Shown here: piece by piece, positions 1-64,000 of the stretch
Numbering within the stretch: the first letter of the stretch is position 1
Layout of the letters: each line of letters begins with the position of its first letter
NCBI GenBank assembly: GCA_013387205.1
Contig: WARV01000008.1
Coordinates: 128,136 to 192,135, forward strand
Direction of reading: 5' to 3'
DNA from: Patescibacteria group bacterium
GTDB taxonomy: Bacteria > Patescibacteriota > Doudnabacteria > UBA920
DNA: 64,000 bases
The notes under the pieces: model-generated
Told to the model about the DNA's origin: nothing
The model's database searches: none
What the model saw: only the letters and a program-made list of their open reading frames with translations
Translations under genes and position numbers: made by a program

Positions 1-691
1 CGCCAGCTTGAACCAAAAATATTTCGAAGAGTTCAAAATATTTGAAATCGGCAGGCAGTATTTAAGCTTTGAAAACGAACCCACGCTTTTAACTGCAGTC
101 ACTTACGGCAAAAACTATGCAATAGAATTGCTGGCAGGCAAGCTCAAGGCATCTGTTTTGGAATATTTCAGGCAACTGGGAATCCAAAATATCGTTTTTC
201 AGCAGACAGATAAGCCTTGGATGGAAATCAAATCCGGCGGACAGACTGTCGGGCTTATTGGAATGGTCCAGGAAGCTATAATTAAAAACTTTGACATAGA
301 TGAAGAAGTAGCTTTCGTTAAATTGGAGCTGGAAAAAATTTACAAGCTTAAAAGCGACGTTCTGTTTAAGCCATACAGCAAGTTCCCGAAAATTTCCAGG
401 GACGTTTCAATCATTATAGAAAAGTCGGTTACATGGGCGCGAATTGAAGAGTTGATAAAGCCCATTTCGCCACTAATTACTTCAATAACCTTATTTGAAG
501 CGCCGTTTTTAGCAACGGAAAAATCCAGCAAAAAATACCACGAAGAACTTTCTAAAAAAGGGCTAAAAAACCTAGGGATTCGCTTAGAATTCCAAAGCTT
601 AGAGCGCACCCTAAAAGAGGAAGAAGTCACTGGAATTTTGGGTCAAATTGTGCTAAAATTACAGCAGGAGATAAAGGCTGAAGTCCGCTAG
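1..691 (+). CDS. pheT: phenylalanine--tRNA ligase beta subunit, C-terminal fragment (5' end lies outside window)
   Basis: C-terminal B3/4 + FDX-ACB-like region (FDIDEEVAFVKLELEKI ... ITLFEAPFLATE ... LKLQQEIKAEVR); ORF open to window edge. Confidence 0.6.
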   Translation, partial: ASLNQKYFEEFKIFEIGRQYLSFENEPTLLTAVTYGKNYAIELLAGKLKASVLEYFRQLGIQNIVFQQTDKPWMEIKSGGQTVGLIGMVQEAIIKNFDIDEEVAFVKLELEKIYKLKSDVLFKPYSKFPKISRDVSIIIEKSVTWARIEELIKPISPLITSITLFEAPFLATEKSSKKYHEELSKKGLKNLGIRLEFQSLERTLKEEEVTGILGQIVLKLQQEIKAEVR

Positions 692-807
692 AATATAGCA
701 AAATTTAACCCTTATTAATGCAATATCCTAAGGAGAATCTCTACAGGATATTTTCTTTGAGATTTTACTCTTAAATACTTATTAATTTTAAGATTTTAGA
801 TTAATAA

Positions 808-2880
<2,073 letters not shown>

Positions 2881-2883
2881 TTT

Positions 2884-2911
2884 GATAGTCACCATCGCGA
2901 TGGTGACTATC
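2884..2911. terminator. perfect 13-bp-stem palindrome downstream of gyrB (possible terminator/structural hairpin, no T-run)
   Basis: gatagtcaccatcgcgatggtgactatc immediately after gyrB stop. Confidence 0.3.
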
Positions 2912-2936
2912 TCAATACTTGGATATTAAAATTAAA

Positions 2937-3182
2937 ATGAAAAAAATCAATTTTAATGCTATTGTGCAAGTATGCTTAACTGTTTTTACTGTTCTCGGAT
3001 TCGCATTAACCGCTTTTAAACTTCCACAATACGGGCTTATCGCCGCCATGGTTTCCCAAGCATTTTGGCTTTATAGTTCCTATAAAGCATGGCGCGAAGC
3101 TAACCAGATTGGCATTTTTATCACAACCATCTTCATTGTCATCACGATAATTTGGGGATTGGTTAATTACTGGGTATTATAA
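2937..3182 (+). CDS. small hypothetical membrane protein (2-3 predicted TM helices)
   Basis: ORF with ATG at 2937 (track start 2919 is TTG); hydrophobic segments; no recognisable family. Confidence 0.3.
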   Translation: MKKINFNAIVQVCLTVFTVLGFALTAFKLPQYGLIAAMVSQAFWLYSSYKAWREANQIGIFITTIFIVITIIWGLVNYWVL

Positions 3183-3185
3183 TAG

Positions 3186-3214
3186 TTGACACAAAAATAA
3201 ATCTAGATTAATAT
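3186..3214 (+). promoter_or_regulatory. sigma70-like promoter (TTGACA-17-TAATAT) for greA transcript
   Basis: ttgaca + 17 nt + taatat upstream of greA. Confidence 0.4.
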
Positions 3215-3237
3215 ATACGCTAGCTTATAAATAACTT

Positions 3238-3362
3238 GTCATTGCGAGGAGCGCATCCGATCGAGACAATCTGATCACCGGGCGTCATCCTGAGTGCAGC
3301 CGAAGGATCTCAATAAAAATAAGAGATTCTTCGCCCTCAGATGCATTCGGGCTCAGAATGAC
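3238..3362. repeat. GTCATTGCGAG-family modular palindromic repeat, copy 1 (modules A + B + inverted B), inside greA 5' UTR
   Basis: gtcattgcgagg...caatc ; gtcatcctgagtgcagccgaaggatctc ; loop ; gagattcttcg...ctcagaatgac. Confidence 0.7.
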
Positions 3363-3398
3363 GCCGTTGGCTGACACACTCGCCAAAATGCAATCATA

Positions 3399-3860
3399 AT
3401 GTCCAAAAAATATTTACTGACCCAGGAGGGTCTGGAAAAACTGAACCAAGAATTAAAAACCTTGATTAATGAAAAGCGCAAGGAAGTCATTGAGCGCATC
3501 CGCGAGGCGGCTGCCCATGGTGACTTGTCCGAAAACGCAGATTACGCGCAGGCCAGGGAAGAACAGAGTTTTATAGAAGGCAGGATCATGGAAATTGAAG
3601 ATATCATAAAGAACGCGGAAATCATTTCCACTTCCACGCACCATTCCAGCGTGACCATTGGTTCAACCGTTGCGGTTAAGGCCGGCGGCCAAGACAGAAA
3701 GTATACCATTGTCGGCAGCAACGAAGCCAACCCGAAAGAAGGCAAAATTTCCAATGAATCAGTTGTCGGCAGGTCATTACTCGGCCGTAAAATCGGCGAA
3801 AAGTTCAAAGTCGCAACCCCGGCAGGTGAAATTGATTACGAAATAGTTTCGATTGAATAA
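3399..3860 (+). CDS. greA: transcription elongation factor GreA
   Basis: N-terminal coiled coil (LTQEGLEKLNQELKTL...GDLSENADYAQAREEQSFIEGRI) and C-terminal FKBP-like domain; 153 aa. Confidence 0.9.
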   Translation: MSKKYLLTQEGLEKLNQELKTLINEKRKEVIERIREAAAHGDLSENADYAQAREEQSFIEGRIMEIEDIIKNAEIISTSTHHSSVTIGSTVAVKAGGQDRKYTIVGSNEANPKEGKISNESVVGRSLLGRKIGEKFKVATPAGEIDYEIVSIE

Positions 3861-3875
3861 GCTTTGATAATACTA

Positions 3876-3909
3876 AACAGCTCATTTGGCTAAATGAGCT
3901 GTTTTTGTT
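3876..3909 (+). terminator. rho-independent terminator after greA
   Basis: aacagctcatttggctaaatgagctgtt + tttgtt. Confidence 0.6.
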
Positions 3910-3927
3910 ATACTTTAAGCATAAAAA

Positions 3928-4023
3928 TAATCCGAATTATCCGAATATTATCCAAATGACCCGAATAGGGAAGAACTCATTTGGGGCATTCGGATGCTGA
4001 TTCGGGGCATTAGGATTACATAA
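3928..4023. repeat. ~95-bp palindromic ATCCGAAT/ATTCGGAT element, copy A, ending exactly at lysS start codon
   Basis: aatccgaattatccgaat...caaatgacccgaa...catttgg.gcattcggatgctgattcggggcattaggattacataa; near-identical copy upstream of tsf. Confidence 0.6.
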
Positions 4024-5490
4024 ATGTCAGAAAGACTAGAAGACATCATCAAACACAGGAAATTAAAACTTGAAAATATAAAGCAGCTTGGTATGGACCC
4101 GTATCCGTCCAGCACTTCCCGCACGCATTCAAATAAAGAAGTAATTGAAGACTTCGACAAGCTCAGCCAACAATCCGAACCAGTGACTTTAGTCGGCCGC
4201 ATCCGCAGCCTAAGAACCATGGGCAAACTGGCTTTTGCGCACATTGAAGACGGCACAGCCAAGATTCAAGTCTTGTTTAAATCCGACAATATAGGCGATG
4301 ACCAGTTTAATTTCTTGCTGGAAAATATTGATATTGGAGATTTTATTGAAGCGACCGGCAGCTTATTCATCACCAAAACCAATGAAAAAACTTTGCAGGC
4401 TAAAAACTATAAACTATTAGCTAAAAGCCTGTTGCCGCTTCCAAGCGAACACTACGGTTTAAACGATGAAGAAACCAGGCTTAGAAAGCGCTACCTGGAT
4501 ATACTGCTTAACCCCGAAGTCAAAGATTTATTCGTAAAATCTGCCAAATTTTGGGGCTCAATGAGGGAATTTTTGGTTAAAAAGGGCTTTTTAGAGCTAG
4601 AAATGCCTGTTTTAGAGCCGATTCCGGGCGGAGCCGAGGCAGAACCGTTTATAACCCATCACAATGCCCTAGACCGCGATTTTTACCTTAGGATAAGCCT
4701 TGAATTACCCTTAAAAAAGATGCTTGTTGCCGGATTTGAAAAGGTTTTTGAAATTGGCCGAATTTTCCGCAATGAAGGAATCGATACCGAACATTTGCAA
4801 GATTACACCCAAATGGAATTTTACTGGGCATACGGCGACTTTGAAAAACTCATGCAATTTTTGCAAGACATGTACCAATATATCATCAAAGAAACTTTCG
4901 GCACGCTGCAAATACAAAGCCGCGGAATGACATGCGACTGGAGCGGACAATGGGAAAGAGTGAGCTATATTGATTTATTCAAAAAGCAAACTGGCATAGA
5001 TTTATCTGACGCTAGTAATGACGACTTACGAAAGTATCTCGATAAGAACCACATTAAATACGATCCTGGTTTCCATCGCGGCAAGTTGATTGATACGATT
5101 TTCAAAACAGTCAGGTCTTCCATTCCTTTGGACAAACCCGTGTTCTTAATTGACCAGCCGGTGGAACTGGAACCTTTGGCAAAAAAAGATCCCAAGAACC
5201 CCAAAATAGTCCAGCGCTTACAGATTATCGCTTATGGAACAGAACTCGGCAAAGGTTTTGGCGAGCTTAACGACCCAGTTGACCAGCGTGCCAGATTTGA
5301 GGAGCAGATGCAGAGAAGGGAAGCAGGGGACAAAGAAGCGCAGATGATTGACAACGATTATTTGGAAGCCATGGAATACGGCATGCCGCCGGCAGCCGGT
5401 TTTGGCGTTTCTCAAAGGCTATTTGCGTTCTTGGCCGACAAGCCTATCCGCGAAACCGTCATCTTCCCGCCAATGAAAAGTGAAAAATAA
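4024..5490 (+). CDS. lysS: lysine--tRNA ligase (class II)
   Basis: OB anticodon-binding N-domain, class II motifs (FRNEGIDTEHLQDYTQMEFYWAY, GELNDPVDQRARFEEQ), 488 aa. Confidence 0.95.
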   Translation: MSERLEDIIKHRKLKLENIKQLGMDPYPSSTSRTHSNKEVIEDFDKLSQQSEPVTLVGRIRSLRTMGKLAFAHIEDGTAKIQVLFKSDNIGDDQFNFLLENIDIGDFIEATGSLFITKTNEKTLQAKNYKLLAKSLLPLPSEHYGLNDEETRLRKRYLDILLNPEVKDLFVKSAKFWGSMREFLVKKGFLELEMPVLEPIPGGAEAEPFITHHNALDRDFYLRISLELPLKKMLVAGFEKVFEIGRIFRNEGIDTEHLQDYTQMEFYWAYGDFEKLMQFLQDMYQYIIKETFGTLQIQSRGMTCDWSGQWERVSYIDLFKKQTGIDLSDASNDDLRKYLDKNHIKYDPGFHRGKLIDTIFKTVRSSIPLDKPVFLIDQPVELEPLAKKDPKNPKIVQRLQIIAYGTELGKGFGELNDPVDQRARFEEQMQRREAGDKEAQMIDNDYLEAMEYGMPPAAGFGVSQRLFAFLADKPIRETVIFPPMKSEK

Positions 5491-5494
5491 ATAC

Positions 5495-5548
5495 CAAAAA
5501 CTTATAGGTCCAATATGACTTATAAGTCCTATCAGTCCTATTTGACTT
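5495..5548. repeat. CTTATAAGTCCTATAGG / TCCTATCAGTC repeat cluster (locus 1 of 3)
   Basis: aaaaacttataggtccaatatgacttataagtcctatcagtcctatttgacttatg; related copies at 33993 and 40705. Confidence 0.4.
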
Positions 5549-6136
5549 ATGAAATTACTCCTCGGCACTAGCAATGAAGGCAAAATCAGGCATTATAAAA
5601 AATTCCTATCAAATGCAAATCTGGAATTGGTTACGTTAAAAGATGTTGGCATAACAGATGAGCCGGAAGAAACAGGAATGACGCTTGAGGAAAATGCAAC
5701 ACTTAAAGCAAAATTCTATTATGAAAAATCAGGATTACCAACTCTTGCCGACGATGCTGGTTTTGAAATCCCGGCTTTAAATAACTTTCCCGGTGTGCAA
5801 TCTAGAAGAATAGATGGAATTACCAGAACCGATAAAGAAATTTTGGATATAATAATTGACCGGATGAAGGATTTAAAAAGCCAAGACAGGGCAGCGAGAA
5901 TGAAAGTCGCTCTGGCACTAGCTTTAGATAAAGATGATATTAAAATTGCGACAGGTGAAATTACCGGAATAGTCCCCGAAAAACCTTACGAAAAACTGGA
6001 AGACTATTTTCCCTACCGCTCGCTCCTGTTTATTCCGCAGTTAAACAAGTGGTTTTACGACTTAACCGAAGACGAAGAAAATATGCTTGGATATAGGAAG
6101 GCGGCTGCAGAAAAAATCAAACAATATTTATTATAA
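5549..6136 (+). CDS. rdgB: non-canonical purine NTP pyrophosphatase (RdgB/HAM1 family)
   Basis: MKLLLGTSNEGKIRHYKKFL ... TLEENATLKAKFYYEKSGLPTLADDAGFEIPALNNFPGVQSRR typical of Maf/Ham1 ITPase. Confidence 0.8.
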   Translation: MKLLLGTSNEGKIRHYKKFLSNANLELVTLKDVGITDEPEETGMTLEENATLKAKFYYEKSGLPTLADDAGFEIPALNNFPGVQSRRIDGITRTDKEILDIIIDRMKDLKSQDRAARMKVALALALDKDDIKIATGEITGIVPEKPYEKLEDYFPYRSLLFIPQLNKWFYDLTEDEENMLGYRKAAAEKIKQYLL

Positions 6137-6140
6137 GTTT

Positions 6141-6572
6141 ATGGATAAACAAACCCCCGTGGTCCTGGCGGTGATCCGAAATACTAAAAACCAAGTTTTG
6201 ATAGCAAAACGTAAGGACGAAGATACAATAGGTGCACATGATATGTGGGAATTAGTCGGCGGAAAAATAGAGTTTGGCGAGACGCCGGAACAAGCATTAA
6301 TCAGGGAAGTTAAAGAAGAAACCGGACTTGATGTAAAAATTACCAGGTTGATACCAATTGTAAAATCCCAAGTATGGGAAAAGAAAAACGGGGACAAAAC
6401 ACAAGTCATTCTTATTTCTTACGAATGTTTGGCAGAAGATGCCTCCCAACTCAAACAGAATTTAATTGACGAGGTCCAGGAAGCAAAATTTATTAACATC
6501 AGCGAACTCGATGACTACAATTTTCTCCCGCTCGATAAAGAATTGATATTAAGTTTAAATCTTAAATCGTAA
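6141..6572 (+). CDS. NUDIX hydrolase (MutT-like)
   Basis: Nudix box GGKIEFGETPEQALIREVKEETGLDV; start moved to in-frame ATG 6141 to avoid overlap with rdgB. Confidence 0.75.
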   Translation: MDKQTPVVLAVIRNTKNQVLIAKRKDEDTIGAHDMWELVGGKIEFGETPEQALIREVKEETGLDVKITRLIPIVKSQVWEKKNGDKTQVILISYECLAEDASQLKQNLIDEVQEAKFINISELDDYNFLPLDKELILSLNLKS

Positions 6573-6589
6573 ATCTAAAATCTACAAAT

Positions 6590-7936
6590 ATGCTCGACAT
6601 TAAATTCATCCGCGACAATCAGGAAGCGGTAAAAAAAGCCATCACTGATAAAAATATTGATCTGGATTTGGACCATTTGCTCGACGTTGACCAGCGTCGC
6701 AGGAGCCTTTTGACCGAACTGGAATCTCTGCAAGCAACAAAAAACCAGGTTTCAAAAGAAATCCCAAAACTTTCTCCTGAAGACAAGAAGGTCAAGCTTT
6801 TGGAAATGAAGGAAGTCGACGCCAAATCGGATGAATTAAAAACCCAACTCAAGGAAGTCTTGAAAGAATACGAAGACTTAATGGCAATTACCCCGAACAT
6901 CCCAAGCCCGGAAACTCCGATTGGAAAAAATGACGAAGGAAACGTGCCGTGGAGCTACTGGAGCCCTCAACTCGGGCAGGTTGACCCTAAAGACACGGAC
7001 AAAATCGCGCAAATCCCGACCAAGTTTGATTTTGAACCCAAAGACCACATTACTTTAGGCAAAGAACTGGATCTTATAGATACTGAAGCTGGCGTAAAAA
7101 CTTCCGGTTTTAGGGGGTATTACTTAAAGAACGAGGCCGTACTTTTGCACTACGCGCTTATTTGGCACGCTATTAAAAAAATGCAGGAGAAAAGTTTTAA
7201 TCTTTTCACCACTCCTGTTTTAGTCCGCGACTTTGCCCTTTTTGGCAGCGGCCATTTTCCGTTCGGAAAAGATGAGATTTACCAAATCGGAAATCCCGGC
7301 AAGCTTAGTGACAATGATACCAGGGAAAACCAATACTTGGCAGGAACTTCCGAGCCAAGCCTTTTAGCTTACCATGCGGATAAAATTTTGGATGAAAAAG
7401 ATTTGCCGATAAAAATGTGCGGGATAAGCCCATGCTTCAGGAGTGAAGTGGGCAGTTATGGCAAAGACACCAAAGGCATTTATCGCATACATGAATTCAT
7501 GAAAGTCGAGCAGGTGGTTATTTGCAAAGCTGACATTTTGGAAAGCGACAAGTGGCTGGAATCGATGAGAGAAATCGCGCAGGAAATGCTCATGGACTTA
7601 AAATTGCCGCATAGGGTTTTGAACATCTGCACTGGTGATATGGGCGCCGGGAAATATAAAATGTATGACATTGAAACCTGGATGCCAGCCAGGAAAAATT
7701 ATGGCGAAACCCACAGTGATTCCAATTTGACCGACTGGCAGGCCAGAAGGCTGAACATCCGCTACCGCGACCATGAAGGAAAAACCAAATACGCGTACAC
7801 CTTGAATAATACTGTTATAGCCAGCCCACGCATTTTAATCGCTATTTTAGAAAATTACCAGCAAAAAGACGGGAGCATAGTAATTCCGGAAGTTCTAAGG
7901 CCGCTGGTAGGCAAGGATGTGATAAAGAAACAATAA
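6590..7936 (+). CDS. serS: serine--tRNA ligase
   Basis: N-terminal coiled-coil arm (MLDIKFIRDNQEAVKKAI...), class II core (FRSEVGSYGKDTKGIYRIHEFMKVEQVV, YTLNNTVIASPRILIAILENYQ). Confidence 0.95.
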   Translation: MLDIKFIRDNQEAVKKAITDKNIDLDLDHLLDVDQRRRSLLTELESLQATKNQVSKEIPKLSPEDKKVKLLEMKEVDAKSDELKTQLKEVLKEYEDLMAITPNIPSPETPIGKNDEGNVPWSYWSPQLGQVDPKDTDKIAQIPTKFDFEPKDHITLGKELDLIDTEAGVKTSGFRGYYLKNEAVLLHYALIWHAIKKMQEKSFNLFTTPVLVRDFALFGSGHFPFGKDEIYQIGNPGKLSDNDTRENQYLAGTSEPSLLAYHADKILDEKDLPIKMCGISPCFRSEVGSYGKDTKGIYRIHEFMKVEQVVICKADILESDKWLESMREIAQEMLMDLKLPHRVLNICTGDMGAGKYKMYDIETWMPARKNYGETHSDSNLTDWQARRLNIRYRDHEGKTKYAYTLNNTVIASPRILIAILENYQQKDGSIVIPEVLRPLVGKDVIKKQ

Positions 7937-8057
7937 TATGATACTAATAATGCCAATATTATCCTAAGAACAATCTTTCAAGAGGATTAGTATTATTTGT
8001 ACCATTCGTATGCTTTCGTATATTGGTATCACAATAAAGTAATTTGTCTAGATTTAC

Positions 8058-9005
8058 ATGTTACCTCAAAATAAAAAGTCCCGCTTCCAAAACCAAACTT
8101 TCAAAAAACAGCTGGAAAACGCCAGGGGGTATAAACGAAACGCCAGGAAAATTCCGGAAAAGAAATTTGACGCTATACTGGACAAGTTTGGCTTAAGCTC
8201 TATTTGGACGAAATCTGCGCTTGTTATAATAATTTTAGCTTTGGGATATATAATTTATATCCCGAATTTTTTAAAAATCAAGCAAATTGAAATAACTGGT
8301 ATTAGAAGCGACAACAAGGGAACAATTGAAAATACCACCCGTGATTTTTTAAAAAGCAAGCCGTATTGGCCACAAACGAACTTGTTGCTGTTGTCTAAAC
8401 AAGGCCTTAGCAAATATATCCTGAAAAAGAATACTGAGGTGCTTAAAGTAGAAAGTATCAACAAAAAGTTTCCGAATTCACTCGAAATCCAGATATCTTC
8501 AAGAATGCCGAGATTTGTCCTGCAATCTCCAGATGGAAGTTTTATTATATTCAACGACGGAAAGCTTTACAAAAAACTTGATGCGTCCGCAACGCCGGAA
8601 TCAAATTTAATTTTAATCAAGATAGCCGGAGGTATTGAACCTGGCACAGGCACTTTTACCATGCCGCAAGAAACCATCTCCTCAATTAATTTAATCCAGA
8701 AAGATTTGCCGGATATCACAAAGTTGGCTATTGAATATTATAAAGTAGAATCGATTAAGGATCCGGATTTGATAGTGCAACTGAAAAGCGGTTATAAGAT
8801 TAAATTCGACACCAAGCTGGATACCGCCGATGTATTAAAAAAAACAAGGCTGCTTTTATCGGAAATCCCTGACACTGACCAGGCAAAACTCGAATATTTG
8901 GACATGAGAATTAACGACAGGGGATACGTTTGTATTAAAAATGCCCCATGCGCGAAAGAAACCGTAATAAACAATGCTTCTACAACAATTGAAAGTATTA
9001 AATAG
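8058..9005 (+). CDS. FtsQ/DivIB-like cell-division protein (single TM + POTRA-like domain)
   Basis: basic N-terminus, one TM helix (ALVIIILALGYIIYI), POTRA-like segment IKQIEITGIRSDNK...LKVESINKKFPNSLEIQISSRMP. Confidence 0.5.
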   Translation: MLPQNKKSRFQNQTFKKQLENARGYKRNARKIPEKKFDAILDKFGLSSIWTKSALVIIILALGYIIYIPNFLKIKQIEITGIRSDNKGTIENTTRDFLKSKPYWPQTNLLLLSKQGLSKYILKKNTEVLKVESINKKFPNSLEIQISSRMPRFVLQSPDGSFIIFNDGKLYKKLDASATPESNLILIKIAGGIEPGTGTFTMPQETISSINLIQKDLPDITKLAIEYYKVESIKDPDLIVQLKSGYKIKFDTKLDTADVLKKTRLLLSEIPDTDQAKLEYLDMRINDRGYVCIKNAPCAKETVINNASTTIESIK

Positions 9006-9140
9006 ATTCACTAATATAATTAACCAATCTACGAATCCATACTAATAATAACTAATGACAACTAATTCATACTAAGATAGCATTGGTTGTCATTAGTAAT
9101 ATTCGTTACATTAGTTGATTGGTTAATATTATTCGTTATT

Positions 9141-9821
9141 ATGACTAAAACTTTTATCATTTCTTTAGGCGGCTCGTTAATTAATCCGGGAGAAGTAAAT
9201 ACCGGATTTCTAAAACAATTTAAAAAGCTTGTCGCTGACCGGGTAAAAAAAGGCGATAGGTTTATTATAATTTCAGGCGGCGGCAAGCTGTGCCGCGACT
9301 ATAATGACGCTTTGTCTAAAATCACCAAACCATCTACAGATGACTTAGACTGGATGGGAATCAACATTACCTGGACTAACGCGAAACTTATCCAGTTAAT
9401 GTTCGGCAAACTAGCCAATAAAGAGATTACAAAAAATCCGGAAGTAAAATTCGATTTCAAAGAAAAAATCCTGGTTGGCGGTGGCTGGAAGCCCGGAAGA
9501 AGTTCCGACGGCGCTGCGGTTAAATATGCGACTACGTACGGCGCAGGCACAGTCATTAATTTAAGCAATATAGATTACGCTTATACTAAAGATCCAAAAA
9601 AATATCATGATGCCCAGCCGATTAAAAAAACTACCTGGAAAGAATTCAGGAAGATTGTAGGAAATAAGTGGACACCTGGAATAAATACGCCATTCGACCC
9701 AACTGCTGCAAAATACGCGCAAGAAAATAATCTTAAAGTAATAATCGCCAACGGCAATAATTTAAAAAACCTTGATAGAATTTTAAGCAACAAAGAATTT
9801 ATCGGTACTGAAATCATCTAG
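9141..9821 (+). CDS. pyrH: amino-acid kinase family protein, probable archaeal-type UMP kinase
   Basis: IISLGGSLI N-terminus, IIISGGGKLCRDY, VGGGWKPGRSSDGAAVKYA, DYAYTKDPKKYHDAQP, EFIGTEI pattern of archaeal PyrH; start at ATG 9141 (track start 9087 extends into an upstream inverted repeat). Confidence 0.55.
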   Translation: MTKTFIISLGGSLINPGEVNTGFLKQFKKLVADRVKKGDRFIIISGGGKLCRDYNDALSKITKPSTDDLDWMGINITWTNAKLIQLMFGKLANKEITKNPEVKFDFKEKILVGGGWKPGRSSDGAAVKYATTYGAGTVINLSNIDYAYTKDPKKYHDAQPIKKTTWKEFRKIVGNKWTPGINTPFDPTAAKYAQENNLKVIIANGNNLKNLDRILSNKEFIGTEII

Positions 9822-9843
9822 TTATGTAAATAATACTTGCAAA

Positions 9844-9878
9844 GGGCATCCTTGATCTGATCAAGGATGCCCTTTTTT
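9844..9878. terminator. hairpin terminator (AAAGGGCAYCC family, copy 1) with T6
   Basis: gggcatccttgatctgatcaaggatgccc + tttttt. Confidence 0.7.
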
Positions 9879-9892
9879 GATACCCCACGAAT

Positions 9893-9915
9893 ACCTCAAC
9901 CGATGGTTGAGCCAT
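9893..9915. repeat. GGCTCAACC-N4-GGTTGAGCC hairpin family, degenerate copy 1
   Basis: cctcaaccgatggttgagcc. Confidence 0.5.
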
Positions 9916-9928
9916 TCAATTCCGCATA

Positions 9929-10042
9929 CCCCGTATATCAACATTCGATTCTGTTATTTTACCCAGCTTTGATAACAACCAAGTCTTGTTGTAATATCAG
10001 CATATTGATATTGCTAACCATATCGAATGTTGTATTACGGGG
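9929..10042. mobile_element. MITE-like element, copy 1 (~114 bp, ~21-bp terminal inverted repeats CCCCGTATATCAACATTCGAT)
   Basis: near-identical second copy at 48989..49101; TIR ccccgtatatcaacattcgat / atcgaatgttgtattacgggg; no coding capacity. Confidence 0.7.
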
Positions 10043-10076
10043 CTTAAATAAGCCAATTATATTTTCTACAAAAAAC

Positions 10077-11651
10077 CTAATTCACCTTATACTCCGTAAC
10101 CACAATCCAGGTGCCGACCCAGGGGCGGACATCTTCGTAACCTTTCTCATCAACCTGCACCCAATTTTTCGGCGTCTCTGGCTTATTGGATCCAAATCCA
10201 TTGGTCCACAAAAGCCAAACGGTGTCGCCGGGCTTGGTGGAGGCTTTAAAATCCGGCACCAAATCTTCATTAGTTAAAATCGCCGAACCGGCTATATGGG
10301 AAATATTCTTCACATCTGCCACACCGCCCGTGAAAAGCTGAGGCCTGACAGGAGTCTTGTTATAATATTTATAATTGAAAAATTCAAAAGAAGTCCCGAC
10401 GTATAATTTTTGCCCCGGCTCGACATTGGCCTGCAGATATTTTGCCGCACCAGCCATGCCAGGCCGAGTTTGTATTTTAAGCTGGCTCCAATAATAAGAA
10501 AAGGTGAACAGATTAAGTACGATATAAATTATAAACAAGCCGGCAGCAAATAACTTATTCTTTAATTGCGACATCCATACTGCTAAGGCAATTGAATAGT
10601 ATATGCTGGCAAACAGAAAATATCTATCCATGTAGACCGATGACGAGCTGCCTTTTAATTTGGCCAATAAGGCAAATAAAACCGCTCCGCCAAATGGGGC
10701 AATTATTGCCAAAACCACAAGCCATTTGTGGAAGAAATCGGTTTTTCTGACGAATTTATATATAAAGTAAATTGAAAACAGGAAAATTACTGCAAGCCAA
10801 AATTGCGTGGATGTTTTGGCTGTATCGCGGCCAAGGCCTAAAAGCATATCCCACAAAGTCGCGGGAATGCTCCAGCGGTTGATTGGCGGAATCCAGTACC
10901 CGGCTCCCACTTGGCGGTATTGGAACAAAAAAGTCTTAAGCCAAGGAAGGAAAGACAATCCAATAACCAGGTAAGATGCGATTATGTAAATATATTTTCT
11001 AAAATCCCACTTGTGATGGGAAAACAAGTAAACTAATCCATAAAAACCTAACGCTGCCGCGGTAAAGAACAAATAATAATGCGTGTAAATTATTACTATC
11101 ATGGACAAAGTGAATCCAAAATAGTTTAAAAGCATATTGCGCTTTAAATTGATATCCTGAGGCAGGTTGGGTATTTTTAAAGCCCGGGTCTCATGCAGCT
11201 GCTTTTGCTGGTTCAAAGCTTTAACTAAGAAATACCCGGCAAGCAAGGCAAAAAACGCGCCCATGGTATACATTCTTGCTTCGGTTACATATTTTAGCTG
11301 GAACGGATTAAGGGCGATAAAAACCGCGGCCCAAATCGCAGCTCTCTCGTTTTTAAATGCTTCTTTGACAAATGCATAGCCGGCCCAAATAGAAGCTACG
11401 CCAAAAAATATAGACATGCCGCGCAGGGACAGCAGGGAATCGCCGAAAATATAATGCCAGAACCTCAAAAATACGTAATACATCGGCGGGTGGACATCCA
11501 GCCCAATGCGGTACACCATCTCGCTCCAGCTGTACCTGATAAGCAATGCCGAAAACGCCTCGTCATGCCAGAGGGAAATTAAAGTATTGTTGTAAAACCT
11601 CAAAACCGTCCCTAAAATTAGGATCAAAATTAAAGGAAGGTGTTTTTTCAT
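10077..11651 (-). CDS. membrane glycosyltransferase, PMT/ArnT (GT39/GT83-like) family
   Basis: multi-TM protein with N-terminal LRFYNNTLISLWHDEAFSALL... motif typical of dolichyl-phosphate-mannose-protein mannosyltransferase-like proteins; 524 aa. Confidence 0.75.
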   Translation of the reverse strand: MKKHLPLILILILGTVLRFYNNTLISLWHDEAFSALLIRYSWSEMVYRIGLDVHPPMYYVFLRFWHYIFGDSLLSLRGMSIFFGVASIWAGYAFVKEAFKNERAAIWAAVFIALNPFQLKYVTEARMYTMGAFFALLAGYFLVKALNQQKQLHETRALKIPNLPQDINLKRNMLLNYFGFTLSMIVIIYTHYYLFFTAAALGFYGLVYLFSHHKWDFRKYIYIIASYLVIGLSFLPWLKTFLFQYRQVGAGYWIPPINRWSIPATLWDMLLGLGRDTAKTSTQFWLAVIFLFSIYFIYKFVRKTDFFHKWLVVLAIIAPFGGAVLFALLAKLKGSSSSVYMDRYFLFASIYYSIALAVWMSQLKNKLFAAGLFIIYIVLNLFTFSYYWSQLKIQTRPGMAGAAKYLQANVEPGQKLYVGTSFEFFNYKYYNKTPVRPQLFTGGVADVKNISHIAGSAILTNEDLVPDFKASTKPGDTVWLLWTNGFGSNKPETPKNWVQVDEKGYEDVRPWVGTWIVVTEYKVN

Positions 11652-11720
11652 ACGACACAGATCTTATCGCGGATCTGCTGCGCGGGTATTAATGCTGCTA
11701 AATTTGAGTTAATTGAAAAA

Positions 11721-12824
11721 CTACTTAATAAATACAAGGCTTCCTATTGGGACATAATCACCACTTAATGTAAAATCAAGATTGTTATGTTTGGTTACGG
11801 CAACAGACGATTCTTTTGCAGACGTTTTATCTTTAAAACGCAAAATTGTCCAAACTGCTCCGCTAGTCGCGACCTGTTGTTCTTCGACAATTTTTAAATT
11901 AGTATCTTGTCTAACATCTTTAAGTGCGTCAATACCATTATCTTTACCTACTTCAAGAGAGTAGTTCGCATTTGTCGGACCGTCATTATTTACACCGAAA
12001 TCTAAACGTAAAACCCCAGGGCATTGTTCGCTGTTGTTGCAAATTTGGATAGGATCACAATAATCCAAATTACCACACTCGTTAACTGAATATTTAAACT
12101 CAAAACCATACTCCTCATTTCTATAAGTTTTCCATGTGCTTGTGTCGACTTGCGGTTGGGTAAATTTGAAGGTGGAAAGGATTTCTTTATAAACTTGTTG
12201 CTGCTCGTCAAATATTTTTTGGCCGCAATCAGCTTCACATGCTGGTGATATAATCATGTCGTACACTGAATTATTATTTTCAAATAAAATTCCATTATAC
12301 CCACCCACGTCGCTAAATATATATTCAAGAGCTGGCAGACCTGCAAGCTGAGAATCTGAAATTGTATCAGCACCTTCTATATTTTGGTTTGCCCATTGTC
12401 TTAATGATAAGCGTTGGGGATTTGGGCGCACTTCAATAATAATATCATAGCCGTCCATTGCTACATTAACTCCAGGCTGAGCATTATCCGGTAACAAGCC
12501 GCCAGAACGTAAAAGCTCGAGTTTAGTGTTCTCTAAAATTACAACCATCGAACTCTCTTTATTAAAGTAATGAAATTTTAAATCCTTGGGTTCCTTTAAA
12601 TATAAGTACTTTGGGTAATGAAATTCAAATCCATACTCGTCATTTTTATAAGTCTTCCAATCCTTTAAATCCTCTTTGGCAGTTGTGGTAGAGGATTGGG
12701 TTTTGGTTTTATGATGGATGGAAATCGGACTGTAATCGGCAAAAGGCAAATTGGCATAGTAAATTATGCCGGCGGCAATTGCCGCCACTACAATTATCAA
12801 TATTATCCAATATTTGTGCTTCAT
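11721..12824 (-). CDS. hypothetical membrane-anchored extracellular protein with internal tandem duplication
   Basis: N-terminal TM anchor; motif WKTY(K/R)NEEYGFEF(H/K)Y occurs twice. Confidence 0.5.
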   Translation of the reverse strand: MKHKYWIILIIVVAAIAAGIIYYANLPFADYSPISIHHKTKTQSSTTTAKEDLKDWKTYKNDEYGFEFHYPKYLYLKEPKDLKFHYFNKESSMVVILENTKLELLRSGGLLPDNAQPGVNVAMDGYDIIIEVRPNPQRLSLRQWANQNIEGADTISDSQLAGLPALEYIFSDVGGYNGILFENNNSVYDMIISPACEADCGQKIFDEQQQVYKEILSTFKFTQPQVDTSTWKTYRNEEYGFEFKYSVNECGNLDYCDPIQICNNSEQCPGVLRLDFGVNNDGPTNANYSLEVGKDNGIDALKDVRQDTNLKIVEEQQVATSGAVWTILRFKDKTSAKESSVAVTKHNNLDFTLSGDYVPIGSLVFIK

Positions 12825-12848
12825 GGGATTAAACTGAACTCATCCTAT

Positions 12849-12962
12849 CCTTCTCTTTAGCAAAGAGAAGGAACCAACTAAGTAAGATTAGTAAATAATT
12901 ATCAGCTAACCTTTCTTAGCATGTTCTCCCTCTTTTCTAAAGAGGGAGACAGAGGGAGTTCT
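12849..12962. repeat. structured direct repeat unit 1 (two hairpins CCTYCTCTTT-N3-AAAGAGRAGG plus CTTAGCATGTTC core) flanking DUF559 gene
   Basis: ccttctctttagcaaagagaaggaaccaactaa...cttagcatgttctccctcttttctaaagagggagacagagggagttc; second unit at 13348..13459. Confidence 0.6.
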
Positions 12963-12984
12963 GAATTAGTTATGTTTTTAATTG

Positions 12985-13335
12985 TTAGATTGTTTTAACG
13001 ATTTCTTCGTATACACCCTCAATATTATTCAAGACATCATTATTCCAAAAACGGATGACATAGACACCTATGCTATTTAAGTATTCAGTTCTTTCCTTAT
13101 CATAAAGCTTATCAACTTCCAGATTATGCTGTCCGCCATCGATCTCTATACATAACTTTATTGAAGGGCAATAAAAATCGAGGATATACCTTCCAACCCC
13201 GTATTGCCTAAAAAACTTTAAACCCTTTATTTTCCTGTTTCTTACAATTCCCCAAATTTTCCTTTCCGCATCTGTAAGTCTTTTACGTAATGTTTTTCGT
13301 ATTTCTTTTGTTTGGGACTTGTTATAGATTCTCAT
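12985..13335 (-). CDS. DUF559 endonuclease-domain protein (Vsr/restriction-endonuclease-like fold)
   Basis: LTDAERKIWGIVRNRKIKGLKFFRQY...YILDFYCPSIKLCIEIDGGQH...VIRFWNNDV typical of DUF559; 116 aa. Confidence 0.75.
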   Translation of the reverse strand: MRIYNKSQTKEIRKTLRKRLTDAERKIWGIVRNRKIKGLKFFRQYGVGRYILDFYCPSIKLCIEIDGGQHNLEVDKLYDKERTEYLNSIGVYVIRFWNNDVLNNIEGVYEEIVKTI

Positions 13336-13347
13336 GGAAATTCTTAA

Positions 13348-13459
13348 CTCCTCCTGTCCTCCTCTTTTTTAAAGAGGAGGAACCAACTAAAACGCTAAAA
13401 TGATAATCATCACCACATCGTCTTAGCATGTTCCCTCTCTTTACCAAAGAGAAGGGCAG
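13348..13459. repeat. structured direct repeat unit 2 (same architecture as 12849..12962, with compensatory stem substitutions)
   Basis: cctcctcttttttaaagaggaggaaccaactaaaacg...cttagcatgttccctctctttaccaaagagaagggcagggtgagttcc. Confidence 0.6.
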
Positions 13460-13470
13460 GGTGAGTTCCG

Positions 13471-15144
13471 TTATTCAATTTTATACACCGCCATTGTGGC
13501 TTGGTTGAATTTATTGCGGTATTCGAGAAATAAACGAGCTTGCGGATGGTATTGCTTGAATTTCTTGATGTCAAAAATGCTGGATTGGGTAAAGATAACT
13601 TTATCGCCAAGCTTTAAATTGGAGAGCTTCCAGGAATCTTCCGGGTCAACTTGGTTGTATGGCACATTGCAAGGATCACTGAAATCACCATGCCAGTTGC
13701 TGGTTAAATAATCGGTTGTTTGCACCGAGAATTTATCGAGCACGAGATAAGTATGTTCCTTATCGCAATTTTGGACAAGATATTTACTGGTTCTGGTTAA
13801 GTCTGACCTGAAGTAATAAAAATTTTCCGGAGAATTTGCCGCATAAACAAAATACAAAAAGTAAGTCTGCAAAATTAATGCCAAGACAAAAGCCGCAGCT
13901 GCAAATTTAAACGCGTTCAGCACTAGCCTGGATCTTCTTGAATCATCCATGTGGTATTTGGTATAGACTCCGTGGTGCGCTTTTAGCACAATGCGGCAAA
14001 ATTCATAAATCGCCCATGCGGTTATTATAAACACGACAGGGATTGTGCCGATGGACCTAAGCCCATGGGGAATTCCTTCTGCCGTAGTGATAACAGGAAG
14101 CAACATACCCCAAAACCATCCGGTTAATAGGAAATACGGCCAAAAATGCTTCCTTTTGTTCGGCGCAAAAAAATACCAAATGCCGAAAATAGTGACAATT
14201 ACCAAGCCGATACCGAAAAACGGGCTGATGATTTGCGACAGGAAGGGGAATCCGGAAATGTTATGCCGCCAATTCAAATCGCCTTTAGTAAAGTAGGCAA
14301 GCATGCTTTCCTTTAAAACCTGCCCGACTGTACCGATTAAATTGCCATGGTTAAGCTCCGGGTTAAATACGCTAACCTGTCCGCTACGGCCGACAAATGA
14401 ACCAGGGTGGGTGTAAAAATATTTCGCAATGGGATAAATAAAAACTACAAAACCGATAATAAAACTGATAACAGGTAATTTATAACTAGAAGCAGTTTTC
14501 CAGAATTGTTTTTGCTTGATTTGGGCAAGCAGCGGCCAGGCTATTATCATAAACAAAATAGGAGCCATTATGCGGTAAGCGATGTATGTGTAAAAACCCA
14601 AGGCAAATGACGCGCCGGTAAGCAATGCCAAAATCATGCGATTTCTTAAAGTTTTTGACTGGAAACTGGCAATCAGCAAATACAAAGTCAGGGTGGAAAA
14701 GAGGGGAATAAGATTGGCGCGAAAAGCAGTACGTGACAAAACCACATACCAGGAATTTACAGCCATCAAAAATGAAGCCAAAAGAGCGATGTTAACGGAA
14801 CGGTTTTTGTCTTCGCCATTAAACATGGAAAACAACCTTCTGGTTAAAAAGAAAGTAATTAAAACCGACAAAACTCCTACTAAAGCCGAAACAATATGAT
14901 GTTGCCACGGACCTTTGCCAAAAAGTTCAACGCTGCCCCAAAGCATGTAAAAGAACAAGGCCTCCCTTCCGTTCCCGCGTTCGTAAAACGGCTGTAAGTG
15001 CCCTTGCTGCATTAAGTTAATATCCAATCCGTTGGCGGCTTCATCAGGGAATAGTCCGCCAGGCATAATGTTAATTTGGTAAAATCTAAAAAACACGGCC
15101 AAAAATATTATGCCGATTAAGAACAATTTTTGTTTCTGCGTCAT
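13471..15144 (-). CDS. membrane glycosyltransferase, PMT/ArnT (GT39/GT83-like) family, paralog
   Basis: FYQINIMPGGLFPDEAANGLDINLMQQG... N-terminal motif and ~12 TM segments; 557 aa. Confidence 0.75.
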   Translation of the reverse strand: MTQKQKLFLIGIIFLAVFFRFYQINIMPGGLFPDEAANGLDINLMQQGHLQPFYERGNGREALFFYMLWGSVELFGKGPWQHHIVSALVGVLSVLITFFLTRRLFSMFNGEDKNRSVNIALLASFLMAVNSWYVVLSRTAFRANLIPLFSTLTLYLLIASFQSKTLRNRMILALLTGASFALGFYTYIAYRIMAPILFMIIAWPLLAQIKQKQFWKTASSYKLPVISFIIGFVVFIYPIAKYFYTHPGSFVGRSGQVSVFNPELNHGNLIGTVGQVLKESMLAYFTKGDLNWRHNISGFPFLSQIISPFFGIGLVIVTIFGIWYFFAPNKRKHFWPYFLLTGWFWGMLLPVITTAEGIPHGLRSIGTIPVVFIITAWAIYEFCRIVLKAHHGVYTKYHMDDSRRSRLVLNAFKFAAAAFVLALILQTYFLYFVYAANSPENFYYFRSDLTRTSKYLVQNCDKEHTYLVLDKFSVQTTDYLTSNWHGDFSDPCNVPYNQVDPEDSWKLSNLKLGDKVIFTQSSIFDIKKFKQYHPQARLFLEYRNKFNQATMAVYKIE

Positions 15145-15202
15145 AAAGTAGGGTGTTTAGCGAATCCTTAAAAACGAACGAGCGTTTGAAAACAATCCGC
15201 TA

Positions 15203-15598
15203 TTGTTGTATAATTTAAGCACTATTAATTATTATTTGATGTTAAACGGCTTAAATACCCAAAAAATTTTTCGCGTTTTTGAAAATGTTTGGTTTCTCTG
15301 GATCGTTTGTTTGCTTTTAAACATTATAACATTTTTATTAGTATTTTACAAAATCCACCCTGGGGACAGGATTTTGGCTTTGCGCTATAACATCCTGGTC
15401 GGTGTCGAGTGGTATGACAAAGGCAATAATTTATATTTAATCCCAGGTGCCGGATTGGCAGTTTTATCCGTTAATTTTATTCTTTTTAAAGCATTAAACA
15501 AAAGTGGCAGGTTTCTATCTCTCTTGGCTTTACTGGTAACTTTCGTCGTGGAATCCGCGCTGCTGTTAAGCATTTTAATGCTGGCCAGGGTGAACTGA
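15203..15598 (+). CDS. small hypothetical membrane protein
   Basis: ORF with 3-4 hydrophobic helices; no family signal. Confidence 0.35.
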   Translation: MLYNLSTINYYLMLNGLNTQKIFRVFENVWFLWIVCLLLNIITFLLVFYKIHPGDRILALRYNILVGVEWYDKGNNLYLIPGAGLAVLSVNFILFKALNKSGRFLSLLALLVTFVVESALLLSILMLARVN

Positions 15599-15605
15599 CA
15601 AAACA

Positions 15606-15665
15606 ATTCACAATTGACGATTAGCAATTCACTGCTATTACTCCTGTTAATCGTCAATTGTGAAT
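15606..15665. promoter_or_regulatory. perfect 19-bp inverted repeat (AATTCACAATTGACGATT) with 20-bp spacer between two membrane-protein genes
   Basis: caattcacaattgacgatt ... aatcgtcaattgtgaattg. Confidence 0.4.
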
Positions 15666-15687
15666 TGTTAATTGTTATTTTTAAAAT

Positions 15688-17358
15688 ATGTTCCGCAAAC
15701 GTACAACCAGCGAAAGATTATGGGAGATGTTGCCAGGATTGCAGTTCTGGCTGGTTTTTATTGGAGCCATTACACTCTCTTACCGCCAGCCGGTATGGGC
15801 AGCCGTTTTTATTATCTGCTTTGACCTTTATTGGGTTTTAAAAGCCGTTAATGTCGCAGCTCACTTAATTGCCAGCTACAGGAAGTTCACTTTTTTCGTC
15901 AAAATCGACTGGCTCGACATGGTCAAAAAGCTGTCTGATTTTAAATCGTACGGCGAATTTTTAAGCGGTGAAAAGCTTCAAGCTAAAAAGAAGCTGGAAA
16001 TAAACTTTTTTAAGGAAGAGCTGGAACGGATTAACCGCCTGCAAAATAAAGGCAAGGCAGGAGCCGGCTACCGGGCATTTTACCATCTTATATTAATTCC
16101 TTTCATGGATGAAAGCTTTGAAGTACTCGACTCCACGTTCAGCGCCCTTTCAGCGAGCAACTACGACAAGGAAAATTTAATGGTAATTTTAGCCAGCGAA
16201 GAAAGAGCGGGGATTGCCGCCCAGGAAATTGCTAAAAAAATCCGGGAAAAATTCGAAAAGAATTTCTACAAGTTTTTCATCACAACCCATCCGGACGGAC
16301 TGGAAGGGGAAATTAAAGGCAAAAGCGCTAATGCGAGTTTTGCTGTAGAATCCGTATTGCCGGAATTGCAAAAATTAGGCATAGGGATAGAGCAGGTGTT
16401 AGTTTCCAATTTTGACAGCGACACAATCGTACATCCCCAATACTTTGCCAGGGTCATGTATGAATTTTTGCTGACAGACAATCCGTACCAAAAAAGTTTC
16501 CAGCCAATCGCCATTTACAACAACAACATTTGGGACAGCCCGGCTATAATTAGGGTTGTTTCGGTCTCTAATTCCTTCTGGCAATTTACCGAGAGCTCGC
16601 GCCCCGACCGCCTGCGTACTTTTTCTTCGCACACCATGACGCTAAAAGCCCTGACAGAAGTAGGATTTTGGAAAAAAGACGTCGTCAATGAAGACGGTTA
16701 CATATACTGGCAATGCTATTTGCACTACAAGGGAGACTACCAGGTGGTGCCTTTGTTCATCCCGATTTCTTTGGATACCTGCCTGGCAGACAGCACGTGG
16801 CAAACCATGGTCAACCAGTATAAGCAAAAAAGAAGATGGGCTTACAACGTGGAATATTATCCTCATTTGGTGCCGCAAATTTTAGAAAGCCCGGCTCCGT
16901 TTTGGGACAAATTATACAAGCTCTGGCAATATATTGAAGGGAACTTCAACTGGGCCGCGGCCAGCATTTTAATTTCTTCCTTGGGATGGATGCCGCTGTT
17001 TTTGGGCGGAACGGAATTCAACAACAGCGTTCTGGCCTTCAACCTGCCGTTTGCAACCAAAGCCTTAATGACCATAGCCACATTGTTTTTGATTTTTAGC
17101 GTATATATAAACTTAATTTTGCTCCCGCCGCGGCCGAAAAAATACGGCATCAGCAGGAGCATTATGATGTATCTCCAGTGGTTTTTAGTGCCGCTGTCTT
17201 CGGTAATTTTTGGCAGCCTTCCGGCTATAGAAGCCCAAACTAGGCTAATGCTTGGATACTACCTGGAATTCTGGGTCACGCCCAAAGCCAGGAAAGGGGA
17301 AAACACCGGACTGACCATGAAAGAAATGCAAAGCGTAAAACAAATTTCTAATTCCTAA
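15688..17358 (+). CDS. processive family-2 glycosyltransferase (cellulose/chitin-synthase-like), membrane-bound
   Basis: N- and C-terminal TM helices; GT-A core with DSD (NFDSDTIVHP) and Q(x)xRW motif (QYKQKRRWAYN). Confidence 0.65.
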   Translation: MFRKRTTSERLWEMLPGLQFWLVFIGAITLSYRQPVWAAVFIICFDLYWVLKAVNVAAHLIASYRKFTFFVKIDWLDMVKKLSDFKSYGEFLSGEKLQAKKKLEINFFKEELERINRLQNKGKAGAGYRAFYHLILIPFMDESFEVLDSTFSALSASNYDKENLMVILASEERAGIAAQEIAKKIREKFEKNFYKFFITTHPDGLEGEIKGKSANASFAVESVLPELQKLGIGIEQVLVSNFDSDTIVHPQYFARVMYEFLLTDNPYQKSFQPIAIYNNNIWDSPAIIRVVSVSNSFWQFTESSRPDRLRTFSSHTMTLKALTEVGFWKKDVVNEDGYIYWQCYLHYKGDYQVVPLFIPISLDTCLADSTWQTMVNQYKQKRRWAYNVEYYPHLVPQILESPAPFWDKLYKLWQYIEGNFNWAAASILISSLGWMPLFLGGTEFNNSVLAFNLPFATKALMTIATLFLIFSVYINLILLPPRPKKYGISRSIMMYLQWFLVPLSSVIFGSLPAIEAQTRLMLGYYLEFWVTPKARKGENTGLTMKEMQSVKQISNS

Positions 17359-17476
17359 TTTCTAAGCTCTAAACGATATCTAATTTCCCAATTTCTTAAT
17401 TTCAAATATTTTTTACATTGGTCATTGGGATTTGTTTAGAAATTAGGTCAATTAGTAATTAGGTTAATTTATTATC

Positions 17477-18562
17477 ATGTCCTATTTTCTCTTCTTCACT
17501 CTTTCGGCTATTCTAGCCATAATTTTAACTCCGCTTATAAAGCGCCTGGCAATTAAAGCCAGTATTTTGGACATTCCAAAGTCTGAAAGGAAAATCCACA
17601 AACAACCCATACCGCTCTTAGGCGGCTTGGCCATATACCTTGCGTTTTTAATTTCCACGTTGACATATCTTCAATTCGGAAATGTTGATTTCAATGTTGT
17701 GCCGCAAAAATTTTTCGCAGGACTGATTATTGGCGGACTAATTTTAACCATTGGCGGAATTATAGACGACAAATACGATCTTCCGCCAAAAATTTTATGG
17801 CTTTTCCCGGCTTTGGCTTCGCTAGGAGTTGTTTTTTCAGGAATCGGCATTGGCATAAAATTCATCTCTAATCCTTTTGGCAATCCGGTCAACCTTGATT
17901 TTGCCGTATTGGGAATTCCGTTTTCCGCAATTTTCATTTGGCTTTGGATGATGGGCATGATTTTCACCACTAAGTTTTTAGACGGGCTTGACGGGCTTTG
18001 CTCCGGAATATCTTTAATCGGCGGACTGACTTTATTCTTTTTATCCATTACGCCGAAAATCAACCAACCCATAACCGCCACTTTGGCAATTATTTTTGTC
18101 GGCACCCTGGCCGGGTATCTCATCTTCGCTTTTTATCCTGCATCCATTTTTTTGGGAGAAGGCGGCAGCACCTTTTTGGGCTTCATTTTGGGAACTCTTT
18201 CTGTAATTACTGGCGGGAAAATAGCCACCGCGCTGCTGGTAATGGGTATCCCGATTCTGGACGTTGCCTGGTCAATCACCAGAAGATTATGGTATGGGAT
18301 GAGCCCGTTTAAAGCCGACAAAAGCCATTTGCATCACCGTCTTTTAGATATAGGCTTTACCCAGCCGCAAGCTGTTTTAATCCTTTATGCTATTTCAGCA
18401 GTATTCGGCTTCACCGCGGTCTTCTTGCAAAGTTTTGGCAAACTGGTCGCGCTAATTATTTTATTCGTCTTGATGATATCTTTGGCCTTAAGTTTAGTAA
18501 TAATTTACAAGCGCAAACATCCGCACGTTCCAGAAAATGTTTTAGCAAACAGCAAGGAATGA
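17477..18562 (+). CDS. glycosyltransferase family 4, polyprenyl-phosphate N-acetylhexosamine-1-phosphate transferase (WecA/MraY family)
   Basis: 10-11 TM helices, motifs IDDKYDL, GLDGL, DRRLWYGMSPFKADKSHLHHRLL typical of MraY/WecA. Confidence 0.8.
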   Translation: MSYFLFFTLSAILAIILTPLIKRLAIKASILDIPKSERKIHKQPIPLLGGLAIYLAFLISTLTYLQFGNVDFNVVPQKFFAGLIIGGLILTIGGIIDDKYDLPPKILWLFPALASLGVVFSGIGIGIKFISNPFGNPVNLDFAVLGIPFSAIFIWLWMMGMIFTTKFLDGLDGLCSGISLIGGLTLFFLSITPKINQPITATLAIIFVGTLAGYLIFAFYPASIFLGEGGSTFLGFILGTLSVITGGKIATALLVMGIPILDVAWSITRRLWYGMSPFKADKSHLHHRLLDIGFTQPQAVLILYAISAVFGFTAVFLQSFGKLVALIILFVLMISLALSLVIIYKRKHPHVPENVLANSKE

Positions 18563-18645
18563 TTCTAGAGTTGGTCTCAGAACCTGCTTTTAAGGCGAAA
18601 TGAGATTTTGGGACCAGCTCTAAATTTCAAGAGAGGAGGAATGTA

Positions 18646-19005
18646 ATGACCAATGTTGGCGATGTGGTAAATTTTGGGAGTACTCTCGGATACATGGTTT
18701 TAGAAAGGGTGGATTCTTTGCCTAGGCATTATTTCCGAAGGGTCCCAATCAGCCATTGTAGTAACCACAGATGGTGCCATCATGCTTTTCAGGTCATCAA
18801 GGTCGGGGATAGCTGGACCACCCAGACAGACGGCCTGATCTGCCTGCAATACAGCACCAAGGTCCGGGTTGTAGCAATCGAAGACGAGTTCAATCCGAAC
18901 CCGAAAATCAACCAAGAGATTCTTAATCGGCTCAATCAGATAAAAGGCTTTCTGAACGCAGCCAAGAGAAGAAAAGCCGCTCTTCAGTGTAAAAATTTCA
19001 GATGA
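18646..19005 (+). CDS. hypothetical protein (Cys/His-rich), GC-richer than surroundings
   Basis: strong SD (agaggagga) 8 nt upstream of ATG; local GC ~48%; no family recognised; antisense ORF 18700..19104 considered less likely. Confidence 0.4.
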   Translation: MTNVGDVVNFGSTLGYMVLERVDSLPRHYFRRVPISHCSNHRWCHHAFQVIKVGDSWTTQTDGLICLQYSTKVRVVAIEDEFNPNPKINQEILNRLNQIKGFLNAAKRRKAALQCKNFR

Positions 19006-19087
19006 CAAAGAATCATCGCGTGATTTTACCAAGGACAGCATCCATAAGGCGTTTTGGCAGAGACCAAGGCGCCTTTTTTTATTCTTG

Positions 19088-19116
19088 TTGACGGATTTAG
19101 CCAAATCTGATAAAAT
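19088..19116 (+). promoter_or_regulatory. candidate promoter for rplU (TTGACG-17-TAAAAT)
   Basis: ttgacg gatttagccaaatctga taaaat ~50 nt upstream of rplU. Confidence 0.35.
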
Positions 19117-19167
19117 AAATTAACCTATATATTCTAATAACTAAAACCTAATATCTAATACCTATTT

Positions 19168-19473
19168 ATGACAGCAATAATTGAAACCGGCAGCAAACAA
19201 TATTTAGTCAAAACCGGTGATAAAATCCAGGTTGAAAAACTGGCCGGTGAAGTCGGAAGCGTTGTAAAATTCGACAAAATCCTTTTTACTTCCAATGATA
19301 AAGATTTCACCCTTGGCAAGCCATATGTTGCAGGCGCCAGTGTGGAAGGCAAGGTCTTAAAGCAAGGCAAAGGCAAAAAAGTCCATGTCTTGAAATTCAA
19401 AGCCAAAAGCAAATACCGCCGCAAAATCGGCTCCAGGCAGCAATACACTGAAGTTGAAATCACCAAAGCTTAA
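19168..19473 (+). CDS. rplU: 50S ribosomal protein L21
   Basis: MTAIIETGSKQYLVKTGDKIQVEKL...VLKFKAKSKYRRKIGSRQQYTEVEI; 101 aa. Confidence 0.9.
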   Translation: MTAIIETGSKQYLVKTGDKIQVEKLAGEVGSVVKFDKILFTSNDKDFTLGKPYVAGASVEGKVLKQGKGKKVHVLKFKAKSKYRRKIGSRQQYTEVEITKA

Positions 19474-19520
19474 AACCGCTGATTGAACGCTGATAGCAAC
19501 GCTGATAATACGCTGAATTT

Positions 19521-19552
19521 AAAAAGCCAACCGTACGGTTGGCTTTTTGTTT
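19521..19552 (+). terminator. rho-independent terminator after rplU
   Basis: agccaaccgtacggttggct + ttttgtt. Confidence 0.75.
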
Positions 19553-19652
19553 ATATAAATATCATTCCCGGAAAACGAGCGATCGCTCGAAATCCGGGAA
19601 CTGGTTAGAATCAATAAAACAGGGCGAGGGTTGAGCCATTCATGGACGCTAC

Positions 19653-19687
19653 AAAGGGCATCCTTGGTCAGACCAAGGATGCCCTTT
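19653..19687. terminator. hairpin (AAAGGGCAYCC family, copy 2), likely bidirectional terminator between rplU and recR
   Basis: aaagggcatccttggtcagaccaaggatgcccttt. Confidence 0.5.
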
Positions 19688-19708
19688 GTTTCAATTTAGT
19701 TTGATAAA

Positions 19709-20368
19709 CTAGTATTCTCTTCGCCCTTCAAGCGCTCTCATTAAGGTTATATCGTCTGCGTATTCCAAATCGCCGCCCATGGGCAGGCCGCGGGCAATAC
19801 GGGAAACTTTAATTTCTTGATTTCCTGATTTAGTGATTTCCTGATTAATTCCTCTTATCAACTTAGCTAGGTGCATAGCTGTTGTTTCACCTTCTAAAGA
19901 AGGATTTGTTGCAATTATTATTTCCTTAATTCCTGATTCATGATTCTTGATTCTATCCACTAACTTCTGGATACTTAACTGCTCCGGGCCGATGCCTTCC
20001 AAAGGGTTCAGCACGCCGCCCAAAATATGGAACACGCCGTTATATTCTCCGGTTTTATCCAGCGCCTGCGCGTCCAAAGTTTCTTCCACTACGCAAACCA
20101 CACTATGGTCGCGCTTTGGGTCTTTGTCGATATTGCACGGGTCAGATTCTGACATAAGGCCGCATACCGAGCAAAACACAATTCCTTGCTTTATATTAGC
20201 GATAGCTGACGACAAGTTGGAAATATCGATATTATCTTTTTTCAGCAAATAAAAAGCCAGGCGCTGGGCAGTCTTGGGCCCAATGCCAGGGAGACGGTTA
20301 AGTTCATTAATTAGACGTTGGAGAGAGTGAGGTAATTTTAACATTAATTCAAGATAACAAGATAGCAA
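19709..20368 (-). CDS. recR: recombination protein RecR
   Basis: HhH (LPGIGPKTAQRLAFYLL), C4 zinc finger (CSVCGLMSESDPCNIC-like), Toprim domain. Confidence 0.9.
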   Translation of the reverse strand: MLSCYLELMLKLPHSLQRLINELNRLPGIGPKTAQRLAFYLLKKDNIDISNLSSAIANIKQGIVFCSVCGLMSESDPCNIDKDPKRDHSVVCVVEETLDAQALDKTGEYNGVFHILGGVLNPLEGIGPEQLSIQKLVDRIKNHESGIKEIIIATNPSLEGETTAMHLAKLIRGINQEITKSGNQEIKVSRIARGLPMGGDLEYADDITLMRALEGRREY

Positions 20369-20418
20369 TATAACAATTTAATATGTTATTTTGTTATCTT
20401 GTTTAATTGTTATTTTGA

Positions 20419-21831
20419 TTACGCCGGTTGTTCCGGCGTTAAGGATTGCATCACTGCCTGCGGGGATGTATCAAAAGTCTTGTCCAAATTCCTGAAACTG
20501 GTCTTATCCGCGTCGAAATACAAATCTACCTGCCCGGTCGGGCCGTTTCTATGTTTTTTGATGTGGATTTCCGCAATGTGCGGCCTGCGCGCGTCTTTGC
20601 CTTTATACATGTCTTCGCGGTAAATAAACATGACCACGTCAGCGTCCTGCTCAATAGATCCCGATTCGCGCAAGTCTGCCAGTTGCGGCACTTTGTCCGG
20701 CCTGTTTTCCACGCCGCGGGACAACTGGGACAAGGCTATAACCGGTACGTTCAATTCGCGGGCCAGCAGTTTTAGCGAACGGGAAATTTCGCTGACTTCC
20801 TGCACGCGGTTGTCAGTGCTGCGGCCTTCCATAAGCTGCAAGTAGTCGACTACGATCATGCCGATGTTATGTTCGGCCTGAAGCCTGCGAGCCTTAGTCC
20901 TTACTTCCATAATATTGCTGCCGGCGGCATCATCTATGAATATAGGCGCTTCGGACAACTGCCCCATGGCTTCGCCGATCCGTTCAAAATCTTCGTCGTT
21001 CAAATGTCCGGTGCGGATTTTCCAAAGGTTAACATCGCTCTGCGCGGAAAGCAGCCTGTCTACCAACTGGTCCTTGCTCATTTCCAAAGAGAATATTCCG
21101 ACTGGAACCTTTTGGTTAACTCCAATGTGGCGCATTATGTCCAAAGCCAAGGATGTTTTTCCCATGGACGGCCTGGCTGCCAAAATGACAAGGTCGGATT
21201 TTTGGAATCCGCCAAGCAGCGCGTCCAAATCTATATACCCCGACGGCACGCCGCGCAATTTACCCTTGTCGCGATGCAACTCGTCAATCCTTTCAAACGT
21301 GGAATGCAGCACTGCATTAATCGGCACGAAATTCTGTTTTAACTGCTTTTGGGAAACATGGAAAAGCTTTTGCTCGGACTGGTCCAAAATATCCTCAATT
21401 TCTCCTTCTTCTTCAAAGGCCAGGCCGGTAATTTCGCCGGCAGCATTAATTAAGCGACGCAGGGTGCCTTTTTTCCTTACGATAAAGGCATAATGCGTCA
21501 CGTGCGCTGCGGTGGGAACCGCGTTTACCAGCTGAGTCAGAAAACTGACTCCTCCGGCGGCTTCCAATTTTTTATGTTCTTCCAGCCAGTTGGTGACGGT
21601 CAAAATATCAATTGAAGTGTTTTTTTCATAAAGCGCTACAATGGCCTCGTAGATAATTTGGTTTCTCTTGTCGTAAAAATCATCGGCATTAATCAAATCC
21701 GCAATTTTAATAATCGCATCTTTATCAAGCATAAGGCAGCCGAGAACCGAATTCTCAGCCTCTAAGTTTTGCGGCGGCACCCTTTGGATTATCGAAGTTT
21801 CCGGCATATTATTATTTGTTATTAAGACCAC
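20419..21831 (-). CDS. dnaB: replicative DNA helicase DnaB
   Basis: N-terminal domain PPQNLEAENSVLGCLMLD, Walker A ARPSMGKTSLAL, RecA-like core; 470 aa, no intein. Confidence 0.95.
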   Translation of the reverse strand: MVLITNNNMPETSIIQRVPPQNLEAENSVLGCLMLDKDAIIKIADLINADDFYDKRNQIIYEAIVALYEKNTSIDILTVTNWLEEHKKLEAAGGVSFLTQLVNAVPTAAHVTHYAFIVRKKGTLRRLINAAGEITGLAFEEEGEIEDILDQSEQKLFHVSQKQLKQNFVPINAVLHSTFERIDELHRDKGKLRGVPSGYIDLDALLGGFQKSDLVILAARPSMGKTSLALDIMRHIGVNQKVPVGIFSLEMSKDQLVDRLLSAQSDVNLWKIRTGHLNDEDFERIGEAMGQLSEAPIFIDDAAGSNIMEVRTKARRLQAEHNIGMIVVDYLQLMEGRSTDNRVQEVSEISRSLKLLARELNVPVIALSQLSRGVENRPDKVPQLADLRESGSIEQDADVVMFIYREDMYKGKDARRPHIAEIHIKKHRNGPTGQVDLYFDADKTSFRNLDKTFDTSPQAVMQSLTPEQPA

Positions 21832-21996
21832 TGATACGCAGATAATCGCTGATTACACTAATGTTTCTAATCTGTGTTATCTGTGCCATCAGTGTATCTG
21901 TGGATATATTTATTGTAGTTTTAATCTTAATTTCAGGCAATTCACAGGCAGGGGATACTGTGGATATGTAAATCCGCCAGTCGGCGGAGATGGTTT

Positions 21997-23046
21997 TTAC
22001 GCCAAAATGCTAATATTTTTAAGGATACCATCTAACTGTTCAAGACTATTTACCTGGCTTAATTCTTTGCGAAGTTCAGAGGCATTCGGAAAACCCTTAA
22101 AATACCAAAGCAGGTGTTTTCTAAGTTCAAGCATACCTCTGTCGCCCTTATATCGGTACACAAGGTGCGCCTGGTCCATTATGGTTTGGATTCGTGTCTG
22201 CAAATTTATTTCTGGCTTAAACTTCCCTTCCAAAGCGGATTTGATTTCTGCAAAAATGAACGGGTTGCCGAGAGAGCTTTGTGCGACCATCACACCATCA
22301 GCACCAGTGTGCTGTAAAGCCTGTTTTGCTTTTTCACCGGAATCTATTCCGCCGTTAATCAGCACGGTTACGTCCGTATCTTTGAAAAATTCTTTTACCT
22401 GTTTGCCGATATCCCAATTAGGCTGGCCGTGATGGACTTGCTCGTATGTCCTCATGTGCACTGTGACGTTTTCAAAAGGCGCGCCTTTAATGGCCTGTAA
22501 AAAATCCAAAGCCGTGACATGCTTGTATGAAGCGCGCAGTTTAATAGATGTCGGCAGATTAGCTGCTTCTTTTACTAAAGTAACAATTTTCTTTGCAGCC
22601 TCAGGGTTTAAAAACAAGCAGCTGCCCGCGCCGTTATTTATAACGCTTCTGGCTGGACAGCCGAAGTTAATGTCAAACCCGTCGGGATTAAACCTGTGTT
22701 TCAAGATTTTTGCGGCAATGGAAAAATGTTCCGGTGTCGGGCCGAACAATTGGATAATAAACGGCCGCTCTTCTTCTATAAATTCAGCGAGCCTGCAAGA
22801 CTTATCATCAGCCCATATGGCGTCATCCTGAGCACAGTGAAGCATCTCTTTATCTGATAGCGATAACGGATCTTTTCCGATTAAACTTTTTACCTTATAA
22901 TATAGCGCGTCAGTGGAAATAAATTCGCTGAATGTGATATCCGAGCCCCATTTTCTCGCAACTGAGCGCGCGGCAATATCCGTAACTCCGCTCATGGGAG
23001 CCAAGGCCACAACAGGCTTTTTGATTGTTTTCCAGGAAAAAGGCAT
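21997..23046 (-). CDS. dus: tRNA-dihydrouridine synthase (DusB-like) carrying an in-frame repeat-derived insertion
   Basis: ALAPMSGVTD..., FMN-binding TIM-barrel motifs (QLFGPTPEHF, NFGCPARSV, INGGI); ~24 extra aa (EMLHCAQDD...) relative to E. coli DusB spacing. Confidence 0.85.
   Translation of the reverse strand: MPFSWKTIKKPVVALAPMSGVTDIAARSVARKWGSDITFSEFISTDALYYKVKSLIGKDPLSLSDKEMLHCAQDDAIWADDKSCRLAEFIEEERPFIIQLFGPTPEHFSIAAKILKHRFNPDGFDINFGCPARSVINNGAGSCLFLNPEAAKKIVTLVKEAANLPTSIKLRASYKHVTALDFLQAIKGAPFENVTVHMRTYEQVHHGQPNWDIGKQVKEFFKDTDVTVLINGGIDSGEKAKQALQHTGADGVMVAQSSLGNPFIFAEIKSALEGKFKPEINLQTRIQTIMDQAHLVYRYKGDRGMLELRKHLLWYFKGFPNASELRKELSQVNSLEQLDGILKNISILA
22822..22848. repeat. B-module of GTCATTGCGAG family (GTCATCCTGAGCACAGTGAAGCATCTC) embedded in-frame in dus
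   Basis: 27-nt match to gtcatYctgagtgcaNccgaagRatctc; encodes EMLHCAQDD on the minus strand. Confidence 0.55.
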
Positions 23047-23221
23047 ATCTATTATATTATCTATAAATTATAGTAAAATCAACCCCCAAAAGAAACACGG
23101 GATCCGAAAAAAAATACTGGACCCCGACTCTTCGCCACGCTTCGGCCGGGATAAAAATAACATGTATACGCTCCTTGCCAAAATGGTCATTTTCTGGTAA
23201 AACATAGGTGCGGAGGAACCA

Positions 23222-23719
23222 ATGAACCTGATCATTGCGATCGTTTTTTGTTTGTTTTTTTGCAGCCCTTCCCAAGCCAGGGACGGCAACGAGTTAATGC
23301 AGGTACTGACCTCAAAGCTCGATGAAGTTGAGAAGGCGCTGGCCAGCTACAACAAATGCATGCAAGAGACAAATGCGTGCTACGGCATCCCTTCAATGCG
23401 CAAAAATGTGGAATCTTTCCTAACCGAATCGGTTGCCGGCCTTGCGCTGGAACTCCACAATGGATGGGAGGATTTCAACAAGCTAAACCGCTCACAGATT
23501 TCAACTCTAAGGAAAAGAGAGGCGAACATTGAAAACTACTTAAAGACGCTGAGGAAATACAAGAAACAGCTCGATGGCATGCTGAGAAAACAGCGAAAAA
23601 CACCGCCGCGAAGTTTGCGGCGGTTTTCTTATGCCGAACAGCTTAACTCGTTAAACTTTTTTAATATTTTATTGTCTTTTCTAAAGTCTTTAAACTTCTG
23701 CCAATTCTTCCTAATTTGA
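23222..23719 (+). CDS. hypothetical secreted protein (signal peptide)
   Basis: SD ggaggaacc before ATG; N-terminal signal-like segment MNLIIAIVFCLFFCSPSQA; C-terminal end runs into terminator hairpin. Confidence 0.45.
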   Translation: MNLIIAIVFCLFFCSPSQARDGNELMQVLTSKLDEVEKALASYNKCMQETNACYGIPSMRKNVESFLTESVAGLALELHNGWEDFNKLNRSQISTLRKREANIENYLKTLRKYKKQLDGMLRKQRKTPPRSLRRFSYAEQLNSLNFFNILLSFLKSLNFCQFFLI

Positions 23720-23760
23720 CGGCCGTCAAATTAGGAAGAATTGGCAGAATATTCTTTTTC
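23697..23760 (+). terminator. 26-bp perfect-stem terminator
   Basis: tctgccaattcttcctaatttgacgg/ccgtcaaattaggaagaattggcaga + atattcttttt. Confidence 0.7.
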
Positions 23761-23854
23761 AGATCTTAGTTAGCATGGTTCATTTTCCGAGAATTGATAT
23801 TGACCGAAAAAATATCTTAATTTATACTGAATTAGTTTTTATGGAGGAATTATC

Positions 23855-24187
23855 ATGATTTCAAAAGAACTGGAGGGGAATTTAATGCCGATTTGCGGTG
23901 GAATTGTAGTCCCGATTTCCGACCATCTCGAAGACAGGCTGCACGAGGCATGCTGGAAATGCCTCAAGCAAAGCAGCGGCAACAACCTTTTACCCCTGGT
24001 AGAATTCTGCAAGGACAACACGAAGCCCTTAAACCCGCAGAGCAGAAAACATCTGATTCAGGAATTAAAAAGAGTTGGATGGCTTAACAGGAAAGGTTTT
24101 CTGTCAAAAATCTCCAGCGATGAAACCTTGCCGCCGCCGTGGAAGAGGCTACCAGACGCTTTTTTTGAAGTCCTTTCGACCTTTTAA
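23855..24187 (+). CDS. hypothetical protein
   Basis: SD tggaggaa before ATG 23855; 110 aa; no family recognised. Confidence 0.45.
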   Translation: MISKELEGNLMPICGGIVVPISDHLEDRLHEACWKCLKQSSGNNLLPLVEFCKDNTKPLNPQSRKHLIQELKRVGWLNRKGFLSKISSDETLPPPWKRLPDAFFEVLSTF

Positions 24188-24199
24188 GGTTCAATAAAA

Positions 24200-24231
24200 C
24201 CCCCAGGGAACGTTCCCTGGGGGTTTGTCTT
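24200..24231. terminator. bidirectional terminator between hypothetical gene and cysS
   Basis: cccccagggaacgttccctggggg + tttgtctt. Confidence 0.7.
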
Positions 24232-25621
24232 ATATATTTATTTTCTTTTTCACCTTCTGCCCTTCGGCCGTATCCATCACCTCGTATCCCAACTCTTCAA
24301 TCCGCTTCCTTAATTCGTCGGATTTGGCAAAATCTTTAGCATCCCTGGCCTGCTGCCTTTGTCCTAGCAAAGCCGATGCTTCTTCTGTGGGAGATGTTTC
24401 TTTAGGAGGATTATCCAAGTTAAACCCTAAAACTTTATCAAATTTTAATATTGAAGCAATTTTAATTTCCTTTGCTATTTTATTGTCATCAACAAGCTTC
24501 CAGACAACTGCCAAAGCTTGGGGAATGTTTAAATCATCATTAATTGCCTCTAAAAATTCTTTTTCGTATTCAGCTGCGCCTTCTTTGCCAGGTTTTACAT
24601 CCCTGATAAAATCAAATAATTTTTCCGAAGTATTATGCGCAAAAAGCATGCCCTCCCAAGTAAAATTTAATTGCGAACGGTAATGCGCGGTCAGGCAGAG
24701 ATAACGATAATCAAGAGGGGAGAACCCTTTGTCTTTTACATCATTCAAAGTAATGAAGGTTCCCGCGCTTTTTGCCATTTTGTTGTCATTAATCTGCAAA
24801 AACCTGCCGTGCATCCATAAATTAGCCAGAGGCACCCCAAAAGCGGCTTCGCTTTGCGCCATTTCATTGGGATGATGGGTGCCAATATGGTCTTCGCCTC
24901 CGGTGTGAATATCGAATGGCTGTCCTAATTCCTGCCTGGAAATTGCGGAGCATTCAATGTGCCACCCTGGGAAACCTTCACCCCATGGCGACGGCCAGTG
25001 TAAAATATGATTTTTATAACGGCCTGCCAAAAAGAACCATAAAGCAAAATCGGCCGGATTCTTTTTCTTTAAATCCACTACAACATCCCCGCGCGCGCCA
25101 GTTTGTTTATCCGACAATTTTTGCCCGGATAATTTTCCGTAATCCGGTAATTTGGAAGTATCAAAGTAAATCGCAGATTCATCACGGTAAGTATAGCCTT
25201 TTTGTTCTAAAATCTTGATAATTTCTATTTGGGAAGGAATAGCTTCTGTTGCCCGAACAACTTTACCAGGCATCTCGATATTTAAATCTTTTAAATCCGA
25301 GAAAAATCTCTGCTCATAGAATTTTGCAATTTCCAGAGGGGATTTGCCTTCGCGCCTGGCGCCAACGTCTATTTTATCTTCACCTTCGTCGCCATCGCCG
25401 ACCAAATGGCCGACATCTGTCACGTTCATGACATGCTTTACCTGATAGCCGTTGTATTCCAAAACGCGGCGCAGTAAATCTTCAAAAATATAGGTGCGCA
25501 AATTCCCGATATGGGCAAAATTATAAACCGTGGGGCCGCAAGTGTAGAGCCGGACTTGAGTTTTATCAATCGGCTTAAAATCCTCAAGTTGTCTTGATAA
25601 CGTATTATAAAATTTAATCAT
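24230..25621 (-). CDS. cysS: cysteine--tRNA ligase
   Basis: HIGN (NFAHIGNLRTY), KMAKS-like (NDNKMAKSAG), zinc-binding Cys, DALR C-domain; 463 aa. Confidence 0.95.
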   Translation of the reverse strand: MIKFYNTLSRQLEDFKPIDKTQVRLYTCGPTVYNFAHIGNLRTYIFEDLLRRVLEYNGYQVKHVMNVTDVGHLVGDGDEGEDKIDVGARREGKSPLEIAKFYEQRFFSDLKDLNIEMPGKVVRATEAIPSQIEIIKILEQKGYTYRDESAIYFDTSKLPDYGKLSGQKLSDKQTGARGDVVVDLKKKNPADFALWFFLAGRYKNHILHWPSPWGEGFPGWHIECSAISRQELGQPFDIHTGGEDHIGTHHPNEMAQSEAAFGVPLANLWMHGRFLQINDNKMAKSAGTFITLNDVKDKGFSPLDYRYLCLTAHYRSQLNFTWEGMLFAHNTSEKLFDFIRDVKPGKEGAAEYEKEFLEAINDDLNIPQALAVVWKLVDDNKIAKEIKIASILKFDKVLGFNLDNPPKETSPTEEASALLGQRQQARDAKDFAKSDELRKRIEELGYEVMDTAEGQKVKKKINI

Positions 25622-25650
25622 ATAATCATTTTATCAGATGGCACAAAAAA

Positions 25651-25674
25651 AGTCATTCGGATATCCGAATGACT
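25651..25674. repeat. perfect palindrome AGTCATTCGGAT|ATCCGAATGACT (ATTCGGAT family) between kefB-like 3' end and cysS start
   Basis: agtcattcggatatccgaatgact. Confidence 0.4.
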
Positions 25675-25680
25675 AAAAAC

Positions 25681-27399
25681 TTAACCTACTTTATGGCCCA
25701 AAACATGCAAATGGCGCTCTTTGAGTTTTTTAAGGCCCTTGTAACCCTGGCCGTCTTCCAAAATCTTCGCCAGATGCAGCCCGCCCATGAAGTGCGGGGA
25801 GATGACGTAATCTATATTCTGCTCATACAAATATTTAATTTCCGCTTCATCCTGGGCAATAAAAATAAGTTTAGGCCGGGATCTTTTAAGTCCGGTTTTC
25901 CTTTTAACAGTGTCGAGCAAAGACAAGTTGTCGTTCAAGTCGGGAACGGTGGAGATAATTAGCTTGGCATAGGGCAGATTAATCTGTTCTTGGATATACG
26001 GGTCAGTAATGTCCCCGCAAACTGCCAGAGTGCCGTTTTCCACAAGCAACTCAACGATTTCCGGATTAAAATCCACGACCACAAAAGTTTTTTTCTGTTT
26101 GCTTAAAGAATCTATTAAGTGCTTGCCCATCCGATGCGCGCCGACTAATATAACATGATCCTTAAGCTCAACCGTGTGCAGATTTTTTTCCGCTGAGCCT
26201 TTGAAGAAATCAAAATATTTTAAAAAGAACTTTAATTTTTCGTAAATATTCTGGGCATACAAAATCATGTATGAAGAAATGGTGATTGTTAAAATGCCGA
26301 TTAAAGTAACCAGGCCTACTTCTGTCTGGCTTAAAATGCCAATCTTCTGTCCAAGCGCGACTAAAATTAGGCTAAACTCGGAAATTTGCGCCACTGTCAC
26401 GCCTGCCAAAAAACCCGTCCTGGGCTTGTAGCCCTGCAGCGCCAAAAGCAGCAATACAATTAATGGGTTGCCGATAAGCACGAACAAAGAAAGGACAATT
26501 GCCGGCCAGGTCATGCTGGCCATATCTTTAAAGACTAACTGCGAACCTAAGACAATGAAAAACAGGATAATGAAAAAGTCGCGTAAAGATTTTATCCTGG
26601 CGCTTATTTCGTAATGCATGGCGCTACGGGCCAAGGCAATGCCTGCCAAAAACCCTCCTATCTCCAGGCTAAAACCAATAAACGGCTGGGAGACAAAAGC
26701 CGCAAGCCCCAAAGCCCAAGAAAGAGCAAAAACCAAAAGCAGCTCGTCATTTTTGCCAATGTAGCCCATAATTTTTGGGAAAAATTTTGTAGACACCCAG
26801 AAAACCAAAAGGGCTAAAATAAGGCCGCGGACAATTGTTAAAATAATATTTTGCCAAGCCGGTAAGCTGGAATACAAACTGAAAGTTTGCCCGGAAGTGC
26901 TGGATAGGGAAATCAGCATTAAAATTGCAATAAAATCCTGGATTAAAAATATCCCAACCACGATTTTCCCGTAAAGGCTCTGCATGTCTTTCTTTTCTGT
27001 GAGCAGCTTAACCACGATTATGGTGGAAGAAAAAGTCAAAGCAGGAGCGATAAACAAAGAAACAGCATTGGAAAAACCTAAAAGCTTCAAAATAAAAAAT
27101 CCGATTGATGTAGTAATCACCACCTGGCCAAGTCCGGTAATTAGCGCGGTTTTCCCGAGGCGCTTGATTTGGGAAATATCCAATTCCAAACCAACCATAA
27201 ACAACAGCAGAGTTATTCCAATTTGCGCTAAAGCGTCAAAGACTTCGGACTGGCGAAGCTGGTAATACCCAAGCGGACCAATAACAAGGCCGGTAATGAT
27301 GTAAGCAATAATGCTGGGCTGCTTGAAAAAACTGACAACGACAGCTATAAGCCCTGCCAGGATCAATAAAATTGTCAATTCAAAAAATATATTGTTCAC
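25681..27399 (-). CDS. monovalent cation:proton antiporter (CPA2/Kef-type) with C-terminal TrkA-N (RCK) domain
   Basis: 12-13 TM Na_H_Exchanger-like domain, then Rossmann-like HVILVGAHRMGKHLIDSL...VVVDFNPE. Confidence 0.8.
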   Translation of the reverse strand: MNNIFFELTILLILAGLIAVVVSFFKQPSIIAYIITGLVIGPLGYYQLRQSEVFDALAQIGITLLLFMVGLELDISQIKRLGKTALITGLGQVVITTSIGFFILKLLGFSNAVSLFIAPALTFSSTIIVVKLLTEKKDMQSLYGKIVVGIFLIQDFIAILMLISLSSTSGQTFSLYSSLPAWQNIILTIVRGLILALLVFWVSTKFFPKIMGYIGKNDELLLVFALSWALGLAAFVSQPFIGFSLEIGGFLAGIALARSAMHYEISARIKSLRDFFIILFFIVLGSQLVFKDMASMTWPAIVLSLFVLIGNPLIVLLLLALQGYKPRTGFLAGVTVAQISEFSLILVALGQKIGILSQTEVGLVTLIGILTITISSYMILYAQNIYEKLKFFLKYFDFFKGSAEKNLHTVELKDHVILVGAHRMGKHLIDSLSKQKKTFVVVDFNPEIVELLVENGTLAVCGDITDPYIQEQINLPYAKLIISTVPDLNDNLSLLDTVKRKTGLKRSRPKLIFIAQDEAEIKYLYEQNIDYVISPHFMGGLHLAKILEDGQGYKGLKKLKERHLHVLGHKVG

Positions 27400-27490
27400 T
27401 TTGTTTCAGTTCCGTTTTTGATTTATGTTATTATAACATGCTTTGTTGCAAAAAACAAAAAAATAAGTTAAAATATAGGAAATTAGTATT

Positions 27491-27605
27491 GTCATTGCGA
27501 GAAGCCCGCAGGGCGACGTGGCAATCTAATCCTAAATCGAGATCCTTCGGATGCACTCAGGATGACGCCTGTGGCGCCAGATCAGATGCATTCGCCCGCA
27601 ATGAC
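27491..27605. repeat. GTCATTGCGAG-family repeat, copy 2 (A + inverted B + inverted A-end), immediately upstream of adk start
   Basis: gtcattgcgagaagc...ggcaatc ; gagatccttcggatgcactcaggatgac ; ...cgcccgcaatgac. Confidence 0.7.
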
Positions 27606-27615
27606 ATCAAAAATT

Positions 27616-28188
27616 ATGAACCTAAATACCATCTTCTTCATTGGCCCGCAAGGAAGCGGCAAAGGCACTCAGGCTAAAATACTGGCAAAAAGGCTGGATT
27701 TTTTTTATTGGGAAATGGGCGGTATTTTCCGCGGAATGGCCAATGAAACATCCGAATTTGCCAAAAAAGTTACTAGCATGATTAACCAGGGAATTTTGCT
27801 TCCGGATGATATTTTATTGGAGGTAGTAAAATCCAAATTGAACGAAATGCGGGCTGACAAAGGAGTGATTTTTGACGGCATTCCCAGAAGAATCGGCCAG
27901 GCGGAGTTTTTACTCCAGGCCCTAAAAGACCAGGGCAGAACCGTCTTTACCACCCTGTTTATCGATATTCCCAAAGAAGAAACTTTGTCCAGGCTGCTTA
28001 AACGGGCAGAAATAGAAAAGCGGGCTGATGACACCAAGGAAAAAATTGAATTTCGATTGGAGCAATATTATAAAGATACTGTGCCGGTATTAGATTTCCT
28101 GAAAGCCAACTCAGAATTTTTTACGATTGACGGCACACCGGCAATTGATGAAGTTACAAAAAAAATTGACAAAACATTAGGATTATAG
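27616..28188 (+). CDS. adk: adenylate kinase (short-LID type)
   Basis: P-loop FFIGPQGSGKGTQA, NMP-binding, IFDGIPRRIGQAEFL; start set to ATG 27616 (track start 27562 lies in the repeat). Confidence 0.9.
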   Translation: MNLNTIFFIGPQGSGKGTQAKILAKRLDFFYWEMGGIFRGMANETSEFAKKVTSMINQGILLPDDILLEVVKSKLNEMRADKGVIFDGIPRRIGQAEFLLQALKDQGRTVFTTLFIDIPKEETLSRLLKRAEIEKRADDTKEKIEFRLEQYYKDTVPVLDFLKANSEFFTIDGTPAIDEVTKKIDKTLGL

Positions 28189-28191
28189 CCA

Positions 28192-28803
28192 ATGAAAAAA
28201 GATCAACCTTTAAACATAATACTTCTTGGTGACCCAGCTGCGGGCAAAGCAACGCACGCGGTTTATCTTTGCAAAAAATATAACATGTTCGATTTAGACA
28301 TGGGCAAAGAATTGCGCCAAATGAAAGCACGCGATAAGAAATTCGCGGACAAAATCAAGCACACTGAGGGTAAAGGCAATTTAACGCAAACAAACATTGT
28401 CAGGGATATCTTAAAACAAAAAATCTTTAGTATACCTAAAAGCAAAGGTATTTTATTTGACGGTACACCCAAAATGATCGGCGAGGCAAAGATGGTTGCC
28501 AAATGGCTAAAACAAGAAGGGAGAGCAAAGCCTTTGGTCATTTATATGTCAATTCCTATGAAAGAAACCGTCAGAAGAATGACTGATAGAAAAGAAGATT
28601 TTGCCGGAAAATTTGGCAAACGCGACGACGACAACAGCGCGGCATTAGAGCGCAGAGTCAAATACTATCGGACAAATATCACAGAAGTAGTTAAATATTT
28701 CGGCTCAATTTACAAATTCAAAAAAATCTCCAGCAACGCCCCAGTACCAAAAGTAAGGAAGGTATTGGTTGGGATGATTGATGAGTATAAAAAGACATTA
28801 TAA
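28192..28803 (+). CDS. adenylate-kinase-family NMP kinase paralog
   Basis: P-loop ILLGDPAAGKATHA, ILFDGTPKMIGEAKMV; 4 nt after adk stop; divergent from canonical Adk. Confidence 0.65.
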   Translation: MKKDQPLNIILLGDPAAGKATHAVYLCKKYNMFDLDMGKELRQMKARDKKFADKIKHTEGKGNLTQTNIVRDILKQKIFSIPKSKGILFDGTPKMIGEAKMVAKWLKQEGRAKPLVIYMSIPMKETVRRMTDRKEDFAGKFGKRDDDNSAALERRVKYYRTNITEVVKYFGSIYKFKKISSNAPVPKVRKVLVGMIDEYKKTL

Positions 28804-28805
28804 CT

Positions 28806-28888
28806 CGATCCGAATACAACGAATTAATCCGAATCTACGAATACACTACAAATACAGTATTCGTGGTTCATTCGGATAATTCGGATGT
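28806..28888. repeat. degenerate ATCCGAAT/ATTCGGAT repeat cluster
   Basis: cgatccgaatacaacgaattaatccgaatctacgaat...attcgtggttcattcggataattcggatg. Confidence 0.4.
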
Positions 28889-28934
28889 CCCAAAGGGACC
28901 CCTTCGGGGTATTCGTAGATTAGGATCGCTATTT

Positions 28935-29696
28935 ATGAACAAAGGCCTTATTAAAACCCAAGAAGAGATTGGTAAAATTGCCGAGGGCGGAAAAATCCTC
29001 GGCGAAATTTTGACGCGTACGGCAAATAAGGCAAAGGCTGGTGTGTCCACAGAAGAGCTTGATGAATACGTGGACAGCGAAATTGTTAAAGCAGGCGGAA
29101 CTCCAAGCTTTAAAGGCTACGGTTCGAAAAAAAATCCATTTCCTGCGGCTTTGTGCGCTTCGGTGAATTCCGTGGTTGTCCATGGTATTCCAAGCAAAGA
29201 CGTTATACTGAAAAATGGAGATATTTTAAGCCTTGATGTCGGAATGGAATACAAAGGATTTTACACGGATACTGCGGTTACAATTTCAATCGGCACGGTT
29301 AGCGAAGAAGCAAAAAAAATTACTGATGTCACAAAAAGATGCTTAAATAACGCTATTAGGATAGCAAGACCGGGCAATACCATTGGAGATATTAGCAATG
29401 CAATTCAAAAAACAGCGGAAGCGGAAGGTTTCAACGTGGTGCGCGACTTAGTTGGCCATGGGGTAGGATACGGAGTTCACGAAGACCCTGCCATACCATG
29501 CTATGGCAAAGCAGGATCTGGGATGAAACTAAAAGAAGGGATGGTACTAGCCATTGAGCCCATGGTCGTGGCAGGCGAATATTTTTTGGAATACCTACCG
29601 GACGGCTGGACCATTGCCACCAAAGACGGAAAACTTTCAGCCCACTTCGAGCACACCATAGCAATAACGAAATTTGGAAACAAAATACTGACTTAA
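28935..29696 (+). CDS. map: methionine aminopeptidase, type I
   Basis: pita-bread fold metal ligands (D...D...HGVGYGVHE...E...E); start at ATG 28935. Confidence 0.9.
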   Translation: MNKGLIKTQEEIGKIAEGGKILGEILTRTANKAKAGVSTEELDEYVDSEIVKAGGTPSFKGYGSKKNPFPAALCASVNSVVVHGIPSKDVILKNGDILSLDVGMEYKGFYTDTAVTISIGTVSEEAKKITDVTKRCLNNAIRIARPGNTIGDISNAIQKTAEAEGFNVVRDLVGHGVGYGVHEDPAIPCYGKAGSGMKLKEGMVLAIEPMVVAGEYFLEYLPDGWTIATKDGKLSAHFEHTIAITKFGNKILT

Positions 29697-29700
29697 AAAA

Positions 29701-29729
29701 CATCCCCGTAATTACGGGGATGTTTTTTG
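29701..29729 (+). terminator. rho-independent terminator after map
   Basis: catccccgtaattacggggatg + tttttt. Confidence 0.75.
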
Positions 29730-29740
29730 ACAACAAGACG

Positions 29741-29769
29741 AATGGCTCAACCGTGGCTTGAGCCATTTA
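29741..29769. repeat. GGCTCAACC-family hairpin, copy
   Basis: gaatggctcaaccgtggcttgagccattt. Confidence 0.6.
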
Positions 29770-29805
29770 AATACCTGATTTTATTGGTTATTTTAACATG
29801 TAGAA

Positions 29806-29824
29806 GGGCGGATACTATCCGCCC
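29806..29824. repeat. GGGCGGATACTATCCGCCC hairpin (second identical copy at 56196)
   Basis: gggcggatactatccgccc. Confidence 0.5.
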
Positions 29825-29852
29825 CTACAAACTACCCACTATAAACTAGCTG

Positions 29853-31658
29853 CTATTTTTTCTTCTCAATTTCACTCTCCAATTTTTCCACCAACTTCTT
29901 TACTGCCATCACGCCCAAATCTTTCCCTTCCCGGGTGCGCAGTGATAATTTCTTGGACTTAACTTCCTTTTCGCCCAAAATAATCTGGTAAGGGATTTTT
30001 TGCATGGTGGCTTCGCGGATTTTTTTGCCCACAGATTCATCCCTGTCATCAAGTTCAACTCTTAAGTTCGGCAATTCTTCTTTTAGCTTTTTGATCAAGT
30101 CTTTCGCGTATTTGTTCTGCTTCTTGGAAATCGGCAAAACCGCAACCTGGACAGGGGACAGCCATAAAGGAAATGCCCCGGAAAAATGTTCGATAAGAAT
30201 TCCAATAAACCTTTCCAGCGAGCCATAAATCACGCGATGGATGACAACCGGGGTTTTCCTTGCCCCGTCTTTATCGATATATTCCAAACCAAACCTTCTT
30301 GGCTGTTGGAAGTCTAATTGGATTGTACCCATTTGCCACTGCCGGCCTAAGGCATCTTTCATTAAAATGTCGATTTTGGGTCCGTAAAAAGCGCCGTCTC
30401 CTTCTTCAATGAAATAATCCCTGCCGCTTTTTTGCAAAATGCGCTTAAGTGCGGCTTCGGCGCGATTCCAAGTTTCCACATCGCCGATAAAGCTATCCGG
30501 CCTGGTGCCAAGTCGATAGCGGTAATCCAGCTTGAATATGCCGTAGAATTTTTTCGTGATTTTAAATATTTCTTCGTATTCCGATTCAATCTGGTCTTCA
30601 GTCACGTAATTATGGGAGTCATCCTGCCTGAAACTCCTGACGCGGAGCAAACCGTTTAGCGTGCCTGCAAGTTCGTATCTGTGAAGGATATCAGTGTCAG
30701 ATAACCTTAAAGGCAGGTCGCGGTAACTGCGCATTTTAGACCCGAACACCAGCATGGCATTAGGGCAGTTCATGGCCTTAACGCCGTAAACCTCGTTTTC
30801 TCCCATATCACAAATGAACATGTTTTCCTTGTAATGATCCCAATGCCCGGAAGTCTCCCACAATTCTTTTTTGTTGATGAGCGGAGAGGAAATCTCGTGG
30901 TATCCGCGCTCTGCATGCTCCTTACGCCAAAATTCAATAAGTTCGTTTAATACCACCATGCCTTTTGGCAGCCAATACGGCATACCGGGAGAAGTTGGAT
31001 GGAACATGAACAAATCAAGCTGCGGCCCGAGTTTCTTATGGTCGCGCTTTTCCACTTCCTTCAAAAATTCCAAATACTTTTCCAATTCTTGCTTGGTTTC
31101 AAAAGCCAAGCCGTAAATTCTCTGCATCTGCGGATTTTTCTGGTCGCCGCGCCAGTATGCACCCGAGACTTTGTCGAGTTTAAATGCATCGGAGCGGATT
31201 TCCGAGCTATTTTTCACATGCGGTCCTTTGCATAAGTCTACGAACTTACCGCTTCTGTAAATTGATATTGTCGTAGAATTGGGGTCTATATCTGTTGTTA
31301 CTGTTTCGTCCTTAGCTGCCAGTTCTTTTGCGCTAGTCGTGCCATGCTGTTTTAAATTATTTATGAGTTCGACTTTAAAATCCTGGTGCATGTCGGAAAA
31401 CATTTTTATAGCCTGTTCGTTATCAAGCTCCGTCCTGGTGAAATCCATTTTTTCATTGACTAATGCCCTCATCCTTTTTTCAAGTTTAGATAAATCTTCC
31501 GGAGTCAGGGGGCGGGGGAGAAGAAAATCGTAATAGAATCCGTTTTCAATAACCGGGCCGACGCCGAGCTTTGCTTTGGGAAACATCTCCAAAACTGCTG
31601 ATGCTAAGATGTGGGCTAGTGAATGGCGGAGATTATATAAGTGATCCTGTTTGTTCAT
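29853..31658 (-). CDS. thrS: threonine--tRNA ligase (short form without N-terminal TGS domain)
   Basis: second additional domain HxxxH (RHSLAHILASAV), class II core motifs (FRYE-like HRYELAG..., GAFYGPKID), anticodon-binding domain; 601 aa. Confidence 0.95.
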   Translation of the reverse strand: MNKQDHLYNLRHSLAHILASAVLEMFPKAKLGVGPVIENGFYYDFLLPRPLTPEDLSKLEKRMRALVNEKMDFTRTELDNEQAIKMFSDMHQDFKVELINNLKQHGTTSAKELAAKDETVTTDIDPNSTTISIYRSGKFVDLCKGPHVKNSSEIRSDAFKLDKVSGAYWRGDQKNPQMQRIYGLAFETKQELEKYLEFLKEVEKRDHKKLGPQLDLFMFHPTSPGMPYWLPKGMVVLNELIEFWRKEHAERGYHEISSPLINKKELWETSGHWDHYKENMFICDMGENEVYGVKAMNCPNAMLVFGSKMRSYRDLPLRLSDTDILHRYELAGTLNGLLRVRSFRQDDSHNYVTEDQIESEYEEIFKITKKFYGIFKLDYRYRLGTRPDSFIGDVETWNRAEAALKRILQKSGRDYFIEEGDGAFYGPKIDILMKDALGRQWQMGTIQLDFQQPRRFGLEYIDKDGARKTPVVIHRVIYGSLERFIGILIEHFSGAFPLWLSPVQVAVLPISKKQNKYAKDLIKKLKEELPNLRVELDDRDESVGKKIREATMQKIPYQIILGEKEVKSKKLSLRTREGKDLGVMAVKKLVEKLESEIEKKK

Positions 31659-31666
31659 AAATTTTT

Positions 31667-32137
31667 CTACTAAATACTAATATTTACTAATAATACTAAA
31701 CTTAATTTTGTAAATTAATTATCCTTTTATATTTGACTCCTGTTTTTGTAAAATTAGCCAAAATACCTAATTTAATTTTTGCAGTTTTAATATAGTCGTT
31801 AACTTGCTTTATGTTTTTTAACCCAAAATTTTCATTTTTCTTAATCTCTAGTATTATCTTTGCGTCATTAATATCTATCAAAAAGTCAATATAGTATATT
31901 CCGATATATTTGCCTAAATAATATAGTTTTATCGGATATTGCTCAATAAAATTGATACCTGCAAATTTTAATGCCAATGAAACCGCTTTTTGGTAATGCC
32001 TTTCCAGTAATTCTCCACCCAATTCCTTAAAAACTTGATATAAAATCCCAATTATTTTATAGCACTCGTCTTTATAAATAAGATCTTTACGGTGCATTTA
32101 TTTTTAGTACTTTTAGTAAATTTTAGTATTTAGTAGT
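31667..32137. mobile_element. ~471-bp unit: GxxExxY-family gene bounded by 33-bp imperfect terminal inverted repeats
   Basis: left ctactaaatactaatatttactaataatact (31667..31700) vs reverse complement of right agtacttttagtaaattttagtatttagtag (32106..32136), ~30/33 match; extremely AT-rich. Confidence 0.55.
31702..32097 (-). CDS. GxxExxY-family protein (PD-(D/E)XK nuclease-like fold)
   Basis: ECYKIIGILYQVFKELGGELLERHYQKA N-terminal signature resembling TIGR04256 GxxExxY; 131 aa. Confidence 0.6.
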   Translation of the reverse strand: MHRKDLIYKDECYKIIGILYQVFKELGGELLERHYQKAVSLALKFAGINFIEQYPIKLYYLGKYIGIYYIDFLIDINDAKIILEIKKNENFGLKNIKQVNDYIKTAKIKLGILANFTKTGVKYKRIINLQN

Positions 32138-32262
32138 AAACAAAAATACAAAACCCCAGAATTCAACCGCCGATGAAATCAGCGACTAAATTCTGGGGTC
32201 CTGGCGAACATTTCGCTTGTTAAAGCAAAAAATTCGAAGCCAAGACGTTTCCGTCCCAGACT

Positions 32263-32554
32263 CCCCGCCCTTCAGATTGCATTCAAAGACTAAACTTTAA
32301 TCTCTTTCTCAGCTGGCTCCATGAACTACCGTATTGTTTCAGCTTTCTTTCCCGAATCTTTGCGTCTCGGGATTCAGCAAATGCCTCGTAATACACTAAT
32401 CGATAGGGAGCATATGCTTTGGTAGATTGGACTTTGAATGCATTATGTTCAGAAAATCTTTGTTTAAGATCGGTTGATTCACCGATATACGTATAGTCTT
32501 CTTTTAGACTTTTGATTACGTAAACATAATGCATATGCAATCTGAAGAGCGGGG
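32263..32554. mobile_element. ~290-bp unit: GIY-YIG gene bounded by 17-bp terminal inverted repeats CCCCGCYCTTCAGATTG / CAATCTGAAGRGCGGGG
   Basis: ccccgcccttcagattg at 32263..32279 and caatctgaagagcgggg at 32538..32554 (16/17 complementary). Confidence 0.5.
32283..32534 (-). CDS. GIY-YIG nuclease-domain protein
   Basis: YVYVIKS...YIGESTDLKQRFSEHN GIY-YIG motif; ~84 aa; start taken at ATG 32534 (track uses TTG 32540). Confidence 0.75.
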   Translation of the reverse strand: MHYVYVIKSLKEDYTYIGESTDLKQRFSEHNAFKVQSTKAYAPYRLVYYEAFAESRDAKIRERKLKQYGSSWSQLRKRLKFSL

Positions 32555-32738
32555 CTTTTTATCCGGTATTCCTCTAGAAAATACCAGACTATTTCTTTAT
32601 TTGTTTCAAACTCCCCGGTTGGTAGCCGGATCAAAGCTTGAAGAACTGAAATTATTATAACACAATTTTAAGATAGTTCAATATCAGTTTTCCACAATAG
32701 ATTTTTGGCTTAAATAAGCCAATAATAACCATATACTA

Positions 32739-32767
32739 TTGACATAATTGCCTAAATAGCCTATAAT
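32739..32767 (+). promoter_or_regulatory. consensus sigma70 promoter TTGACA-17-TATAAT
   Basis: ttgaca taattgcctaaatagcc tataat; shares 13-mer ttgacataattgc with 49150. Confidence 0.6.
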
Positions 32768-32802
32768 TACGCCACGTATTATATTCCATAGGAGGAAACA
32801 AA

Positions 32803-32892
32803 ATGCGACTCTTCAACGGACCGCCCACGCAGTCCAACTTCACTCACAATTACTTTTCCTTGGCTTCCACGTCCGAGTCCGCGAAAAACTGA
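32803..32892 (+). CDS. 29-codon ORF with strong SD at 5' end of GC-rich transcript (MRLFNGPPTQSNFTHNYFSLASTSESAKN)
   Basis: aggagga 7 nt upstream of ATG 32803; TGA stop 32890..32892. Confidence 0.3.
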   Translation: MRLFNGPPTQSNFTHNYFSLASTSESAKN

Positions 32893-33410
32893 CCGCCGGC
32901 GCCGGCCGCGAACCAGTTGAGCAGTGATCGAAAGGAGAAAGATGGACAACTGGCATCCTACCGGTTTTACCTAGACACTGCTGCAGTCGGCAGTGTCAAC
33001 CAAGAACCCTCTTGCCGGGCAATTTCCTGCCCGCCGGCCCGCCCGCGAAAATTTCACGGCTGCGCGGCTACAAGCCTGGCAATACAAACGGGGCGACGGC
33101 CTGAGACCTTATGGTCAATACTTTGGCCGCCTGCCAATACATCGTTCCATCGTTGATGTTGTTGTTACGCCAGCGAGCGGCGACAGGACATGCGATTAGA
33201 CCAGAAAGTTTTGGCTCGGTACCGCACCTGCGCGCGCCATCATCCCCATGGGGATGATGGCATTGGGCTGGCGTTGGGCAGCGCGGGAGATATCCCTAAC
33301 ATTGCTGCCCAGAGTGGTACCCGCTATCTAGCGGGGATGTGTAGTACGCGGGGCCGCACCCCCGCGAAAGACGCCGGCCGGCGCATAAAACCCGCGCCGG
33401 CCCCAACAAA

Positions 33411-33449
33411 AGCCCCTAGGACCTAAAAATCCTGGGGGCTATTTATTTT
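33411..33449 (+). terminator. rho-independent terminator ending the GC-rich unit
   Basis: agcccctaggacctaaaaatcctgggggct (11-bp stem incl. one G-U) + atttatttt. Confidence 0.6.
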
Positions 33450-33552
33450 GTCATTGCGAGCGACTGAAAGGAGCGCGGCAATCTGTACATCAAGAGATTG
33501 CTTCCACCTTCGCTAAAGCTACGGCGGACAAGTCGGATGCACTCGTGATGAC
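33450..33552. repeat. GTCATTGCGAG-family repeat, copy 3
   Basis: gtcattgcgagcgactgaaaggagcgcggcaatc ... gagattgcttc...tcggatgcactcgtgatgac. Confidence 0.65.
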
Positions 33553-33584
33553 GGACCAAAATCTACTTATCCACATTTAAATTT

Positions 33585-33613
33585 TGCTTATCTTTGACAA
33601 AATACAACAATTA
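33585..33613 (+). promoter_or_regulatory. sigma70-like promoter TTGACA-17-TAATAT
   Basis: ttgaca aaatacaacaattatct taatat. Confidence 0.5.
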
Positions 33614-33686
33614 TCTTAATATACGGGTGCTATTGTTTTTATACTGTCCTGATATTTTCGAAAATTTTGTCCCCTAAGGAGGGGGA

Positions 33687-33794
33687 ATGAATACATTTTG
33701 GTCGGTTTTTTTGCTTTTCGCTGTTTTTTTGATCTTACGGCACATGCTAACCCATGGCCGCAGAGGTCGCAAATGGTCAGGAATGATCACCTAA
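33687..33794 (+). CDS. 35-aa hydrophobic peptide with basic C-terminus (type I toxin-like small membrane protein)
   Basis: SD aaggaggggg then ATG; MNTFWSVFLLFAVFLILRHMLTHGRRGRKWSGMIT; one TM helix; too short for ORF track. Confidence 0.4.
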   Translation: MNTFWSVFLLFAVFLILRHMLTHGRRGRKWSGMIT

Positions 33795-33931
33795 AAACAG
33801 CAACAAGTTCCGGTTGTCATACCGGATGTATCACACGGCGTACCAATGCACTTAAACGGCAAGCCTGATATTAACGGCAAATGACCAACATACCAAAATC
33901 AGAGTCGATATCCTCACAAGGTGAACGAAAA

Positions 33932-33962
33932 AGCCGCCTCAGAGTAGCGAGGCGGCTTTCTA
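33932..33962 (+). terminator. terminator downstream of small peptide gene
   Basis: agccgcctcagagtagcgaggcggct + ttctaatt. Confidence 0.6.
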
Positions 33963-33969
33963 ATTGGCT

Positions 33970-34040
33970 GAATGGCTCATCCGATGGTTGAGGTATTCAG
34001 CCTATCAGTCTGATACGACTTATGTGTCCTATAGGACTTA
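33970..34040. repeat. GGCTCAACC-family hairpin (degenerate) followed by TCCTATCAGTC/ATAGGAC repeat cluster (locus 2)
   Basis: gaatggctcatccgatggttgaggtattc ; cctatcagtctgatacgacttatgtgtcctataggacttat. Confidence 0.45.
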
Positions 34041-34115
34041 TTGGACAGATATGGAATAGGCGGTCAGATGACCGCCTATAAATCTTACATCTTATATCTT
34101 ACCTCTTATATCTCC

Positions 34116-37100
34116 TTATCCCACATCAACCATTGTTATCTCGTTCACTTCCCTCAAAGAAGACATTAGCTCTTCTGACATCCTGACTTTTGTCTGGGTC
34201 TTAATGTTTTTCGCGTTCGGCCCTGAGCCGAGCGAAATAAAAACTTGCGCATTGCCGGGATGCTTTTGTAAAATTTCTTTTATCTGGTTCAGTAATTCTT
34301 TGCTGCCCAAGCCCGTCATATGCAAAACCACGCGCTTGTTTTTTTCCATTTCAGACAAAGCCATTATATACAATTCATCATTCGGCAGCTCCCTTAATTC
34401 GTCAGCTATTAATTTAAATTCTTCGTCTTTATCGGACAGCCTTCCGCTGACTTGGACGATTTTGTCATTAGCTAAAAACGGCAAGGCTTTTTCCATCACT
34501 TTAGGAAAAACCAAGACTTCAATGTTTCCGCCTATGTCTTCCAATGTGAAAAACGCCATCGGGTCATTCTTCTTGGTTAGCGTGCGCTTAAGCCGGGAGA
34601 TAATCCCTCCCATGGTTTTGTATGTACCTAAGTCCTGCTGCGTAAGCTGCTTGACCGATGTAAAGCTTTTTAAAACCTGCTTGTAGCTGTCTAAAGGATG
34701 GGCTGATACATACATTCCCAAATGTTCTTTTTCCCATATCAGTTTTTCATCTTTGGTTGCGGGTACCGCGTCTTTCAATCTCAATTTTCCAATTTGCAAT
34801 GATTTCCCGAACAAAGAACTCTGCCCGGTGTTTTCCGCTTTAAAATGCTCGCGCATGAAATCCAAAACCTCTTCGGTGTTGGCCAAAAGCTGACCGCGCT
34901 CGCCAAAAGCATCCAACGCTCCAGCCTTGGCCAAAGCTTCCCAGGACTTCTTGTTCAAATTTTTGGTGTGCGCGCGAAGCAAAAAGTCTTCCAAATTTTT
35001 AAACGGCCCGCTTTCTTTTCTTTGTTCAATCGCTTTTAAAATAACATCGGAACCAAGATTTTTTATGGCGTTCAGGCCAAAGCGGATAGTTTTGTCGTCA
35101 ACCACGGTAAAATCGCCAAGCGACTCATTAATGTCCGGCGGCAAAACCGCAATACCCATATTCTCGCATTCTTCCACGGCAGCGTAAATTTTGTCTTCAT
35201 CGCCGCTTTCCGCGGTCATCAAAGCCGCCATGAACTCTACAGGATAATTCGCCTTCATGTAAGCGGTCTGGTAAGATACTACGGAATAAGACGCAGAGTG
35301 CGATTTGTTAAAACCATATGCGGCAAAAGGTTCAATCCAGGTCCAAACTTGGGTAGATTTTTCAAACGACCAACCAGCGGTTTTCTGGCAGCCTTCGATA
35401 AATTTGATTTTCTGTTTGGCCATTTCTTCAGGGATTTTCTTGCCAACCGCTTTGCGGAACTTATCCACTTCCTGCCAGGTATATCCGGCCAAATCGTGCG
35501 CAATAGATAAAAGATCATCCTGGTAAACCAAAACCCCGTATGTCCTGTGCAAGATTTTTTCCAAAGCCGGATCTAAATATTTTACCAACGAAGGATTGTG
35601 CTTGCGTGCGATATAATCGGGAATGAATTGCATTGGTCCCGGGCGATACAAAGCTATCATGGCCATGATATCAAAAATATTTGACGGCTTAAGTTCCTTT
35701 AAATACCTGGTCATGCCAGACGAGCCCATTTGGAACACGCCGAAAGTCAGGCCTTCGGACAAGAGCTTGAAAGTTTTCGGGTCAGGGTGGGGGAGATTGT
35801 AAATGTCTATTTTTACATTATGCCTGGCTTGGGCGATTTTTACCGCGGCTTCCAAAATGGACAAGTTGCGGATACCGAGCAAGTCCATTTTAATCACGCC
35901 AACGGCTTTGTTGTTGGCATTGACATCGAGCGCGTACATGTCGTATTGCGTGATAATGCGCTCGCCGTCCGGTTCTTTTTGAAGCGCCATGTAATCGGTC
36001 AACGGAGTCGGAGTAATGACAATTCCGGCAGCGTGGACCGATGCGTGCCTGGCGCAGCCTTCCAGCTTTTTCGCGATTTCCAAAATGCGGTTGGTCTCCG
36101 GGTCGCGCTTGTAAATTTCGTTCAGCTCCTGGTTCATTTCCAAAGCTTTGTCCAAAGTCATGTGAAAACCCTGCTTGCCAATGGGAATCATTTTCGCGAT
36201 CTGGTCGCACTTGGAATAAGGCACGCCCAAAGCGCGGCCCACGTCGCGCACCGCGGCCCTGGCCATCATAGTCCCGAACGTGATGATCTGCGCAACTTTT
36301 TCCTTGCCGTACCTTTCGGTGATGTAAAGAATCGCCTCGTCGCGGCGGTTGTCAGCAATATCCAGGTCGATATCGGGCGGGGTGGGACGGTGCATGGTTA
36401 AAAACCTCTCGAACGGCAATTCGTATTCCAAAGGATCGACATTGGTAATACCCAAAACGTGCCCGACCAGGCTTCCGGCCGCACTGCCCCTGGTATTGGT
36501 AATCGCGCCTATTTTATGCGCGCCTTCCACAATATCCGCCACCATCAAAAAATAAGTATCAAAGCCTTTTTTGCAGATAATTTCCAGCTCGTAATCCAAT
36601 CGTTTTTGGATGTCTTCCGGCAGCACCCCTTCTTGTCCGTATTTTTCTACGGCTTTTTCCTGGGCTGTTTTCTTCAAAAATTCTTCCGAAGTGTAGCCTT
36701 TGGGGATTTCCACCCTTGGAAAATATCGTTGGTCGATTTTAATTTCCAAATTGCACAAATCGGAAATTTCCTGAGTGGCTGACAAAGCTTCCGGCAAATC
36801 GTAAAATAGCTCCTGCATTTTTTCCGCGGATTTCAACGAAAGATCATACGCGCGCATGTCCAACCGTTCAGTATCGGAAACCGTCCTGCCTGTGCCAATA
36901 CAAACCATCACGTCCTGCGCTTCGCTGTCTTCGGGATAAATATAATGGCAGTCAGCCGTAGCTACTGTCTTTAGTCCGTGCTTTTTGGCCGTGCTGGCTA
37001 ATTTTTCCACCAAAGATTCTTCCGCCTGGTCCTTGTTTCTGGCGTTCCTCTGCAGTTCAATGAAAAACCTTTCGGCCCCAAATATATTTAAATATTTTTC

Positions 37101-37574
37101 CAAAACTTTTTCCGATTCCTTGGTAGATTTGGACATTAAGCTTCTGGCCAATTCGCCGCGCATGCATCCGGAAAGGGCAATTAAGCCTTCATTGTGTTTG
37201 GATAATAATTTAAGGTCGATTCTCGGCTTGTAATAAAACCCCCTAAGGTGTGCTTGCGTGGTCAGCTCGATTAAATTCCTGTAGCCTTCTTCGTTTTTTG
37301 CCAAAAGCGTCAGATGGAAATAATCGGCATCTATCCTGCCTTCCTTGTCATCCATGGAACGGGGAGCAATGTAAGCTTCCAAGCCGATAATCGGCTTAAC
37401 CCCGGTATCTTTGCATTTAGTGAAAAATTCGATTGTCCCGTACATTACCCCATGGTCAGTCAATGCCAAAGCAGGCTGCCCAAGTTCCTTGACCCTTTCT
37501 ACAAGCGGGTCAATTTTGGACAAACCGTCTAAAAGCGAATAATGGCTATGGCAATGGAGGTGGGAAAAATCCAT
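34116..37574 (-). CDS. dnaE: DNA polymerase III alpha subunit
   Basis: N-terminal PHP domain (MDFSHLHCHSHYSLLDG), polymerase core, OB fold; 1152 aa. Confidence 0.95.
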   Translation of the reverse strand: MDFSHLHCHSHYSLLDGLSKIDPLVERVKELGQPALALTDHGVMYGTIEFFTKCKDTGVKPIIGLEAYIAPRSMDDKEGRIDADYFHLTLLAKNEEGYRNLIELTTQAHLRGFYYKPRIDLKLLSKHNEGLIALSGCMRGELARSLMSKSTKESEKVLEKYLNIFGAERFFIELQRNARNKDQAEESLVEKLASTAKKHGLKTVATADCHYIYPEDSEAQDVMVCIGTGRTVSDTERLDMRAYDLSLKSAEKMQELFYDLPEALSATQEISDLCNLEIKIDQRYFPRVEIPKGYTSEEFLKKTAQEKAVEKYGQEGVLPEDIQKRLDYELEIICKKGFDTYFLMVADIVEGAHKIGAITNTRGSAAGSLVGHVLGITNVDPLEYELPFERFLTMHRPTPPDIDLDIADNRRDEAILYITERYGKEKVAQIITFGTMMARAAVRDVGRALGVPYSKCDQIAKMIPIGKQGFHMTLDKALEMNQELNEIYKRDPETNRILEIAKKLEGCARHASVHAAGIVITPTPLTDYMALQKEPDGERIITQYDMYALDVNANNKAVGVIKMDLLGIRNLSILEAAVKIAQARHNVKIDIYNLPHPDPKTFKLLSEGLTFGVFQMGSSGMTRYLKELKPSNIFDIMAMIALYRPGPMQFIPDYIARKHNPSLVKYLDPALEKILHRTYGVLVYQDDLLSIAHDLAGYTWQEVDKFRKAVGKKIPEEMAKQKIKFIEGCQKTAGWSFEKSTQVWTWIEPFAAYGFNKSHSASYSVVSYQTAYMKANYPVEFMAALMTAESGDEDKIYAAVEECENMGIAVLPPDINESLGDFTVVDDKTIRFGLNAIKNLGSDVILKAIEQRKESGPFKNLEDFLLRAHTKNLNKKSWEALAKAGALDAFGERGQLLANTEEVLDFMREHFKAENTGQSSLFGKSLQIGKLRLKDAVPATKDEKLIWEKEHLGMYVSAHPLDSYKQVLKSFTSVKQLTQQDLGTYKTMGGIISRLKRTLTKKNDPMAFFTLEDIGGNIEVLVFPKVMEKALPFLANDKIVQVSGRLSDKDEEFKLIADELRELPNDELYIMALSEMEKNKRVVLHMTGLGSKELLNQIKEILQKHPGNAQVFISLGSGPNAKNIKTQTKVRMSEELMSSLREVNEITMVDVG

Positions 37575-37733
37575 GATATTGATTTTACTGCTTTAAGGAT
37601 AACAAAAAAAACAAGAATTTGCTATAATTTAGATAAATAATAATTTATAATTTTCAATTCTCAATTTTCAGTGAATGTTCCAATGTTTCAATTCTTAAAT
37701 TGTCTCATTGATAAATTTATTGAAAATTGAAAA

Positions 37734-38630
37734 TTGTCACTTGAAAATTTCAATAACGTGCCTTACATAAAAGAAAAATTGGAACTGAAAGCGCAAGAAG
37801 CAGAGCTTTCGGCAGAAAAAGCCATAAACAGTTTTCCTCCAGCGCTAAAGTGGTTTTTTGTGGTTACGATTATTTCCTTAATTCCCGGCTACTACATTGC
37901 CAAATCCGTTTCAAAGGCAATCTGGGACAGAAAACTTAAACAATACCAAATTACTGCCAAGCCGAGCTTTACGGACGCCAAACCTATAACCATAAAAAAA
38001 ATTGACTTGGCTAAAATTTCCGATGGCTCTTTTTCCGCTGCCGCGACAATTGTCAATGAAAATCTGGAACTGTCCGCTGACCAGGTTCCTTACAAATTCA
38101 AGTTTTTCAATGATAAAAAAGAGCTGATCCAGGCTGTCGAGGATAAATTTTATATTCTTCCCAACCAGCAAAAATATATTGTAGTGCCGAAAATTTCAGC
38201 TTCAGAAACAATAGCTTCTGCAGAACTGGAGTTGCCTAAAGATATTCCCTGGATAAAAAGAATGCAAACACCAAAAGTTTCCCTGCTGGCTACAAACCCA
38301 AATTCCTACAATCAGTTCGATCCTTTATCTTTTGCGGTGGAAGGCAATTTTTTAAACACCAGTCCTTACCAGATAAAACAAGTCAGGCTGACGTTTTTAG
38401 TTTACGGCCCGGATAATAAATTCATTGCAGCAAACCAGAGGGATGAATTTACTGTTATTCCAAACGAAAGAAGAGCTTACAAACAGCTCTGGCCAAATGT
38501 ATTTGGGCCAGATGCTGCAAGAATAATAGTCCTTGCTGAAACCGATACCTTGGACAGAGGCAACCTAACCGCTCCCAAAGGAGCGCCCGGCCCGGAATCC
38601 GACCTTGGCAGGCCAGAAAACCAATATTAA
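37734..38630 (+). CDS. hypothetical membrane-anchored protein
   Basis: single TM (WFFVVTIISLIPGYYIA) then ~230-aa extracytoplasmic domain; no family recognised; start uncertain. Confidence 0.45.
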   Translation: MSLENFNNVPYIKEKLELKAQEAELSAEKAINSFPPALKWFFVVTIISLIPGYYIAKSVSKAIWDRKLKQYQITAKPSFTDAKPITIKKIDLAKISDGSFSAAATIVNENLELSADQVPYKFKFFNDKKELIQAVEDKFYILPNQQKYIVVPKISASETIASAELELPKDIPWIKRMQTPKVSLLATNPNSYNQFDPLSFAVEGNFLNTSPYQIKQVRLTFLVYGPDNKFIAANQRDEFTVIPNERRAYKQLWPNVFGPDAARIIVLAETDTLDRGNLTAPKGAPGPESDLGRPENQY

Positions 38631-38721
38631 TTACCTGTCCACGAATTCACTAATTATCACGAATATCACTAATATAGATTTCGTGTAATTAGTGTTTATT
38701 CGTGAATTTAGTGGATAAATA

Positions 38722-39822
38722 ATGCTTCACTTTCTCAACAAATTCAAATACTCTGACATACCTTTGCAAATTAGCGTCCTGCTGCTGACGGTTTCCGGCT
38801 TGGCTATGCTCTACAGCATTTCATTAAGCAATGAAAACTTGGGGGCGTTTTGGAAGCAACTGGTTTTTTTAGGGATTGGGCTTGTCGGGTTTTTCTTTTT
38901 TTCTTTTTTCGATTACCAGACTTTGGCAAAAACCAACCGGGTTTTATACATTATATTTTTGGTCTTTTTAACTTATTTGCTGGTTTTTGGAGGCATTGTC
39001 AGGGGAGGCAGGCGCTGGATAGATTTCGGTTTTTTTGGCTTTCAGCCCGCAGAGTTCGTAAAGATTGTAGTGATTTTAGGGTTAGCCAGGCTGCTTTATT
39101 TAAGGCGCGGGCAGATAAATTCCTGGTCCGTGTTAATTTGGTCTTTTGCTTACGCGCTTGTCCCTACAATTTTAGTCGTTTTGGAACCTGACTTAGGGTC
39201 GTCTTTAATTATCTTAAGCATTTGGGCCGGAATCTTGCTGGTCAGCCCCATAAAGAAAAAATTCCTGGCAATTTTATTTTTGGCGTTTGTCTCCACGTGC
39301 GGCATCACCTGGAAATTTTTCCTGAAAGATTTCCAAAGGGACAGGGTTTTGGTATTTATAAATCCGGAGCTTGACCCCAGGGGTCGGGGATACAACGTCA
39401 AGCAGGCGACCATTGCAGTTGGCGGCGGACAATTAACCGGCAGGGGTTTAGGCAAAGGCGTCCAAAGCCAGCACAAATTTTTGCCCGAGCGGCAGACAGA
39501 CTTTATTTTCGCTGCCAGCAGCGAGGAACTAGGGTTCTTGGGATGTTCGGCCGTGCTGTCCTTATTCCTGTTTTTGTTTATCCGCCTTATTCTTATAGCC
39601 AAAAGGGCAAAAGACGACCTTGGCATGTATATTTCCTGCGGCGTGTTTTTTTTGCTTTTTTCGCACGTCTTGATAAACGTGGGAATGAACATCGGGCTGC
39701 TGCCGGTTACAGGCATACCATTGCCATTTTTTAGCGCCGGGGGAAGCTCGATGATTGTCACTTTTATCGGCTTAGGTATAGTGCAAAATATTGCAGTTCA
39801 ATCGAAAATATTGAGGTTTTAA
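38722..39822 (+). CDS. ftsW: SEDS-family cell-wall polymerase (FtsW/RodA)
   Basis: 10 TM helices, GRGLGKGVQSQHKFLPERQTDFIFA and PLPFFSAGGSSMI motifs. Confidence 0.85.
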   Translation: MLHFLNKFKYSDIPLQISVLLLTVSGLAMLYSISLSNENLGAFWKQLVFLGIGLVGFFFFSFFDYQTLAKTNRVLYIIFLVFLTYLLVFGGIVRGGRRWIDFGFFGFQPAEFVKIVVILGLARLLYLRRGQINSWSVLIWSFAYALVPTILVVLEPDLGSSLIILSIWAGILLVSPIKKKFLAILFLAFVSTCGITWKFFLKDFQRDRVLVFINPELDPRGRGYNVKQATIAVGGGQLTGRGLGKGVQSQHKFLPERQTDFIFAASSEELGFLGCSAVLSLFLFLFIRLILIAKRAKDDLGMYISCGVFFLLFSHVLINVGMNIGLLPVTGIPLPFFSAGGSSMIVTFIGLGIVQNIAVQSKILRF

Positions 39823-39916
39823 CCGTCGAATGTTATAATAAAGGTTACTCGGCTACGTCGCTAATAAATAAGCTGATAATTGAAAAATTGCAATTCTGAT
39901 TATTAATGCGGAAAGG

Positions 39917-40300
39917 ATGGCTATCATGAAAAAATACGATTTCAAAAAAGTTATGGAATGGCTGGGATACATTTTAAAATGCCCGATTTGCGGATACAAA
40001 TACAACATGGACCAAACCCAGGTCATAGACAGCGAACAGGATGACGTGTTCGGCGAAGCGAAAATTTTAATCCATTCCGACTGCAACAAGTGCAAAAGTT
40101 CAGTGATGTTCAATATTGAAATACGCGGCCCGGAAGTGTTCAGCGTCGGCATGGTAACGGATTTGACCGGCAAGGACAGCTCCAAGTTCAAGAACCGCAA
40201 CCCGATATCCGCTAACGAAATTATTGATTTGCACAAAGGCCTAAAAAAGTTTAAGGGAGATTTTGTCAAAGCTCTGACTATAACGAAAAATAAACAGTAA
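39917..40300 (+). CDS. hypothetical zinc-ribbon protein (CxxC...CxxC)
   Basis: CPICGYKYN...CNKCKS; 127 aa. Confidence 0.45.
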   Translation: MAIMKKYDFKKVMEWLGYILKCPICGYKYNMDQTQVIDSEQDDVFGEAKILIHSDCNKCKSSVMFNIEIRGPEVFSVGMVTDLTGKDSSKFKNRNPISANEIIDLHKGLKKFKGDFVKALTITKNKQ

Positions 40301-40306
40301 AAAACT

Positions 40307-40335
40307 GACCCGCGAAAGCTCGCGGGTCTTTTTGT
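40307..40335 (+). terminator. rho-independent terminator
   Basis: gacccgcgaaagctcgcgggtc + tttttg. Confidence 0.75.
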
Positions 40336-40353
40336 TTGGAGGTTTACCACCGG

Positions 40354-40656
40354 TCAAACCTCGATATTGAATTTGCTCTTAAGGATCCTGCGGGCCTTGG
40401 CAGGAATAATGTTTGCATTCTCATGCAGAACCTGAAGTTCGCCGGTTGCTGACCTTTTGACCGAAACCCTATGGATCAGCCTCGGTTTGCCGGTTGCCAC
40501 AACCTTCCGGAGTTTCTTTATCTCCGCTTCCCTTGAGCTGCGCTGAATCTCTTCCCAAGCCGTCTTTCGGAGAGTCGCCCTAACCGAAACAGACCCGGGC
40601 AGCGATTTCAAATATTGTTTCTTGATCAGAACTTGCACCTCCTTTAAGGTTTTCAT
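40354..40656 (-). CDS. hypothetical basic protein (~100 aa)
   Basis: start at MKTLKEV (ATG 40656); the longer track ORF to 40770 reads through a repeat cluster. Confidence 0.4.
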   Translation of the reverse strand: MKTLKEVQVLIKKQYLKSLPGSVSVRATLRKTAWEEIQRSSREAEIKKLRKVVATGKPRLIHRVSVKRSATGELQVLHENANIIPAKARRILKSKFNIEV

Positions 40657-40704
40657 GATAAATTTAGCATAAAAATAACGACAAGCAAAGTGGTGAAGGT
40701 ATCC

Positions 40705-40788
40705 ATTTGTCTTATAAGTCCTATAGGACCTATAGGTCGTATAAGACTGATAGGATAGCGAATGGCTCAACCCACGGTTGAGGTGTTC
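40705..40788. repeat. ATAGGAC/CTTATAAG repeat cluster (locus 3) plus GGCTCAACC-family hairpin
   Basis: cttataagtcctataggacctataggtcgtataagactgataggat ; gaatggctcaacccacggttgaggtgttc. Confidence 0.45.
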
Positions 40789-40931
40789 AGATGCCTATAA
40801 ACATTGGCTTTTCTAATTTACCCATCATCTTGCCAAAAATTGCTGAATCTGTTATAATCTACGCATTGACATTTTAAGACCGTGTGAGTAGGCAAATTTT
40901 GCTCATGGGCATGGTCGAGAGAAAGAATAAT

Positions 40932-41603
40932 ATGGATAAAATCCAGCTTAATGGCGAAAAAAGGGAAGTTAAGAGCAATCTTAACAAATTAAGAAAGAGC
41001 GGCAAGATTCCTGCTGTACTTTACGGCCACAAAGTTTTAAGCACCCCCCTGACGATTGATTTGGGTGTCTTTGAAAAAGTCCTGAGGAAAGCGGGGGAGA
41101 GCACAATTATAGATTTAGTTACAGATGACGGCAAAACCCATCCGGTAATTATTCATGACGTACAAAACCACTTTTTAACTAACCGACCCGTTCACGTTGA
41201 TTTCTACGAAGTCAGCATGACTGAAAAACTCAAAGCAGCCGTTACCTTGGAATTCACCGGCGAAGCCAAAGCAGTCAAAGAGCTTGGCGGTGTCTTGGTC
41301 AGGATTCTTAACGGCGTTGAAGTGGAATGTTTGCCGGCCGATTTACCGCACTCATTCGTAGTGGATATTTCCAAGCTTGCGACTTTCCATGATTCCATCA
41401 CTGTTGCCGACTTAGCTGTTTCGAGCAAAGTCAAAATCTTAACGCCGGCAGAAGAAGTTATCGCCAAAGTGCAGCCTCCCCGCGATATGGAAGCTGAACT
41501 TGCCACACCGGTCGTTGAAGACATATCAGCCGTTGAAGGCGCCGCTGAAACCAAGCCTGAAGAGGCAGGAGCAGCAGAAAAAACAGAAGAAGCCAACAAA
41601 TAA
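40932..41603 (+). CDS. rplY: 50S ribosomal protein L25 / general stress protein Ctc
   Basis: MDKIQLNGEKREVKSNLNKLRKSGKIPAVLYGH... L25 N-domain plus Ctc C-terminal extension with acidic tail. Confidence 0.8.
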   Translation: MDKIQLNGEKREVKSNLNKLRKSGKIPAVLYGHKVLSTPLTIDLGVFEKVLRKAGESTIIDLVTDDGKTHPVIIHDVQNHFLTNRPVHVDFYEVSMTEKLKAAVTLEFTGEAKAVKELGGVLVRILNGVEVECLPADLPHSFVVDISKLATFHDSITVADLAVSSKVKILTPAEEVIAKVQPPRDMEAELATPVVEDISAVEGAAETKPEEAGAAEKTEEANK

Positions 41604-41653
41604 TTTCACTTCCCCCGTCCTGAGCTTGTCGAATGGACGGGGGATTATCATTT

Positions 41654-42559
41654 ATGAAAAGAGGGGAAAAACTCGACAATAAAACATTGCTGATAATAAT
41701 CGGCGCGGTTTTGGCATTTGTTTTGCTGATTCCTGTTATCAACCTGATGTCCGGCAAAAAAGGCGGATCTCTTTTGCGCATGCCCGGCATTTTTACGCAA
41801 ACCATAACGCCCGGTCCGCCCAAAGACAGCCTGGCCGAAGTGCCTTCCGCATATACAAATAACGTGGTGTTGCGTATTCCGATTTTAATGTACCACCATG
41901 TCGGCCCGCTGCCTGGAAAGCCCGACGCTTTGCGAAAAGACTTAACCGTATCTTCGGAAGATTTTGAAATGCAGCTAGCGTGGCTTAAGGCGCAAGGGTA
42001 CGAATCTATCACCCTTTCAGATTTGCAATTGTTTTTCCAAAAAAAATTCAGCATGCCAAGCAAGCCGGTAATTTTCACGTTCGATGACGGATATGACGAT
42101 GTTTTCGCTTATGCACAGCCGCTTTTGAAAAAATACGGGTTTAAGGGAAGCTACGCGATTATTACCCAATTTCCAGGAATTACAATGGGCACGAATACTT
42201 ACGCATCCTGGCACCAAATTAAAGGCGCGGTTAAAGACGGCGCGGAAATTGTTTCGCACACGCAGGACCATTTTGACGGAACCGATAAAAAATACAGCGA
42301 TTCTTTTATCTTGCAAAATTATACGGATTCGATTAAAGATATAAAAAACAACCTCGGTAATAACACGACTGTTTTGATTTACCCGTACGGACATTACAAC
42401 GCCCATTTGATTGACTTAGCAAAAAAGGCAGGTTTCGAAATGGGAGTAACTACAAATTTCGGCAAAAGCGTAGGATTGAACAACCTGATGGAAGTTCCAA
42501 GAGTTAGAGTACACGGCCACGAAACCATGGAAACGTTCCAAAAACTTATAAATGAGTAA
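41654..42559 (+). CDS. polysaccharide deacetylase family protein (NodB homology domain), membrane-anchored
   Basis: N-terminal TM, NodB motifs ILMYHHV, TFDDGYDDV, PYGHYN; alternative start 41633. Confidence 0.75.
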   Translation: MKRGEKLDNKTLLIIIGAVLAFVLLIPVINLMSGKKGGSLLRMPGIFTQTITPGPPKDSLAEVPSAYTNNVVLRIPILMYHHVGPLPGKPDALRKDLTVSSEDFEMQLAWLKAQGYESITLSDLQLFFQKKFSMPSKPVIFTFDDGYDDVFAYAQPLLKKYGFKGSYAIITQFPGITMGTNTYASWHQIKGAVKDGAEIVSHTQDHFDGTDKKYSDSFILQNYTDSIKDIKNNLGNNTTVLIYPYGHYNAHLIDLAKKAGFEMGVTTNFGKSVGLNNLMEVPRVRVHGHETMETFQKLINE

Positions 42560-42640
42560 ATTTTGAAACCCTCTTCTCCTTGCCAGGAGAAGAGTTGGAG
42601 ATGAGGTCGAAACACGGCAACAGACCCAGATATATTTCAC

Positions 42641-42716
42641 AAAGGGCACCCTTTATCAGATAAAGGGTGCCCTTTGTTGTGTCTGGTGAACGGCTCAACC
42701 CACGGTTGAGCCGTTC
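42641..42716. repeat. AAAGGGCAYCC-family hairpin (copy 3) followed by GGCTCAACC-family hairpin
   Basis: aaagggcaccctttatcagataaagggtgcccttt ; gaacggctcaacccacggttgagccgttc. Confidence 0.5.
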
Positions 42717-42774
42717 ATTTACCCGATTTTGTTGATAATTTGTTTGTGTTATAATGCTCGAACAGGAGGCCTTA

Positions 42775-43035
42775 ATGGCAGAGGTAAGGTTTCTTACCGA
42801 CGATCGCGATTACCCGACAAGAAATGAGTTAGTCATTCAAGCCGGCGGGAACGGTGATTGGTACATATCTGTCGTAGACGAAGGAACAAAGGCTGTGACC
42901 GGAGTGAAAATTTGCACCTCTGGAGGAGCATCAATGTCCGTTCCAGGGCTTACTGTAGCCATAGCCAGAGCATTTCAGGCTATTAAAGATGCTGCGGAAG
43001 CCGGGATCGAAGGAGCCACGCATGTTCCTGACTGA
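42775..43035 (+). CDS. hypothetical small protein, GC-richer (~52%)
   Basis: SD caggagg before ATG 42775; 86 aa; no family recognised. Confidence 0.4.
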   Translation: MAEVRFLTDDRDYPTRNELVIQAGGNGDWYISVVDEGTKAVTGVKICTSGGASMSVPGLTVAIARAFQAIKDAAEAGIEGATHVPD

Positions 43036-43072
43036 AGAAGCAACAAAAATAGCGCCGGGAAGTATTCCGGCG

Positions 43073-43996
43073 CTATATCTTTATTTCCGCATATCTCCAC
43101 TTGCCCGCGAAATCTTTGTGGAAATTTATTACTGCATTTGGCAGATTTTTTTTAATTAGATGATTTAATTCCTGCTTTTGTCTTGGATCGAATTCCAAAT
43201 AAACTAATTTTGGCTTGTTTTTTCTCTGCGCGATTTGCTCCAAAAGTTTTCTGATTAACACCAGCCCATTTTCTTTTGCAAAAATGGAATTTTTCGGCTC
43301 AAATTTTAAATTTGCTTTAAGTTTTTTATAATCACTAACTGGAACGTAGGGGAGATTGGCGATTATAATATCAAAATCTCCTTTAACATTTTTCAGTAAA
43401 TCGCTTTTTATGAATTGAATACCACTCACGCCAATTCTCCCATACGCTGGAGTATGGGAGTTTTTGGCTAAAATATTTTTAGCGTTCTCTTTTGCAACCT
43501 TCAAAGCTTTTTCTGATATATCTGATGCAACAATCCGCAATTCGTAATCCGCAATCCGAAATTCTTTCGCCAACGAAACCGCAATGCATCCGCTTCCTGT
43601 CCCAATGTCCAAAATTTTTACAATGTCATTGCGAGGAGCCAGGGCTTTATCTGGCGACGAAGCAATCTTTTCTTGGCTTGGTTTAGATTGCTTCGCTCGG
43701 ATGCACTCGCTCGCAATGACAAGGTCCACCACCATCTCCGTCTCCGGCCTGGGGATTAAAACATCCTTATTCACCTTAAACCTTAAGCCCCTAAAATCCT
43801 TGTATCCCAAAATATACGCAATCGGTTCGCCTTTAAGGCGGCGTTTAATGAATTTTGTTAAATTGTTATATTGTTTTTTTGTTAAATTGTAATCTGGATG
43901 CAAAAAAACAAACTCCTTGGGCTTTTTCAAAACATGCGCCAGCAGGAGTTCAATTTCTATTTTATGGTATTTTTTTAAAGCCACGCTGATTGTCAT
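43073..43996 (-). CDS. prmC: release-factor glutamine methyltransferase (PrmC/HemK) with in-frame repeat-element insertion
   Basis: PRPETEMVV, DIGTGSGCIAVSLA, NLPY(V) motif (ANLPYVPVSD); ~30 extra residues between PETE and DIGTG. Confidence 0.85.
   Translation of the reverse strand: MTISVALKKYHKIEIELLLAHVLKKPKEFVFLHPDYNLTKKQYNNLTKFIKRRLKGEPIAYILGYKDFRGLRFKVNKDVLIPRPETEMVVDLVIASECIRAKQSKPSQEKIASSPDKALAPRNDIVKILDIGTGSGCIAVSLAKEFRIADYELRIVASDISEKALKVAKENAKNILAKNSHTPAYGRIGVSGIQFIKSDLLKNVKGDFDIIIANLPYVPVSDYKKLKANLKFEPKNSIFAKENGLVLIRKLLEQIAQRKNKPKLVYLEFDPRQKQELNHLIKKNLPNAVINFHKDFAGKWRYAEIKI
43625..43720. repeat. GTCATTGCGAG-family repeat, copy 4, with perfect terminal inverted repeats GTCATTGCGAG/CTCGCAATGAC, inserted in-frame in prmC
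   Basis: gtcattgcgaggagccagggctttatctggcgacgaagcaatc...tcggatgcactcgctcgcaatgac; 96 bp = 32 codons (residues ~92-123 of PrmC). Confidence 0.65.
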
Positions 43997-44376
43997 TCTA
44001 AACTTGGGTTATGCGCTTGTTCACGTAAAAACTTTATTCTCGACTTTAGTTCTTTGCTGATATTTTTTCCCTTTATTTCATTTGCCAAATTAATTCCATA
44101 CAATTCCCAAAACCATCTGTAAAAGATTTCTAAATAAGGAGTAGTGTGGCCCCATCTTCCAACTTCAGATGTTTTTTCAAAATTTGCCTGGTTTTCTTTG
44201 AAATACTCCTGGACTATCTCTTTTAAGCGGGCGGATTCTATAACCGAAAGGTTTTCAATGTCAAAATCACTGGCAATCCGCTCTTTTAACGATTCTAAAA
44301 GATAAGGAAAGCTTTTGGCTTTTTCCTTGGCCTGTTCTATAAGCTGGTCAGTTGTTAGATACTCCGGATTTTCCAT
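43993..44376 (-). CDS. hypothetical protein between prfA and prmC
   Basis: ORF in prfA-prmC operon; start taken at ATG 44376 (7 nt after prfA stop). Confidence 0.4.
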   Translation of the reverse strand: MENPEYLTTDQLIEQAKEKAKSFPYLLESLKERIASDFDIENLSVIESARLKEIVQEYFKENQANFEKTSEVGRWGHTTPYLEIFYRWFWELYGINLANEIKGKNISKELKSRIKFLREQAHNPSLE

Positions 44377-44383
44377 ATTTTTG

Positions 44384-45454
44384 TCATTGTTTGATCGCTT
44401 CTTTTTTGGCTTCAAGGTCGGCTTTTTGGAGGGCGGTGATGATGGGGGAGAGTTCGCCTTCCATGATTATGTTTATCTGGTTGAAATTCTGGTTTATGCG
44501 ATGGTCGGTAACGCGGTCCTGCGGGAAGTTGTAAGTGCGGATTTTTTCAGACCTGTCGCCCGTGCCGATTTGCGATTTGGTCAAATCGCGGATTTTTTTG
44601 TTCTCAATTTCTTCAAAATGGGCAGCCACGCGCGCACGGATGACTTCCATGGCTTTTTCCTTGTTCTGGGTAAAGCTGCGCTCGTCCTGGCACTGCGCGG
44701 TAATACCGGTAGGTATATGGACAATACGCACAGCGCTATATGTAGTATTTACGCTCTGCCCGCCATGCCCGGAAGACGTGGTGGCTTCTATTTTCAAGTC
44801 GTTCGGGTTTATTGAAAAATCTTTTTCTTCCAAAATCGGCAGCACAGCCACTGTGATTGTGGAAGTATGCACGCGTCCGCTTTTTTCAGTTTCTGGCACG
44901 CGCTGGACGCGATGCACGCCGGATTCATATTTGAATTTGCCGTAAGGCCCGCTGCCTGCCCCAGCTTTCCCCTTAACTTCACAAATTATTTCCTTAAACC
45001 CGCCGGCTTCCGAGCGGGAATTGGATACAACGTAAACTTTCCACTTGTTTTCTTCGGCAAACTTGGTATAAGCACGGTACATTTCCGCGGCAAACAAAGT
45101 TGATTCGTCCCCGCCGGCCCCGGCGCGGATTTCTAAAATGGCATCTTTGTCGTCATTAGGATCCTTAGGCAGCAAAGCATCCTCGATTTCTGATTTTAGA
45201 TTTATAATCTCAGACTCAAGGCGCTTAATCTCATCCAATGCCATGGATTTTATTTCCGGATCAGCGTCGTCTAAAAGCTTCTCGTTTTCCTGTAATTCCT
45301 TGATTTTAGATTCCAGATTCTTAATCCTATCCACGGTCGGCGCCAGTTCCGACTGCCTTTTGCCGAGCTTGGCCATATCAAAACCGTTGCCATTGCTCAT
45401 CTGCTCGGTAAGCTGGTTGTATTCGTCTAAGATTTTTTGAAATCCTTGTTCCAT
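44384..45454 (-). CDS. prfA: peptide chain release factor 1
   Basis: GGQ motif (SSGHGGQSVNTT), RF1-type PxT tripeptide present as PET (HRVQRVPETE); 356 aa. Confidence 0.9.
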   Translation of the reverse strand: MEQGFQKILDEYNQLTEQMSNGNGFDMAKLGKRQSELAPTVDRIKNLESKIKELQENEKLLDDADPEIKSMALDEIKRLESEIINLKSEIEDALLPKDPNDDKDAILEIRAGAGGDESTLFAAEMYRAYTKFAEENKWKVYVVSNSRSEAGGFKEIICEVKGKAGAGSGPYGKFKYESGVHRVQRVPETEKSGRVHTSTITVAVLPILEEKDFSINPNDLKIEATTSSGHGGQSVNTTYSAVRIVHIPTGITAQCQDERSFTQNKEKAMEVIRARVAAHFEEIENKKIRDLTKSQIGTGDRSEKIRTYNFPQDRVTDHRINQNFNQINIIMEGELSPIITALQKADLEAKKEAIKQ

Positions 45455-45625
45455 ATTTTAATTGACAAAATTTAAAAAATTTAAATAATTGACATAATTA
45501 TTACTGCAGAATATTTTTGTTCATTTTTGTCATTTATGTCAATTTTGTCATTTCCCGTATTTTACCACACTCCCAACACAAAAGCATCCCCAAAAAGAGG
45601 ATGCTGATGTTTGATGATAAAACGT

Positions 45626-45886
45626 CTACTTAGTCGCTCTTGCTTTTCTCGGCTTCTTTGGAGTGGCTTTAGCCTTAAGCTGGGCAGCCAAAGCAGTGCG
45701 CTTCTTGAATTTATCAACGGTACCGGTGGTGTCAATTAACTTCTGCTTGCCGGTATAAAACGGATGGCACTGGCTGCAGATTTCAGTGTGCAATTCCTGC
45801 ATGCTGGAACCGGTAGTAAACTTGCTGCCGCAAGCGCAAGAAACCTTAGCGTCGTTATAATATTTTGGGTGGATATTGTTCTTCAT
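45626..45886 (-). CDS. rpmE: 50S ribosomal protein L31
   Basis: [10 protein letters not shown]...CxC...[13 protein letters not shown] zinc-ribbon L31 plus basic C-terminal tail. Confidence 0.9.
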
Positions 45887-45904
45887 ATAATAGTAATCCT
45901 AATC

Positions 45905-45985
45905 TGCGAATGGCATCCGAATCAGCGAATGACTATGAATATAATATTCGGGTCATTCGGATATGATTCGGGTCATTCGGATCGG
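45905..45985. repeat. ATTCGGAT/ATCCGAAT repeat cluster
   Basis: gcgaatggcatccgaatcagcgaatgac...attcgggtcattcggatatgattcgggtcattcggat. Confidence 0.45.
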
Positions 45986-46084
45986 TTAAATTGGTTAACT
46001 TATCAGAATTATCTCATATATTATAATCTCTCTTGCCAAAATAGTCAAGGCCTGGTATAATTACAGCAATATTAATCTAACATG

Positions 46085-46205
46085 CTTTGGATGCTTTTCT
46101 GTCCCGGTTTTCCGCCCTGTTGTGGCGGATCGGGATTCCCAAGGCAGAAGTGGCCCGCCTTCGTTCCGATAAAATCGGAACTACGGTGTGGCGAAGAAAG
46201 GGTAA
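46085..46205 (+). promoter_or_regulatory. GC-rich structured 5' leader of rpsB (possible S2 autoregulatory element)
   Basis: ccgccctgttgtggcggatcgggattcccaaggcagaagtggcccgcc...; GC-rich in AT-rich genome directly upstream of rpsB. Confidence 0.3.
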
Positions 46206-46208
46206 ATA

Positions 46209-46937
46209 ATGAAAGAGATAACTCTCTTGGACCTGCTTAAAAGCGGCGCTCACTTTGGACACACCACCTCAAAATGGAACCCCAAAATGAAGCCGTATAT
46301 TTTTACGGTCCGCAACAACATCCATATTTTGGATTTGGAAAAGACTAAAAAGGCCTTGCTTAACGCCGCCAAGTTCGCCCAGGACATAACTTCCAAGGGC
46401 GGTACGGTTTTATTCATTGGCACCAAAAGGCAGTCAAAGGAAATAATCAAGAAAGCAGCCCAGTCCTGCAGCATGCCTTATGTTAATGTCCGCTGGCTGG
46501 GAGGAACTTTTACCAACCACAGGACTATCCAAAGGACCATCCATAAGCTGGAACGCCTGGAAAATTTAAAAGCTACCGGCGAACTGGAAAGCCATTACAC
46601 CAAAAAGGAAAGATTGCTCATTGAGCGTGAAATTGAAAAGATGAAAAAATTGTTCGAAGGCATACAGAACATGAAGCGCTTGCCTGAAGCGATTTTTGTC
46701 ACCGACGTCAAACATGACGACATTGCAGTAAAAGAAGCGCAAAAGAGCAGGGTCAAAGTCATCGGCTTGGCTGATACTAACAGCAACCCGGACGGATTAG
46801 ACTATGCCATTCCTTGCAACGACGACGCGACTAAAGCTATTGAACTTATGTGCACTGTAATTTCCGAAGCCATTAACGAAGGCAGAAAAACCCAGGCAGT
46901 CGTTAAAGAGAGCCTGGTCAAAGAAAATCAAAAATAA
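46209..46937 (+). CDS. rpsB: 30S ribosomal protein S2
   Basis: LLKSGAHFGHTTSKWNPKMKPYIF...; 242 aa. Confidence 0.95.
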   Translation: MKEITLLDLLKSGAHFGHTTSKWNPKMKPYIFTVRNNIHILDLEKTKKALLNAAKFAQDITSKGGTVLFIGTKRQSKEIIKKAAQSCSMPYVNVRWLGGTFTNHRTIQRTIHKLERLENLKATGELESHYTKKERLLIEREIEKMKKLFEGIQNMKRLPEAIFVTDVKHDDIAVKEAQKSRVKVIGLADTNSNPDGLDYAIPCNDDATKAIELMCTVISEAINEGRKTQAVVKESLVKENQK

Positions 46938-46942
46938 GTAAC

Positions 46943-47034
46943 ATAATCCGAATTATCCGAATTCTATACAAATGACCCGAAAAGGGAATTATTTGGAGCA
47001 TTCGGATACTAATTCGGGGCATTAGGATTATAAA
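46943..47034. repeat. ~95-bp palindromic ATCCGAAT/ATTCGGAT element, copy B, ending exactly at tsf start codon
   Basis: ataatccgaattatccgaattctatacaaatgacccgaaaagggaattatttggagcattcggatactaattcggggcattaggattataaa. Confidence 0.6.
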
Positions 47035-47616
47035 ATGGACAATTCATTACTAAAAGAACTCCGCGAAATGACCGGTGCAGGCATGATGGAAATTAAGGAA
47101 GCCTTGGCCGAGACCAACAACGACAAAGAAAAAACCATTGAGCTCTTAAGGAAAAAGGGCGCGCTTAAGCTCGGCAAAAAAGCCGACCGCGTAGCAAAAG
47201 AGGGGATAATTGAAACCTACATACACCCGGGCGGACGCATGGGCGTTTTGCTTGAACTTAACTGCGAAACCGATTTCGTCGCCAGGACAGACGCGTTTAA
47301 ATCTTTGGCTAAGGAAGTCTGCTTGCATGTTGCAGCAGCCAACCCATTGTACGTTTCCGTAAATGACGTGCCTGCCGAAGTCATCGAAAAAGAAAAGGAA
47401 ATTTACAAGGAACAAATGAAAGGCAAGCCCGAAGACGTCATTGCCAAAATTATGGAAGGCAAACTTGCCAAATACTTCGAAGAAGTTTGCCTGCTTGAGC
47501 AGCCGTATGTAAAAAATCCGGATATTAAAATAAAGGATTTAATCGGCGAAGCTGTCGCGAAAATCGGGGAAAACGTGCAAATCCGCCGCTTTACCCGCTA
47601 TGTATTAGGAAGCTAA
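47035..47616 (+). CDS. tsf: elongation factor Ts (short form)
   Basis: UBA-like N-terminus LKELREMTGAGMMEIKEALAETNND, dimerisation domain; 193 aa. Confidence 0.9.
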   Translation: MDNSLLKELREMTGAGMMEIKEALAETNNDKEKTIELLRKKGALKLGKKADRVAKEGIIETYIHPGGRMGVLLELNCETDFVARTDAFKSLAKEVCLHVAAANPLYVSVNDVPAEVIEKEKEIYKEQMKGKPEDVIAKIMEGKLAKYFEEVCLLEQPYVKNPDIKIKDLIGEAVAKIGENVQIRRFTRYVLGS

Positions 47617-47660
47617 ACAAAAATAACATCTAACATTTGACATGTGACATTTAACTAACA

Positions 47661-47689
47661 GTCAAAGGTCAATTGTCAAAGGTCAAAGG
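47661..47689 (+). promoter_or_regulatory. three GTCAAAGG direct repeats upstream of TPR gene
   Basis: gtcaaaggtcaattgtcaaaggtcaaagg. Confidence 0.25.
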
Positions 47690-47698
47690 TATCCAAAA

Positions 47699-48559
47699 TT
47701 GAGTTACCAGATGCTGCCAAATATAATTTTTATATTTGCACTTGCGGGAATTATTTTGATAATTCTCAGGCGTTTGCCTGAGGCAGTGCAGATACAAGAC
47801 CACGAAGGCCAGCAGGAGCCGGTAGATAAAAGACTGATGGGCAAAGGATTGCCCGCGCAGGCTTTTTCCAAAGCCAAAGTCTGGTCCAGGCTCTGGTCAA
47901 CAAAAATCTGGAATTTTATTTTGGAAGCCAAGGACTTAAAGCCAAACCCGGTAACCGGGTACAGGATTAAAAAGATATTCGGCCATATCCATAAAGCTTC
48001 GCCGGACGTACAAAAACCGGCTGATATTGCTCCGGCAACAGCTGTTGCCGCAGCCGTTCCAGCCCAGCCCAAAGATGAAAATTTTTATCTGGAACTCATA
48101 AAAAAAGAACCGAAAAATTTGGCGAACTACGACGCTTTGGGAAAATTCTACGTTGAAAAGGAAAATTTCGCCGACGCCAAAGACATTTACCTGTACTTAA
48201 CCAGCCACGAGCCGACTAAGGCTGACCATCACGGCAGGCTGGCATTCTGTTATTACAAGATGGGAATGTTCGACAAGGCAGCCGAACACTACAAGACTTC
48301 CATAGACATGGATTCCACCCAGCCCAACCGTTATTATAATTGGGCGCTGTGTTTGGAGGCCAAGGGGGATTTTATTGGCGCAATAAAAGCTTACCAGCAG
48401 GCAATTGCCTTAGAGCACAAAAACTGCAAATTCCATATTGGATTAAGCAATGCTTTTGCCAAAACGGGGGATAAAGAAAAAGCGAAACAGGCCTTATTGG
48501 AAGCGCAAAAAATTGACCCCTTTAATGAGATAGTAAAATCAAAGCTGAAACATTTTTAG
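47699..48559 (+). CDS. TPR-repeat protein with N-terminal TM anchor
   Basis: N-terminal TM; TPR-like repeats (YYKMGMFDKAAEHYKTSIDMD, ALCLEAKGDFIGAIKAYQQAIALE). Confidence 0.6.
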   Translation: MSYQMLPNIIFIFALAGIILIILRRLPEAVQIQDHEGQQEPVDKRLMGKGLPAQAFSKAKVWSRLWSTKIWNFILEAKDLKPNPVTGYRIKKIFGHIHKASPDVQKPADIAPATAVAAAVPAQPKDENFYLELIKKEPKNLANYDALGKFYVEKENFADAKDIYLYLTSHEPTKADHHGRLAFCYYKMGMFDKAAEHYKTSIDMDSTQPNRYYNWALCLEAKGDFIGAIKAYQQAIALEHKNCKFHIGLSNAFAKTGDKEKAKQALLEAQKIDPFNEIVKSKLKHF

Positions 48560-48567
48560 ATGTTGAT

Positions 48568-48654
48568 GTCATTGCGAGGAAACAAGGGCTTTGGCTTGTT
48601 TCCGAAGCAATCTATATATCACTGGCGTCATTCTGAGTGCATCCGAAGAATCTC
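48568..48654. repeat. GTCATTGCGAG-family repeat, copy 5 (A + B modules)
   Basis: gtcattgcgaggaaacaagggctttggcttgtttccgaagcaatc ... gtcattctgagtgcatccgaagaatctc. Confidence 0.7.
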
Positions 48655-48740
48655 GTTAAAGTTTAAAACCTCTAGCGCAAAATCGCTTATTGTGATAAAA
48701 TATCTAGGAAATTAGTTTAATAAAAAATCTCTTTCTTTGT

Positions 48741-48816
48741 GCCGTTGTAGCTCAGTTGGTAGAGCAACTCCATGGTAAGGAGTAGGTCATCGGTTCAATT
48801 CCGATCAACGGCTCCA
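48741..48816 (+). tRNA. tRNA-Thr (anticodon GGU)
   Basis: cloverleaf: GCCGTTG acceptor, anticodon loop ATGGTAA, T-arm ATCGGTTCAATTCCGAT, encoded CCA. Confidence 0.85.
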
Positions 48817-48947
48817 CTTCTTCGCCAAGGCTACGAAGTGCAAGCATAATATTGCACATTCGTACATTGTCGGAGAAATGGTAAACAAACATGCGAAGAA
48901 GTGCCCTACGAAGCTTTATGCGAAGTAGGGCTGTTTTATTATCATTT

Positions 48948-48978
48948 TAATGGCTCAACCGTAGGTTGAGCCATTTAT
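48948..48978. repeat. GGCTCAACC-family hairpin
   Basis: ttaatggctcaaccgtaggttgagccattta. Confidence 0.6.
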
Positions 48979-48988
48979 TTTTGCTTTA

Positions 48989-49101
48989 CCCCGTATATCA
49001 ACATTCGATTCAGTTTATTTACCAAGTATTGATAACAAATAAGCTTTGATTATTATTAACATATTGATTTTACTAATCATATCAAATGTTGTATTACGGG
49101 G
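48989..49101. mobile_element. MITE-like element, copy 2 (same family as 9929..10042)
   Basis: ccccgtatatcaacattcgattcagtttattt...atcaaatgttgtattacgggg, ~80% identical to copy 1 incl. both TIRs. Confidence 0.7.
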
Positions 49102-49149
49102 CTTATTTAAGGCTTTTTTCTAAATATTCGCATACTTATGCCAAATTCT

Positions 49150-49178
49150 TGACATAATTGCTGTTTTATGATAAAGTT
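49150..49178 (+). promoter_or_regulatory. candidate promoter (TTGACA-17-TAAAGT) sharing 13-mer TTGACATAATTGC with 32739 promoter
   Basis: cttgacataattgctgttttatgataaagt upstream of SD aggagga + ATG 49201. Confidence 0.4.
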
Positions 49179-49200
49179 TAAAGTTACATCAGGAGGATAA

Positions 49201-49599
49201 ATGTCAGAAGAAAAGAAAGTTTACTATTACGACGAAGATGGCTTTGCGGCCACCTTCACTCTTGAGGAAGGAACTGTTACCAGGTTCTTCCCGCAAGACA
49301 AACGTCGATATGGCTTCATCAGTATGGACAACGGCCAGGAAGTATTCTTCCACACCATCAAAGCTAAATCCATGGGACCGTTTGAAACCCATCAAGAAGG
49401 ATGGATTCCTCGGTTCTTGGATCTTTTTGGCGAAAAGCCGATTGACGACCCCAAACCCGGCGACAGGCTCGTGTTCCTGACCCGCCAAGAAACAAAGGGT
49501 TTAGCCGCATGGGCATGGTCAACCCTCGAGAGGTACGAAGAAGCGGTTCGCGCTTGTACAGAAATTAAATCACTATCAACCTTTGCGCCATCAGCCTAA
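49201..49599 (+). CDS. hypothetical protein (GC-richer cassette, gene 1)
   Basis: SD aggagga; 132 aa; no family recognised. Confidence 0.45.
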   Translation: MSEEKKVYYYDEDGFAATFTLEEGTVTRFFPQDKRRYGFISMDNGQEVFFHTIKAKSMGPFETHQEGWIPRFLDLFGEKPIDDPKPGDRLVFLTRQETKGLAAWAWSTLERYEEAVRACTEIKSLSTFAPSA

Positions 49600-49777
49600 C
49601 AAATCGTAATCTTTTTCCGGCAGGCAACCCCAATTGCCTGCCCCCCCCTTCTAAGTTCATGATTTCAAATCACGGATTTGGAAGGGGAAACCCGGCCATA
49701 TTAAGAATACACAGCTCGAACATCACCTTAGTACACCGATCAGTATCAATACTGGAGTGAGAAAGAAGGAGGACGAT

Positions 49778-50056
49778 ATGAGTTTTTTGAATTGGGTTTT
49801 GATTATTTTAGGGTTAGCTTTGATGAGGTGGGGGTATTTCCGCCATACCATCATGCAATGGCCGGTGGATTTCGCAATCTTATTTCTTGGGGCAATCTGC
49901 GTTATCGGAGGTTTCATCAAAACAAAGAAGTTATCACCTGAGGAACAAGAAAGCATCCGAGCCATGGACAGGGCAATGAATGGTTTGCCTAAAATTATAC
50001 CAGGCTATCCACCCGACAAACCAGCAGAAAAGGAGGAATTTCAGAAATGGCAGTAA
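49778..50056 (+). CDS. hypothetical small membrane protein (cassette gene 2)
   Basis: SD gaaggagg before ATG 49778; two TM helices. Confidence 0.45.
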   Translation: MSFLNWVLIILGLALMRWGYFRHTIMQWPVDFAILFLGAICVIGGFIKTKKLSPEEQESIRAMDRAMNGLPKIIPGYPPDKPAEKEEFQKWQ

Positions 50057-50391
50057 CATCAACCAGCCCTGTTTTGCGGGCTGATGATACCACAGAACAG
50101 AAACTACTGAGGGTTAACAGGACGCATTTGGAGGTTTTTGGGGAAGCGTGTACTCTTAAGGAAATTTTCGACCTGGATGACCGTTGGACAAGGCTCACCG
50201 GCACCCAAAGACGAAGAATCCTGCATGAGGTTACCAGGAACTATGCGGTGGCTATCAATCAGGAGCCAATACCGCTCTTGGAACAGCACATTCTCCAAAA
50301 AGGGGATTGGGGAAGGTTTCCACTCTCAATACCGCAAGCATGGGAACTTGTCCAGATTCTCCGCGAGGAAGACCAAAGCAAATATCTGTGA
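50047..50391 (+). CDS. hypothetical protein (cassette gene 3, translationally coupled to gene 2)
   Basis: overlaps upstream stop by 10 nt; 114 aa. Confidence 0.45.
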   Translation: MAVTSTSPVLRADDTTEQKLLRVNRTHLEVFGEACTLKEIFDLDDRWTRLTGTQRRRILHEVTRNYAVAINQEPIPLLEQHILQKGDWGRFPLSIPQAWELVQILREEDQSKYL

Positions 50392-50408
50392 TGCCACGCA
50401 AATCAAGG

Positions 50409-50449
50409 AGCGCGAATCGTATAAATACGATTCGCGCGCTTTTCTTTTT
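50409..50449 (+). terminator. strong rho-independent terminator after cassette
   Basis: agcgcgaatcgtataaatacgattcgcgct + tttctttttg. Confidence 0.75.
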
Positions 50450-50461
50450 GAAAATGATAAA

Positions 50462-50494
50462 TTAAATGGCTCAACCGTACGGTTGAGCCATTTA
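50462..50494. repeat. GGCTCAACC-family hairpin
   Basis: taaatggctcaaccgtacggttgagccattta. Confidence 0.6.
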
Positions 50495-50495
50495 A

Positions 50496-50514
50496 TGGTG
50501 GGCAGGGAGGGATT
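50496..50514. repeat. 19-bp direct duplicate of tRNA-Tyr 3' end (att-like)
   Basis: tggtgggcagggagggatt identical to 50701..50719. Confidence 0.5.
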
Positions 50515-50700
50515 TTCGTCCTCGCTCGATTGCAATCTCGCTCGTTGTCCTGGGTTGCGACTAGTCCTGCGTCACTCGGACTAGTCGAACGTTCGGCTTC
50601 ATTCAGCTTTGCAAAGCCGAATTTGCCTCACTTCAACCCGTTCGAATCCCTCTTTCCAATACAAAATAACCAACTACCATAAAGGCAATTGGTTATTTTG

Positions 50701-50786
50701 TGGTGGGCAGGGAGGGATTCGAACCCCCGAAGGCATAAGCCAGCTGATTTACAGTCAGCCGCGTTTGACCACTTCGCTACCTACCC
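50701..50786 (-). tRNA. tRNA-Tyr (anticodon GUA), class II with long variable arm
   Basis: GGGTAGG acceptor, anticodon loop CTGTAAA, variable arm TGGCTTATGCCTTCG, T-arm GGGGGTTCGAATCCCTC, CCA encoded. Confidence 0.85.
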
Positions 50787-50895
50787 AAAATTTATTTTTA
50801 ACTTTAATAGTATAGCAAATTTATCATTTTTTTCAAGACCCAACTAGTTTGACCTAAAAATAGCATTATGGTAACATCTTTGGGAAGGAGGATCT

Positions 50896-51363
50896 ATGAA
50901 AGGAGCAGTAGAAAGGAAAAGAGTTATCATCTACAGCGATGGAATCGCTTTTTGTCCTCATTGCAGCAGACGGCAGAATTTCGCTTTACAAATCGAAACG
51001 GAAACTTGTCTTTTCTGCAATAAGCCTGTAGAAATTTTAACTCCAGAGCAAGCAAGAGAAGCAGGTCGCCTCGCAGAAATCCAGGCCAGGATACCGACCG
51101 CGCAGGAAAAAGCAACCATTCCTGATGCCGTCTTGCGCGACGGCCGAATTTACTGCCCGTATCCGGAATGCGGCAGATTCCAATTTCCGACCCTTTCGGG
51201 AAAGGAGACATGTGCAAACAATAGATGCAACAGGATTTTCATTATTCCGGACACGCGGTCGTTTAAGAAAATCTTAGACAATAACGCAAAAAGGGCTTTG
51301 CGTGAAATCACAGACGTACGGGAATCTTTCCGGAGAACCAATGATTTTCTCATGTGGCGCTAG
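50896..51363 (+). CDS. hypothetical protein with two CxxC...CxxC zinc-ribbon-like motifs
   Basis: SD gggaaggagga; CPHCSRRQN...CLFCNK and CPYPECGRF...CANNRC. Confidence 0.45.
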   Translation: MKGAVERKRVIIYSDGIAFCPHCSRRQNFALQIETETCLFCNKPVEILTPEQAREAGRLAEIQARIPTAQEKATIPDAVLRDGRIYCPYPECGRFQFPTLSGKETCANNRCNRIFIIPDTRSFKKILDNNAKRALREITDVRESFRRTNDFLMWR

Positions 51364-51374
51364 CCACGCAACAA

Positions 51375-51416
51375 CACCGCCCTGGACAAAAATGCTCCAG
51401 GGCGGTGTTCTCATTT
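51375..51416 (+). terminator. rho-independent terminator
   Basis: caccgccctggacaaaaatgctccagggcggtg + ttctcattt. Confidence 0.6.
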
Positions 51417-51467
51417 AAAATTCAAAATTTGAAACTCAAAATTCCAATTCCCAAAATGGGGAATTAA

Positions 51468-52721
51468 TCACGTTCCTTCCTGCCAGGAAGATAGATATTT
51501 TTTCTGCTCAGGGGTTAATATGTCTATTTTTGCACCCATAGATTGCAGTTTCAGTTTGGCAACTTTAACATCAATTTCTTCCGGGACATTAAGGACGCCG
51601 GGTGATAACTTTTTATAATTTTTTGCGATAAAAGCAGCGGTCAGCGCCTGGTCGGCAAAGGACATATCCATGACAGAAGAAGGATGGCCTTCGGCAGCTG
51701 CTAAATTTACAAGACGGCCTTCGCTTAAAAGATAAATCCTTCTGCCGCTAGGCAAAACATATTCTTCCACATTTTCATTGAATGATTTTCTTGCCTTTGC
51801 CATTTTTTTCAAATCATCAACGTTTATCTCAACGTTAAAATGTCCGGTATTGCACAATATGGCACGATCTTTCATTAAAGCCATGTGCTTTTTGGTGATT
51901 ACATCCTTGTCGCCGGTTGCGGTAATGAATACATCGCCAAGTTTTGCCGCTTCCTGCATGGTGGCAACGTAAAATCCGTCCATAACCGCCTTAAGCGCCC
52001 TGACCGGATCTACTTCCGTAACTATAACGTGCGCACCCAAACCGCGCGCCCTTAAAGCCGCGCCACTGCCGCAATACCCATATCCTGCCACGGCAACTTT
52101 TTTGCCCGCCAGCAAAATATTTGTGGCGCGCAAAATCGCGTCTATGGTGCTTTGACCGGTGCCGTAATAATTGTCGAACATGTGCTTGGTCGGCGTGTCA
52201 TTTACCGCTACGACTGGGTATTTTAATGCGCCATCTTTGGCCATGGCCTTAAGCCTAATTACCCCGGTCGTTGTTTCTTCCTGCCCGCCCCAAACTGTTT
52301 TTAAAACTTCCCGCCTTTCGTTATGAATTAAAGAAATCAAATCCGCCCCATCGTCAATGGTAATGTTCGGTTTTATGTCCAAAGCTTTGTTCAGGCATTC
52401 GTAATATTCCTTATTTGATACGCCTTTTATGGCAAAAACATCCATACCTTCTTTTGCCAGCGCCGCCGCCACATCGTCCTGGGTGGAAAGGGGGTTGGAC
52501 CCGCACAAGGACACCCTGGCTCCGCCGGCCTGCAAAACTTTCATAAGCACCGCTGTCTCTTTGGTCACATGCAGACAAGCGGCAATATTCACGTTTTCAA
52601 ACGGCTGGGCCTTTTTAAATTCTTCTTTGATAATTTTTAAGACGGGCATTTCATTTTCCGCCCATTGGATCCGCAAGCTGCCCTGCGCTGCTAATTTTAT
52701 GTCTTTAACTTTATACGACAT
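51468..52721 (-). CDS. ahcY: adenosylhomocysteinase
   Basis: NAD-binding [18 protein letters not shown], substrate-binding motifs; 417 aa. Confidence 0.95.
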
Positions 52722-53014
52722 GGTGTGGTAGCGATTAATGTTTTGGTCAAATCTCTAAGTTAAGTATACCAAAAATAACGGTCGGTGAAAACTTGCACGC
52801 AAAGATTACATTTTAAGTTTTGCGCTTTGCTTACGTCAGCATATAAGCTAATTATTATTTCATTCCTATGATACGAAACAAAACGCATGCAGCGGCCTGA
52901 TGCAAATTATTTTGCATCACAAGAAGTTGGTGCAAAAAAATTTTCACCATGTTGTTGTCTAGGCTAGAGGAATAAATATTTAAGATCCATCATCCGTGAA
53001 AGGGGGTGAATATT

Positions 53015-53107
53015 ATGGCAATGTCAAAGGGACGCAAAAAGACCAAGAGCCGCAGCTCTAAAAGCAAGAGAGGTTCCATGGGAGCCAGGCGCTCAAGCCG
53101 CAGGTAA
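53015..53107 (+). CDS. 30-aa highly basic small protein (MAMSKGRKKTKSRSSKSKRGSMGARRSSRR)
   Basis: SD gaaagggggtg before ATG; followed by terminator; too short for ORF track. Confidence 0.4.
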   Translation: MAMSKGRKKTKSRSSKSKRGSMGARRSSRR

Positions 53108-53113
53108 AATTTA

Positions 53114-53143
53114 CCCCGCCTCTCGCGAGAGGCGGGGTTTCTT
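53114..53143 (+). terminator. rho-independent terminator
   Basis: ccccgcctctcgcgagaggcgggg + tttctt. Confidence 0.7.
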
Positions 53144-53305
53144 ATAATTGAATAGCAACCTTACCCCGGCAACTTGCATTCTTAGTTGGCTGGAGCGGTT
53201 GAGTTATTCATTATCAGAAGGCATCACAAAAGACATCCTTTATTTAGATAAAGGATGTCTTTTATTTATTCCTAGATTCTAGATTCTTTCTTCTAGATTC
53301 TTGTC

Positions 53306-53722
53306 TTACTTTTTCACCTCACTCATTTTTAATAAGTTATAAACCTGCAAGGTTTCCTTAACCTTTTTTACAACCCCCTCCAAGGACCAGTGGCTTTTGA
53401 CCAAATATTCTATAACCCCGGTTTTCGCGCCAAGTATCTCGGTAATTTTTTCCACTTCGCTCAGGTTGGAAATGATTATCACCGGAATGTGGGCAATTTT
53501 TTTATCCGCCCTCATTTTTTTTATCATGGTTACGCCGTCAACCAGGGGCATGACTATGTCCAATAAAATTAAATCCGGCTTGGTTTTTGCCGCGGCCTGC
53601 AATCCCTTGTGGCCGTCGGTTGCTTTGGCTACTTTAAAACCTTCGCGCTTGAATTTGTCGCAAAGGATGTTTAACAGATAAAGCTCGTCTTCAACAATAA
53701 GTATTTTGTTTGATTTTGTCAT
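53306..53722 (-). CDS. stand-alone response-regulator receiver domain protein (CheY-like)
   Basis: ILIVEDE...D...LLDIVMPLVDG...K; 138 aa; paralog of 61370..61753. Confidence 0.85.
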   Translation of the reverse strand: MTKSNKILIVEDELYLLNILCDKFKREGFKVAKATDGHKGLQAAAKTKPDLILLDIVMPLVDGVTMIKKMRADKKIAHIPVIIISNLSEVEKITEILGAKTGVIEYLVKSHWSLEGVVKKVKETLQVYNLLKMSEVKK

Positions 53723-53731
53723 GAGGTTTAC

Positions 53732-53896
53732 GCAGAAGTAGTTGCAAAACTTGCTTTTAAGGCGAAATTCCAGAATTTCGAGCGAAAACTTTAAAGAAAA
53801 ACAATGGCGTAGCCTTAAGGCTACGGTGAGTTTTGATGAAAAGTTTGCAGCCGAAATTCTGGAATTGCAGACAAAATGAAGTTTTGCAACTGCTTC
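53732..53896. mobile_element. MITE-like ~165-bp element: ~65-bp imperfect inverted arms around central palindrome CGTAGCCTTAAGGCTACG
   Basis: arm1 gaagtagttgcaaaacttgcttttaaggcgaaattccagaatttcg... vs arm2 reverse complement gaagcagttgcaaaacttcattttgtctgcaattccagaatttcg... (~75% id); shares 17-mer tgcttttaaggcgaaat with 18585. Confidence 0.4.
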
Positions 53897-54115
53897 ATTA
53901 ATAATGTTCTTAAAAAATCTGACGATGGTACAAAAAATAACTTACTTAGAACTCTAATAAATTTAAACTGCATTGCTATTCGCCATTACCTAATCGCTAT
54001 TCGCTAATTTTATATTAAATCTTTTGATGAATTGCTGCAAATGGATGAAGGTGGAGGGGGCTGGCAAAATTCTGGCATTTATGGTAAAATATTTTAGTGA
54101 TTTTATAAAGTGTTT

Positions 54116-54191
54116 GCCGGCTTAGCTCATCCGGTAGAGCAACGGTTTTGTAAACCGTAGGTGGTCGGTTCGAGTCCGACAGCCGGCTCCA
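54116..54191 (+). tRNA. tRNA-Thr (anticodon UGU)
   Basis: GCCGGCT acceptor, anticodon loop TTTGTAA, T-arm GTCGGTTCGAGTCCGAC, CCA encoded. Confidence 0.85.
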
Positions 54192-54339
54192 TATGTAAGT
54201 TTTGCAATCCTAGCGCAGCTTAGGCTGTTTTAGGTGAGCGGCTACTGCATCATTTAGGATCAGTGTGATGCATCTTGGTTATTCTGACGCCCAGAATACC
54301 ATCAATCTAAAATTTTAAATCTTAAATCTAAAATTAATT

Positions 54340-54495
54340 ATGTCCCAAGACCATCTCATAACTTTAGAATGCACAGTTTGCCATAACTTGAATTACCAGA
54401 CCAAAAAGAACAAGAAGAACACTGCCAAAAGGCTGGAATTGATGAAGTATTGCAAATTCGACAAAAAGAAAACCCTGCACAAAGAAACCAAGTAA
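54340..54495 (+). CDS. rpmG: 50S ribosomal protein L33 (zinc-ribbon type)
   Basis: [51 protein letters not shown]; missed by ORF track (<60 aa). Confidence 0.8.
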
Positions 54496-54498
54496 ATT

Positions 54499-54521
54499 AA
54501 GGCCGCCCTTAGGGCGGCCTT
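54499..54521 (+). terminator. terminator hairpin after rpmG (no strong T-run)
   Basis: aaggccgcccttagggcggcctt. Confidence 0.5.
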
Positions 54522-54576
54522 AATTTACAAACTATTCAGTATAGTATATACTATTTATGTAAGCACGTACGTTCGT

Positions 54577-55239
54577 ATGAAATTAAATTTAAAAACAAGA
54601 GCTATTGAACTTCGTAAGCAAGGTTTTAGTCATGGGGATATACGAAAAAAATTAGGAATATCAAAAAGCACCAGTTCATTGTGGACAAAAGACATTACCT
54701 TACCTTTGGAAGCGCAAAATATATTAGCAATCAAAACCGAGGCGGCGAGAAAGAAAGGAAGAGAATCACGTTCTACCAGAATAAAGCTCAAATATGATTT
54801 AATTAAAAAGTCGGTAATAGAAGATTTAAAGAGTATAAAACTAAGTAAATCATTGGCCAAGTTACTATGCTCAATGCTGTATTGGGGAGAAGGAAGTAAG
54901 TCCTCAGGGCGAGTAGTTTTTACTAACTCAGACCCTGAAATGGTGAATGCATTCATGAGATTATTCAGGTATGCATTTGTAATTAATGAAGACAAGATAA
55001 CCGCAACCCTACATTTACACCCTTACCATAATGAAAGAACTCAAAAAATATATTGGTCTGATAAAATCAATATACCTACGGAAAAAATACATATTTTTCA
55101 CAAAACGTCATACGGAAATGTAATTAGGAATAACTATCAAGGTTGTATAGCGATTAACTATGGAAGTATGGAAATATTAAATGAATTGATGTATTATTAT
55201 ACAGCAGGCACAGAAATACTATTTGGGGGGTTCGTATAG
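54577..55239 (+). CDS. HTH-domain protein with degenerate LAGLIDADG-like motif (putative homing-endonuclease-like), inserted between rpmG and tRNA-Trp
   Basis: N-terminal HTH (LRKQGFSHGDIRKKLGISKSTSSLW); LLCSMLYWGEGSKSS resembles LAGLIDADG core; last 15 nt overlap tRNA-Trp 5' end. Confidence 0.4.
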   Translation: MKLNLKTRAIELRKQGFSHGDIRKKLGISKSTSSLWTKDITLPLEAQNILAIKTEAARKKGRESRSTRIKLKYDLIKKSVIEDLKSIKLSKSLAKLLCSMLYWGEGSKSSGRVVFTNSDPEMVNAFMRLFRYAFVINEDKITATLHLHPYHNERTQKIYWSDKINIPTEKIHIFHKTSYGNVIRNNYQGCIAINYGSMEILNELMYYYTAGTEILFGGFV

Positions 55240-55298
55240 TGGTAATACAGCGGACTCCAAATCCGCTTACGTGGGTTCGATTCCTACACCCCCTGCCA
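55225..55298 (+). tRNA. tRNA-Trp (anticodon CCA)
   Basis: GGGGGGT/ACCCCCT acceptor, anticodon loop CTCCAAA, T-arm GTGGGTTCGATTCCTAC, CCA encoded. Confidence 0.8.
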
Positions 55299-55300
55299 AA

Positions 55301-55330
55301 AAACATCCTCAGTTACGAGGATGTTTTTTG
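55301..55330 (+). terminator. terminator after tRNA-Trp
   Basis: aacatcctcagttacgaggatgtt + ttttg. Confidence 0.7.
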
Positions 55331-55406
55331 TTTAAGTTTATATTCGTAATTGCGTCTTAAAAAACAGCAATTGGAAAATTAGTAACTTTGGAAAGGAGAA
55401 ATAAAC

Positions 55407-55805
55407 ATGAAATACATAATGTCAATTTTCATGGCCCTAGCCATGCTGTTTAGCGCAGTGCCAGTTTTCGCCGCTCCATTTAAAGCCGACAATAACCCAC
55501 AAATAGTTGCCAATTATGCCACTGGCGACCACGGTATCCCCGGCGAACCAGCCACCCACACAGGAGCCGATGTGGTTATGCAGGCAGGAAACAGCGGTAA
55601 TTTCCAGCAGTGGTTTTACGGTTTTGCCGATGAAAATAGCGGGATCATGGAAGGCGACCATAGCGTGTGGAAACTTTCTAAAGACGGAACCTGCCCGAGC
55701 AATACTTTTGCCATGACAGTGGGCCCAAATAACTTTTGGGGAGATTACTTAGTTCAAGGGGCTACGTACTGCATCCGCACAAATGATTTTCATCAAACAA
55801 AATAA
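55407..55805 (+). CDS. hypothetical secreted protein (signal peptide)
   Basis: SD ggaaaggag; MKYIMSIFMALAMLFSAVPVFA signal; 132 aa. Confidence 0.5.
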   Translation: MKYIMSIFMALAMLFSAVPVFAAPFKADNNPQIVANYATGDHGIPGEPATHTGADVVMQAGNSGNFQQWFYGFADENSGIMEGDHSVWKLSKDGTCPSNTFAMTVGPNNFWGDYLVQGATYCIRTNDFHQTK

Positions 55806-55821
55806 CAATTTCATTTTGCCA

Positions 55822-55852
55822 AACGCCCCGGACATCCGGGGCGTTATTTCTT
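55822..55852 (+). terminator. rho-independent terminator
   Basis: acgccccggacatccggggcgt + tatttctt. Confidence 0.75.
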
Positions 55853-55899
55853 GAATTATTCACGCATATCTGCTAAGATTTAAATTTGAAACATATTTT

Positions 55900-56154
55900 A
55901 TGAAAATCACCAACGAACCAATTCAAGAAAACTCGCCCGTAAAATTCAAGATCTTCGGTTTCCCGGAAGAAACCGCGGTCAGGTCTTCCATTGAAAGATT
56001 TTATGCTTTAAAGCGCGACGCCTTTAAAAGCTTTGAGATTTATAACGAATTCAATGAGCAGATTTTTACAGGGACCGTTGACGACTACGGCAAAATCACT
56101 GTCTTAACTCCAATCAACCGTTCGGGAAAGCCGTACCAGGAAGCAAACGATTAG
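55900..56154 (+). CDS. hypothetical protein
   Basis: 84-aa ORF, no family recognised. Confidence 0.35.
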   Translation: MKITNEPIQENSPVKFKIFGFPEETAVRSSIERFYALKRDAFKSFEIYNEFNEQIFTGTVDDYGKITVLTPINRSGKPYQEAND

Positions 56155-56195
56155 TATAAATTTATAGTTGGTAGTTTATAGTTTGTAGGCGTAGG

Positions 56196-56279
56196 GGCGG
56201 ATACTATCCGCCCTTTTGATTTTACCCTATAAATCTAATCTGACGAACGCCTCAACCGTCGGTTGAGGCGTTCATTCGT
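56196..56279. repeat. GGGCGGATACTATCCGCCC hairpin (copy 2) and GGCTCAACC-family hairpin with compensatory changes
   Basis: gggcggatactatccgccc ; gacgaacgcctcaaccgtcggttgaggcgttcattcgtc. Confidence 0.55.
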
Positions 56280-56306
56280 CCTATACAGGGAAAGGAGGTG
56301 AGGACG

Positions 56307-56591
56307 ATGATTATTGTCAGGGAAGTGTTTATTGCAAAGCCAGGCCAGGCATCAAAACTGGCCAAGCTTTTAAAAGAAGTAATGGGGCAGAGCCCTAAAT
56401 ATAAAACAACAATCATGACTGACTTAACAGGCAGGTTCAATAAGGTGGTTACGGAAACCGAACTGGAAAACCTGTCCGCTGTGGAAACCCGCTATAAAGA
56501 ATACGCGCAAAACGCGGATATGCGGGACAAAATGAAAGGCTATATTGATATGTATTTAACCGGTAAAAGGGAAATATACCAAGTTGTTTAA
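56307..56591 (+). CDS. hypothetical protein
   Basis: SD aggaggtgagg before ATG 56307; 94 aa. Confidence 0.45.
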   Translation: MIIVREVFIAKPGQASKLAKLLKEVMGQSPKYKTTIMTDLTGRFNKVVTETELENLSAVETRYKEYAQNADMRDKMKGYIDMYLTGKREIYQVV

Positions 56592-56602
56592 AATACGCAT
56601 TT

Positions 56603-56650
56603 AGTCCCAAATTTCCACATTTGTGGAAATTTGGGACTATTTTGTTTTTG
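56603..56650. terminator. bidirectional terminator (17-bp perfect stem)
   Basis: agtcccaaatttccacatttgtggaaatttgggact + attttgtttttg. Confidence 0.75.
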
Positions 56651-56672
56651 TTCTAAAATGATATTTAATTGA

Positions 56673-58430
56673 TTACCGGTTGCGGTTTTTAACCGTCCTT
56701 GTTTGTAAAAAATTCTTTAACTCATTGGCGCTAAGCGGCTTGCTTATGCTGTAACCCTGCATTTCATGGCAGCCCAGGCTGGAAAGCAGGTCCATTTGCG
56801 TTTTTGTATCAACGCCTTCGGCTATTACTTTCAGCTTCAAATTCTCGGCAATGGAAATTATGGCTTTGATTATATTTTTATCCCGCTTGCCTGCCAAGCT
56901 TTGCTGCACGAAACTTTTGTCTATTTTCAATTTCTGGATAGGAAATTGCTTTAAGTAATTCAGTGAAGAAAACCCCATCCCGAAATCGTCCATGATAATG
57001 GAAATTCCGCGATCCCGCAAATTCAACAGCGCTTCTTTAACCTGCTTTGAATTTTCCATGGCTGAACTTTCGGTTATTTCCAACTCAAAATATTTCGGGT
57101 CAATGTTTTCCTCCGCCAAAATGGAAATAATATCTCCTGCGATATCATCATTAATGAATTGCCGAGCGGAAACATTGACGGCCAAATTCAAAAACATTCC
57201 CTGCCGGTGCAGCGTCCGCAAAAACGCGCAGGATTTTTTCAATGCCTTCCTCCCCAGCGGCACAATTAGCCCGACATCTTCCGCAATAGGCACGAAGTCT
57301 TCGGGTAAAAGTATGCCTAACCGAGGATGTCTCCAGCGTAAAAGCGCTTCAATAGAAACAAAATTCCCGGTTTTAGCGTTAATAATAGGCTGGAAGAAAA
57401 CCTCAAATTCATCCCTCAAAAGCGCGCTCTTAATGTCATTTTGCAAATTTCTGCGGCTTAAAGCGCCAGCGCTCATGTTTTGGCCGAATAATTCATAGCG
57501 GTTACGGCCCATTTCTTTGGCCCCGTAAAGCGCCATATCCGCGCTTTTCAGCAAAGTACGGATATCCTTGCCGTCATTCGGAAAAACCGCAATCCCTGCG
57601 CTGGCTGTAACACGGAAAACGTTATCGTCAATTTTAATTACCGGATCTAAAGCAGCGAAATAATCTTTCACGGATTGGACCATGTCAAAAGCGGAACCAA
57701 TACCATCTTTCAGTACGATAAATTCGTCGCCGCCCCATCTGGCTAAAAATTCATTCTCGTGTTCCTGCCTCAAAAGCCTGCTGCCGACTTCTTTTAAAAC
57801 AACATCGCCAACCTGGTGGCCTAAAGTATCATTAATATCCTTTAGCCGGTCTATGTCAATGAAACAAATGGCAATTTTCTTCCCTGACCTTTTTGCTTTC
57901 CGGAATACTTTATAAAAATGGTCGTCAAAATGCTTACGATTAGGAAGGTTTGTCAAAGGATCATGGAAAGCCTGGTGATGCATCTGCTCTTCGGCCTGCT
58001 TGCGTCTGGTAATTTCTATCGCCACAATGCCGACGCCTAAAAGTTTTTTATTTTTACCGTAGACCGGATAATAACTTTTCAGCCAATGCCTTTTGGTGCT
58101 TGGCGCTGCCCGGGTCTTCCCGGTCATTTCAAAATCCAAAACCGGCTTGCCGGTCTTTATAACCTGGTCGACAATCTGACTGGAAACACTGGCGATATCC
58201 AGAAGCAGCTTGTCAGCAGGTTTTCCGATAATTTCACCTGCGGGCATGCCATAAATTTCCGCCATCACCCCGTTTACTTTTAAAAACCTGCGCTTTACAT
58301 CAATTAATGCAAAACCAATGGACGCTTTTGAAAGGAGAGTATTTAAGATTTCAGCTTCTTTTTGGCTCAAAAACAGTACGTTTTTCGCGCCGGTTTTACT
58401 GCTTTTTGCCTTTAAACGGTTAGTCGTCAT
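56673..58430 (-). CDS. PAS-domain c-di-GMP signalling protein with GGDEF and EAL domains
   Basis: GGDEF (RWGGDEFIVL), EAL (FQPIINAKTGNFVSIEALLRW), N-terminal PAS-like sensor region. Confidence 0.85.
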   Translation of the reverse strand: MTTNRLKAKSSKTGAKNVLFLSQKEAEILNTLLSKASIGFALIDVKRRFLKVNGVMAEIYGMPAGEIIGKPADKLLLDIASVSSQIVDQVIKTGKPVLDFEMTGKTRAAPSTKRHWLKSYYPVYGKNKKLLGVGIVAIEITRRKQAEEQMHHQAFHDPLTNLPNRKHFDDHFYKVFRKAKRSGKKIAICFIDIDRLKDINDTLGHQVGDVVLKEVGSRLLRQEHENEFLARWGGDEFIVLKDGIGSAFDMVQSVKDYFAALDPVIKIDDNVFRVTASAGIAVFPNDGKDIRTLLKSADMALYGAKEMGRNRYELFGQNMSAGALSRRNLQNDIKSALLRDEFEVFFQPIINAKTGNFVSIEALLRWRHPRLGILLPEDFVPIAEDVGLIVPLGRKALKKSCAFLRTLHRQGMFLNLAVNVSARQFINDDIAGDIISILAEENIDPKYFELEITESSAMENSKQVKEALLNLRDRGISIIMDDFGMGFSSLNYLKQFPIQKLKIDKSFVQQSLAGKRDKNIIKAIISIAENLKLKVIAEGVDTKTQMDLLSSLGCHEMQGYSISKPLSANELKNFLQTRTVKNRNR

Positions 58431-58703
58431 AAATTAGAATTAATACAAAAAGTTCAATCAGTGATAAATTCCTGCTTATTTATAATGACTTTATTCTTGC
58501 CATTTTCTTAATTTTTATGTTATTATTAAGTTTTTTTACGTTAAAACTCCTCATTTTTAAAAGATTATTCATATTTTAATGCTTAAAATTGCTATAATTT
58601 TCTTATAGGCGTTGTTTGTGTGACGAAACTGTGGGATAATAGAATTAGCACGGTATTTCGGGGGCTTGAAGTAAACACATACCGTAAAAAAGGAGGACAA
58701 CTT

Positions 58704-58787
58704 ATGAGGCGCCCAGATCCGTTGTTTTTGGATCTCGTCTCTCCATTCATCCTAACCAATAAACTATTTGGAGGTTTTTGTGGGTAA
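58704..58787 (+). CDS. 27-codon upstream ORF with strong SD (possible leader peptide)
   Basis: aaaaaggaggacaactt ATG; MRRPDPLFLDLVSPFILTNKLFGGFCG. Confidence 0.2.
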   Translation: MRRPDPLFLDLVSPFILTNKLFGGFCG

Positions 58788-58794
58788 CCCCAAA

Positions 58795-59550
58795 ATGGTT
58801 CTCAATTTGCAACTTGGTTTGGATATTGCTCAAATACTCCGCAGCAACATCAACCCATCGGAAAGGAAACACTGGGACAAAAAGATCAGAGAGGGGATAA
58901 TCCCCACCGAAGCCACTGGCCAAAAGATCGACCCGGACGCCCATCAACATGAAGTGCAGCGTCGGACAACGTTTGAGGTTCGCAAGGTAACAGAGGTTTT
59001 GGCTTTTTGCCAAGATCTGCAGCACAAGTTGGTCCACTACATTGGGATTGGGACTGCGGATGCGTTGCCCGGGGTTTTGAATGCCGTAAACAAGAGGGGA
59101 GCAGACCTGATTGCGTATGACATTAGCAGAGTTGGCTACGAAAACGGCCAAAAAGTAATAAACAGCATAGACAGTTTTTGCACCAATCTCTGCTATCAGG
59201 CAGATATCGAGTTTGTCTGCGATCCAAAGTTTATCGACCCTGACTGCTCCGCGCTTTTGATTGTACCCAGGGTTCTGGACGTATTGGACAACGTATCGGG
59301 AGATAAGCACAAAATGGAGAGAACGGCCAAGCGGCTAGGTCGCCTGCTCGAATTTTTGCAAGGAGTTCTGCTGATTCACCCATGTCCGGAAGGAAACGAG
59401 CATGCTGTTTTCCGCGATACCACTCTCTATTCGCTCGAACAAGTTCTCGACTACATGGAACAGGGGCTTGGCAGTAAACTGCGCCTCAGCCGGCTTGGAA
59501 CCGTTGAGTTCTACCGGCACATCTACACTGCGGCGTTCATACGAAAGTAA
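58795..59550 (+). CDS. hypothetical protein, GC-richer (~48%)
   Basis: 251-aa ORF (alt. GTG 58779 / TTG 58768 starts); no family recognised; antisense ORF 58747..59310 judged spurious. Confidence 0.4.
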   Translation: MVLNLQLGLDIAQILRSNINPSERKHWDKKIREGIIPTEATGQKIDPDAHQHEVQRRTTFEVRKVTEVLAFCQDLQHKLVHYIGIGTADALPGVLNAVNKRGADLIAYDISRVGYENGQKVINSIDSFCTNLCYQADIEFVCDPKFIDPDCSALLIVPRVLDVLDNVSGDKHKMERTAKRLGRLLEFLQGVLLIHPCPEGNEHAVFRDTTLYSLEQVLDYMEQGLGSKLRLSRLGTVEFYRHIYTAAFIRK

Positions 59551-59615
59551 ACAGCGCCGAAGTCCTGCAAGGGAGGTTGTGAACCACACTTCCTCCCTCA
59601 TCTTTAAATAATTTT

Positions 59616-61292
59616 ATGGATATAACCAAAAAAATTGGCTTGCTAAACCAAGCAACGCTGGAATCTCTCAAAGACCTTGATAATAACGACGTGATTGAGA
59701 AATTCAATATAATGGCCTTAAAAATTTTAGAGGCTGATTTTGGTTTTACTTTCTGGAAAGAGGAAGGAAATAAATCTTATAAACTGGCCTACAAAAGCCC
59801 TAACACCCCTTACGAACCGCGCCTTCCCAGGAAAAAAGGCTATAATTTCAAAGTGGAAAAAACAAACAAGCCTTACATGGGAAACGTGAAAAAAGAAAAG
59901 CTTCCCGAATACGATTTAACGCCATACATGAAAAGCATCATGATAATTCCTATCTTTTATAAAAGAAGGTACGGGAATTTTGTTTTATGCTATAAAAAAA
60001 AGCATGTTTTCACCAACCAAGAAAAAAGCCTAGCGATTTCCGTCGGAAACGCAGCAGCCCAGGCCATTACCATAAATAGGCTGTTTAAAAACCAAAAAAA
60101 ATTCAATACCAAGCTGGAAAACCTGGTCCAAGATAGGACAGCCGAACTTATAAAAGACAAAGCTAAAGACAAGGCTTTATTGGCGAGCATTGGCGAGGGG
60201 ATAATTGCCACTGATACCGAAGCAAAAATATTTTTGGTCAATTCCCATGCTGAAGAAATTTTCGGCAAAAGCAAAAAGGAGCTGGTTGGCCAGTCGCTTT
60301 TGGACGTACAGCCTTTATTTGAAGAAAACGGGAAAGAAGTCGAGCGGGAAAACCGTCCTACATATAAGTTATTGAAAAGCGGCCTTAAAGCCAAGATTAA
60401 AGTGAAGAATTATTACGTCGTAAGAAAAGACGGGACAAGAATCCCTGTGTCCATTACGGTTTCTCCCATTAAGCATAATGGCAGGCTGGAAGGAGCCATT
60501 GAGGTTATCCATGACATCGTCAAAGAAAAAGAAATGGATAAAGCCAAAAGCGAACTAATTTCCCTGGCAAGCCACCAATTACGCACCCCGCTTTCCGCCA
60601 TCAACTGGTACGCGGAAGTGCTGTTAAAAGAAGAATTGGGGAAACTTAACCCTGAGCAAAAAAGGTATTTGGGGGAAATCAGCAATGCCAACAAGAAAAT
60701 GATTGAACTGGTTTACGACTTTTTGAACGTTTCCAGGATAGAGCTCGGCACTTTCCAGGTTAAATTCAGCGAGTTGGACATAAAAGAAACGGCCGAAGGA
60801 GTAATTAAGGAAGTCATGCCTTTAATCTTGTACAAAAAGATTAAACTGACGGAAAAATACAGGCCGGGCCTTGAAAAATTAATGGCAGACAAAAAAATCT
60901 TAAGGATTATTTTGCAAAACCTGTTGTCCAATGCCGCAAAATATACCCCGAATAAGGGAAAAGTTTCCATGGAAATTTCCTTGAAGCAAAGAGCGAAAAA
61001 TAAAAGCTCTCTTTATATAGAAGTTCGCGACAATGGTTACGGCATCCCCAAAGAGCACCAACAAAAAATATTCACCAAGCTTTTCAGGGCGGACAATGTG
61101 GCCAAGATGGATACGGAAGGCAGCGGACTGGGGCTATATCTGGTCAAATCTTTGGTTGATTTTTGCCAGGGTGAGGTGTGGTTCAAGTCATCGCAAAATA
61201 AAGGGACTACTTTTTTTGTTGACCTGCCTTTCGGCGTCTGGGGAAAACCGGCAAAGGACTTCAAGCCCCAGCAGGAAACCGTTAAAATTTAA
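59616..61292 (+). CDS. sensor histidine kinase with PAS domain
   Basis: HisKA H-box (SHQLRTPLSAINWY), HATPase_c N/G boxes (NLLSNAAKYT, GSGLGLYLVKSL), PAS-like segment. Confidence 0.85.
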   Translation: MDITKKIGLLNQATLESLKDLDNNDVIEKFNIMALKILEADFGFTFWKEEGNKSYKLAYKSPNTPYEPRLPRKKGYNFKVEKTNKPYMGNVKKEKLPEYDLTPYMKSIMIIPIFYKRRYGNFVLCYKKKHVFTNQEKSLAISVGNAAAQAITINRLFKNQKKFNTKLENLVQDRTAELIKDKAKDKALLASIGEGIIATDTEAKIFLVNSHAEEIFGKSKKELVGQSLLDVQPLFEENGKEVERENRPTYKLLKSGLKAKIKVKNYYVVRKDGTRIPVSITVSPIKHNGRLEGAIEVIHDIVKEKEMDKAKSELISLASHQLRTPLSAINWYAEVLLKEELGKLNPEQKRYLGEISNANKKMIELVYDFLNVSRIELGTFQVKFSELDIKETAEGVIKEVMPLILYKKIKLTEKYRPGLEKLMADKKILRIILQNLLSNAAKYTPNKGKVSMEISLKQRAKNKSSLYIEVRDNGYGIPKEHQQKIFTKLFRADNVAKMDTEGSGLGLYLVKSLVDFCQGEVWFKSSQNKGTTFFVDLPFGVWGKPAKDFKPQQETVKI

Positions 61293-61369
61293 ACAAGAAC
61301 CTATACGAAAAATTCTTTTAAATTATTTTTCGCAAAGGTTATAAATAATTATTTTTAAATTAATTTTCC

Positions 61370-61753
61370 ATGAAAGATTCCCAAAAAAAAATCCTTATCG
61401 TGGAAGATGAAAAAACCCTGCTCCTGGTCCTGTCGGAAAAATTCAAAAGGGAGGGGTTTAAAGTCTTCGAGGCAGGAGATGGCGAAGAGGGGCTGGCCAG
61501 CGCCAAAAAAAACAAGCCCCATTTGATAATTTTGGATATTGTCATGCCCAGCATGGACGGACTGACAATGCTAAAAAAGCTTCGGGAAGACAAATGGGGC
61601 AACAGCGTGCCGGTTTTAATCCTAAGCAACCTCAGCGACCCGCAGCAGATTAACGAAGCCACGGGAAGAGGAGCGGTTGAGTATCTGGTAAAAAGCAACT
61701 GGGGACTGGACGACGTCGTGGAAAAAGCAGAACAGACGTTAAATAAAAAATAA
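61370..61753 (+). CDS. stand-alone response-regulator receiver domain protein (CheY-like), paralog of 53306..53722
   Basis: ILIVEDE...D...ILDIVMPSMDG...K; 127 aa. Confidence 0.85.
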   Translation: MKDSQKKILIVEDEKTLLLVLSEKFKREGFKVFEAGDGEEGLASAKKNKPHLIILDIVMPSMDGLTMLKKLREDKWGNSVPVLILSNLSDPQQINEATGRGAVEYLVKSNWGLDDVVEKAEQTLNKK

Positions 61754-61777
61754 TTCACTAATTCCAAAATACAAACT

Positions 61778-61807
61778 GAATCCGCGAAAAATATTTTTCG
61801 CGGATTC
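61778..61807 (+). terminator. rho-independent terminator
   Basis: gaatccgcgaaaaatatttttcgcggattc. Confidence 0.6.
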
Positions 61808-61836
61808 TCACGTAACTGCGTTTTCACTGAACAATT

Positions 61837-63345
61837 ATGAACAAACCACTGCTTCTTGTTATCCTTGACGGCTGGGGCTACCGCGAAGAAATAAAAAACA
61901 ATGCCATTGCCCAGGCTAATATCCCGTATTTTAAATCGCTGTGGGAAAACTATCCCCACAGCCTTTTAAGAGCATCTGGTTCCGCAGTCGGCTTGCCAGA
62001 CGGGCAAATGGGCAATAGCGAAGTCGGACATACTATTATAGGCGCCGGAAAAATCATTTACACTGACCTTGCAAGGATAAACAAAGCCATAGAAGAAAAC
62101 CAGTTCGAAAACAATGAAGCGTTCAAGAAACTTTTTGACCATGTCAAAAAGCACAACTCGACGCTTCATGTAAAAGGACTGGCCAGCGACGGGGGAGTAC
62201 ACAGCCATTTAGACCACTTGTACGCGTTTATAAAAGCCGCTGAAAAAGCCGGGATAAGCAAAATCGCCATACATGCCTTCACTGACGGGCGTGACACGCC
62301 TCCGCAAAGCTCCCACCAATACCTGGTTGAGCTTGAAAAAATTTTGGAAGAAGCGGGAATAGGGCAAATCGCCACGGTTACGGGCAGGTTTTATGCCATG
62401 GACCGCGATAATAACTGGCATCGCACTGACAAAGCCGAACAAGCTATATTCAAAGCCCAAGGGAAAACTTTTGGGAGCGAAAAACCGTCTGTAGTGGTCA
62501 AAAAATTATACGAAGAAGGCTTGACCGACGAATTACTGGAACCGATTGTCTTTTTGGACGAAACCGGCAACAGCTGGGTAATCTCAAAAAACGACGGGGT
62601 ATTTTTCTTTAATTTCCGGCCCGACCGCGCCAAACAGATTTCTAAAAAAATTCTGGAAAAGAAAGATGAACTGAACCTGTGTTTTGCCACCTTAACCCAG
62701 TACGATAAAGATTTTGATTGTTTAGTTGCTTTTCCGCCTATTCCCGCTACCGCCACGCTAGCCGGCGAGCTGGACAAAGCCGGACTCAAGCAAGCCCATG
62801 TTGCGGAAACGGAAAAATTCGCCCACGTCACTTATTTTTTTAATGGCGGCAAAAAGGACGAACACTTAAACGAAAAACATATATTAATCAACAGCCGGAA
62901 AGACATTGAGACGCACGACCAATCGCCGAAAATGATGGCCAAAGAAGTGGCTGACGAGACAATAAAGGCAATCGCCCAAGGCTGCGACTTTATCCTGGTT
63001 AACTTTGCCAACGCGGACATGGTTGGCCACACCGCCAATTCCGCTGCGATAATTGAAGCGGTGGAAGAAGTGGATGTACAACTCAAAAGGATTACGGAGT
63101 TTCTGCAAGAAAAAGGAGGCACCGCGATAGTAACCGCAGACCACGGCAATGCCGAAGTTAATATAGATAAAAACGGATTGCCGCACACTGCCCATACCAC
63201 CAATCCAGTCCCGTTTATCATAACAAAAAAAGGGCTTAAGCTTAATGACGGAAGCCTGGCGGATATCGCCCCGACCATCATGGATTTATTGCAATTGGAT
63301 AAGCCTTTGGGTATGACCGGGAACAGCTTGATTAAACACTCTTAG
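61837..63345 (+). CDS. gpmI: 2,3-bisphosphoglycerate-independent phosphoglycerate mutase
   Basis: LVILDGWGYRE, Ser-phosphorylation site region SGSAVGLPDGQMGNSEVGH, Mn-binding motifs; 502 aa. Confidence 0.95.
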   Translation: MNKPLLLVILDGWGYREEIKNNAIAQANIPYFKSLWENYPHSLLRASGSAVGLPDGQMGNSEVGHTIIGAGKIIYTDLARINKAIEENQFENNEAFKKLFDHVKKHNSTLHVKGLASDGGVHSHLDHLYAFIKAAEKAGISKIAIHAFTDGRDTPPQSSHQYLVELEKILEEAGIGQIATVTGRFYAMDRDNNWHRTDKAEQAIFKAQGKTFGSEKPSVVVKKLYEEGLTDELLEPIVFLDETGNSWVISKNDGVFFFNFRPDRAKQISKKILEKKDELNLCFATLTQYDKDFDCLVAFPPIPATATLAGELDKAGLKQAHVAETEKFAHVTYFFNGGKKDEHLNEKHILINSRKDIETHDQSPKMMAKEVADETIKAIAQGCDFILVNFANADMVGHTANSAAIIEAVEEVDVQLKRITEFLQEKGGTAIVTADHGNAEVNIDKNGLPHTAHTTNPVPFIITKKGLKLNDGSLADIAPTIMDLLQLDKPLGMTGNSLIKHS

Positions 63346-63371
63346 TAAAATATTCCGTCATATTAAATATT

Positions 63372-64000
63372 ATGGACCAAGAACTTAAAGACCAAAAAGA
63401 CACAGAAGAAGAAGCCGCAAAAAGCGACAAAAAAAGTTTTGTGGCAAGATTGATATTGGCAGTCCTGGTTCTATTGATTATTGGCGGGACAGTATATTTG
63501 ATATACAACAGGAAACCAGCTAACAACACTTCCAACGAAACGGCAGACAGCATAAGGAACGCGTTCCAAACTCCTCCCGGCAACCAAAATTCCAATCCCT
63601 CAGGAGCCGCGACGTTTACCCCTCCAAATCCTACCGTGGCTACGCCAACCCCTCCGCAAATTTCACAACCAACGAACCCGCAACCAAGCACGCGCCAAAA
63701 CACCGCCCAGCCGAGAGGTTCAAGCCCGTCTTCAGGAATAGCACAAAGCAAGCCCAAACCAAGCACAAGCGTTCCAAGAACAACTACTCCGGCTGTTCCC
63801 GTGGTATACAGCGACCAAACCCGCAATTTCCAATTGAGGCTGCCTGCTAACTGGGCAATCGGCAGCAACCCAAACCCGGATGTCATTACGGTCTTTAACC
63901 GCCAAACCGGACAAATGATAGGATATGTAGAAATTTATAACAACAGCGGCGAGACGCTCGGTAGCTTGTCAGAAATTTTCCAGGGCAGCCCATCCGTAAC
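63372..64000 (+). CDS. hypothetical membrane-anchored Pro/Thr/Gln-rich extracellular protein (3' end beyond window)
   Basis: ATG 63372; TM LILAVLVLLIIGGTVYLIY; low-complexity linker then folded domain; open to window edge; antisense track ORF 63332..63886 judged shadow. Confidence 0.5.
   Translation, partial: MDQELKDQKDTEEEAAKSDKKSFVARLILAVLVLLIIGGTVYLIYNRKPANNTSNETADSIRNAFQTPPGNQNSNPSGAATFTPPNPTVATPTPPQISQPTNPQPSTRQNTAQPRGSSPSSGIAQSKPKPSTSVPRTTTPAVPVVYSDQTRNFQLRLPANWAIGSNPNPDVITVFNRQTGQMIGYVEIYNNSGETLGSLSEIFQGSPSV

Follow-up and report, generated by a model that had tools for sequence, protein, structure and literature searches.

Does a run of 27 nucleotides within the dus gene of this Doudnabacteria-lineage genome derive from the dispersed repeats that lie between genes elsewhere in the same DNA and, if so, when did it enter the gene and what has become of it since? 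A preliminary description, made from the letters alone, had taken the run for a piece of a repeat family that is, or was, actively inserting into coding sequence. Throughout, the window denotes the whole stretch of 64,000 nucleotides that was analysed, within which the following nested features are at issue:

21997-23046, minus strand: dus (tRNA-dihydrouridine synthase, DusB-like), an intact open reading frame of 349 aa
22813-22893, minus strand: lineage-specific in-frame insert VKSLIGKDPLSLSDKEMLHCAQDDAIW, about residues 52-78, with ends placed to within 1-3 codons
22822-22848, unit orientation plus, coding strand minus: decayed repeat unit GTCATCCTGAGCACAGTGAAGCATCTC, encoding EMLHCAQDD

The evidence presented below indicates that the 27 bases are, very probably, an ancient in-frame repeat insertion that has since become part of the protein and persists in this genome as a decaying relic.

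The host gene encodes an intact Dus protein

Judged by its family, its modelled fold and an invariant cysteine, the product of the open reading frame at 21997-23046 is a Dus protein. It was assigned to PF01207, as were all of its 1898 homologues, and in an alignment of 40 Dus proteins it keeps invariant residues that include K169, H197, R199 and, within the FGCPA motif, C130. The AlphaFold (AF2) model of the window protein has a pLDDT of 91.5 and superposed by Foldseek on the structures 1vhn, 3b0v and 6ei9 with TMt values of 0.83-0.87, and phmmer searches with the same protein led to two of these, E. coli DusB (6ei9) and the T. maritima enzyme (1vhn). The gene order CysS - small ORF - Dus - DnaB - RecR is kept around the genes of those relatives that carry the insert, which identifies these genes as orthologues.

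A repeat unit lies inside dus

The string reported in the preliminary description is present as reported: the minus-strand reading of 22822-22848 gives EMLHCAQDD, residues 67-75 of Dus, and the CGTC tag of the repeat copy falls at 22821-22824. The string had been likened to the B module of the intergenic repeats, of which the window holds these units, together with the A-type units next to them:

3281-3311, plus strand: B unit (GGC + 28 nt), intergenic, left half of an inverted B/B' dimer
3323-3365, minus strand: B' unit with an enlarged loop, intergenic, right half of the same dimer after an 11-nt spacer (E=3.5e-4)
27539-27569, minus strand: B unit, intergenic
27491-27526 (plus strand) and about 27570-27605 (minus strand): A-type units flanking the B unit at 27539-27569
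48624-48654, plus strand: B unit with a compensatory ATTCT/AGAAT stem variant, intergenic, upstream of a tRNA
48568-48613: A unit preceding the B unit at 48624-48654

The 28-nt B consensus of the preliminary description has an exact match at three intergenic sites (3284, 27566 on the minus strand, and 48627), and the dus copy agrees with it at 23/28 positions. The fit to this 28-mer is a gapped one (one gap and four mismatches), but a 14-mer, GGCGTCATCCTGAG, is common to the dus copy and all three intergenic B copies, and a profile HMM built from these three intergenic copies alone recovered the dus copy with E=0.0016 (14.9 bits) as its fifth-best match in the window, directly after the four intergenic units. 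The match also holds its significance against shuffled controls, since 300 dinucleotide-shuffled windows gave no score above 11.4 bits, short of the 14.9 bits of the dus copy. A search for GTCATYCTGAG with at most one mismatch gave five occurrences in the window, namely the four intergenic copies and dus.

Compared without gaps to the canonical 27-mer known from orthologues and unrelated contigs (see below), the window dus copy matches at 24/27 positions, the changes being I to M, R to H and one synonymous substitution, and a broader unit profile scored it at E=8.8e-7. It is closer to this canonical 27-nt form (loop CGCAG) than to the 28-nt intergenic form of its own genome (loop TGCAKC), and it preserves the older 27-nt form rather than the current intergenic one.

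The resemblance might in principle be due to chance, or to a convergent or conserved Dus peptide that has nothing to do with the repeats. The gap and the four mismatches in the 28-nt fit point that way, as does the partial conservation of the peptide among orthologues. Opposed to this are the score obtained with a model trained on intergenic copies, the outcome of the shuffles, the confinement of the peptide to insert-bearing orthologues and, as described below, the DNA of these orthologues and their codon usage. We consider the probability of such a coincidence to be negligible.

Architecture of the repeat unit

Covariation over 15 distinct non-dus units supports the family hairpin, ATCCT-GA-G / C-GA-AGGAT (98.9% paired), with compensatory changes in four of the six stem pairs (A-T to G-C, C-G to T-A, T-A to C-G and G-C to A-T) and a covariation signal that 0/500 shuffles matched. 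The 8-nt arms (ATCCTGAG / CGAAGGAT) open as AT...AT and pair in the standard way at six positions; stem positions 6-7 are conserved as G.A/A.G, not as Watson-Crick pairs. The canonical loop, CGCAG, measures 5 nt, and the intergenic loops of this genome measure 6 nt (TGCAKC) or, in one case, 18 nt. In the majority of the 46 units compiled from the window, relatives and IMG/VR contigs the preceding base is T or C. The resulting YGTC tag reads CGTC-AT in all four window B units and in the dus copy, and TGTC in the A units. A 3-nt tail (CTC, CTA or CCC) completes the unit, and the A module (TGTC-ATTGC-GAG...CGAAGCAAT-CT), its sister, is built in the same way around a different stem.

Predicted folding of the canonical unit yields the expected hairpin, a weak one (-5.5 kcal/mol, z-score -0.25). 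Folding energies of single 27-mers did not separate them from shuffles, and it is the covariation that supports the hairpin. In the window dus copy (loop CACAG) the stem pair C6-G24 is lost through a G to C change, and the predicted fold is no longer that of the canonical hairpin. By eye, four of the six frames of the canonical unit are open (VILSAAKDL, HPERSEGS, EILRCAQDD and RSFAALRMT), a property that helps its tolerance in genes.

Repeats of the same family in other genes

The dus copy had been described as one of two insertions in unrelated housekeeping genes, and a second such gene does carry the repeat. This insertion, which is probably the one that the preliminary description had counted first, lies in prmC:

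43625-43720, minus strand: in-frame inverted A/A' dimer in prmC (ORF 43073-43996), encoding VIASECIRAKQSKPSQEKIASSPDKALAPRND

The prmC dimer is intact, occurs also in P0122/L128, and lies where the window protein has 27 residues and the HemK structure 1sg9 has 6. The same loop holds many different repeat-derived peptides among 30 orthologues (VILRLSAAEAEES...ILRFAQDD, VIARSQATKQS...GVRND, SPLLRGD..., VIPAATKRSGELAGI...FRFRDD and DPRMREDD), and these must reflect independent insertions. Moreover, the cysS gene of a relative (L103) contains an in-frame B/B' dimer (RHSERSEESKIDPSAMPQDD, at 377-435 of its locus) that the window cysS lacks. Taken together, prmC, cysS and the varied prmC-loop peptides show that the repeat family has inserted into coding DNA repeatedly and tolerably. 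This much of the earlier proposal is borne out by the repeated insertions in prmC and cysS; the dus event, on which it had also drawn, is old and not recent.

Repeat units occur in the window at a density of about one per 13 kb, and with so few units DNA-uptake sequences were dropped as an analogy. A search of the window against Rfam at gathering thresholds returned four tRNAs only and no family for the repeats, and literature searches on the repeat nucleotide strings and repeat peptides found nothing relevant.

The repeat peptide belongs to a larger insert in Dus

In the alignment of 40 Dus proteins, an insert of about 27 residues is sited between DALYYK and DDKS. Against E. coli DusB (6ei9), residues 46-76 of the window protein align with residues 64-66, and against 1vhn residues 47-92 align with 41-57, an excess over the two solved structures of about 28-29 residues. 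The region had been said to exceed its E. coli DusB equivalent by about 24 residues; the figure obtained here is a little higher.

The insert is missing in P0022-P0027, the closest of the orthologues without it (61-67% identical to the window protein), in the named Candidatus Doudnabacteria Dus proteins P0059 and P0060, in Moranbacteria proteins, and in E. coli DusB and T. maritima Dus. Insert-less orthologues lack the peptide altogether; it occurs only in those that bear the insert. By contrast, 18 other orthologue sequences (16 proteins in the alignment and two further loci) carry the insert at the same position; these insert-sharing orthologues are about 63% identical, keep the same synteny, and several of them read EILRCAQDD exactly. 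Among insert-bearing proteins the I/L and C/A positions and a downstream W position are conserved, and one protein (P0003) has acquired a second, different repeat peptide (PSLPLLTKEGLGEV) within the same loop. A metagenome scan with an N-terminal Dus alignment added only two new insert-bearing loci. The corresponding scan of genome contigs with the full Dus alignment matched on the universal DINFGCPA motif and gave, among the matches listed, only distant Dus (at most 40% identity).

Of the roughly 27 inserted codons, nine are traceable to the repeat, and a scan of 13 genes found no partner (second) repeat unit in the rest of the insert. Nor was a convincing target-site duplication found at the dus insert: only a Lys codon stands on both sides, and the flanking Lys codon is also present in insert-less orthologues. 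A neighbour-joining (NJ) tree did not group the insert-bearing dus genes as a clade, with the insert-less P0022-P0027 interspersed in a star-like radiation, so that the argument for a single origin of the insert is the homology of the insert itself.

These data also bear on the age of the insertion. A currently active element might have entered dus recently in the window genome, and the presence in the same genome of intact intergenic units and of an intact prmC dimer is what such an event would lead one to look for. However, the insert is common to orthologues of about 63% identity at the same position and with the same flanks, and the window copy, with its stem broken, differs from the B units of its own genome in loop (CACAG vs TGCAKC) and in length (27 vs 28 nt). 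A recent insertion is accordingly very improbable, if slightly less so than a chance resemblance.

An ancient in-frame insertion would have proceeded as follows. The 27 bases would be the fossil of a short palindromic REP-like unit, whose 8-nt arms begin with AT, pair with tandem G.A mismatches and enclose a loop of about 5 nt, with a C/T-GTC tag before them and a 3-nt tail after them. One such unit, together with some 50-60 further bases, would have entered the Dus TIM barrel in frame, between its strands beta2 and beta3, in an ancestor from which a clade of CPR bacteria related to Doudnabacteria descends. It would have done so antisense, in the frame that reads EILRCAQDD, sparing the enzyme, and would then have been inherited vertically, its peptide now forming part of a helical excursion of Dus. 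In the window genome the unit has acquired three substitutions (EILRCAQDD to EMLHCAQDD), its predicted fold has ceased to be the canonical hairpin, and it would now be an ordinary coding sequence, not an active element. The match and its significance, the insert and its inheritance, the identity of orthologue DNA to the canonical unit and the covariation of the family hairpin are established directly, and from them we infer a single ancestral insertion, its exaptation and the manner of propagation. In the AF2 model the insert has pLDDT values of 92-95 in 10-residue blocks, with an extended helix at residues 45-56, a second at 65-73 and a short one at 75-78; the repeat peptide is predicted to form the helix of residues 65-73, the model confidence being drawn from a 40-sequence alignment. 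The small share of traceable codons, the NJ tree, the failure of the searches to find a transposase or a target-site duplication, and the perfect retention seen in some lineages (see below) sit less easily with the fossil view.

Base-level retention of the unit among orthologues

A codon alignment was made from 12 orthologous dus genes. Three of these (L081, L085 and L082) encode the peptide EILRCAQDD as GAG ATC CTT CGC TGC GCT CAG GAT GAC, and the sequence carried, GAGATCCTTCGCTGCGCTCAGGATGAC, is 27/27 identical to GTCATCCTGAGCGCAGCGAAGGATCTC, the canonical unit, once this is reverse-complemented. L083 agrees at 26/27 and L084 at 25/27 positions, followed by the window copy, and other lineages at 9-20/27. 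The canonical codons are mostly non-preferred in the host genomes: given the peptide and the codon usage of each genome, the probability of the exact 27-mer is 2.6e-5 to 8e-5, that is, within the range of 1e-5 to 1e-4 that weighs against coincidence. The exact canonical 27-mer was also found in 20 viral contigs of IMG/VR with 55-70% GC, unrelated to this 42% GC genome, often with an inverted partner across a spacer of 17-37 nt. Its occurrence both in orthologous dus genes and in unrelated contigs implies that the Dus peptide derives from a dispersed repeat and not the reverse. In one lineage (L101) EILRCARDE is kept despite 9 nucleotide changes, CGC to AGG among them, which suggests selection at the protein level in some lineages.

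The 27 bases stand out from the rest of the gene. L081 and L082 Dus share 63% amino acid identity, and only 44% of their identical residues are encoded by the same codon. Yet no run of identical nucleotides between the two genes is longer than the 27-mer (27; next 17), which begins and stops exactly at the borders of the repeat unit. The 27-mer is the most identical 9-codon window of about 330 for each of the pairs L081-L082, L081-L083, L082-L083 and window-L081. Third-position identity to the canonical unit is bimodal (9, 9, 9, 8, 7 and 7 of 9 vs 1-5), and sister lineages differ sharply: 27/27 in L082 vs 14/27 in L103, and 26/27 in L083 vs 19/27 in L102. This retention pattern at the DNA level is modestly surprising. 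Base-perfect retention and bimodality are not predicted for a passively drifting fossil, but could be due to chance in a small sample.

One way to account for the pattern is that in some lineages the dus unit has been kept or renewed at the DNA or RNA level, the window copy having escaped this maintenance only recently. Selection could act on the hairpin or on a factor-binding site, or the unit could be corrected from other genomic copies or re-inserted at a hot spot. The unit might then be no inert selfish DNA but a nucleic-acid signal or a self-renewing element, kept base-perfect or restored time and again within a coding gene across CPR lineages with saturated synonymous sites, and permissive loops such as dus beta2-beta3 and the prmC linker would be recurrent landing or repair sites. 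Apart from the borders of the identical run, the four top-scoring pairs, the bimodality and the contrast between sisters, maintenance is favoured by the non-preferred codons, by the identical 27-mer in distant high-GC contigs, by the frequency of independent insertions at one site in the prmC loop and by a weak replicate in the prmC A' unit, which is 43/45 identical, with 13/15 codons the same vs a background of 58%. On the other side, the sample is small (about 8 independent lineages), the stretch compared was chosen post hoc, and in most insert-bearing lineages the unit has decayed. No further copies lie nearby in contigs where the dus copy is canonical, and L103, with a decayed dus copy, has its fresh dimer 2.6 kb away, so that there is no visible link between family activity and maintenance. 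Furthermore, the hairpin is weak, and in the window copy it is broken, so that no maintenance function is expected there. We regard maintenance of the unit as unlikely, though far less so than chance or a recent insertion, and give the same guarded standing to a role of the unit as a signal or self-renewing element.

Comparison with known repeat families

With the family defined by its description, the units reported here resemble CGTC-tagged REPs in architecture. According to the survey by Di Nocera, De Gregorio & Rocco (2013, PMC3733652), a CGTC-tagged REP carries at its end an unpaired CGTC tag, with TGTC or CCTC as permitted variants; its stem of 8-9 bp opens with A-T pairs, the loop has 4-5 nt and the short unpaired tail has the consensus CCA. 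The survey describes these REPs as frequent inverted dimers with variable spacers, mostly intergenic, found also in ORFs that include tRNA-modification genes, where they encode 7-30 residues, and without a known dedicated transposase; it equates RPE-4 and RPE-6 with CGTC-4 and CGTC-1, and lists R. conorii CGTC peptides such as VIPAKAGI and SFLRKQES...DSRFRGND. Shared with our units are the tag (here YGTC), the 5-nt canonical loop, the occurrence inside ORFs and the inverted dimers (those at 3281-3365 and 43625-43720 in the window, that of L103 and those of IMG/VR contigs). The arms here measure 8 nt and open with AT, but contain two conserved non-Watson-Crick positions (GA/AG), and the 3-nt tails read CTC, CTA or CCC instead of CCA. 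In contrast to CGTC REPs, the intergenic copies of this genome have loops of 6 nt or longer, and their host is a CPR bacterium, a group outside the survey in PMC3733652. The text and supplements of PMC3733652, in which the consensus sequences sit in figures, contain no strings or peptides matching the repeats here. EILRCAQDD, likewise, differs from the listed R. conorii CGTC peptides.

Rickettsia palindromic elements (RPEs), as Ogata and colleagues are said to have described in 2000, lie in frame in conserved housekeeping genes, where they are tolerated and vertically inherited, old insertions being common to orthologues. The dus insertion is like them in being in frame, tolerated and inherited, a likeness of behaviour, while host phylum and sequence are different, and RPE-1 spans 100-150 bp vs the 27 nt traceable in dus.

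In REPINs, inverted doublets are likely the mobile form and singlets decayed remnants (Bertels & Rainey 2011, cited in PMC3733652), and the inverted dimers listed above are like them in form. The YGTC tag here is unlike the GTAG tag of RAYT-mobilised REPs, and tblastn searches with six RAYT/TIRYT proteins found no RAYT-like gene in the 64-kb window and 47 loci, a weak test in that it covered 64 kb of this genome; the best match (E=0.065) lies inside dus itself. As for MITEs, the dimers here have inverted ends by construction, and the dus insert shows no convincing duplication.

Implications for CPR proteins

Intragenic REP/RPE-like insertion is already known (PMC3733652), and what is new here is the host group: the present case extends Rickettsia-style palindromic-repeat peptides in housekeeping enzymes to the small-genome candidate phyla radiation. 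The dus insert is a dated example, older than about 37% protein divergence, and with this age and its confidently modelled helix it would show repeat DNA turned into protein structure. Whether REP-like units are selected at the nucleic-acid level could be probed, on a small scale, through the base-perfect retention seen in some lineages. For annotators, peptides of the kind EILRCAQDD, VIAS...PRND and VILS...AQDD in CPR proteins come from repeats.

A 27-nt repeat unit is retained in dus of related lineages

The tRNA-dihydrouridine synthase gene (dus) of several relatives carries the 27-nt unit either base-perfect or with one base changed, at the following positions:

L081, 10208-10234
L082, 906-932
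L085, 1321-1347
L083, 1943-1969

Across these four lineages synonymous sites in dus are saturated outside the unit, and no other 9-codon window in the entire gene is as well conserved as the unit; in sister lineages of those that keep it, the unit has decayed. The exact 27-mer, GTCATCCTGAGCGCAGCGAAGGATCTC, also occurs in 20 viral-classified IMG/VR contigs (L108-L127) of 55-70% GC, frequently as an inverted dimer, and the unit is thus common, base for base, to organisms distant from this 42% GC CPR genome.

At the Dus insert site, small unrelated insertions were seen in orthologues P0028 and P0034, and the insert of P0003 (locus L105), located in the same loop as that of the window, holds a nested second, unrelated repeat-type peptide, TPSLPLLTKEGLGEV.

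In-frame dimers in prmC and cysS

Inverted dimers of the repeat modules also lie in frame within two other genes, one in the window and one in a relative:

window 43625-43720, minus strand: intact inverted A-module dimer inside prmC/hemK (ORF 43073-43996), encoding VIASECIRAKQSKPSQEKIASSPDKALAPRND
L103 377-435: inverted B/B' dimer, its two halves separated by 3 nt, inside a partial cysS gene (1-720), encoding RHSERSEESKIDPSAMPQDD

The position of the prmC dimer corresponds to 6 residues in the HemK structure 1sg9, and orthologue P0122 (L128) has the same dimer, its A' unit being identical at 43 of 45 nt. The window's own cysteinyl-tRNA synthetase gene (cysS, 24230-25621) is without a B/B' dimer of the L103 type.

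In the alignment of prmC orthologues (P0121-P0201), the linker between PRPETE and ILDxGTGSG (columns ~115-190) is an insertion hot spot. The repeat-derived peptides within it vary by lineage (VILRLSAAEAEES..ILRFAQDD, VIARSQATKQS..GVRND, SPLLRGD.., VIPAATKRSGELAGI..FRFRDD and DPRMREDD), and repeat peptides were also found in other loops and at C-termini of these orthologues (RASAFAKASADK, PLSLWERGRGEG and DPSAPRMRSSVGMT).

Other repeats of the window

Further repeats were located in the window as follows:

33448-33555, intergenic: composite in which one A unit precedes another unit, the latter apparently broken by a different type of repeat, CTTCGCTAAAGCTACGGCGGACAAG ('FAKATADK' kind)
9840-10052, 19652-19690, 29741-29783, 33971-34050, 40705-40803, 42640-42731, 48949-49111 and 56246-56288: several further intergenic repeat families
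3917-4023, 45945-45989 and 46933-47035: ATCCGAAT-rich repeat blocks, common to the three loci
12832-13472: pair of ~50-nt repeats, inverted or direct, ~500 nt apart (12.8-13.5 kb)

By its arrangement, the composite at 33448-33555 looks like a nested insertion. Among the other intergenic families are hairpins of the types AATGGCTCAACC...GGTTGAGCCATT (n = 7) and CAAAGGGCATCCTTG...CAAGGATGCCCTTTG (n = 3), as well as tandem 9-nt ATAAGTCCT-like units arranged in blocks, and a ~125-nt duplicate (9927-10052 versus 48987-49111) is 84-85% identical between its copies.

What the first reader, a model, noticed from the sequence alone, without database searches (positions are those of the whole stretch)
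31667..32137. GxxExxY (PD-(D/E)XK-like) gene as a self-contained unit flanked by 33-bp terminal inverted repeats
A 131-aa GxxExxY-family gene (31702..32097) is bracketed, with no spare sequence, by imperfect inverted repeats. The left repeat is ctactaaatactaatatttactaataatact; the right repeat, reverse-complemented, is ctactaaatactaaaatttactaaaagtact (~30/33 match). The unit is extremely AT-rich and sits between thrS and another small nuclease gene. GxxExxY proteins are known to turn up in odd places such as rRNA intervening sequences, but a TIR-bounded single-gene cassette of ~470 bp is not a described element type. It suggests a minimal mobile or homing unit whose only cargo is a small nuclease-fold protein.
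Basis: partly seen in the sequence, partly recalled or inferred. Interest (0 to 1): 0.75.

Follow-up and report, generated by a model that had tools for sequence, protein, structure and literature searches.

The report
Small nuclease gene inside repeat palindrome
A tiny nuclease gene sits exactly at the tip of a palindrome built from repeated 7-base words, and the same palindrome, usually without the gene, is scattered between genes in many ultra-small bacteria and in Bacteroidota. This points to an undescribed repeat-plus-enzyme system that resembles the known REP/RAYT elements but uses a different kind of enzyme.

Summary
A 131-aa PF13366/TIGR04256 (GxxExxY) PD-(D/E)XK nuclease gene (31702-32097, minus strand) is bracketed, with 1-5 nt to spare, by 43-nt inverted repeats (86% complementary; 33-nt core 30/33). 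This is not AT-rich noise. Each arm is an array of four TACTAAA/T heptamers.

- **Family-wide:** the same layout (4 x TACNAAW per arm, outer ends C|TAC...GTA|G) flanks 66 of 80 homologues (43-75% identity). Remoter members, including cultured Flavobacterium, use variant heptamers.
- **Recognition, not pairing:** heptamer variants follow the protein paralogue, not the host genome. Variable positions show no base-pair covariation.
- **Gene-less copies:** the same palindromes occur without the gene about 13 times more often, at stop-start junctions about 9 nt upstream of start codons.
- **Orthologous thrS site:** relatives are empty (L326), carry a gene-less palindrome (L325), or carry the gene-bearing unit (window, L002).
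- **Not a young transposon:** the gene stays syntenic over deep divergence, is under strong purifying selection (dN/dS 0.05-0.17), and was nearly absent from the plasmid and phage collections.

Best reading: this is the protein-coding member of a dispersed palindromic-repeat family whose cognate enzyme is a PD-(D/E)XK nuclease. That makes it REPIN/RAYT-like with a different enzyme, and I found no description of it in the searchable literature. How it spreads is inferred, not shown.

The parts
32098..32140 (-). Upstream (5') arm of the unit: four TACTAAA heptamers (plus-strand TTAGTA at 32104, 32113, 32123, 32130). The outer end reads C|TAC. The innermost heptamer ends 5 nt before the ATG.
   Evidence: (I1)
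31702..32097 (-). 131-aa GxxExxY / PDDEXK_3 nuclease ORF at the apex of the palindrome. The invariant residues E32, Y35, D71, E84, K86, Q98 and Y102 are all present.
31663..31705 (-). Downstream (3') arm: four TACTAAA/T heptamers in inverted orientation (plus-strand TACTAA at 31668, 31675, 31685, 31694). It starts 1 nt after the stop codon. Its outer GTA|G lies 9 nt before the thrS ATG.
29853..31658 (-). thrS, the co-oriented downstream gene. Its start codon follows the unit directly. This is context, not part of the unit.
32153..32199 (-). A 20-bp intrinsic-terminator hairpin plus T-run, the 3' end of a conserved thrS leader RNA. The unit is inserted between this terminator and the thrS ATG.
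7939..8030 (.). Gene-less, partly decayed member of the same palindrome family, between the serS stop (7936) and the next ATG (8058). The right arm 7986-8028 has five heptamers. The left arm keeps only the outer heptamer.
   Evidence: nhmmer E = 1.5e-4
28804..28862 (.). Degenerate heptamer palindrome in the adk-map intergenic gap (CCGAAT/TACGAAT/TACAAAT ... ATTCGT/ATTCGG). A weak match.
   Evidence: nhmmer E = 0.03
9006..9086 (.). Degenerate run of ACTAAT/TACGAAT heptamers with a partial inverted partner, in an intergenic gap. A weak match.
   Evidence: nhmmer E = 0.1

Best explanation
The 478-bp unit is the gene-bearing member of a family of dispersed intergenic palindromes. Each arm is an array of four TACNAAW heptamers, and the outer ends read C|TAC...GTA|G.

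The GxxExxY protein is a small, probably dimeric, catalytically intact PD-(D/E)XK nuclease of the RecB/Cas4-like kind. It is encoded exactly where gene-less copies have their loop, and I take it to be the family's cognate enzyme. On this reading it recognises the heptamer arrays sequence-specifically and cuts at or near the palindrome. That would create, maintain or copy palindromes at stop-start junctions, in the way RAYT transposases are thought to serve REP/REPIN repeats.

The gene itself is long-lived, vertically inherited, and expressed by read-through from the host operon. Here that means transcription from the thrS leader, through its terminator, into the nuclease gene and then thrS.

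**Shown:** the unit architecture, its family-wide conservation, the existence and excess of gene-less copies, filled/gene-less/empty states at one orthologous site, paralogue-specific heptamers, lack of pairing covariation, and purifying selection.

**Inferred:** that the protein binds the heptamers, that it cleaves there, and that this drives spread.
For: 1. **Association.** 66 of 80 homologous loci (43-75% identity; CPR, Bacteroidota and others) have the gene bracketed by inverted 4 x TACNAAW arrays, z = 5-25 against shuffles. Remoter members (35-40% identity) have the same layout with variant heptamers: Flavobacterium CGCTAAT, L331 CACNAAA, L329 CGCGAAA.
2. **Sequence recognition rather than pairing.**
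   - Heptamer core positions are about 98% identical between arms. This figure is inflated, because positions were labelled by matching the motif.
   - Identity at the variable 4th position is the same for facing heptamers (0.74) and non-facing heptamers (0.76).
   - The central spacers are no more alike than spacers from unrelated elements (0.23-0.36 against 0.33).
   - Of 314 arm mismatches, 55 would be G.U on the sense strand and 46 on the antisense strand. That is no wobble excess.
3. **Unit-specific heptamers.** Identical heptamers make up 0.53 of pairs within a unit and 0.15 between units. Paralogues in one genome use different variants: L007 TACTAAA against L015 TACGAAC, L059 TACAAAT against L077 TACGAAA.
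4. **Gene-less copies.** Loci sampled by arm pattern hold 51 gene-less palindromes and 4 gene-bearing units. The same pattern in viral contigs gives 1 palindrome and 156 solo hits, so the inverted pair is the real entity. Three copies within 3.4 kb of L107 share idiosyncratic spacers.
5. **Presence/absence at orthologous junctions.**
   - thrS site: empty (L326), gene-less (L325), gene-bearing (window, L002).
   - X-Y junction: gene-bearing in L041 and L057, gene-less in L037.
   - S12-S7 junction: a palindrome only in L063.
7. **The analogy.** RAYT genes flanked by inverted REPs or long TIRs, with dispersed gene-less copies, are described (PMC3116915, PMC3733652).
Against: - No biochemical evidence links the protein to the heptamers. 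Co-variation of arms and protein could partly reflect joint inheritance plus local gene conversion.
- A 131-aa PD-(D/E)XK nuclease can cut but has no known strand-transfer chemistry, so a transposition mechanism is not evident.
- No target-site duplication or near-identical copies were seen.
- Cassettes are syntenic over deep divergence, so any mobility is rare.
- The gene-less palindrome at the orthologous thrS site (L325) uses TACGAAT, not the window's TACTAAA. It is therefore not a simple deletion derivative.
- Copy number per genome could not be measured. The 64-kb window has one clear further member and two degenerate ones.
- 14 of the 80 homologues lack a convincing inverted pair.
- The palindromes sit in transcribed operon spacers, so an RNA-level role cannot be excluded.
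Confidence: 0.5

Rival explanations
1. A homing-type selfish gene. On this reading the heptamer palindromes are an independent element, host-encoded or otherwise mobilised. The GxxExxY nuclease only targets the centre of gene-less palindromes. It cuts there and is copied in by repair from a gene-bearing copy, using the roughly 35-nt arms as homology.
For: - The gene always lies exactly where gene-less copies have their loop, with 0-9 nt to spare.
- The same junction can be gene-less or gene-bearing.
- A dimeric PD-(D/E)XK nuclease suits a symmetric target.
- Arms and nuclease co-vary, as expected for a homing enzyme and its site.
Against: - Cassettes are syntenic and under purifying selection over long times. 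Homing genes are expected instead to cycle through invasion, decay and loss.
- Only 4 of 55 palindromes are occupied.
- The homology arms are very short.
- The gene is co-oriented with the downstream gene in 53 of 63 cases. A symmetric target would not impose this without selection.
- The L325 palindrome at the thrS site has a different heptamer variant from the window unit.
Confidence: 0.2
2. An RNA-level element. On this reading the two arms pair in the polycistronic transcript to form a long stem that is processed, for example by RNase III, as in 23S rRNA intervening sequences. The stem could also mask the downstream ribosome-binding region. The protein would be a passenger that has nothing to do with the arms.
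For: - Palindromes lie in operon spacers between co-directional genes (22 of 28 resolved cases), with the outer end a median 9 nt from the downstream ATG.
- The window unit lies in the thrS 5' untranslated region, downstream of a leader terminator, so it must be co-transcribed.
- IVS elements with an ORF are excised by RNase III (PMC4990558).
Against: - Variable positions and spacers show no compensatory change and no G.U bias on the sense strand.
- The heptamer sequence itself is conserved from CPR to Bacteroidota, which pairing alone does not require.
- Heptamer variants follow the protein paralogue within one genome.
- The protein is a conserved, catalytically intact nuclease, not a decaying passenger. 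This contrasts with the Coxiella S23p ORF, which is degenerating.
Confidence: 0.15
3. A classical autonomous insertion sequence whose transposase is the GxxExxY nuclease, with the gene-less palindromes as its MITEs.
For: - Terminal inverted repeats with multiple sub-terminal binding-site-like repeats.
- Gene-less derivatives that are more abundant than the full element.
- Variable presence at orthologous sites.
Against: - No DDE, HUH, serine or tyrosine recombinase domain is present. The only other Pfam hit is a sub-threshold match to TnsA_N, 17.5 bits against a cut-off of 26.5.
- No target-site duplication was seen.
- Same-genome paralogues are only 48-64% identical.
- Positions are conserved over deep divergence.
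- One weak plasmid hit in 72,556 records and none in 50,697 phage records.
Confidence: 0.07
4. A chance similarity of AT-rich low-complexity flanks around an ordinary small gene.
For: The region is 24% G+C.
Against: - 0 of 100 shuffles reproduce the match.
- z = 19 against shuffled flanks.
- The same architecture occurs in 66 of 80 homologous loci, and with variant heptamers in four further, more distant loci (L201, L203, L329, L331).
Confidence: 0.01

Closest known systems
REPIN/RAYT systems, 'REPtrons' and 'TIRtrons' (Bertels & Rainey 2011, PMC3116915; Di Nocera et al. 2013, PMC3733652)
   Same: - A single enzyme gene is flanked by inverted copies of a repeat that is also dispersed, mostly gene-less and as inverted doublets, in extragenic space.
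- The repeats lie mainly between co-directional genes and are probably transcribed.
- The enzyme gene is probably expressed by read-through.
- The outer ends here read GTAG, the tag of one REP super-family.
- The enzyme gene is vertically inherited and conserved rather than multi-copy.
   Different: - The enzyme is a 131-aa PD-(D/E)XK nuclease, not an HUH tyrosine transposase.
- The repeat is not a 20-40-bp G+C-rich self-complementary REP. It is an AT-rich array of four direct heptamers per arm.
- Several diverged paralogous units can coexist in one genome, each with its own heptamer variant.
- The hosts are CPR/Patescibacteria and Bacteroidota.
- Copy number per genome is unknown.
Insertion sequences and their MITEs (terminal-inverted-repeat elements; review PMC3184786, seen only as an abstract)
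   Same: - Terminal inverted repeats bound a single gene.
- Shorter gene-less derivatives that keep the repeats are more numerous.
- Occupancy of orthologous intergenic sites varies.
   Different: - No recognised transposase chemistry.
- No target-site duplication detected.
- No near-identical copies.
- Long-term synteny and purifying selection.
- The gene-less form has essentially no internal sequence: the arms are 0-66 nt apart.
23S rRNA intervening sequences that carry an ORF (e.g. Coxiella burnetii IVS, PMC4990558)
   Same: A unit of about 430-480 nt made of one small ORF closed by complementary flanks, inserted in a transcribed, non-coding context and maintained vertically after acquisition.
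   Different: - This unit is not in rRNA. Rfam finds only four tRNAs in the window.
- The ORF family differs: S23p there, PD-(D/E)XK here.
- The Coxiella ORF is decaying, whereas this one is under strong purifying selection.
- The flanks here are sequence-conserved heptamer arrays without pairing covariation.
Free-standing or intron-borne homing endonuclease genes (established knowledge)
   Same: A small nuclease gene found at a precise position inside a recognisable target sequence, with occupied and unoccupied versions of the same site among relatives.
   Different: - The 'target' is itself a dispersed repeat with many copies.
- Occupancy is low (4 of 55).
- The gene is stable and conserved rather than cycling.
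- No intron or intein is involved.

Membership tests
PF13366 PDDEXK_3 / TIGR04256 GxxExxY protein | Scores above the curated cut-offs of both family models | tested here: met
   PF13366: 86.5 bits (cut-off 22). TIGR04256: 80.6 bits (cut-off 35)..
PF13366 PDDEXK_3 / TIGR04256 GxxExxY protein | PD-(D/E)XK fold with the catalytic D ... E-x-K residues | tested here: met
REPtron / REPIN-RAYT system | The enzyme is a RAYT (HUH/Y1 transposase of the IS200/IS605 group) | tested here: not met
   Pfam and NCBIfam report only PDDEXK_3 / GxxExxY for the ORF.
REPtron / REPIN-RAYT system | The enzyme gene is flanked by inverted copies of a repeat that is also dispersed gene-less as inverted doublets | tested here: met
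   (flanks). (51 gene-less palindromes, with a viral control). (a further member in the window).
REPtron / REPIN-RAYT system | The repeat unit is a short G+C-rich self-complementary REP hairpin tagged by GTAG | tested here: not met
   The outer ends do read GTAG/CTAC. However, each arm is an AT-rich array of four direct heptamers, not a self-complementary REP.
REPtron / REPIN-RAYT system | Tens to hundreds of repeat copies per genome that co-occur with the enzyme gene | not testable with these tools
   Only 64 kb of the source genome and pieces of up to 15 kb of other genomes could be read.
Insertion sequence / MITE | Terminal inverted repeats bounding the element | tested here: met
Insertion sequence / MITE | Encodes a recognised transposase (DDE, HUH, serine or tyrosine recombinase) | tested here: not met
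   The only other hit, to TnsA_N, is below cut-off (17.5 bits against 26.5).
Insertion sequence / MITE | Target-site duplication at the ends | tested here: inconclusive
   None is visible in the filled-versus-empty comparisons. Those relatives are too diverged to fix the exact boundaries.
Insertion sequence / MITE | Several near-identical copies within a genome | tested here: not met
   Same-genome paralogues are 48-64% identical. Whole genomes were not available.
23S rRNA intervening sequence with ORF | Located inside a 23S rRNA helix | tested here: not met
   There is no rRNA in the window. The unit lies between a thrS leader terminator and the thrS ATG.
23S rRNA intervening sequence with ORF | The flanks form a stem maintained by base pairing (an RNase III substrate) | tested here: inconclusive
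   The arms are complementary through their shared heptamers. Variable positions and spacers show no compensatory change. Processing cannot be tested with these tools.
Homing endonuclease gene | Occupied and unoccupied versions of the same site among relatives | tested here: met
   thrS site: L326 empty, L325 gene-less palindrome, window and L002 occupied. X-Y junction: L037 against L041 and L057.
Homing endonuclease gene | The enzyme cleaves the unoccupied site | not testable with these tools
   Needs biochemistry.

The most novel reading that the evidence does not exclude
GxxExxY (PF13366) nucleases and the TACNAAW-type heptamer palindromes form a second, RAYT-independent repeat-plus-enzyme system. 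In it, a domesticated PD-(D/E)XK nuclease, each paralogue matched to its own heptamer variant, generates and maintains a genome-wide population of intergenic hairpin elements placed about 9 nt upstream of start codons in CPR/Patescibacteria, Bacteroidota and other phyla. This would give a function to a family of more than 18,000 sequence clusters that currently has none.
Probability: 0.35. Interest if true: 0.85.

Novelty: new variant of a known kind. Interest (0 to 1): 0.78.

Why it matters
PF13366/TIGR04256 is a large family: 18,285 clusters at 50% identity match the profile at E <= 1e-3. The searchable literature gives it no function.

Showing that its members are systematically embedded at the apex of a conserved heptamer palindrome, and that gene-less copies populate operon spacers, gives a concrete and testable hypothesis for the family. 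It also identifies a previously unnoticed class of repeated intergenic element in streamlined CPR genomes.

The finding extends the REPIN/RAYT idea, a vertically inherited enzyme tied to a population of short palindromic repeats, to a different enzyme fold.

The same architecture occurs in cultured Flavobacterium, so binding and cleavage can be tested directly.

The elements sit just upstream of start codons of essential genes: thrS, the rpsG-fusA junction, and other conserved housekeeping neighbours. They may therefore affect expression of core genes.

Tried and rejected
- **Solved structures by sequence:** no relative found. The fold search was needed instead.
- **Rfam:** no family covers the arms or the region, at gathering or E-value thresholds.
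- **Literature searches** for GxxExxY, PF13366, TIGR04256 and the heptamer strings returned nothing relevant.
- **Exact-protein look-up** of the window's own product found no record.
- **Shine-Dalgarno idea:** I considered that the outer GTAG(G/A) end supplies a ribosome-binding sequence to the downstream gene. Only 8 of 53 cassettes and 11 of 44 palindrome ends have a purine-rich tetramer there, so I dropped it as a general claim.
- **Promoter idea:** the sigma-70 consensus scan finds no site in the arms, only weak AT-rich matches inside the ORF. The conserved thrS leader with its own promoter-like site explains transcription better.
- **Solo arms:** 'solo' arrays are at the level of the viral control, so I treat them as mostly chance matches to a degenerate pattern.
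- **GIY-YIG comparison:** the neighbouring GIY-YIG gene also has a flanking inverted repeat, but this is not a family feature. Only 1 of 5 other GIY-YIG loci shows even a weak one. It instead reflects insertion into a leader-RNA hairpin.
- **Target-site duplication:** none recognisable.
- **Phage or plasmid carriage:** essentially none.
- **Other cargo between arms:** rare. The apparent cases L086 and L185 look like unrelated neighbouring arrays.

Full report
**1. The observation**

The window has a 43-nt inverted repeat, 31663-31705 and 32098-32140, that is 86% complementary. The 33-nt core matches only at these two places in 64 kb. None of 100 dinucleotide shuffles produced a match. The flank-to-flank alignment scores 56, against a maximum of 21 for shuffled flanks.

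The repeat brackets a 131-aa ORF (31702-32097, minus strand). The ORF scores well above cut-off on PF13366 PDDEXK_3 and on TIGR04256 GxxExxY. Only 5 nt separate the inner heptamer from the ATG, and 1 nt separates the stop codon from the other arm.

The unit is 24% G+C in a 42% window. Each arm consists of four TACTAA(A/T) heptamers spaced 7/10/9 nt.

**2. The protein**

E32, Y35, D71, E84, K86, Q98 and Y102 are invariant. This gives the E / D / ExK / QxxxY pattern of RecB/Cas4-like PD-(D/E)XK nucleases. That assignment rests on established knowledge of the superfamily.

The profile finds 18,285 representative clusters at E <= 1e-3. Many of them are proteins of about 265 aa with two tandem copies of the domain, which suggests that single-domain members act as dimers.

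**3. The repeat is a family-wide feature, not local noise**

A genome scan returned 80 loci that encode homologues at 43-75% identity. They come mostly from CPR/Patescibacteria, with some from Bacteroidota and a Planctomycetota bin.

In 66 of them the flanks align as inverted repeats at z >= 5. When anchored on the motif, the arms have a common plan:

- the outer base is C;
- then come four TAC-N-AA-W heptamers at spacings of about 7-8, 10-11 and 8-9 nt;
- the inner end lies 0-9 nt from the ATG on one side and 0-3 nt from the stop codon on the other.

More distant members keep the plan with other heptamers:

- two cultured Flavobacterium genomes use TACCGCTAATTCGCTAA / TTAGCGAATTCGCGGTA;
- L331 uses CACGAAA/CACAAAA (31 nt, 90% complementary);
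- L329 uses CGCGAAA/CACGAAA.

**4. What is conserved is the word, not the pairing**

- Heptamer core positions are nearly identical between arms (with ascertainment bias).
- The free 4th base agrees as often between non-facing heptamers (0.76) as between facing ones (0.74).
- The central spacers of the two arms are no more alike than spacers from unrelated elements (0.23-0.36 against 0.33).
- Of 314 mismatches between arms, 55 would be G.U in the sense RNA, 46 in the antisense RNA, and 213 are transversions. That is the chance expectation.

So there is no sign of selection for an extended base-paired stem beyond what identical words give. A sequence-specific reader of the heptamers is implied.

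**5.

Heptamers are homogeneous within a unit and differ between units. Identical heptamers make up 0.53 of pairs within a unit and 0.15 between units.

All 11 loci whose protein is at least 60% identical to the window's use TACTAAA. Paralogous units in the same genome use different variants: L007 TACTAAA against L015 TACGAAC, L059 TACAAAT against L077 TACGAAA, L023 TACGAAA against L067 TACNAAT.

The variant therefore follows the protein, not the host. This step is an inference, because joint inheritance with local homogenisation could contribute.

**6. Gene-less copies**

Within the gene-sampled loci, back-to-back arrays without a gene already appeared in intergenic gaps.

I then scanned metagenome contigs for the arm pattern alone. 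This gave 120 loci (0.74 Mb) holding 51 gene-less palindromes, with inner ends 0-66 nt apart, and 4 gene-bearing units: L117, L119, L123 and L180.

The same pattern in viral contigs (1.17 Mb) gave 156 solo arrays and 1 palindrome. The inverted pair is therefore the real entity, and solo hits are mostly chance.

L107 has three palindromes in 3.4 kb that share idiosyncratic, non-complementary spacers. That is what copies of one ancestor would look like.

The window itself holds a further member (right arm 7986-8028, nhmmer E = 1.5e-4) and two degenerate ones (28804-28862 and 9006-9086).

**7. Position**

Gene-less palindromes lie mostly between co-directional genes (22 of 28 cases with both sides resolved). 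The outer end is a median 9 nt from the downstream start codon and a median 8 nt, more variable, from the upstream stop codon.

In 53 of 63 gene-bearing units an ATG follows the downstream arm within 3-17 nt, so the nuclease gene is co-oriented with the next gene.

**8. Synteny, selection and turnover**

The units are positionally stable.

- The window and L002 share dnaE - leader - unit - thrS - map - adk. Their ThrRS is 66% identical and their GxxExxY protein is 72% identical.
- Eight loci share another site.
- L062, L063 and L070 share the rpsG-fusA junction.

Selection on the gene is strongly purifying.

| Pair | dN/dS |
|---|---|
| L004 / L006 | 0.05 |
| L041 / L057 | 0.10 |
| L063 / L070 | 0.17 |

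For the window against L002, dN is 0.18, lower than the 0.27 of the adjacent thrS. dS is saturated for that pair.

Occupancy nevertheless varies.

| Site | State in each locus |
|---|---|
| Between the thrS leader terminator and the thrS ATG | L326: 27 nt, empty. L325: a 4+4 TACGAAT gene-less palindrome. L324 and L327: other sequence. Window and L002: the gene-bearing TACTAAA unit. |
| 'X-Y' junction | L041 and L057: gene-bearing. L037: gene-less. L043: partial. L020: empty. |
| S12-S7 junction | A palindrome only in L063. |

No target-site duplication was recognisable. tblastn with the window protein finds one weak plasmid hit in 72,556 records and none in 50,697 phage records.

**9. Interpretation**

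It does not behave like a young transposon. It behaves like a long-resident, selected gene tied to a population of short palindromes.

The closest described systems are REPINs with their RAYT transposases, and the 'REPtrons/TIRtrons' of Di Nocera et al. In those, a single enzyme gene is flanked by inverted copies of a dispersed repeat, is probably expressed by read-through, and some repeat families end in GTAG (PMC3116915, PMC3733652).

Membership fails on the defining enzyme, which there is an HUH tyrosine transposase, and on the repeat type, which there is a G+C-rich REP hairpin. I therefore file this as working like a REPtron without being one.

How a PD-(D/E)XK nuclease alone would spread palindromes is unknown. 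Options are cut-and-repair copying, homing of the gene into gene-less copies, or processing of hairpins in single-stranded DNA. An RNA-level role, such as stem processing as in rRNA intervening sequences (PMC4990558), is not excluded. It is disfavoured by sections 4 and 5.

**10. Context of the window unit**

Upstream of the unit lies a conserved leader RNA that ends in a 20-bp terminator (32199-32153). The unit is inserted between that terminator and the thrS ATG.

The nuclease gene and thrS are therefore most simply transcribed together from the leader's promoter-like site (32681-32654), after read-through of the terminator. This is an inference.

**11. Novelty and score**

No paper in the held library describes the flanks, the heptamers or a function for GxxExxY proteins. 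The kind of system is known. The enzyme fold, the repeat architecture and the host range are new, so I rate it a new variant of a known kind.

Interest is high, for three reasons. It assigns a testable role to a very large family of unknown function. It reveals a repeat class in streamlined CPR genomes. It can be tested in cultured Flavobacterium.

Noticed in passing
window 32141-32650 (minus strand); also L002 2733-2965 and L324-L328 upstream of thrS: A conserved structured leader RNA lies upstream of thrS. Its parts, in order:
- a promoter-like TTGAAC-16-TATAAT (32681-32654);
- the block AGTTCTTCAA;
- a CCGG/CCGG hairpin whose 7-nt loop CUACCAA displays ACC, a Thr codon that is complementary to the tRNA-Thr(GGU) anticodon loop;
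- the block TTCTAGAG;
- a GACG-GAAA-CGUC hairpin;
- a 20-bp terminator plus T-run.

13 of 46 predicted pairs show compensatory changes in six orthologues. No Rfam family matches, and the T-box model does not hit at E <= 1. It looks like a T-box-like, tRNA-sensing attenuator that has not been catalogued.
   Followed up: partly
window 32263-32554 (ORF 32283-32540, minus strand; inverted repeat 32263-32282 / 32535-32554): An 85-aa GIY-YIG nuclease ORF sits inside the variable hairpin of that thrS leader, closed by a 20-nt, 95% complementary inverted repeat. Orthologous leaders have only a short hairpin, or none, at this position. This looks like an IVS-like insertion of a nuclease ORF into a structured RNA. 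Other GIY-YIG homologues in the fetched loci do not show such a flanking repeat.
   Followed up: partly
window 32800-33500 (extending to about 34116): An ORF-poor stretch of about 700 nt at 55-65% G+C, in a 42% G+C window, between dnaE and the thrS leader. It has no Rfam match and is not conserved in the orthologous loci. L326 has nothing there. Its nature is unknown.
   Followed up: partly
L324 2364-2490 (upstream of thrS): At the same site where the window has the unit, L324 carries a stretch of about 130 nt. It has inverted runs of a different A-rich word (GCAAA/TCAAAATGC ... GCATTTTGA) around a G+C-rich central hairpin. This may be a related or decayed palindrome family.
   Followed up: no
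L045 3094-3166 and L047 260-337: Composite elements. A G+C-rich hairpin whose loop holds two TACGAAT heptamers is followed by one more heptamer and then a four-heptamer inverted arm. The whole lies directly between a stop codon and the next ATG. This is a variant architecture of the gene-less palindrome.
   Followed up: no
protein library, e.g. P0243, P0244, P0255: Many proteins of about 260-275 aa consist of two tandem GxxExxY domains. A few longer proteins carry the domain fused to other regions. These were not examined further.
   Followed up: no
L325 4388-4759: In one thrS orthologue, a different small endonuclease-type ORF (DUF559 / MTES_1575, 123 aa) sits immediately downstream of thrS. 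Small nuclease ORFs of several folds seem to accumulate around this locus in these genomes.
   Followed up: no

Follow-up and report, generated by a model that had tools for sequence, protein, structure and literature searches.

A GC-rich, hairpin-dense transcription unit in the variable space between thrS and dnaE of a Candidatus Doudnabacteria genome: a candidate lineage-specific small-ORF transcript

In a genome of Candidatus Doudnabacteria (Patescibacteria/CPR), a self-contained transcription unit of ~676 nt lies between two essential genes, bordered by the leader of thrS on one side and by the dnaE 3' end on the other. It has its own promoter and its own terminator, and in it an open 5' part with a short, Shine-Dalgarno (SD)-led ORF is followed by an array of GC-rich hairpins. 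Our tentative reading, held with a confidence somewhat short of even, is that the unit is a lineage-specific, fast-evolving transcript of the small-ORF or dual-function type belonging to an accessory slot, and not a conserved ncRNA family, a pseudogene or imported DNA. The window, as the term is used here, is the whole 64-kb stretch of DNA that was analyzed, and positions are counted from its first letter. The host was assigned by DnaE-anchored loci. Its DnaE was found once among ~15 billion proteins, the next relative being 79% identical, and the search of these proteins returned no closer relative. The neighboring genes are thrS, dnaE (stop at 34116), map, ftsW/rodA and small GIY-YIG and PD-(D/E)XK genes.

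At the sequence level the unit has both a sigma-70 promoter and an intrinsic terminator (Table 1), as predictions for an uncultivated CPR host, and transcription is predicted to start near 32774. An earlier, sequence-only reading of this DNA had described a perfect TTGACA-17-TATAAT promoter, an aggagga element with an ATG and a 29-aa ORF, and a clean intrinsic terminator; every element of that description was found where it had been placed. The terminator stem, with 7 GC pairs among its 11 bp, is the third of three consecutive stable 3' hairpins (33340-33449). The ~520 nt that separate it from ORF1 form a chain of independent stable GC hairpins, including a perfect 13+13 palindrome, in line with the many stable hairpins that had been claimed. 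The 13-mer TTGACATAATTGC, said to be shared with a cassette near 49150, recurs exactly at 49149, where the likeness ends after those 13 nt; there are 34 TTGACA sites in the 64-kb window, and the chance of a match over the 7-nt extension is ~0.002. No internal repeat units (REP, CRISPR or tandem) were found in the unit, and a repeat-built element was rejected on the ground that there are no repeat families, only mutually independent hairpins. A CsrB-like sponge was also rejected for want of GGA enrichment, as we counted by eye ~10 GGA motifs against ~12 expected by composition, by our own estimate.

Table 1. Features of the transcription unit and of its surroundings in the 64-kb window.
Feature	Position	Strand	Description
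thrS promoter	32681..32654	-	
Slot left boundary	32153..32725	-	thrS promoter and divergent Thr T-box-like leader
Leader hairpin, putative specifier	near 32600-32640	-	loop CUACCAAC
GIY-YIG ORF	32540..32283	-	nested in one leader hairpin
Leader core	32259..32244	-	CUGGGACGGAAACGUC
Leader terminator	32199..32153	-	
P1 promoter	32739..32767	+	sigma-70-type TTGACA-17-TATAAT, 12/12 consensus match (prediction)
5' module, unstructured	32774..32892	+	short 5' UTR, SD and ORF1; folding z = -0.2
SD AGGAGGA	32790-32796	+	ahead of the ORF1 ATG at 32803
ORF1, 29 codons	32803-32892	+	SD-led; product MRLFNGPPTQSNFTHNYFSLASTSESAKN
3' module, hairpin array	32893..33410	+	GC ~0.60; no period-3 signal, stops in all frames
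Internal SD and mini-ORF2	32930..32974	+	GAAAGGAGAAAG and 10 codons (MDNWHPTGFT); sequence reading
Palindromic hairpin	33236..33261	+	perfect, 13+13 nt, GCCATCATCCCCA/TGGGGATGATGGC
Intrinsic terminator	33411..33449	+	11-bp GC-rich stem (33411-33440), 8-nt loop, T-run
MITE-like element, ~100 nt	33450..33552	.	terminal inverted repeats GTCATTGCGAGCG...CACTCGTGATGAC; inserted directly past the terminator
P2, promoter-like	33594..33622	+	TTGACA-17-TAATAT, 10/12; putative promoter of the downstream peptide gene
35-aa membrane peptide	33687..33794	+	MNTFWSVFLLFAVFLILRHMLTHGRRGRKWSGMIT; SD-led; TM helix and G[RK][RKP]G[RQ]xW tail, slot family
GC hairpin	33933..33961	.	GCCGCCTC...GAGGCGGC, T-runs on both strands

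The unit stands out by composition. In 200-nt windows across 32800-33499 the GC content is 0.545-0.645, against an average of ~0.42 for the whole 64 kb, and the bin 33001-33500 (0.588) is the GC maximum of the window. An elevation of roughly 20 points above the genome had been claimed; the elevation itself stands, and its measured size is about 15-18 points. As the sequence-only reading had it, stop codons occur in all frames of the body (6/6); one + frame has a single TGA across 518 nt, which is not significant given this GC content. The GC of the body is flat across codon phases (0.613/0.613/0.593, compared with 0.49/0.34/0.55 in dnaE), and its period-3 power of 0.31 lies below the shuffle mean (0.70 +/- 0.41), with values of 2.5-5.0 in segments of thrS and dnaE. 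The concatenated six-frame ORFs (477 aa) had no protein match at E <= 0.01 among 5.8 billion proteins, so that a check for a frameshifted known protein recovered none. No hydrophobic or TM-like segment was present in any + frame of the GC-rich unit, and tblastn with 110 slot ORFs and 11 slot peptides, run for relics of such genes, gave noise only.

The folding of the + strand RNA, in contrast to its shuffles, is strong. Its minimum free energy is -281.8 kcal/mol, with z = -7.6 against 20 shuffles and -6.1 against 40, and the complement strand folds less strongly (z = -4.5). The unit is thus a structured RNA in the generic sense, more stable than shuffles and more so on the sense than on the antisense strand, and the description of the region as non-coding and structured is borne out by the missing protein match, the flat phase GC, the weak period-3 signal and the strong folding z. 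The structure is unevenly distributed. The first 127 nt, with the SD and ORF1, have z = -0.2, and strong folding starts directly past the ORF1 stop (z = -3.2 for 32893-33010, -3.9 for 33196-33372 and -5.6 for 33340-33449). By predicted folding, the unit is bipartite, with an open 5' module and a hairpin-array 3' module. This division lends some support to one of the candidates proposed from sequence, a small protein with a long structured 3' UTR, which is a viable reading.

Searches for known RNA families were negative. No Rfam 15 family, with 6S, OLE, GOLLD, ROOL, HEARO and raiA among those searched as had been suggested, reached its gathering score within the region; a permissive scan gave chance-level matches only (best 24 bits vs thresholds of 49-178 bits), and ARAGORN found no tmRNA there. 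These scans agree with the earlier statement that the signatures of RNase P RNA, tmRNA and SRP RNA are absent, and membership in a known RNA family was rejected on their combined outcome: judged by sequence searches, the unit is a member of no known ncRNA family. Analogous units of 14 related loci also had no match in Rfam.

Homologues were sought in a comparison set of 82 related dnaE-anchored loci (~1.5 Mb). Blastn and nhmmer returned no homologue of the unit across 80 dnaE-anchored related loci. R1, a single-sequence covariance model built from the densest domain (33196-33372), matched only itself in 1.52 Mb with default filters, and with filters off over four loci its best other match scored 13 bits and lay on the wrong strand. 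There was no match to the unit in plasmid and phage records (BLAST) or, by exact-pattern scans, in viral contigs and JGI metagenome contigs, and our literature search found nothing on GC-rich ncRNAs or on the thrS-dnaE locus in Patescibacteria. As it has no homologues, the unit cannot be called a new ncRNA class. The earlier proposal of a large structured ncRNA therefore holds for the structured and non-coding part and fails for a conserved class, with no Rfam match and no homologue in 1.5 Mb. Absence from closely related genomes, together with lack of expression there, had been named as a sign against the proposal; the region is indeed absent from all available relatives, none of which is close (DnaE identity <= 79%).

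In related genomes dnaE and thrS are in tandem, with a conserved leader upstream of thrS, and the space from the promoter of the thrS leader to the dnaE stop, here called the slot, is hypervariable. Slot length ranges from 49 nt to >2.6 kb among ~55 species (49-150 nt in many distant species, 0.5-2.7 kb in the clade of the window), and the conserved portion is limited to 40-100 nt at the thrS side. Among the slot ORFs of at least 60 aa (n = 110), only one pair is related. The usual content is 1-3 SD-led genes for small membrane peptides on the strand opposite dnaE. SD-led TM peptides occur in the slots of L002, L003, L011, L057, L058, L062, L073, L081, L051 and L072. L008 and L021 share a homologous His-rich membrane protein of 83-84 aa, and the slots of L051 and L072 carry other small membrane proteins. 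The recurrent family combines a TM helix with a G[RK][RKP]G[RQ]xW tail; this motif has eight occurrences in a six-frame translation of the 1.5 Mb, 6/8 of them in slot peptides of 30-39 aa, and slot peptides matched no family in Pfam or NCBIfam. The slot of L082 is empty, and the nearest relatives (L081, L082, L051 and L072) are without a GC-rich unit of this type.

Although the slot contents differ, the promoter appears to keep its place. P1 lies ~20 nt past a conserved GGCTTA.ATAA.CCAA block, as do the slot promoters of L064, L073, L056 and L002, some of which directly drive peptide genes, so that by position P1 is an orthologue of the promoter that serves the small-peptide operon. Composition and folding are also shared. 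Across the 1.5 Mb, GC-rich islands that lack a period-3 signal lie nearly all in the slot (in the window, L064, L003, L002, L057, L058, L073 and L011), and other GC-rich islands appear coding. Over-folding was seen in every slot transcript tested, clearly coding ones included, with z = -7.8 in L011, -5.4 in L002, -4.6 in L058, -4.5 in L003, -3.8 in L073 and -2.9 in L057; the unit of the 35-aa peptide in the window has z = -3.5, and coding controls from the window have z = +1.9, +0.3, -0.4 and -0.7. Since high GC and over-folding recur at the slot with unrelated and with coding sequences, they appear to be intrinsic to the locus and not a mark of foreign DNA, and since they are common to the peptide mRNAs, they are alone no evidence for a conserved ncRNA.

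Units without a credible ORF were found in three species: that of the window, that of L064 and probably the second unit of L018 (L018b). The L064 unit has the layout of the window's unit in an unrelated sequence. Its perfect promoter ends in TATAATTAC; AGGAGGAAAC precedes an ORF1 of 25 codons, within a first 127 nt that are unfolded (z = +0.4); and at a place equivalent to that of the window's mini-ORF an internal GAAAGGAGAA precedes an ORF2 of 13 codons (MKNETVGYSTGFL). The unit then continues in a body of GC hairpins (z = -5.0) and closes with a terminator. The two ORF2 products end in TGFL (L064, 13 codons) and TGFT (window, 10 codons). However, pairwise local alignment against shuffles revealed no sequence similarity among the window's unit, L064 and L018b (z ~1), and neither ORF1 nor ORF2 has convincing similarity to its L064 counterpart, so that translation and function of these ORFs are unsupported by conservation. 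The likeness in layout between the window and L064 could be coincidental. In all three ORF-poor units the sense strand folds more strongly than its complement (-6.1/-4.5, -5.0/-3.4 and -6.2/-2.8), which suggests structure at the RNA level, with G-U pairs.

On its downstream side the unit is bordered by a MITE-like element, whose terminal motif occurs nine times in the window against 1.3 expected. Judging from its sequence, the GC hairpin beyond the peptide gene likely terminates the peptide unit and forms a barrier ahead of the dnaE 3' end. On the upstream side, the block that borders the slot at its left is conserved, an observation in its own right. In 23 aligned leaders the loop CUACCAAC is invariant and its stem covaries; the core CUGGGACGGAAACGUC, or UUGGGUGGAACCGUC in distant species, follows, then a terminator and then thrS. 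Rfam RF00230 does not score this leader, which, read from the alignment, is a candidate reduced-Stem-I, Thr-specific T-box-like leader undetected by Rfam. In the window, a PD-(D/E)XK gene lies between the leader terminator and thrS.

According to the model that we tentatively favor, a promoter at the position of P1 drives short SD-led membrane-peptide operons with GC-rich structured mRNAs in the relatives, and in this host the promoter-proximal unit would have diverged into a bipartite transcript without a membrane-peptide gene. P1 would fire strongly, and ORF1 would be translatable because the region around it is unfolded. The hairpin array and the terminator, with their triple 3' stem-loops, may protect the RNA from 3' exonucleases, and the hairpins together with the second terminator at 33933-33961 may halt strong convergent transcription ahead of dnaE. 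Such an RNA would evolve too fast for sequence homology to be detectable. With its consensus signals intact and its stems perfect, the unit looks like one whose function has been maintained, or one that arose very recently, and not like a product of long neutral decay. Against this model, the function might just as well reside in the hairpin array, as an RNA acting in trans, or the array may have none.

The alternative that survives best, though we consider it unlikely, is that the unit is the remnant of a decaying multi-peptide operon, which has lost its peptide genes and persists as transcribed, GC-rich, structured junk with promoter, SDs and terminator still in place. The unit sits, behind an orthologous promoter, where relatives have a 'peptide A' and further ORFs; its internal SDs precede only non-hydrophobic ORFs of 10-29 codons; intact peptide mRNAs are likewise high in GC and strongly folded; and a peptide-B gene persists downstream, past the MITE insertion, with its own promoter. 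However, no frame holds a relic of a slot peptide and the + strand has no hydrophobic segment. A 12/12 promoter, an optimal SD and perfect stems such as the 13+13 palindrome are unlikely to outlast neutral decay, and folding shows no erosion, its z being among the strongest in the slot range.

Next in standing, and also unlikely, is that the hairpin body itself acts in trans, as a protein-binding, scaffold or RNAIII-like regulatory RNA, the short ORFs being incidental or secondary and the units of the window, L064 and L018b being positional orthologues. Such a role would be consistent with a perfect promoter and a clean terminator that have been kept although a separate promoter is present for the peptide gene downstream, with folding at z = -5 to -6 in each of the three ORF-poor units, where the transcribed strand is always the stronger one, and with their likeness in slot, orientation and layout. 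It is weakened by the lack of sequence similarity among the three, of any correct-strand match in relatives to the covariance model of the densest domain and of an Rfam family match, as well as by the nearest relatives, none of which has such a unit. Furthermore, the unit has no complementarity to the adjacent peptide mRNA, and neither a target nor a partner protein can be put forward.

We regard as rather improbable the more general proposition that in this Doudnabacteria clade the slot encodes positionally conserved but sequence-unconstrained, very highly expressed, GC-rich and hyper-structured bipartite RNAs, each with a very short translatable ORF at the 5' end and a long module of hairpins, that function as RNAs. 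On that proposition the 676-nt RNA would be the largest ORF-poor member, with L064 and L018b as further members, and such RNAs would correspond, in a reduced CPR genome, to the fast-evolving lncRNAs or to dual-function RNAs of the RNAIII kind.

A horizontally acquired high-GC fragment had also been proposed in the sequence-only reading, and is now disfavored, with a low probability in our estimate; such a fragment, from a host, a phage or another source, would have been captured between a native promoter and terminator. Its GC content, the maximum of the window and 15-18 points over that of the genome, would fit an import, as would the fact that the slot is a hotspot for insertions: close by are a MITE, a GIY-YIG gene and a PD-(D/E)XK gene. 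However, no donor was found in phage or plasmid records, viral contigs, metagenome contigs or the protein database, and high GC with over-folding is a slot-wide trait of many species with unrelated sequences, native-looking peptide operons included. The boundaries are neat native signals, and the promoter is orthologous in position to those of relatives.

The chance is slighter still that the RNA serves as antitoxin or regulator for the small hydrophobic peptide gene next to it, comparable to type I toxin-antitoxin systems. In its favor, the product of that gene, 35 aa long with a TM helix and a tail of basic residues, is a member of a conserved slot family, structure is pronounced in slot mRNAs, and in L002 the peptide operon is preceded by a terminated P1-equivalent RNA of 101 nt whose complementarity is borderline (5% of shuffles equal). 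In the window, however, duplex energies with the peptide mRNA or its RBS are at chance level (28%, 21% and 76% of shuffles equal), there is no complementary run of at least 12 nt, and the units are arranged in tandem and not antisense; an antisense or antitoxin role is unsupported, with duplex energies against the peptide mRNA no better than those of shuffles.

It is scarcely credible that the unit is what a frameshift has left of a known protein gene, or that it is a chimera of the MAG assembly: one + frame does have a single stop in 518 nt, but a pseudogene is essentially refuted by the 5.8-billion-protein search, the tblastn of slot ORFs and peptides and the negative periodicity and recoding checks, with no protein similarity in any frame, and a chimera is made unlikely by analogous units at the same slot in independent MAGs and by the position of this 600-nt island inside a 192-kb contig, with matching native signals on both sides.

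Ultra-small CPR genomes are expected to rid themselves of sequence that is not essential. If functional, the unit would be a large, strongly expressed and lineage-restricted structured RNA in such a genome, and reduced genomes of episymbionts would keep a rapidly innovating locus of small genes and RNAs beside core genes. The RNA is currently a singleton from one MAG, a real orphan unit, and it calls for caution in screens of long GC-rich intergenic regions, where GC content and predicted folding alone do not define a conserved ncRNA class.

Several large structured bacterial ncRNAs, among them OLE, GOLLD, ROOL, raiA and HEARO, were found as long GC-rich intergenic regions, and what defines the ncRNA classes from such regions is a large set of homologues in which nucleotides are conserved and helices covary (PMC6429828; PMC11109978). 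The unit described here resembles OLE, GOLLD, ROOL, raiA and HEARO in being 600-700 nt long, richer in GC than its genome, non-coding and over-stable in its fold, with its own promoter and terminator; it differs in that it is without any homologue and that their Rfam models do not match it. A different precedent is set by eukaryotic lncRNAs that are conserved in position and unconstrained in sequence (PMC8564735). As in these, the position, orientation, promoter and physical properties of the slot are kept and its sequence is not alignable. Unlike them, however, it is an intergenic slot of a compact bacterial genome, and its occupants are more often genes for small proteins, or there are none.

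Type I toxin-antitoxin and other small hydrophobic peptide loci include hok/sok, tisB/istR-1, ldr/rdl, aapA/isoA and fst. Similar to these, the slot carries SD-led peptides of 30-39 aa with an N-terminal TM helix and a basic tail, its peptide mRNAs are unusually structured, and the locus varies in presence or absence and in copy number. In contrast, the GC-rich unit encodes no hydrophobic peptide and lacks complementarity to the peptide mRNA, and no antisense promoter was seen at the locus of the unit and the peptide. Dual-function RNAs with a small ORF include RNAIII, SgrS/SgrT and SR1/SR1P; RNAIII of S. aureus has 514 nt and 14 hairpins and encodes the 26-aa delta-haemolysin. Although the likeness to dual-function RNAs is architectural only, as the unit is without target complementarity, a conserved peptide or a regulatory context, it shares with those of the RNAIII type a strong promoter, an accessible, SD-led short ORF, a chain of hairpins and a terminator, in a transcript whose length is of the order of RNAIII.

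The leader that precedes thrS resembles a T-box, divergent in sequence and specific for threonine. In alignment A1, which collects the thrS leaders, a short hairpin carries a near-invariant loop, CUACCAAC, on a stem that covaries freely, and the loop includes ACC, a threonine codon. The leader core reads CUGGGACGGAAACGUC, or UUGGGUGGAACCGUC in distant species, which is close to the canonical T-box core GGGUGGNACCGCG, and a long terminator lies 3' of it. The fold of the leader from L073 (one of the dnaE-anchored loci from related species) had a z of −6.8, expressed as folding stability relative to shuffled sequences. The Rfam T-box model gave no score on the thrS leader, even at E <= 5.

In the window, the apical loop of one leader hairpin holds an ORF encoding a GIY-YIG protein, bracketed by the complementary arms CCCCGCUCUUCAGAUUGCAU and AUGCAAUCUGAAGGGCGGGG; at the same position the hairpin in the leaders of relatives is short and plain. 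Here a nuclease gene sits as an insertion within a riboswitch-like leader, an arrangement that recalls homing-endonuclease genes lodged in the loops of introns. A gene of the PD-(D/E)XK_3 family sits after the leader terminator (32199..32153) and ahead of thrS, which starts at 31658; its insertion there therefore keeps thrS and its leader apart, in this genome only.

Coordinates of the features discussed, in the window unless another locus is named
Feature	Position	Strand	Remarks
thrS leader	32153-32681	-	conserved, ~270 nt (A1)
thrS leader, L073	14425-14700	+	conserved, ~270 nt (A1)
GIY-YIG ORF	32540..32283	-	85 aa; nested in thrS leader hairpin (region 32262-32553)
PD-(D/E)XK_3 gene	31702-32097	-	PF13366; between leader terminator and thrS start
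MITE-like element	33450-33552; ~27491-27605; ~43625-43720; 3238; 48568		dispersed, ~100 nt
13-mer, exact repeat	49149-49161	+	at another gene's promoter
13-mer-related site	45489	+	
13-mer-related site	45530-45542	-	
SD-led slot peptide	33687-33794	+	member of conserved family
Tandem repeat	34082-34113		ATCTTAC x4.6
RNA unit, L002	about 475-640		~101 nt; in reverse-complemented dnaE-downstream 1300 nt

Within the body of the GC-rich transcription unit, the motif GCC[GT]G[GC]CAAT(ACA) occurs three times (33014, 33074 and 33129, + strand) at a spacing of 55-60 nt, and these copies could represent a repeated protein-binding site or chance. The 13-mer TTGACATAATTGC recurs exactly ahead of a gene at 49201-49599 whose match to the cold-shock domain is weak and sub-threshold, and the pattern TTGACATAA[TA]T is found four times in the window. 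No similarity between the 13-mer sites was detected past the 13 nt, and the recurrence may reflect either an operator or an extended -35 context common to these promoters. A MITE-like element, bounded by the inverted repeats GTCATTGCGAG...CTCGCAATGAC, has one copy directly next to the GC-rich unit's terminator, and its terminal motif occurs 9 times in the window versus 1.3 expected.

The slot, the hypervariable gap between the thrS leader promoter and the 3' end of dnaE, has varied contents in the related loci. Short tandem repeats immediately follow the dnaE stop codon in the window, L081 and L003, those of the latter two being CTACAAGCTA- or ACTACCAACT-like. The slots of L008 and L021 share a homologous membrane protein of 83-84 aa, encoded downstream of dnaE on the opposite strand behind a perfect TTGACA-17-TATAAT promoter. 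Both ends of the protein are His-rich (MSDHNHGHGNGHDHH...GDHGHH), and a metal-binding role in the membrane is possible for it. In the L002 slot, a perfect consensus promoter precedes a terminated RNA (z = −4.0), and the peptide operon, with a promoter of its own, begins directly downstream. The RNA is possibly the product of a small RNA gene in a position equivalent to that of the window's 676-nt unit.

Conserved SD-led peptides of 30-39 aa form a family found in the window and in the slots of L002, L011, L057, L058 and L062, for which Pfam and NCBIfam hold no description. A second TM peptide is often encoded upstream of the family member. Each family peptide combines an N-terminal TM helix with a basic tail of the pattern G[RK][RKP]G[RQ]xW, an architecture resembling that of type I toxins.

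Follow-up and report, generated by a model that had tools for sequence, protein, structure and literature searches.

Analysis of the window (the whole 64,000-nt stretch of Candidatus Doudnabacteria DNA examined here) indicated that a 35-aa open reading frame located on the plus strand at 33687–33794 is probably a real, expressed gene, encoding a bitopic membrane protein of a so far unannotated Doudnabacteria family (we place the probability of this reading at approximately 0.72, on the basis of comparative sequence analysis). The first-pass annotation had described the ORF as a small gene missed by ORF callers and had assigned it to the type I toxins. The gene itself appears to be genuine and overlooked, being conserved in frame at 12 other distinct loci, but its functional label as a toxin is not supported. 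Most likely, the peptide represents a new family of small membrane proteins that have a Nout-Cin topology and function at the inner face of the membrane, a role that we infer from its architecture.

The reading frame and its expression signals

The ORF extends from an ATG to a TAA codon and its product, as read from the window, is MNTFWSVFLLFAVFLILRHMLTHGRRGRKWSGMIT. The ATG (position 33687) is preceded at a distance of 1–2 nt by a Shine-Dalgarno (SD) sequence, aaggaggggg (33676–33685, plus strand), both exactly as described in the first-pass annotation. The sigma-70-type promoter reported there, TTGACA-17-TAATAT, also exists (10/12 in a motif scan), but its position had been given incorrectly as 33585–33613; the real site lies 9 nt to the right, at 33594–33622 (plus strand). 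The context of its −35 box, ctttgacaa, was found again upstream of orthologous operons. A scan of 2.6 kb revealed 7 promoter-like matches, compared to 4.2±2.0 expected from shuffled sequences. Since such matches occur in this AT-rich stretch at a frequency close to that expected by chance, the signals alone prove little.

The SD sequence is half-buried in a 6-bp hairpin (33670–33686, plus strand; stem UCCCCU/GGGGGA, loop AAGGA). Its mean probability of being unpaired is 0.45, which is within the range calculated for the orthologs (0.29–0.63); thus, the SD of the window gene is not specially occluded. The stop codon is separated from the downstream hairpin by a 3′ UTR of 137 nt (33795–33932, plus strand), consistent with the ~140 nt initially reported. 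This region is peculiar to the window genome: in the relatives the terminator is located only ~10–30 nt past the stop codon. The 3′ UTR contains a weak hairpin (33809–33826, plus strand) and, in the minimum free energy (MFE) fold, is base-paired with the 5′ region of the ORF (13-nt 5′–3′ pairing). The complete mRNA of the window gene folds better than shuffled sequences (z = −3.5).

The terminator hairpin, GCCGCCUC-N8-GAGGCGGC (33933–33961, both strands), has an 8-bp GC stem at 33933–33956 and lies between an A-tract and a T-tract. The first-pass annotation had assigned it to the peptide gene. The hairpin is indeed present, but the better U-run is that of the minus strand, i.e. the strand of the convergently oriented dnaE gene (34116–37574, minus strand): the run is canonical there (UUUUU), whereas the plus strand carries only UUUCU, and the scan flagged the hairpin as a terminator exclusively on the minus strand (33950..33934). 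In view of these two runs, the hairpin is best seen as bidirectional, and it looks like a terminator common to the peptide gene and dnaE.

Orthologs in Candidatus Doudnabacteria

Relatives of the locus were retrieved using the C-terminal 427 aa of DnaE as the query, which yielded 48 loci from species-representative genomes and a further 28 from metagenomes, nearly all of them labeled Candidatus Doudnabacteria or Patescibacteria. All retrieved loci have thrS next after dnaE, in the same orientation. The closest relative identified in the genome and metagenome scans shares 77% DnaE identity with the window. Since no relative exceeded this value, pairwise dN/dS analysis was not feasible, and selection was gauged from the variation of synonymous codons at invariant residues.

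When the window peptide alone was used in a tblastn search, the best matches were found on the strand convergent to dnaE, in most loci at a distance of ~100–350 nt from the dnaE end (farther in locus L025). ORFs extracted at these sites are 30–39 aa long and have a hydrophobic N-terminus and a tail with the motif G-R-x-G-R-x-W. A hidden Markov model built from seven members identified six sequences that had not been used in training, five of them distinct (L057, L064, L060, L062 and L014, the last of which is identical to L056); the match to L057 had an E-value of 9e-11, and that to L052 was weaker (0.004). All of the untrained matches are located at the same dnaE-side site and on the same strand. 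Within the resulting 13-member set the E-values range from 2e-16 to 1.6e-10, the next six-frame segment scoring 0.19.

An orthologous ORF of 30–54 aa was thus identified at 12 other distinct Doudnabacteria loci (13 with the window), always at one site and in one orientation: just 3′ of dnaE, upstream of the thrS leader and convergent to dnaE. According to the first-pass annotation, its reading would be refuted if the frame was not preserved in relatives, and such preservation is what was observed at these 12 loci.

Residues G24, G27 and W30 are invariant among the first seven members. In the complete set both motif Gly residues are invariant and the Trp is present in 12 of the 13 sequences. 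The invariant Gly residues are encoded by up to four different codons (GGC, GGT, GGA and GGG) and the motif Arg residues by CGC, CGA, CGG, CGT and AGA, and no nucleotide similarity over the ORF was detected in blastn comparisons with the relatives. The use of synonymous codons at conserved Gly and Arg positions, together with DNA that cannot be aligned, points to selection acting on the peptide and not on an RNA or DNA element. Nearly all members are preceded by an SD-like sequence, and a TTGACA −35 box is located upstream of the cassette in every family-bearing locus inspected.

A neighbor-joining tree of DnaE shows the family throughout one clade and also in several neighboring lineages, including that of the window, a distribution that looks like vertical inheritance accompanied by losses or divergence. 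A member was detectable in only ~13 of roughly 70 loci and the transmembrane (TM) segment diverges fast; therefore, the gene is dispensable or replaceable in many lineages. As far as sampled, the family appears to be restricted to Candidatus Doudnabacteria (Patescibacteria/CPR).

Predicted topology and possible role of the peptide

Analysis of hydropathy and charge revealed the same architecture in every member of the family: a stretch of 17–26 uncharged residues, beginning at residue 1 or close to it, precedes a tail with a net charge of +3 to +7. The N-terminal segment ahead of the helix comprises only 0–4 residues, and the G-R-x-G-R-x-W motif directly follows the helix. In the window peptide a TM helix (approximately residues 2–23) precedes a tail of net charge +5, which carries the motif as G24-R-R-G27-R-K-W30. 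The maximum 15-residue KD hydropathy of this peptide is 2.58, its residues 1–17 are uncharged, and AF2 run on the single sequence predicted a confident helix (residues 2–23) and a low-confidence tail. Hydropathy, charge analysis and AF2 therefore agree with the original description of the product as a 35-aa peptide with one TM helix and an Arg/Lys-rich tail.

Basic residues flanking a TM helix are governed by the well-established positive-inside rule, according to which the peptide would be inserted in an N-out/C-in orientation. The Gly/Arg/Trp juxtamembrane motif would then be placed at the cytoplasmic face of the membrane and could there touch either anionic lipid head groups or a partner that exposes an acidic or RNA surface. 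In this reading the peptide would be a small membrane subunit with an accessory or regulatory function, and not a poison restrained by an antisense RNA.

Small regulatory membrane proteins such as MgrB, AcrZ, MgtS, KdpF, CydX and Prli42 offer a close parallel to this proposed role. Like the members of the family, they are single-pass proteins (30–50 aa) whose genes have a conserved neighborhood. They frequently share a transcript with membrane partners, exert their effect by binding to larger membrane proteins and, for the most part, remained unannotated until comparative genomics or ribosome profiling was applied. However, the family shows no sequence similarity to any of them, its co-transcribed genes are only small TM ORFs and, within the sampled genomes, it is confined to Doudnabacteria. 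Little is understood of the small genomes of CPR/Patescibacteria, in which hardly any small proteins have been annotated. A conserved membrane protein of 30–54 aa with a sharply defined, presumably cytoplasmic motif, encoded in a fixed cassette of rapidly evolving small membrane ORFs, is a concrete candidate for experimental studies of CPR membrane biology.

A small-membrane-ORF cassette between dnaE and thrS

In most of the relatives the family ORF is the last cistron, located after one or two other small membrane ORFs preceded by SD sequences. These operon partners are TM ORFs, each with its own SD, and they vary by lineage even among family-bearing loci. They include (i) 2-TM proteins of 73–78 aa (L012, L038, L064 and L057), (ii) proteins of 49–52 aa (L014 and L015) and (iii) 1-TM proteins (L005, L019 and L052). 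In L060 and in the window the cassette is reduced to the GRxGRxW gene, which is monocistronic. Small TM ORFs are also present in the same gap of most loci in which no family member was detectable, and the small TM ORFs of the gap cannot be aligned between lineages.

The distance between the 3′ end of dnaE and the thrS-leader promoter ranges from 142 to 2726 nt (loci L001–L073). Nearly all of the Doudnabacteria loci inspected contain 1–3 SD-preceded small TM ORFs in this gap, convergent to dnaE.

As judged from these comparisons, the dnaE-thrS gap is a fixed site for a hypervariable, fast-evolving cassette of small membrane ORFs, of which the GRxGRxW peptide is, by the same criterion, the most conserved component. 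The presence of unalignable TM ORFs in nearly all loci, partners that differ even between loci sharing the family, and the variable length of the gap are consistent with a cassette engaged in interaction with the host, i.e. a constant location for small peptides, membrane-bound or exported, that are hypervariable and involved, for example, in episymbiont-host contact or phage exclusion, with the GRxGRxW peptide as one of its allele classes. We consider this explanation unlikely: the conserved part of the peptide is a basic motif predicted to be on the cytoplasmic side and not an exposed segment, the part that would be extracellular has merely 0–4 residues, and PADLOC and PHROGs searches gave nothing for the window peptide (one ortholog produced a single sub-threshold PHROGs match).

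Comparison with type I toxins

Many type I toxins have the shape of a TM helix with a short basic tail, and a 35-aa peptide with one such helix and a basic tail resembles toxins of the Ldr and PepA1 type. It was partly this shape that underlay the original assignment of the gene to a type I toxin-antitoxin (TA) system. The likeness to Ldr/Fst and PepA1 (SprA1) includes a length of less than 60 aa, a single N-terminal TM helix, a short Arg/Lys-rich tail, a separate promoter and terminator, and the fact that the gene was overlooked by gene callers. By itself, however, the combination of a hydrophobic peptide and a basic tail is no evidence for a type I toxin, and beyond its shape no feature identifies the gene as one.

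According to the TA interpretation, the peptide would be a membrane-depolarizing toxin, and an antisense RNA would repress its translation. The antitoxin could be either the transcript of a weak minus-strand promoter-like site within the 3′ UTR (TTGGTA-17-TAATAT, 33896..33868) or dnaE read-through over the shared terminator, and the convergent transcription through the bidirectional hairpin is compatible with the latter. Such control would also be in keeping with the partial pairing of the SD in its 6-bp hairpin, with the base pairing between the 3′ UTR and the 5′ ORF region in the MFE fold of the mRNA (z = −3.5), and with the gene having a promoter and terminator of its own. However, a check for an antisense promoter, suggested in the first-pass annotation, revealed no site of at least 9/12 in the region 33650–34100, and the best minus-strand site (8/12) is at chance level. 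No relative has the 3′ UTR in which the antisense RNA would have to be encoded; in all of them the terminator closely follows the stop codon. The accessibility of the SD is ordinary, and the orthologs share no occluding structure. A search of the region 32540–34120 for RNA complementary to the peptide gene gave no significant match; a complementarity of 20 nt (80%) at 33551–33570 lies upstream of the promoter, and by our own estimate ~0.5 such matches are expected by chance per 1.6 kb.

The genomic setting also differs from that of known systems. The suggested search for paralogs revealed no second copy of the gene within the 64-kb window. All 13 members occupy the dnaE-thrS site, their distribution is clade-wide and apparently vertical, the gene shares an operon with other small membrane ORFs, and a specific, presumably cytoplasmic motif is conserved; a single copy, a fixed locus, clade-wide spread, an operon setting and a specific motif are not typical of type I toxins. 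In contrast to Ldr, Fst and PepA1, no cognate antisense RNA, long structured 5′ UTR or tandem/multi-copy arrangement was found for the window gene, which resides at one chromosomal site across a coherent clade (with DnaE C-termini ~70–77% identical to that of the window) and is usually the last cistron of a multi-ORF operon. To our knowledge, the G-R-x-G-R-x-W motif is absent from toxins of this group. The hmmscan analysis against Pfam and NCBIfam, libraries that include type I toxin families, matched no toxin family at E≤10, the only match being to DUF3675 (13 bits, below its cut-off), and a literature search combining “type I toxin” with “Patescibacteria” returned nothing.

The surroundings of the gene had been interpreted as a 1.5-kb gene-free region and a typical TA context. 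This description does not hold, since the region contains the 5′ half of the thrS leader, a GC-rich unit and two repeat elements, and the GC-rich unit and repeats are separate elements, absent from the relatives. Taken with the data above, a type I TA module is a quite unlikely interpretation of the locus.

A membrane toxin or growth brake of another kind, chromosomally fixed, vertically inherited and controlled, in place of a dedicated sRNA, either by convergent dnaE transcription via the shared terminator or by the operon partners, seems very unlikely. If true, it would couple membrane energization to the expression of a replication gene in an ultra-small episymbiont.

Database searches and annotation status

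An alignment query against 5.8e9 proteins found no match, and a profile search of the PDB gave no meaningful one. The sole phmmer match among 1.84e9 representatives, P0001, was rejected as spurious, being a translated tandem repeat. The exact window peptide was not found as a called gene. Only one of 10 orthologs has ever been called, i.e. the 53-aa form of L062, which is an unnamed singleton in a 15-billion-protein collection, and a search with this sequence (P0002) matched only itself. Rfam was searched with the window and 11 loci at the gathering threshold, and with the region 32100–34200 at E≤10; nothing relevant was revealed.

The near-chance frequency of promoter-like matches, the absence of the ORF from gene calls and the lack of homologs in protein databases would all suit a spurious ORF, created by chance signals in AT-rich intergenic DNA or overlying a conserved RNA or DNA element, but this reading is already contradicted by conservation in frame at 13 distinct loci (both the start and the stop codon, the SD and the terminator included), by synonymous variation at invariant residues, by a peptide that can be aligned where the DNA cannot, and by the location of all matches at one syntenic position and on one strand, and we regard it as extremely improbable.

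The thrS leader RNA

An RNA element preceding thrS was identified next to the cassette, on the minus strand at 32153–32681 (core 32554–32659). The conserved DNA at 32554–32659 corresponds to the 5′ part of this leader. The leader was identified in ~55 Doudnabacteria loci, in every case upstream of thrS, and the window contains a single copy. Its promoter reads TTGAAC-16-TATAAT in the window and TTGCCA/TATAAT in the relatives. Helix P0 (UUCAAG/CUUGAA) and hairpin P1 covary, with compensatory changes in 7 of 11 pairs. The 7-nt loop of P1 contains an invariant ACCA, equivalent to the Thr codon ACC plus A, and the loop of hairpin P2 is UUCUAGAG. P2 is followed, in order, by GAUGAAAAG, a variable hairpin, the invariant CUGGGACGGAAACG and a terminator (32199–32153), whose 5′ arm is able to pair alternatively with CUGGG. 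The sequence CUGGGACGGAAACGUC of the leader is located at 32259–32244 (minus strand). No Rfam or T-box match to the leader was obtained even at E≤10. The element is attenuator-like, possibly a minimal T-box-like sensor of tRNA-Thr, and it may be of more interest than the peptide gene. The tRNA-Thr(GGU) gene of the window lies at 48741–48816 and has U as the discriminator base.

Two ORFs are associated with the leader. The first, of 85 aa and of the GIY-YIG type (32283–32540, minus strand), sits within the variable hairpin; the spacing between UCUAGAG and GGACGGAAACG is 322 nt in the window, compared to 22–122 nt in the relatives. The second, of 131 aa (31702–32097, minus strand), is located between the leader terminator and thrS and is, by its appearance, presumably PD-(D/E)XK-like. 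Given such insertions of selfish genes into a regulatory RNA, the thrS leader of the window may no longer be functional. A possible start codon in the conserved element, ATGAAAAG, was also considered and rejected: it lies inside the promoter-to-terminator leader RNA and reads ATAAAAAG in the window.

Other elements adjacent to the gene

The GC-rich unit (32739–33445, plus strand) has a GC content of 55–65% in a genome of 42% GC. It begins with a perfect promoter, TTGACA-17-TATAAT (32739–32767), followed by a strong SD and a 29-aa ORF (32803–32892). The ~500 nt after this ORF are highly structured (fold z = −6.5), and the unit ends with an 11-bp terminator (33411–33440). No match to it was found in Rfam and no homolog in the 76 related loci, and a 26-nt palindrome taken from it gave no match in a scan of viral contigs. 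In L012, an unrelated short promoter-to-terminator unit occupies the same position.

Two DnaA-box-like nonamers were identified, at 32688–32696 and 33567–33575. One sequence of this kind, TTTTCCACA, adjoins the −35 box of the thrS leader, is conserved in the relatives and is tripled in L062. The other, a perfect TTATCCACA, is located 19 nt upstream of the −35 box of the peptide promoter. An origin of replication (oriC) built from these boxes was rejected, since their window-wide count equals that expected by chance and the GC skew does not turn at this locus; the nonamers are probably a transcription-factor site.

The DNA that separates the GC-rich unit from the peptide promoter contains a palindromic repeat element at 33450–33552 (GTCATTGCGAGCG...CACTCGTGATGAC). 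This element looks MITE-like; a stretch of L059 matches it with 80% identity, and elements of the same type flank a GIY-YIG gene in L060. On the other side of the gene, between the cassette terminator and dnaE, a long palindrome (cttgttcataactctcaca..tgtgag..tgaacaag) is conserved in L012, L038, L064 and L023. In the window, the shared terminator is separated from the stop codon of dnaE by a dispersed short repeat with an internal inverted repeat (33968–34050), further copies of which are present at 40705–40790 and 9889–9918 (78–87% identity between copies).
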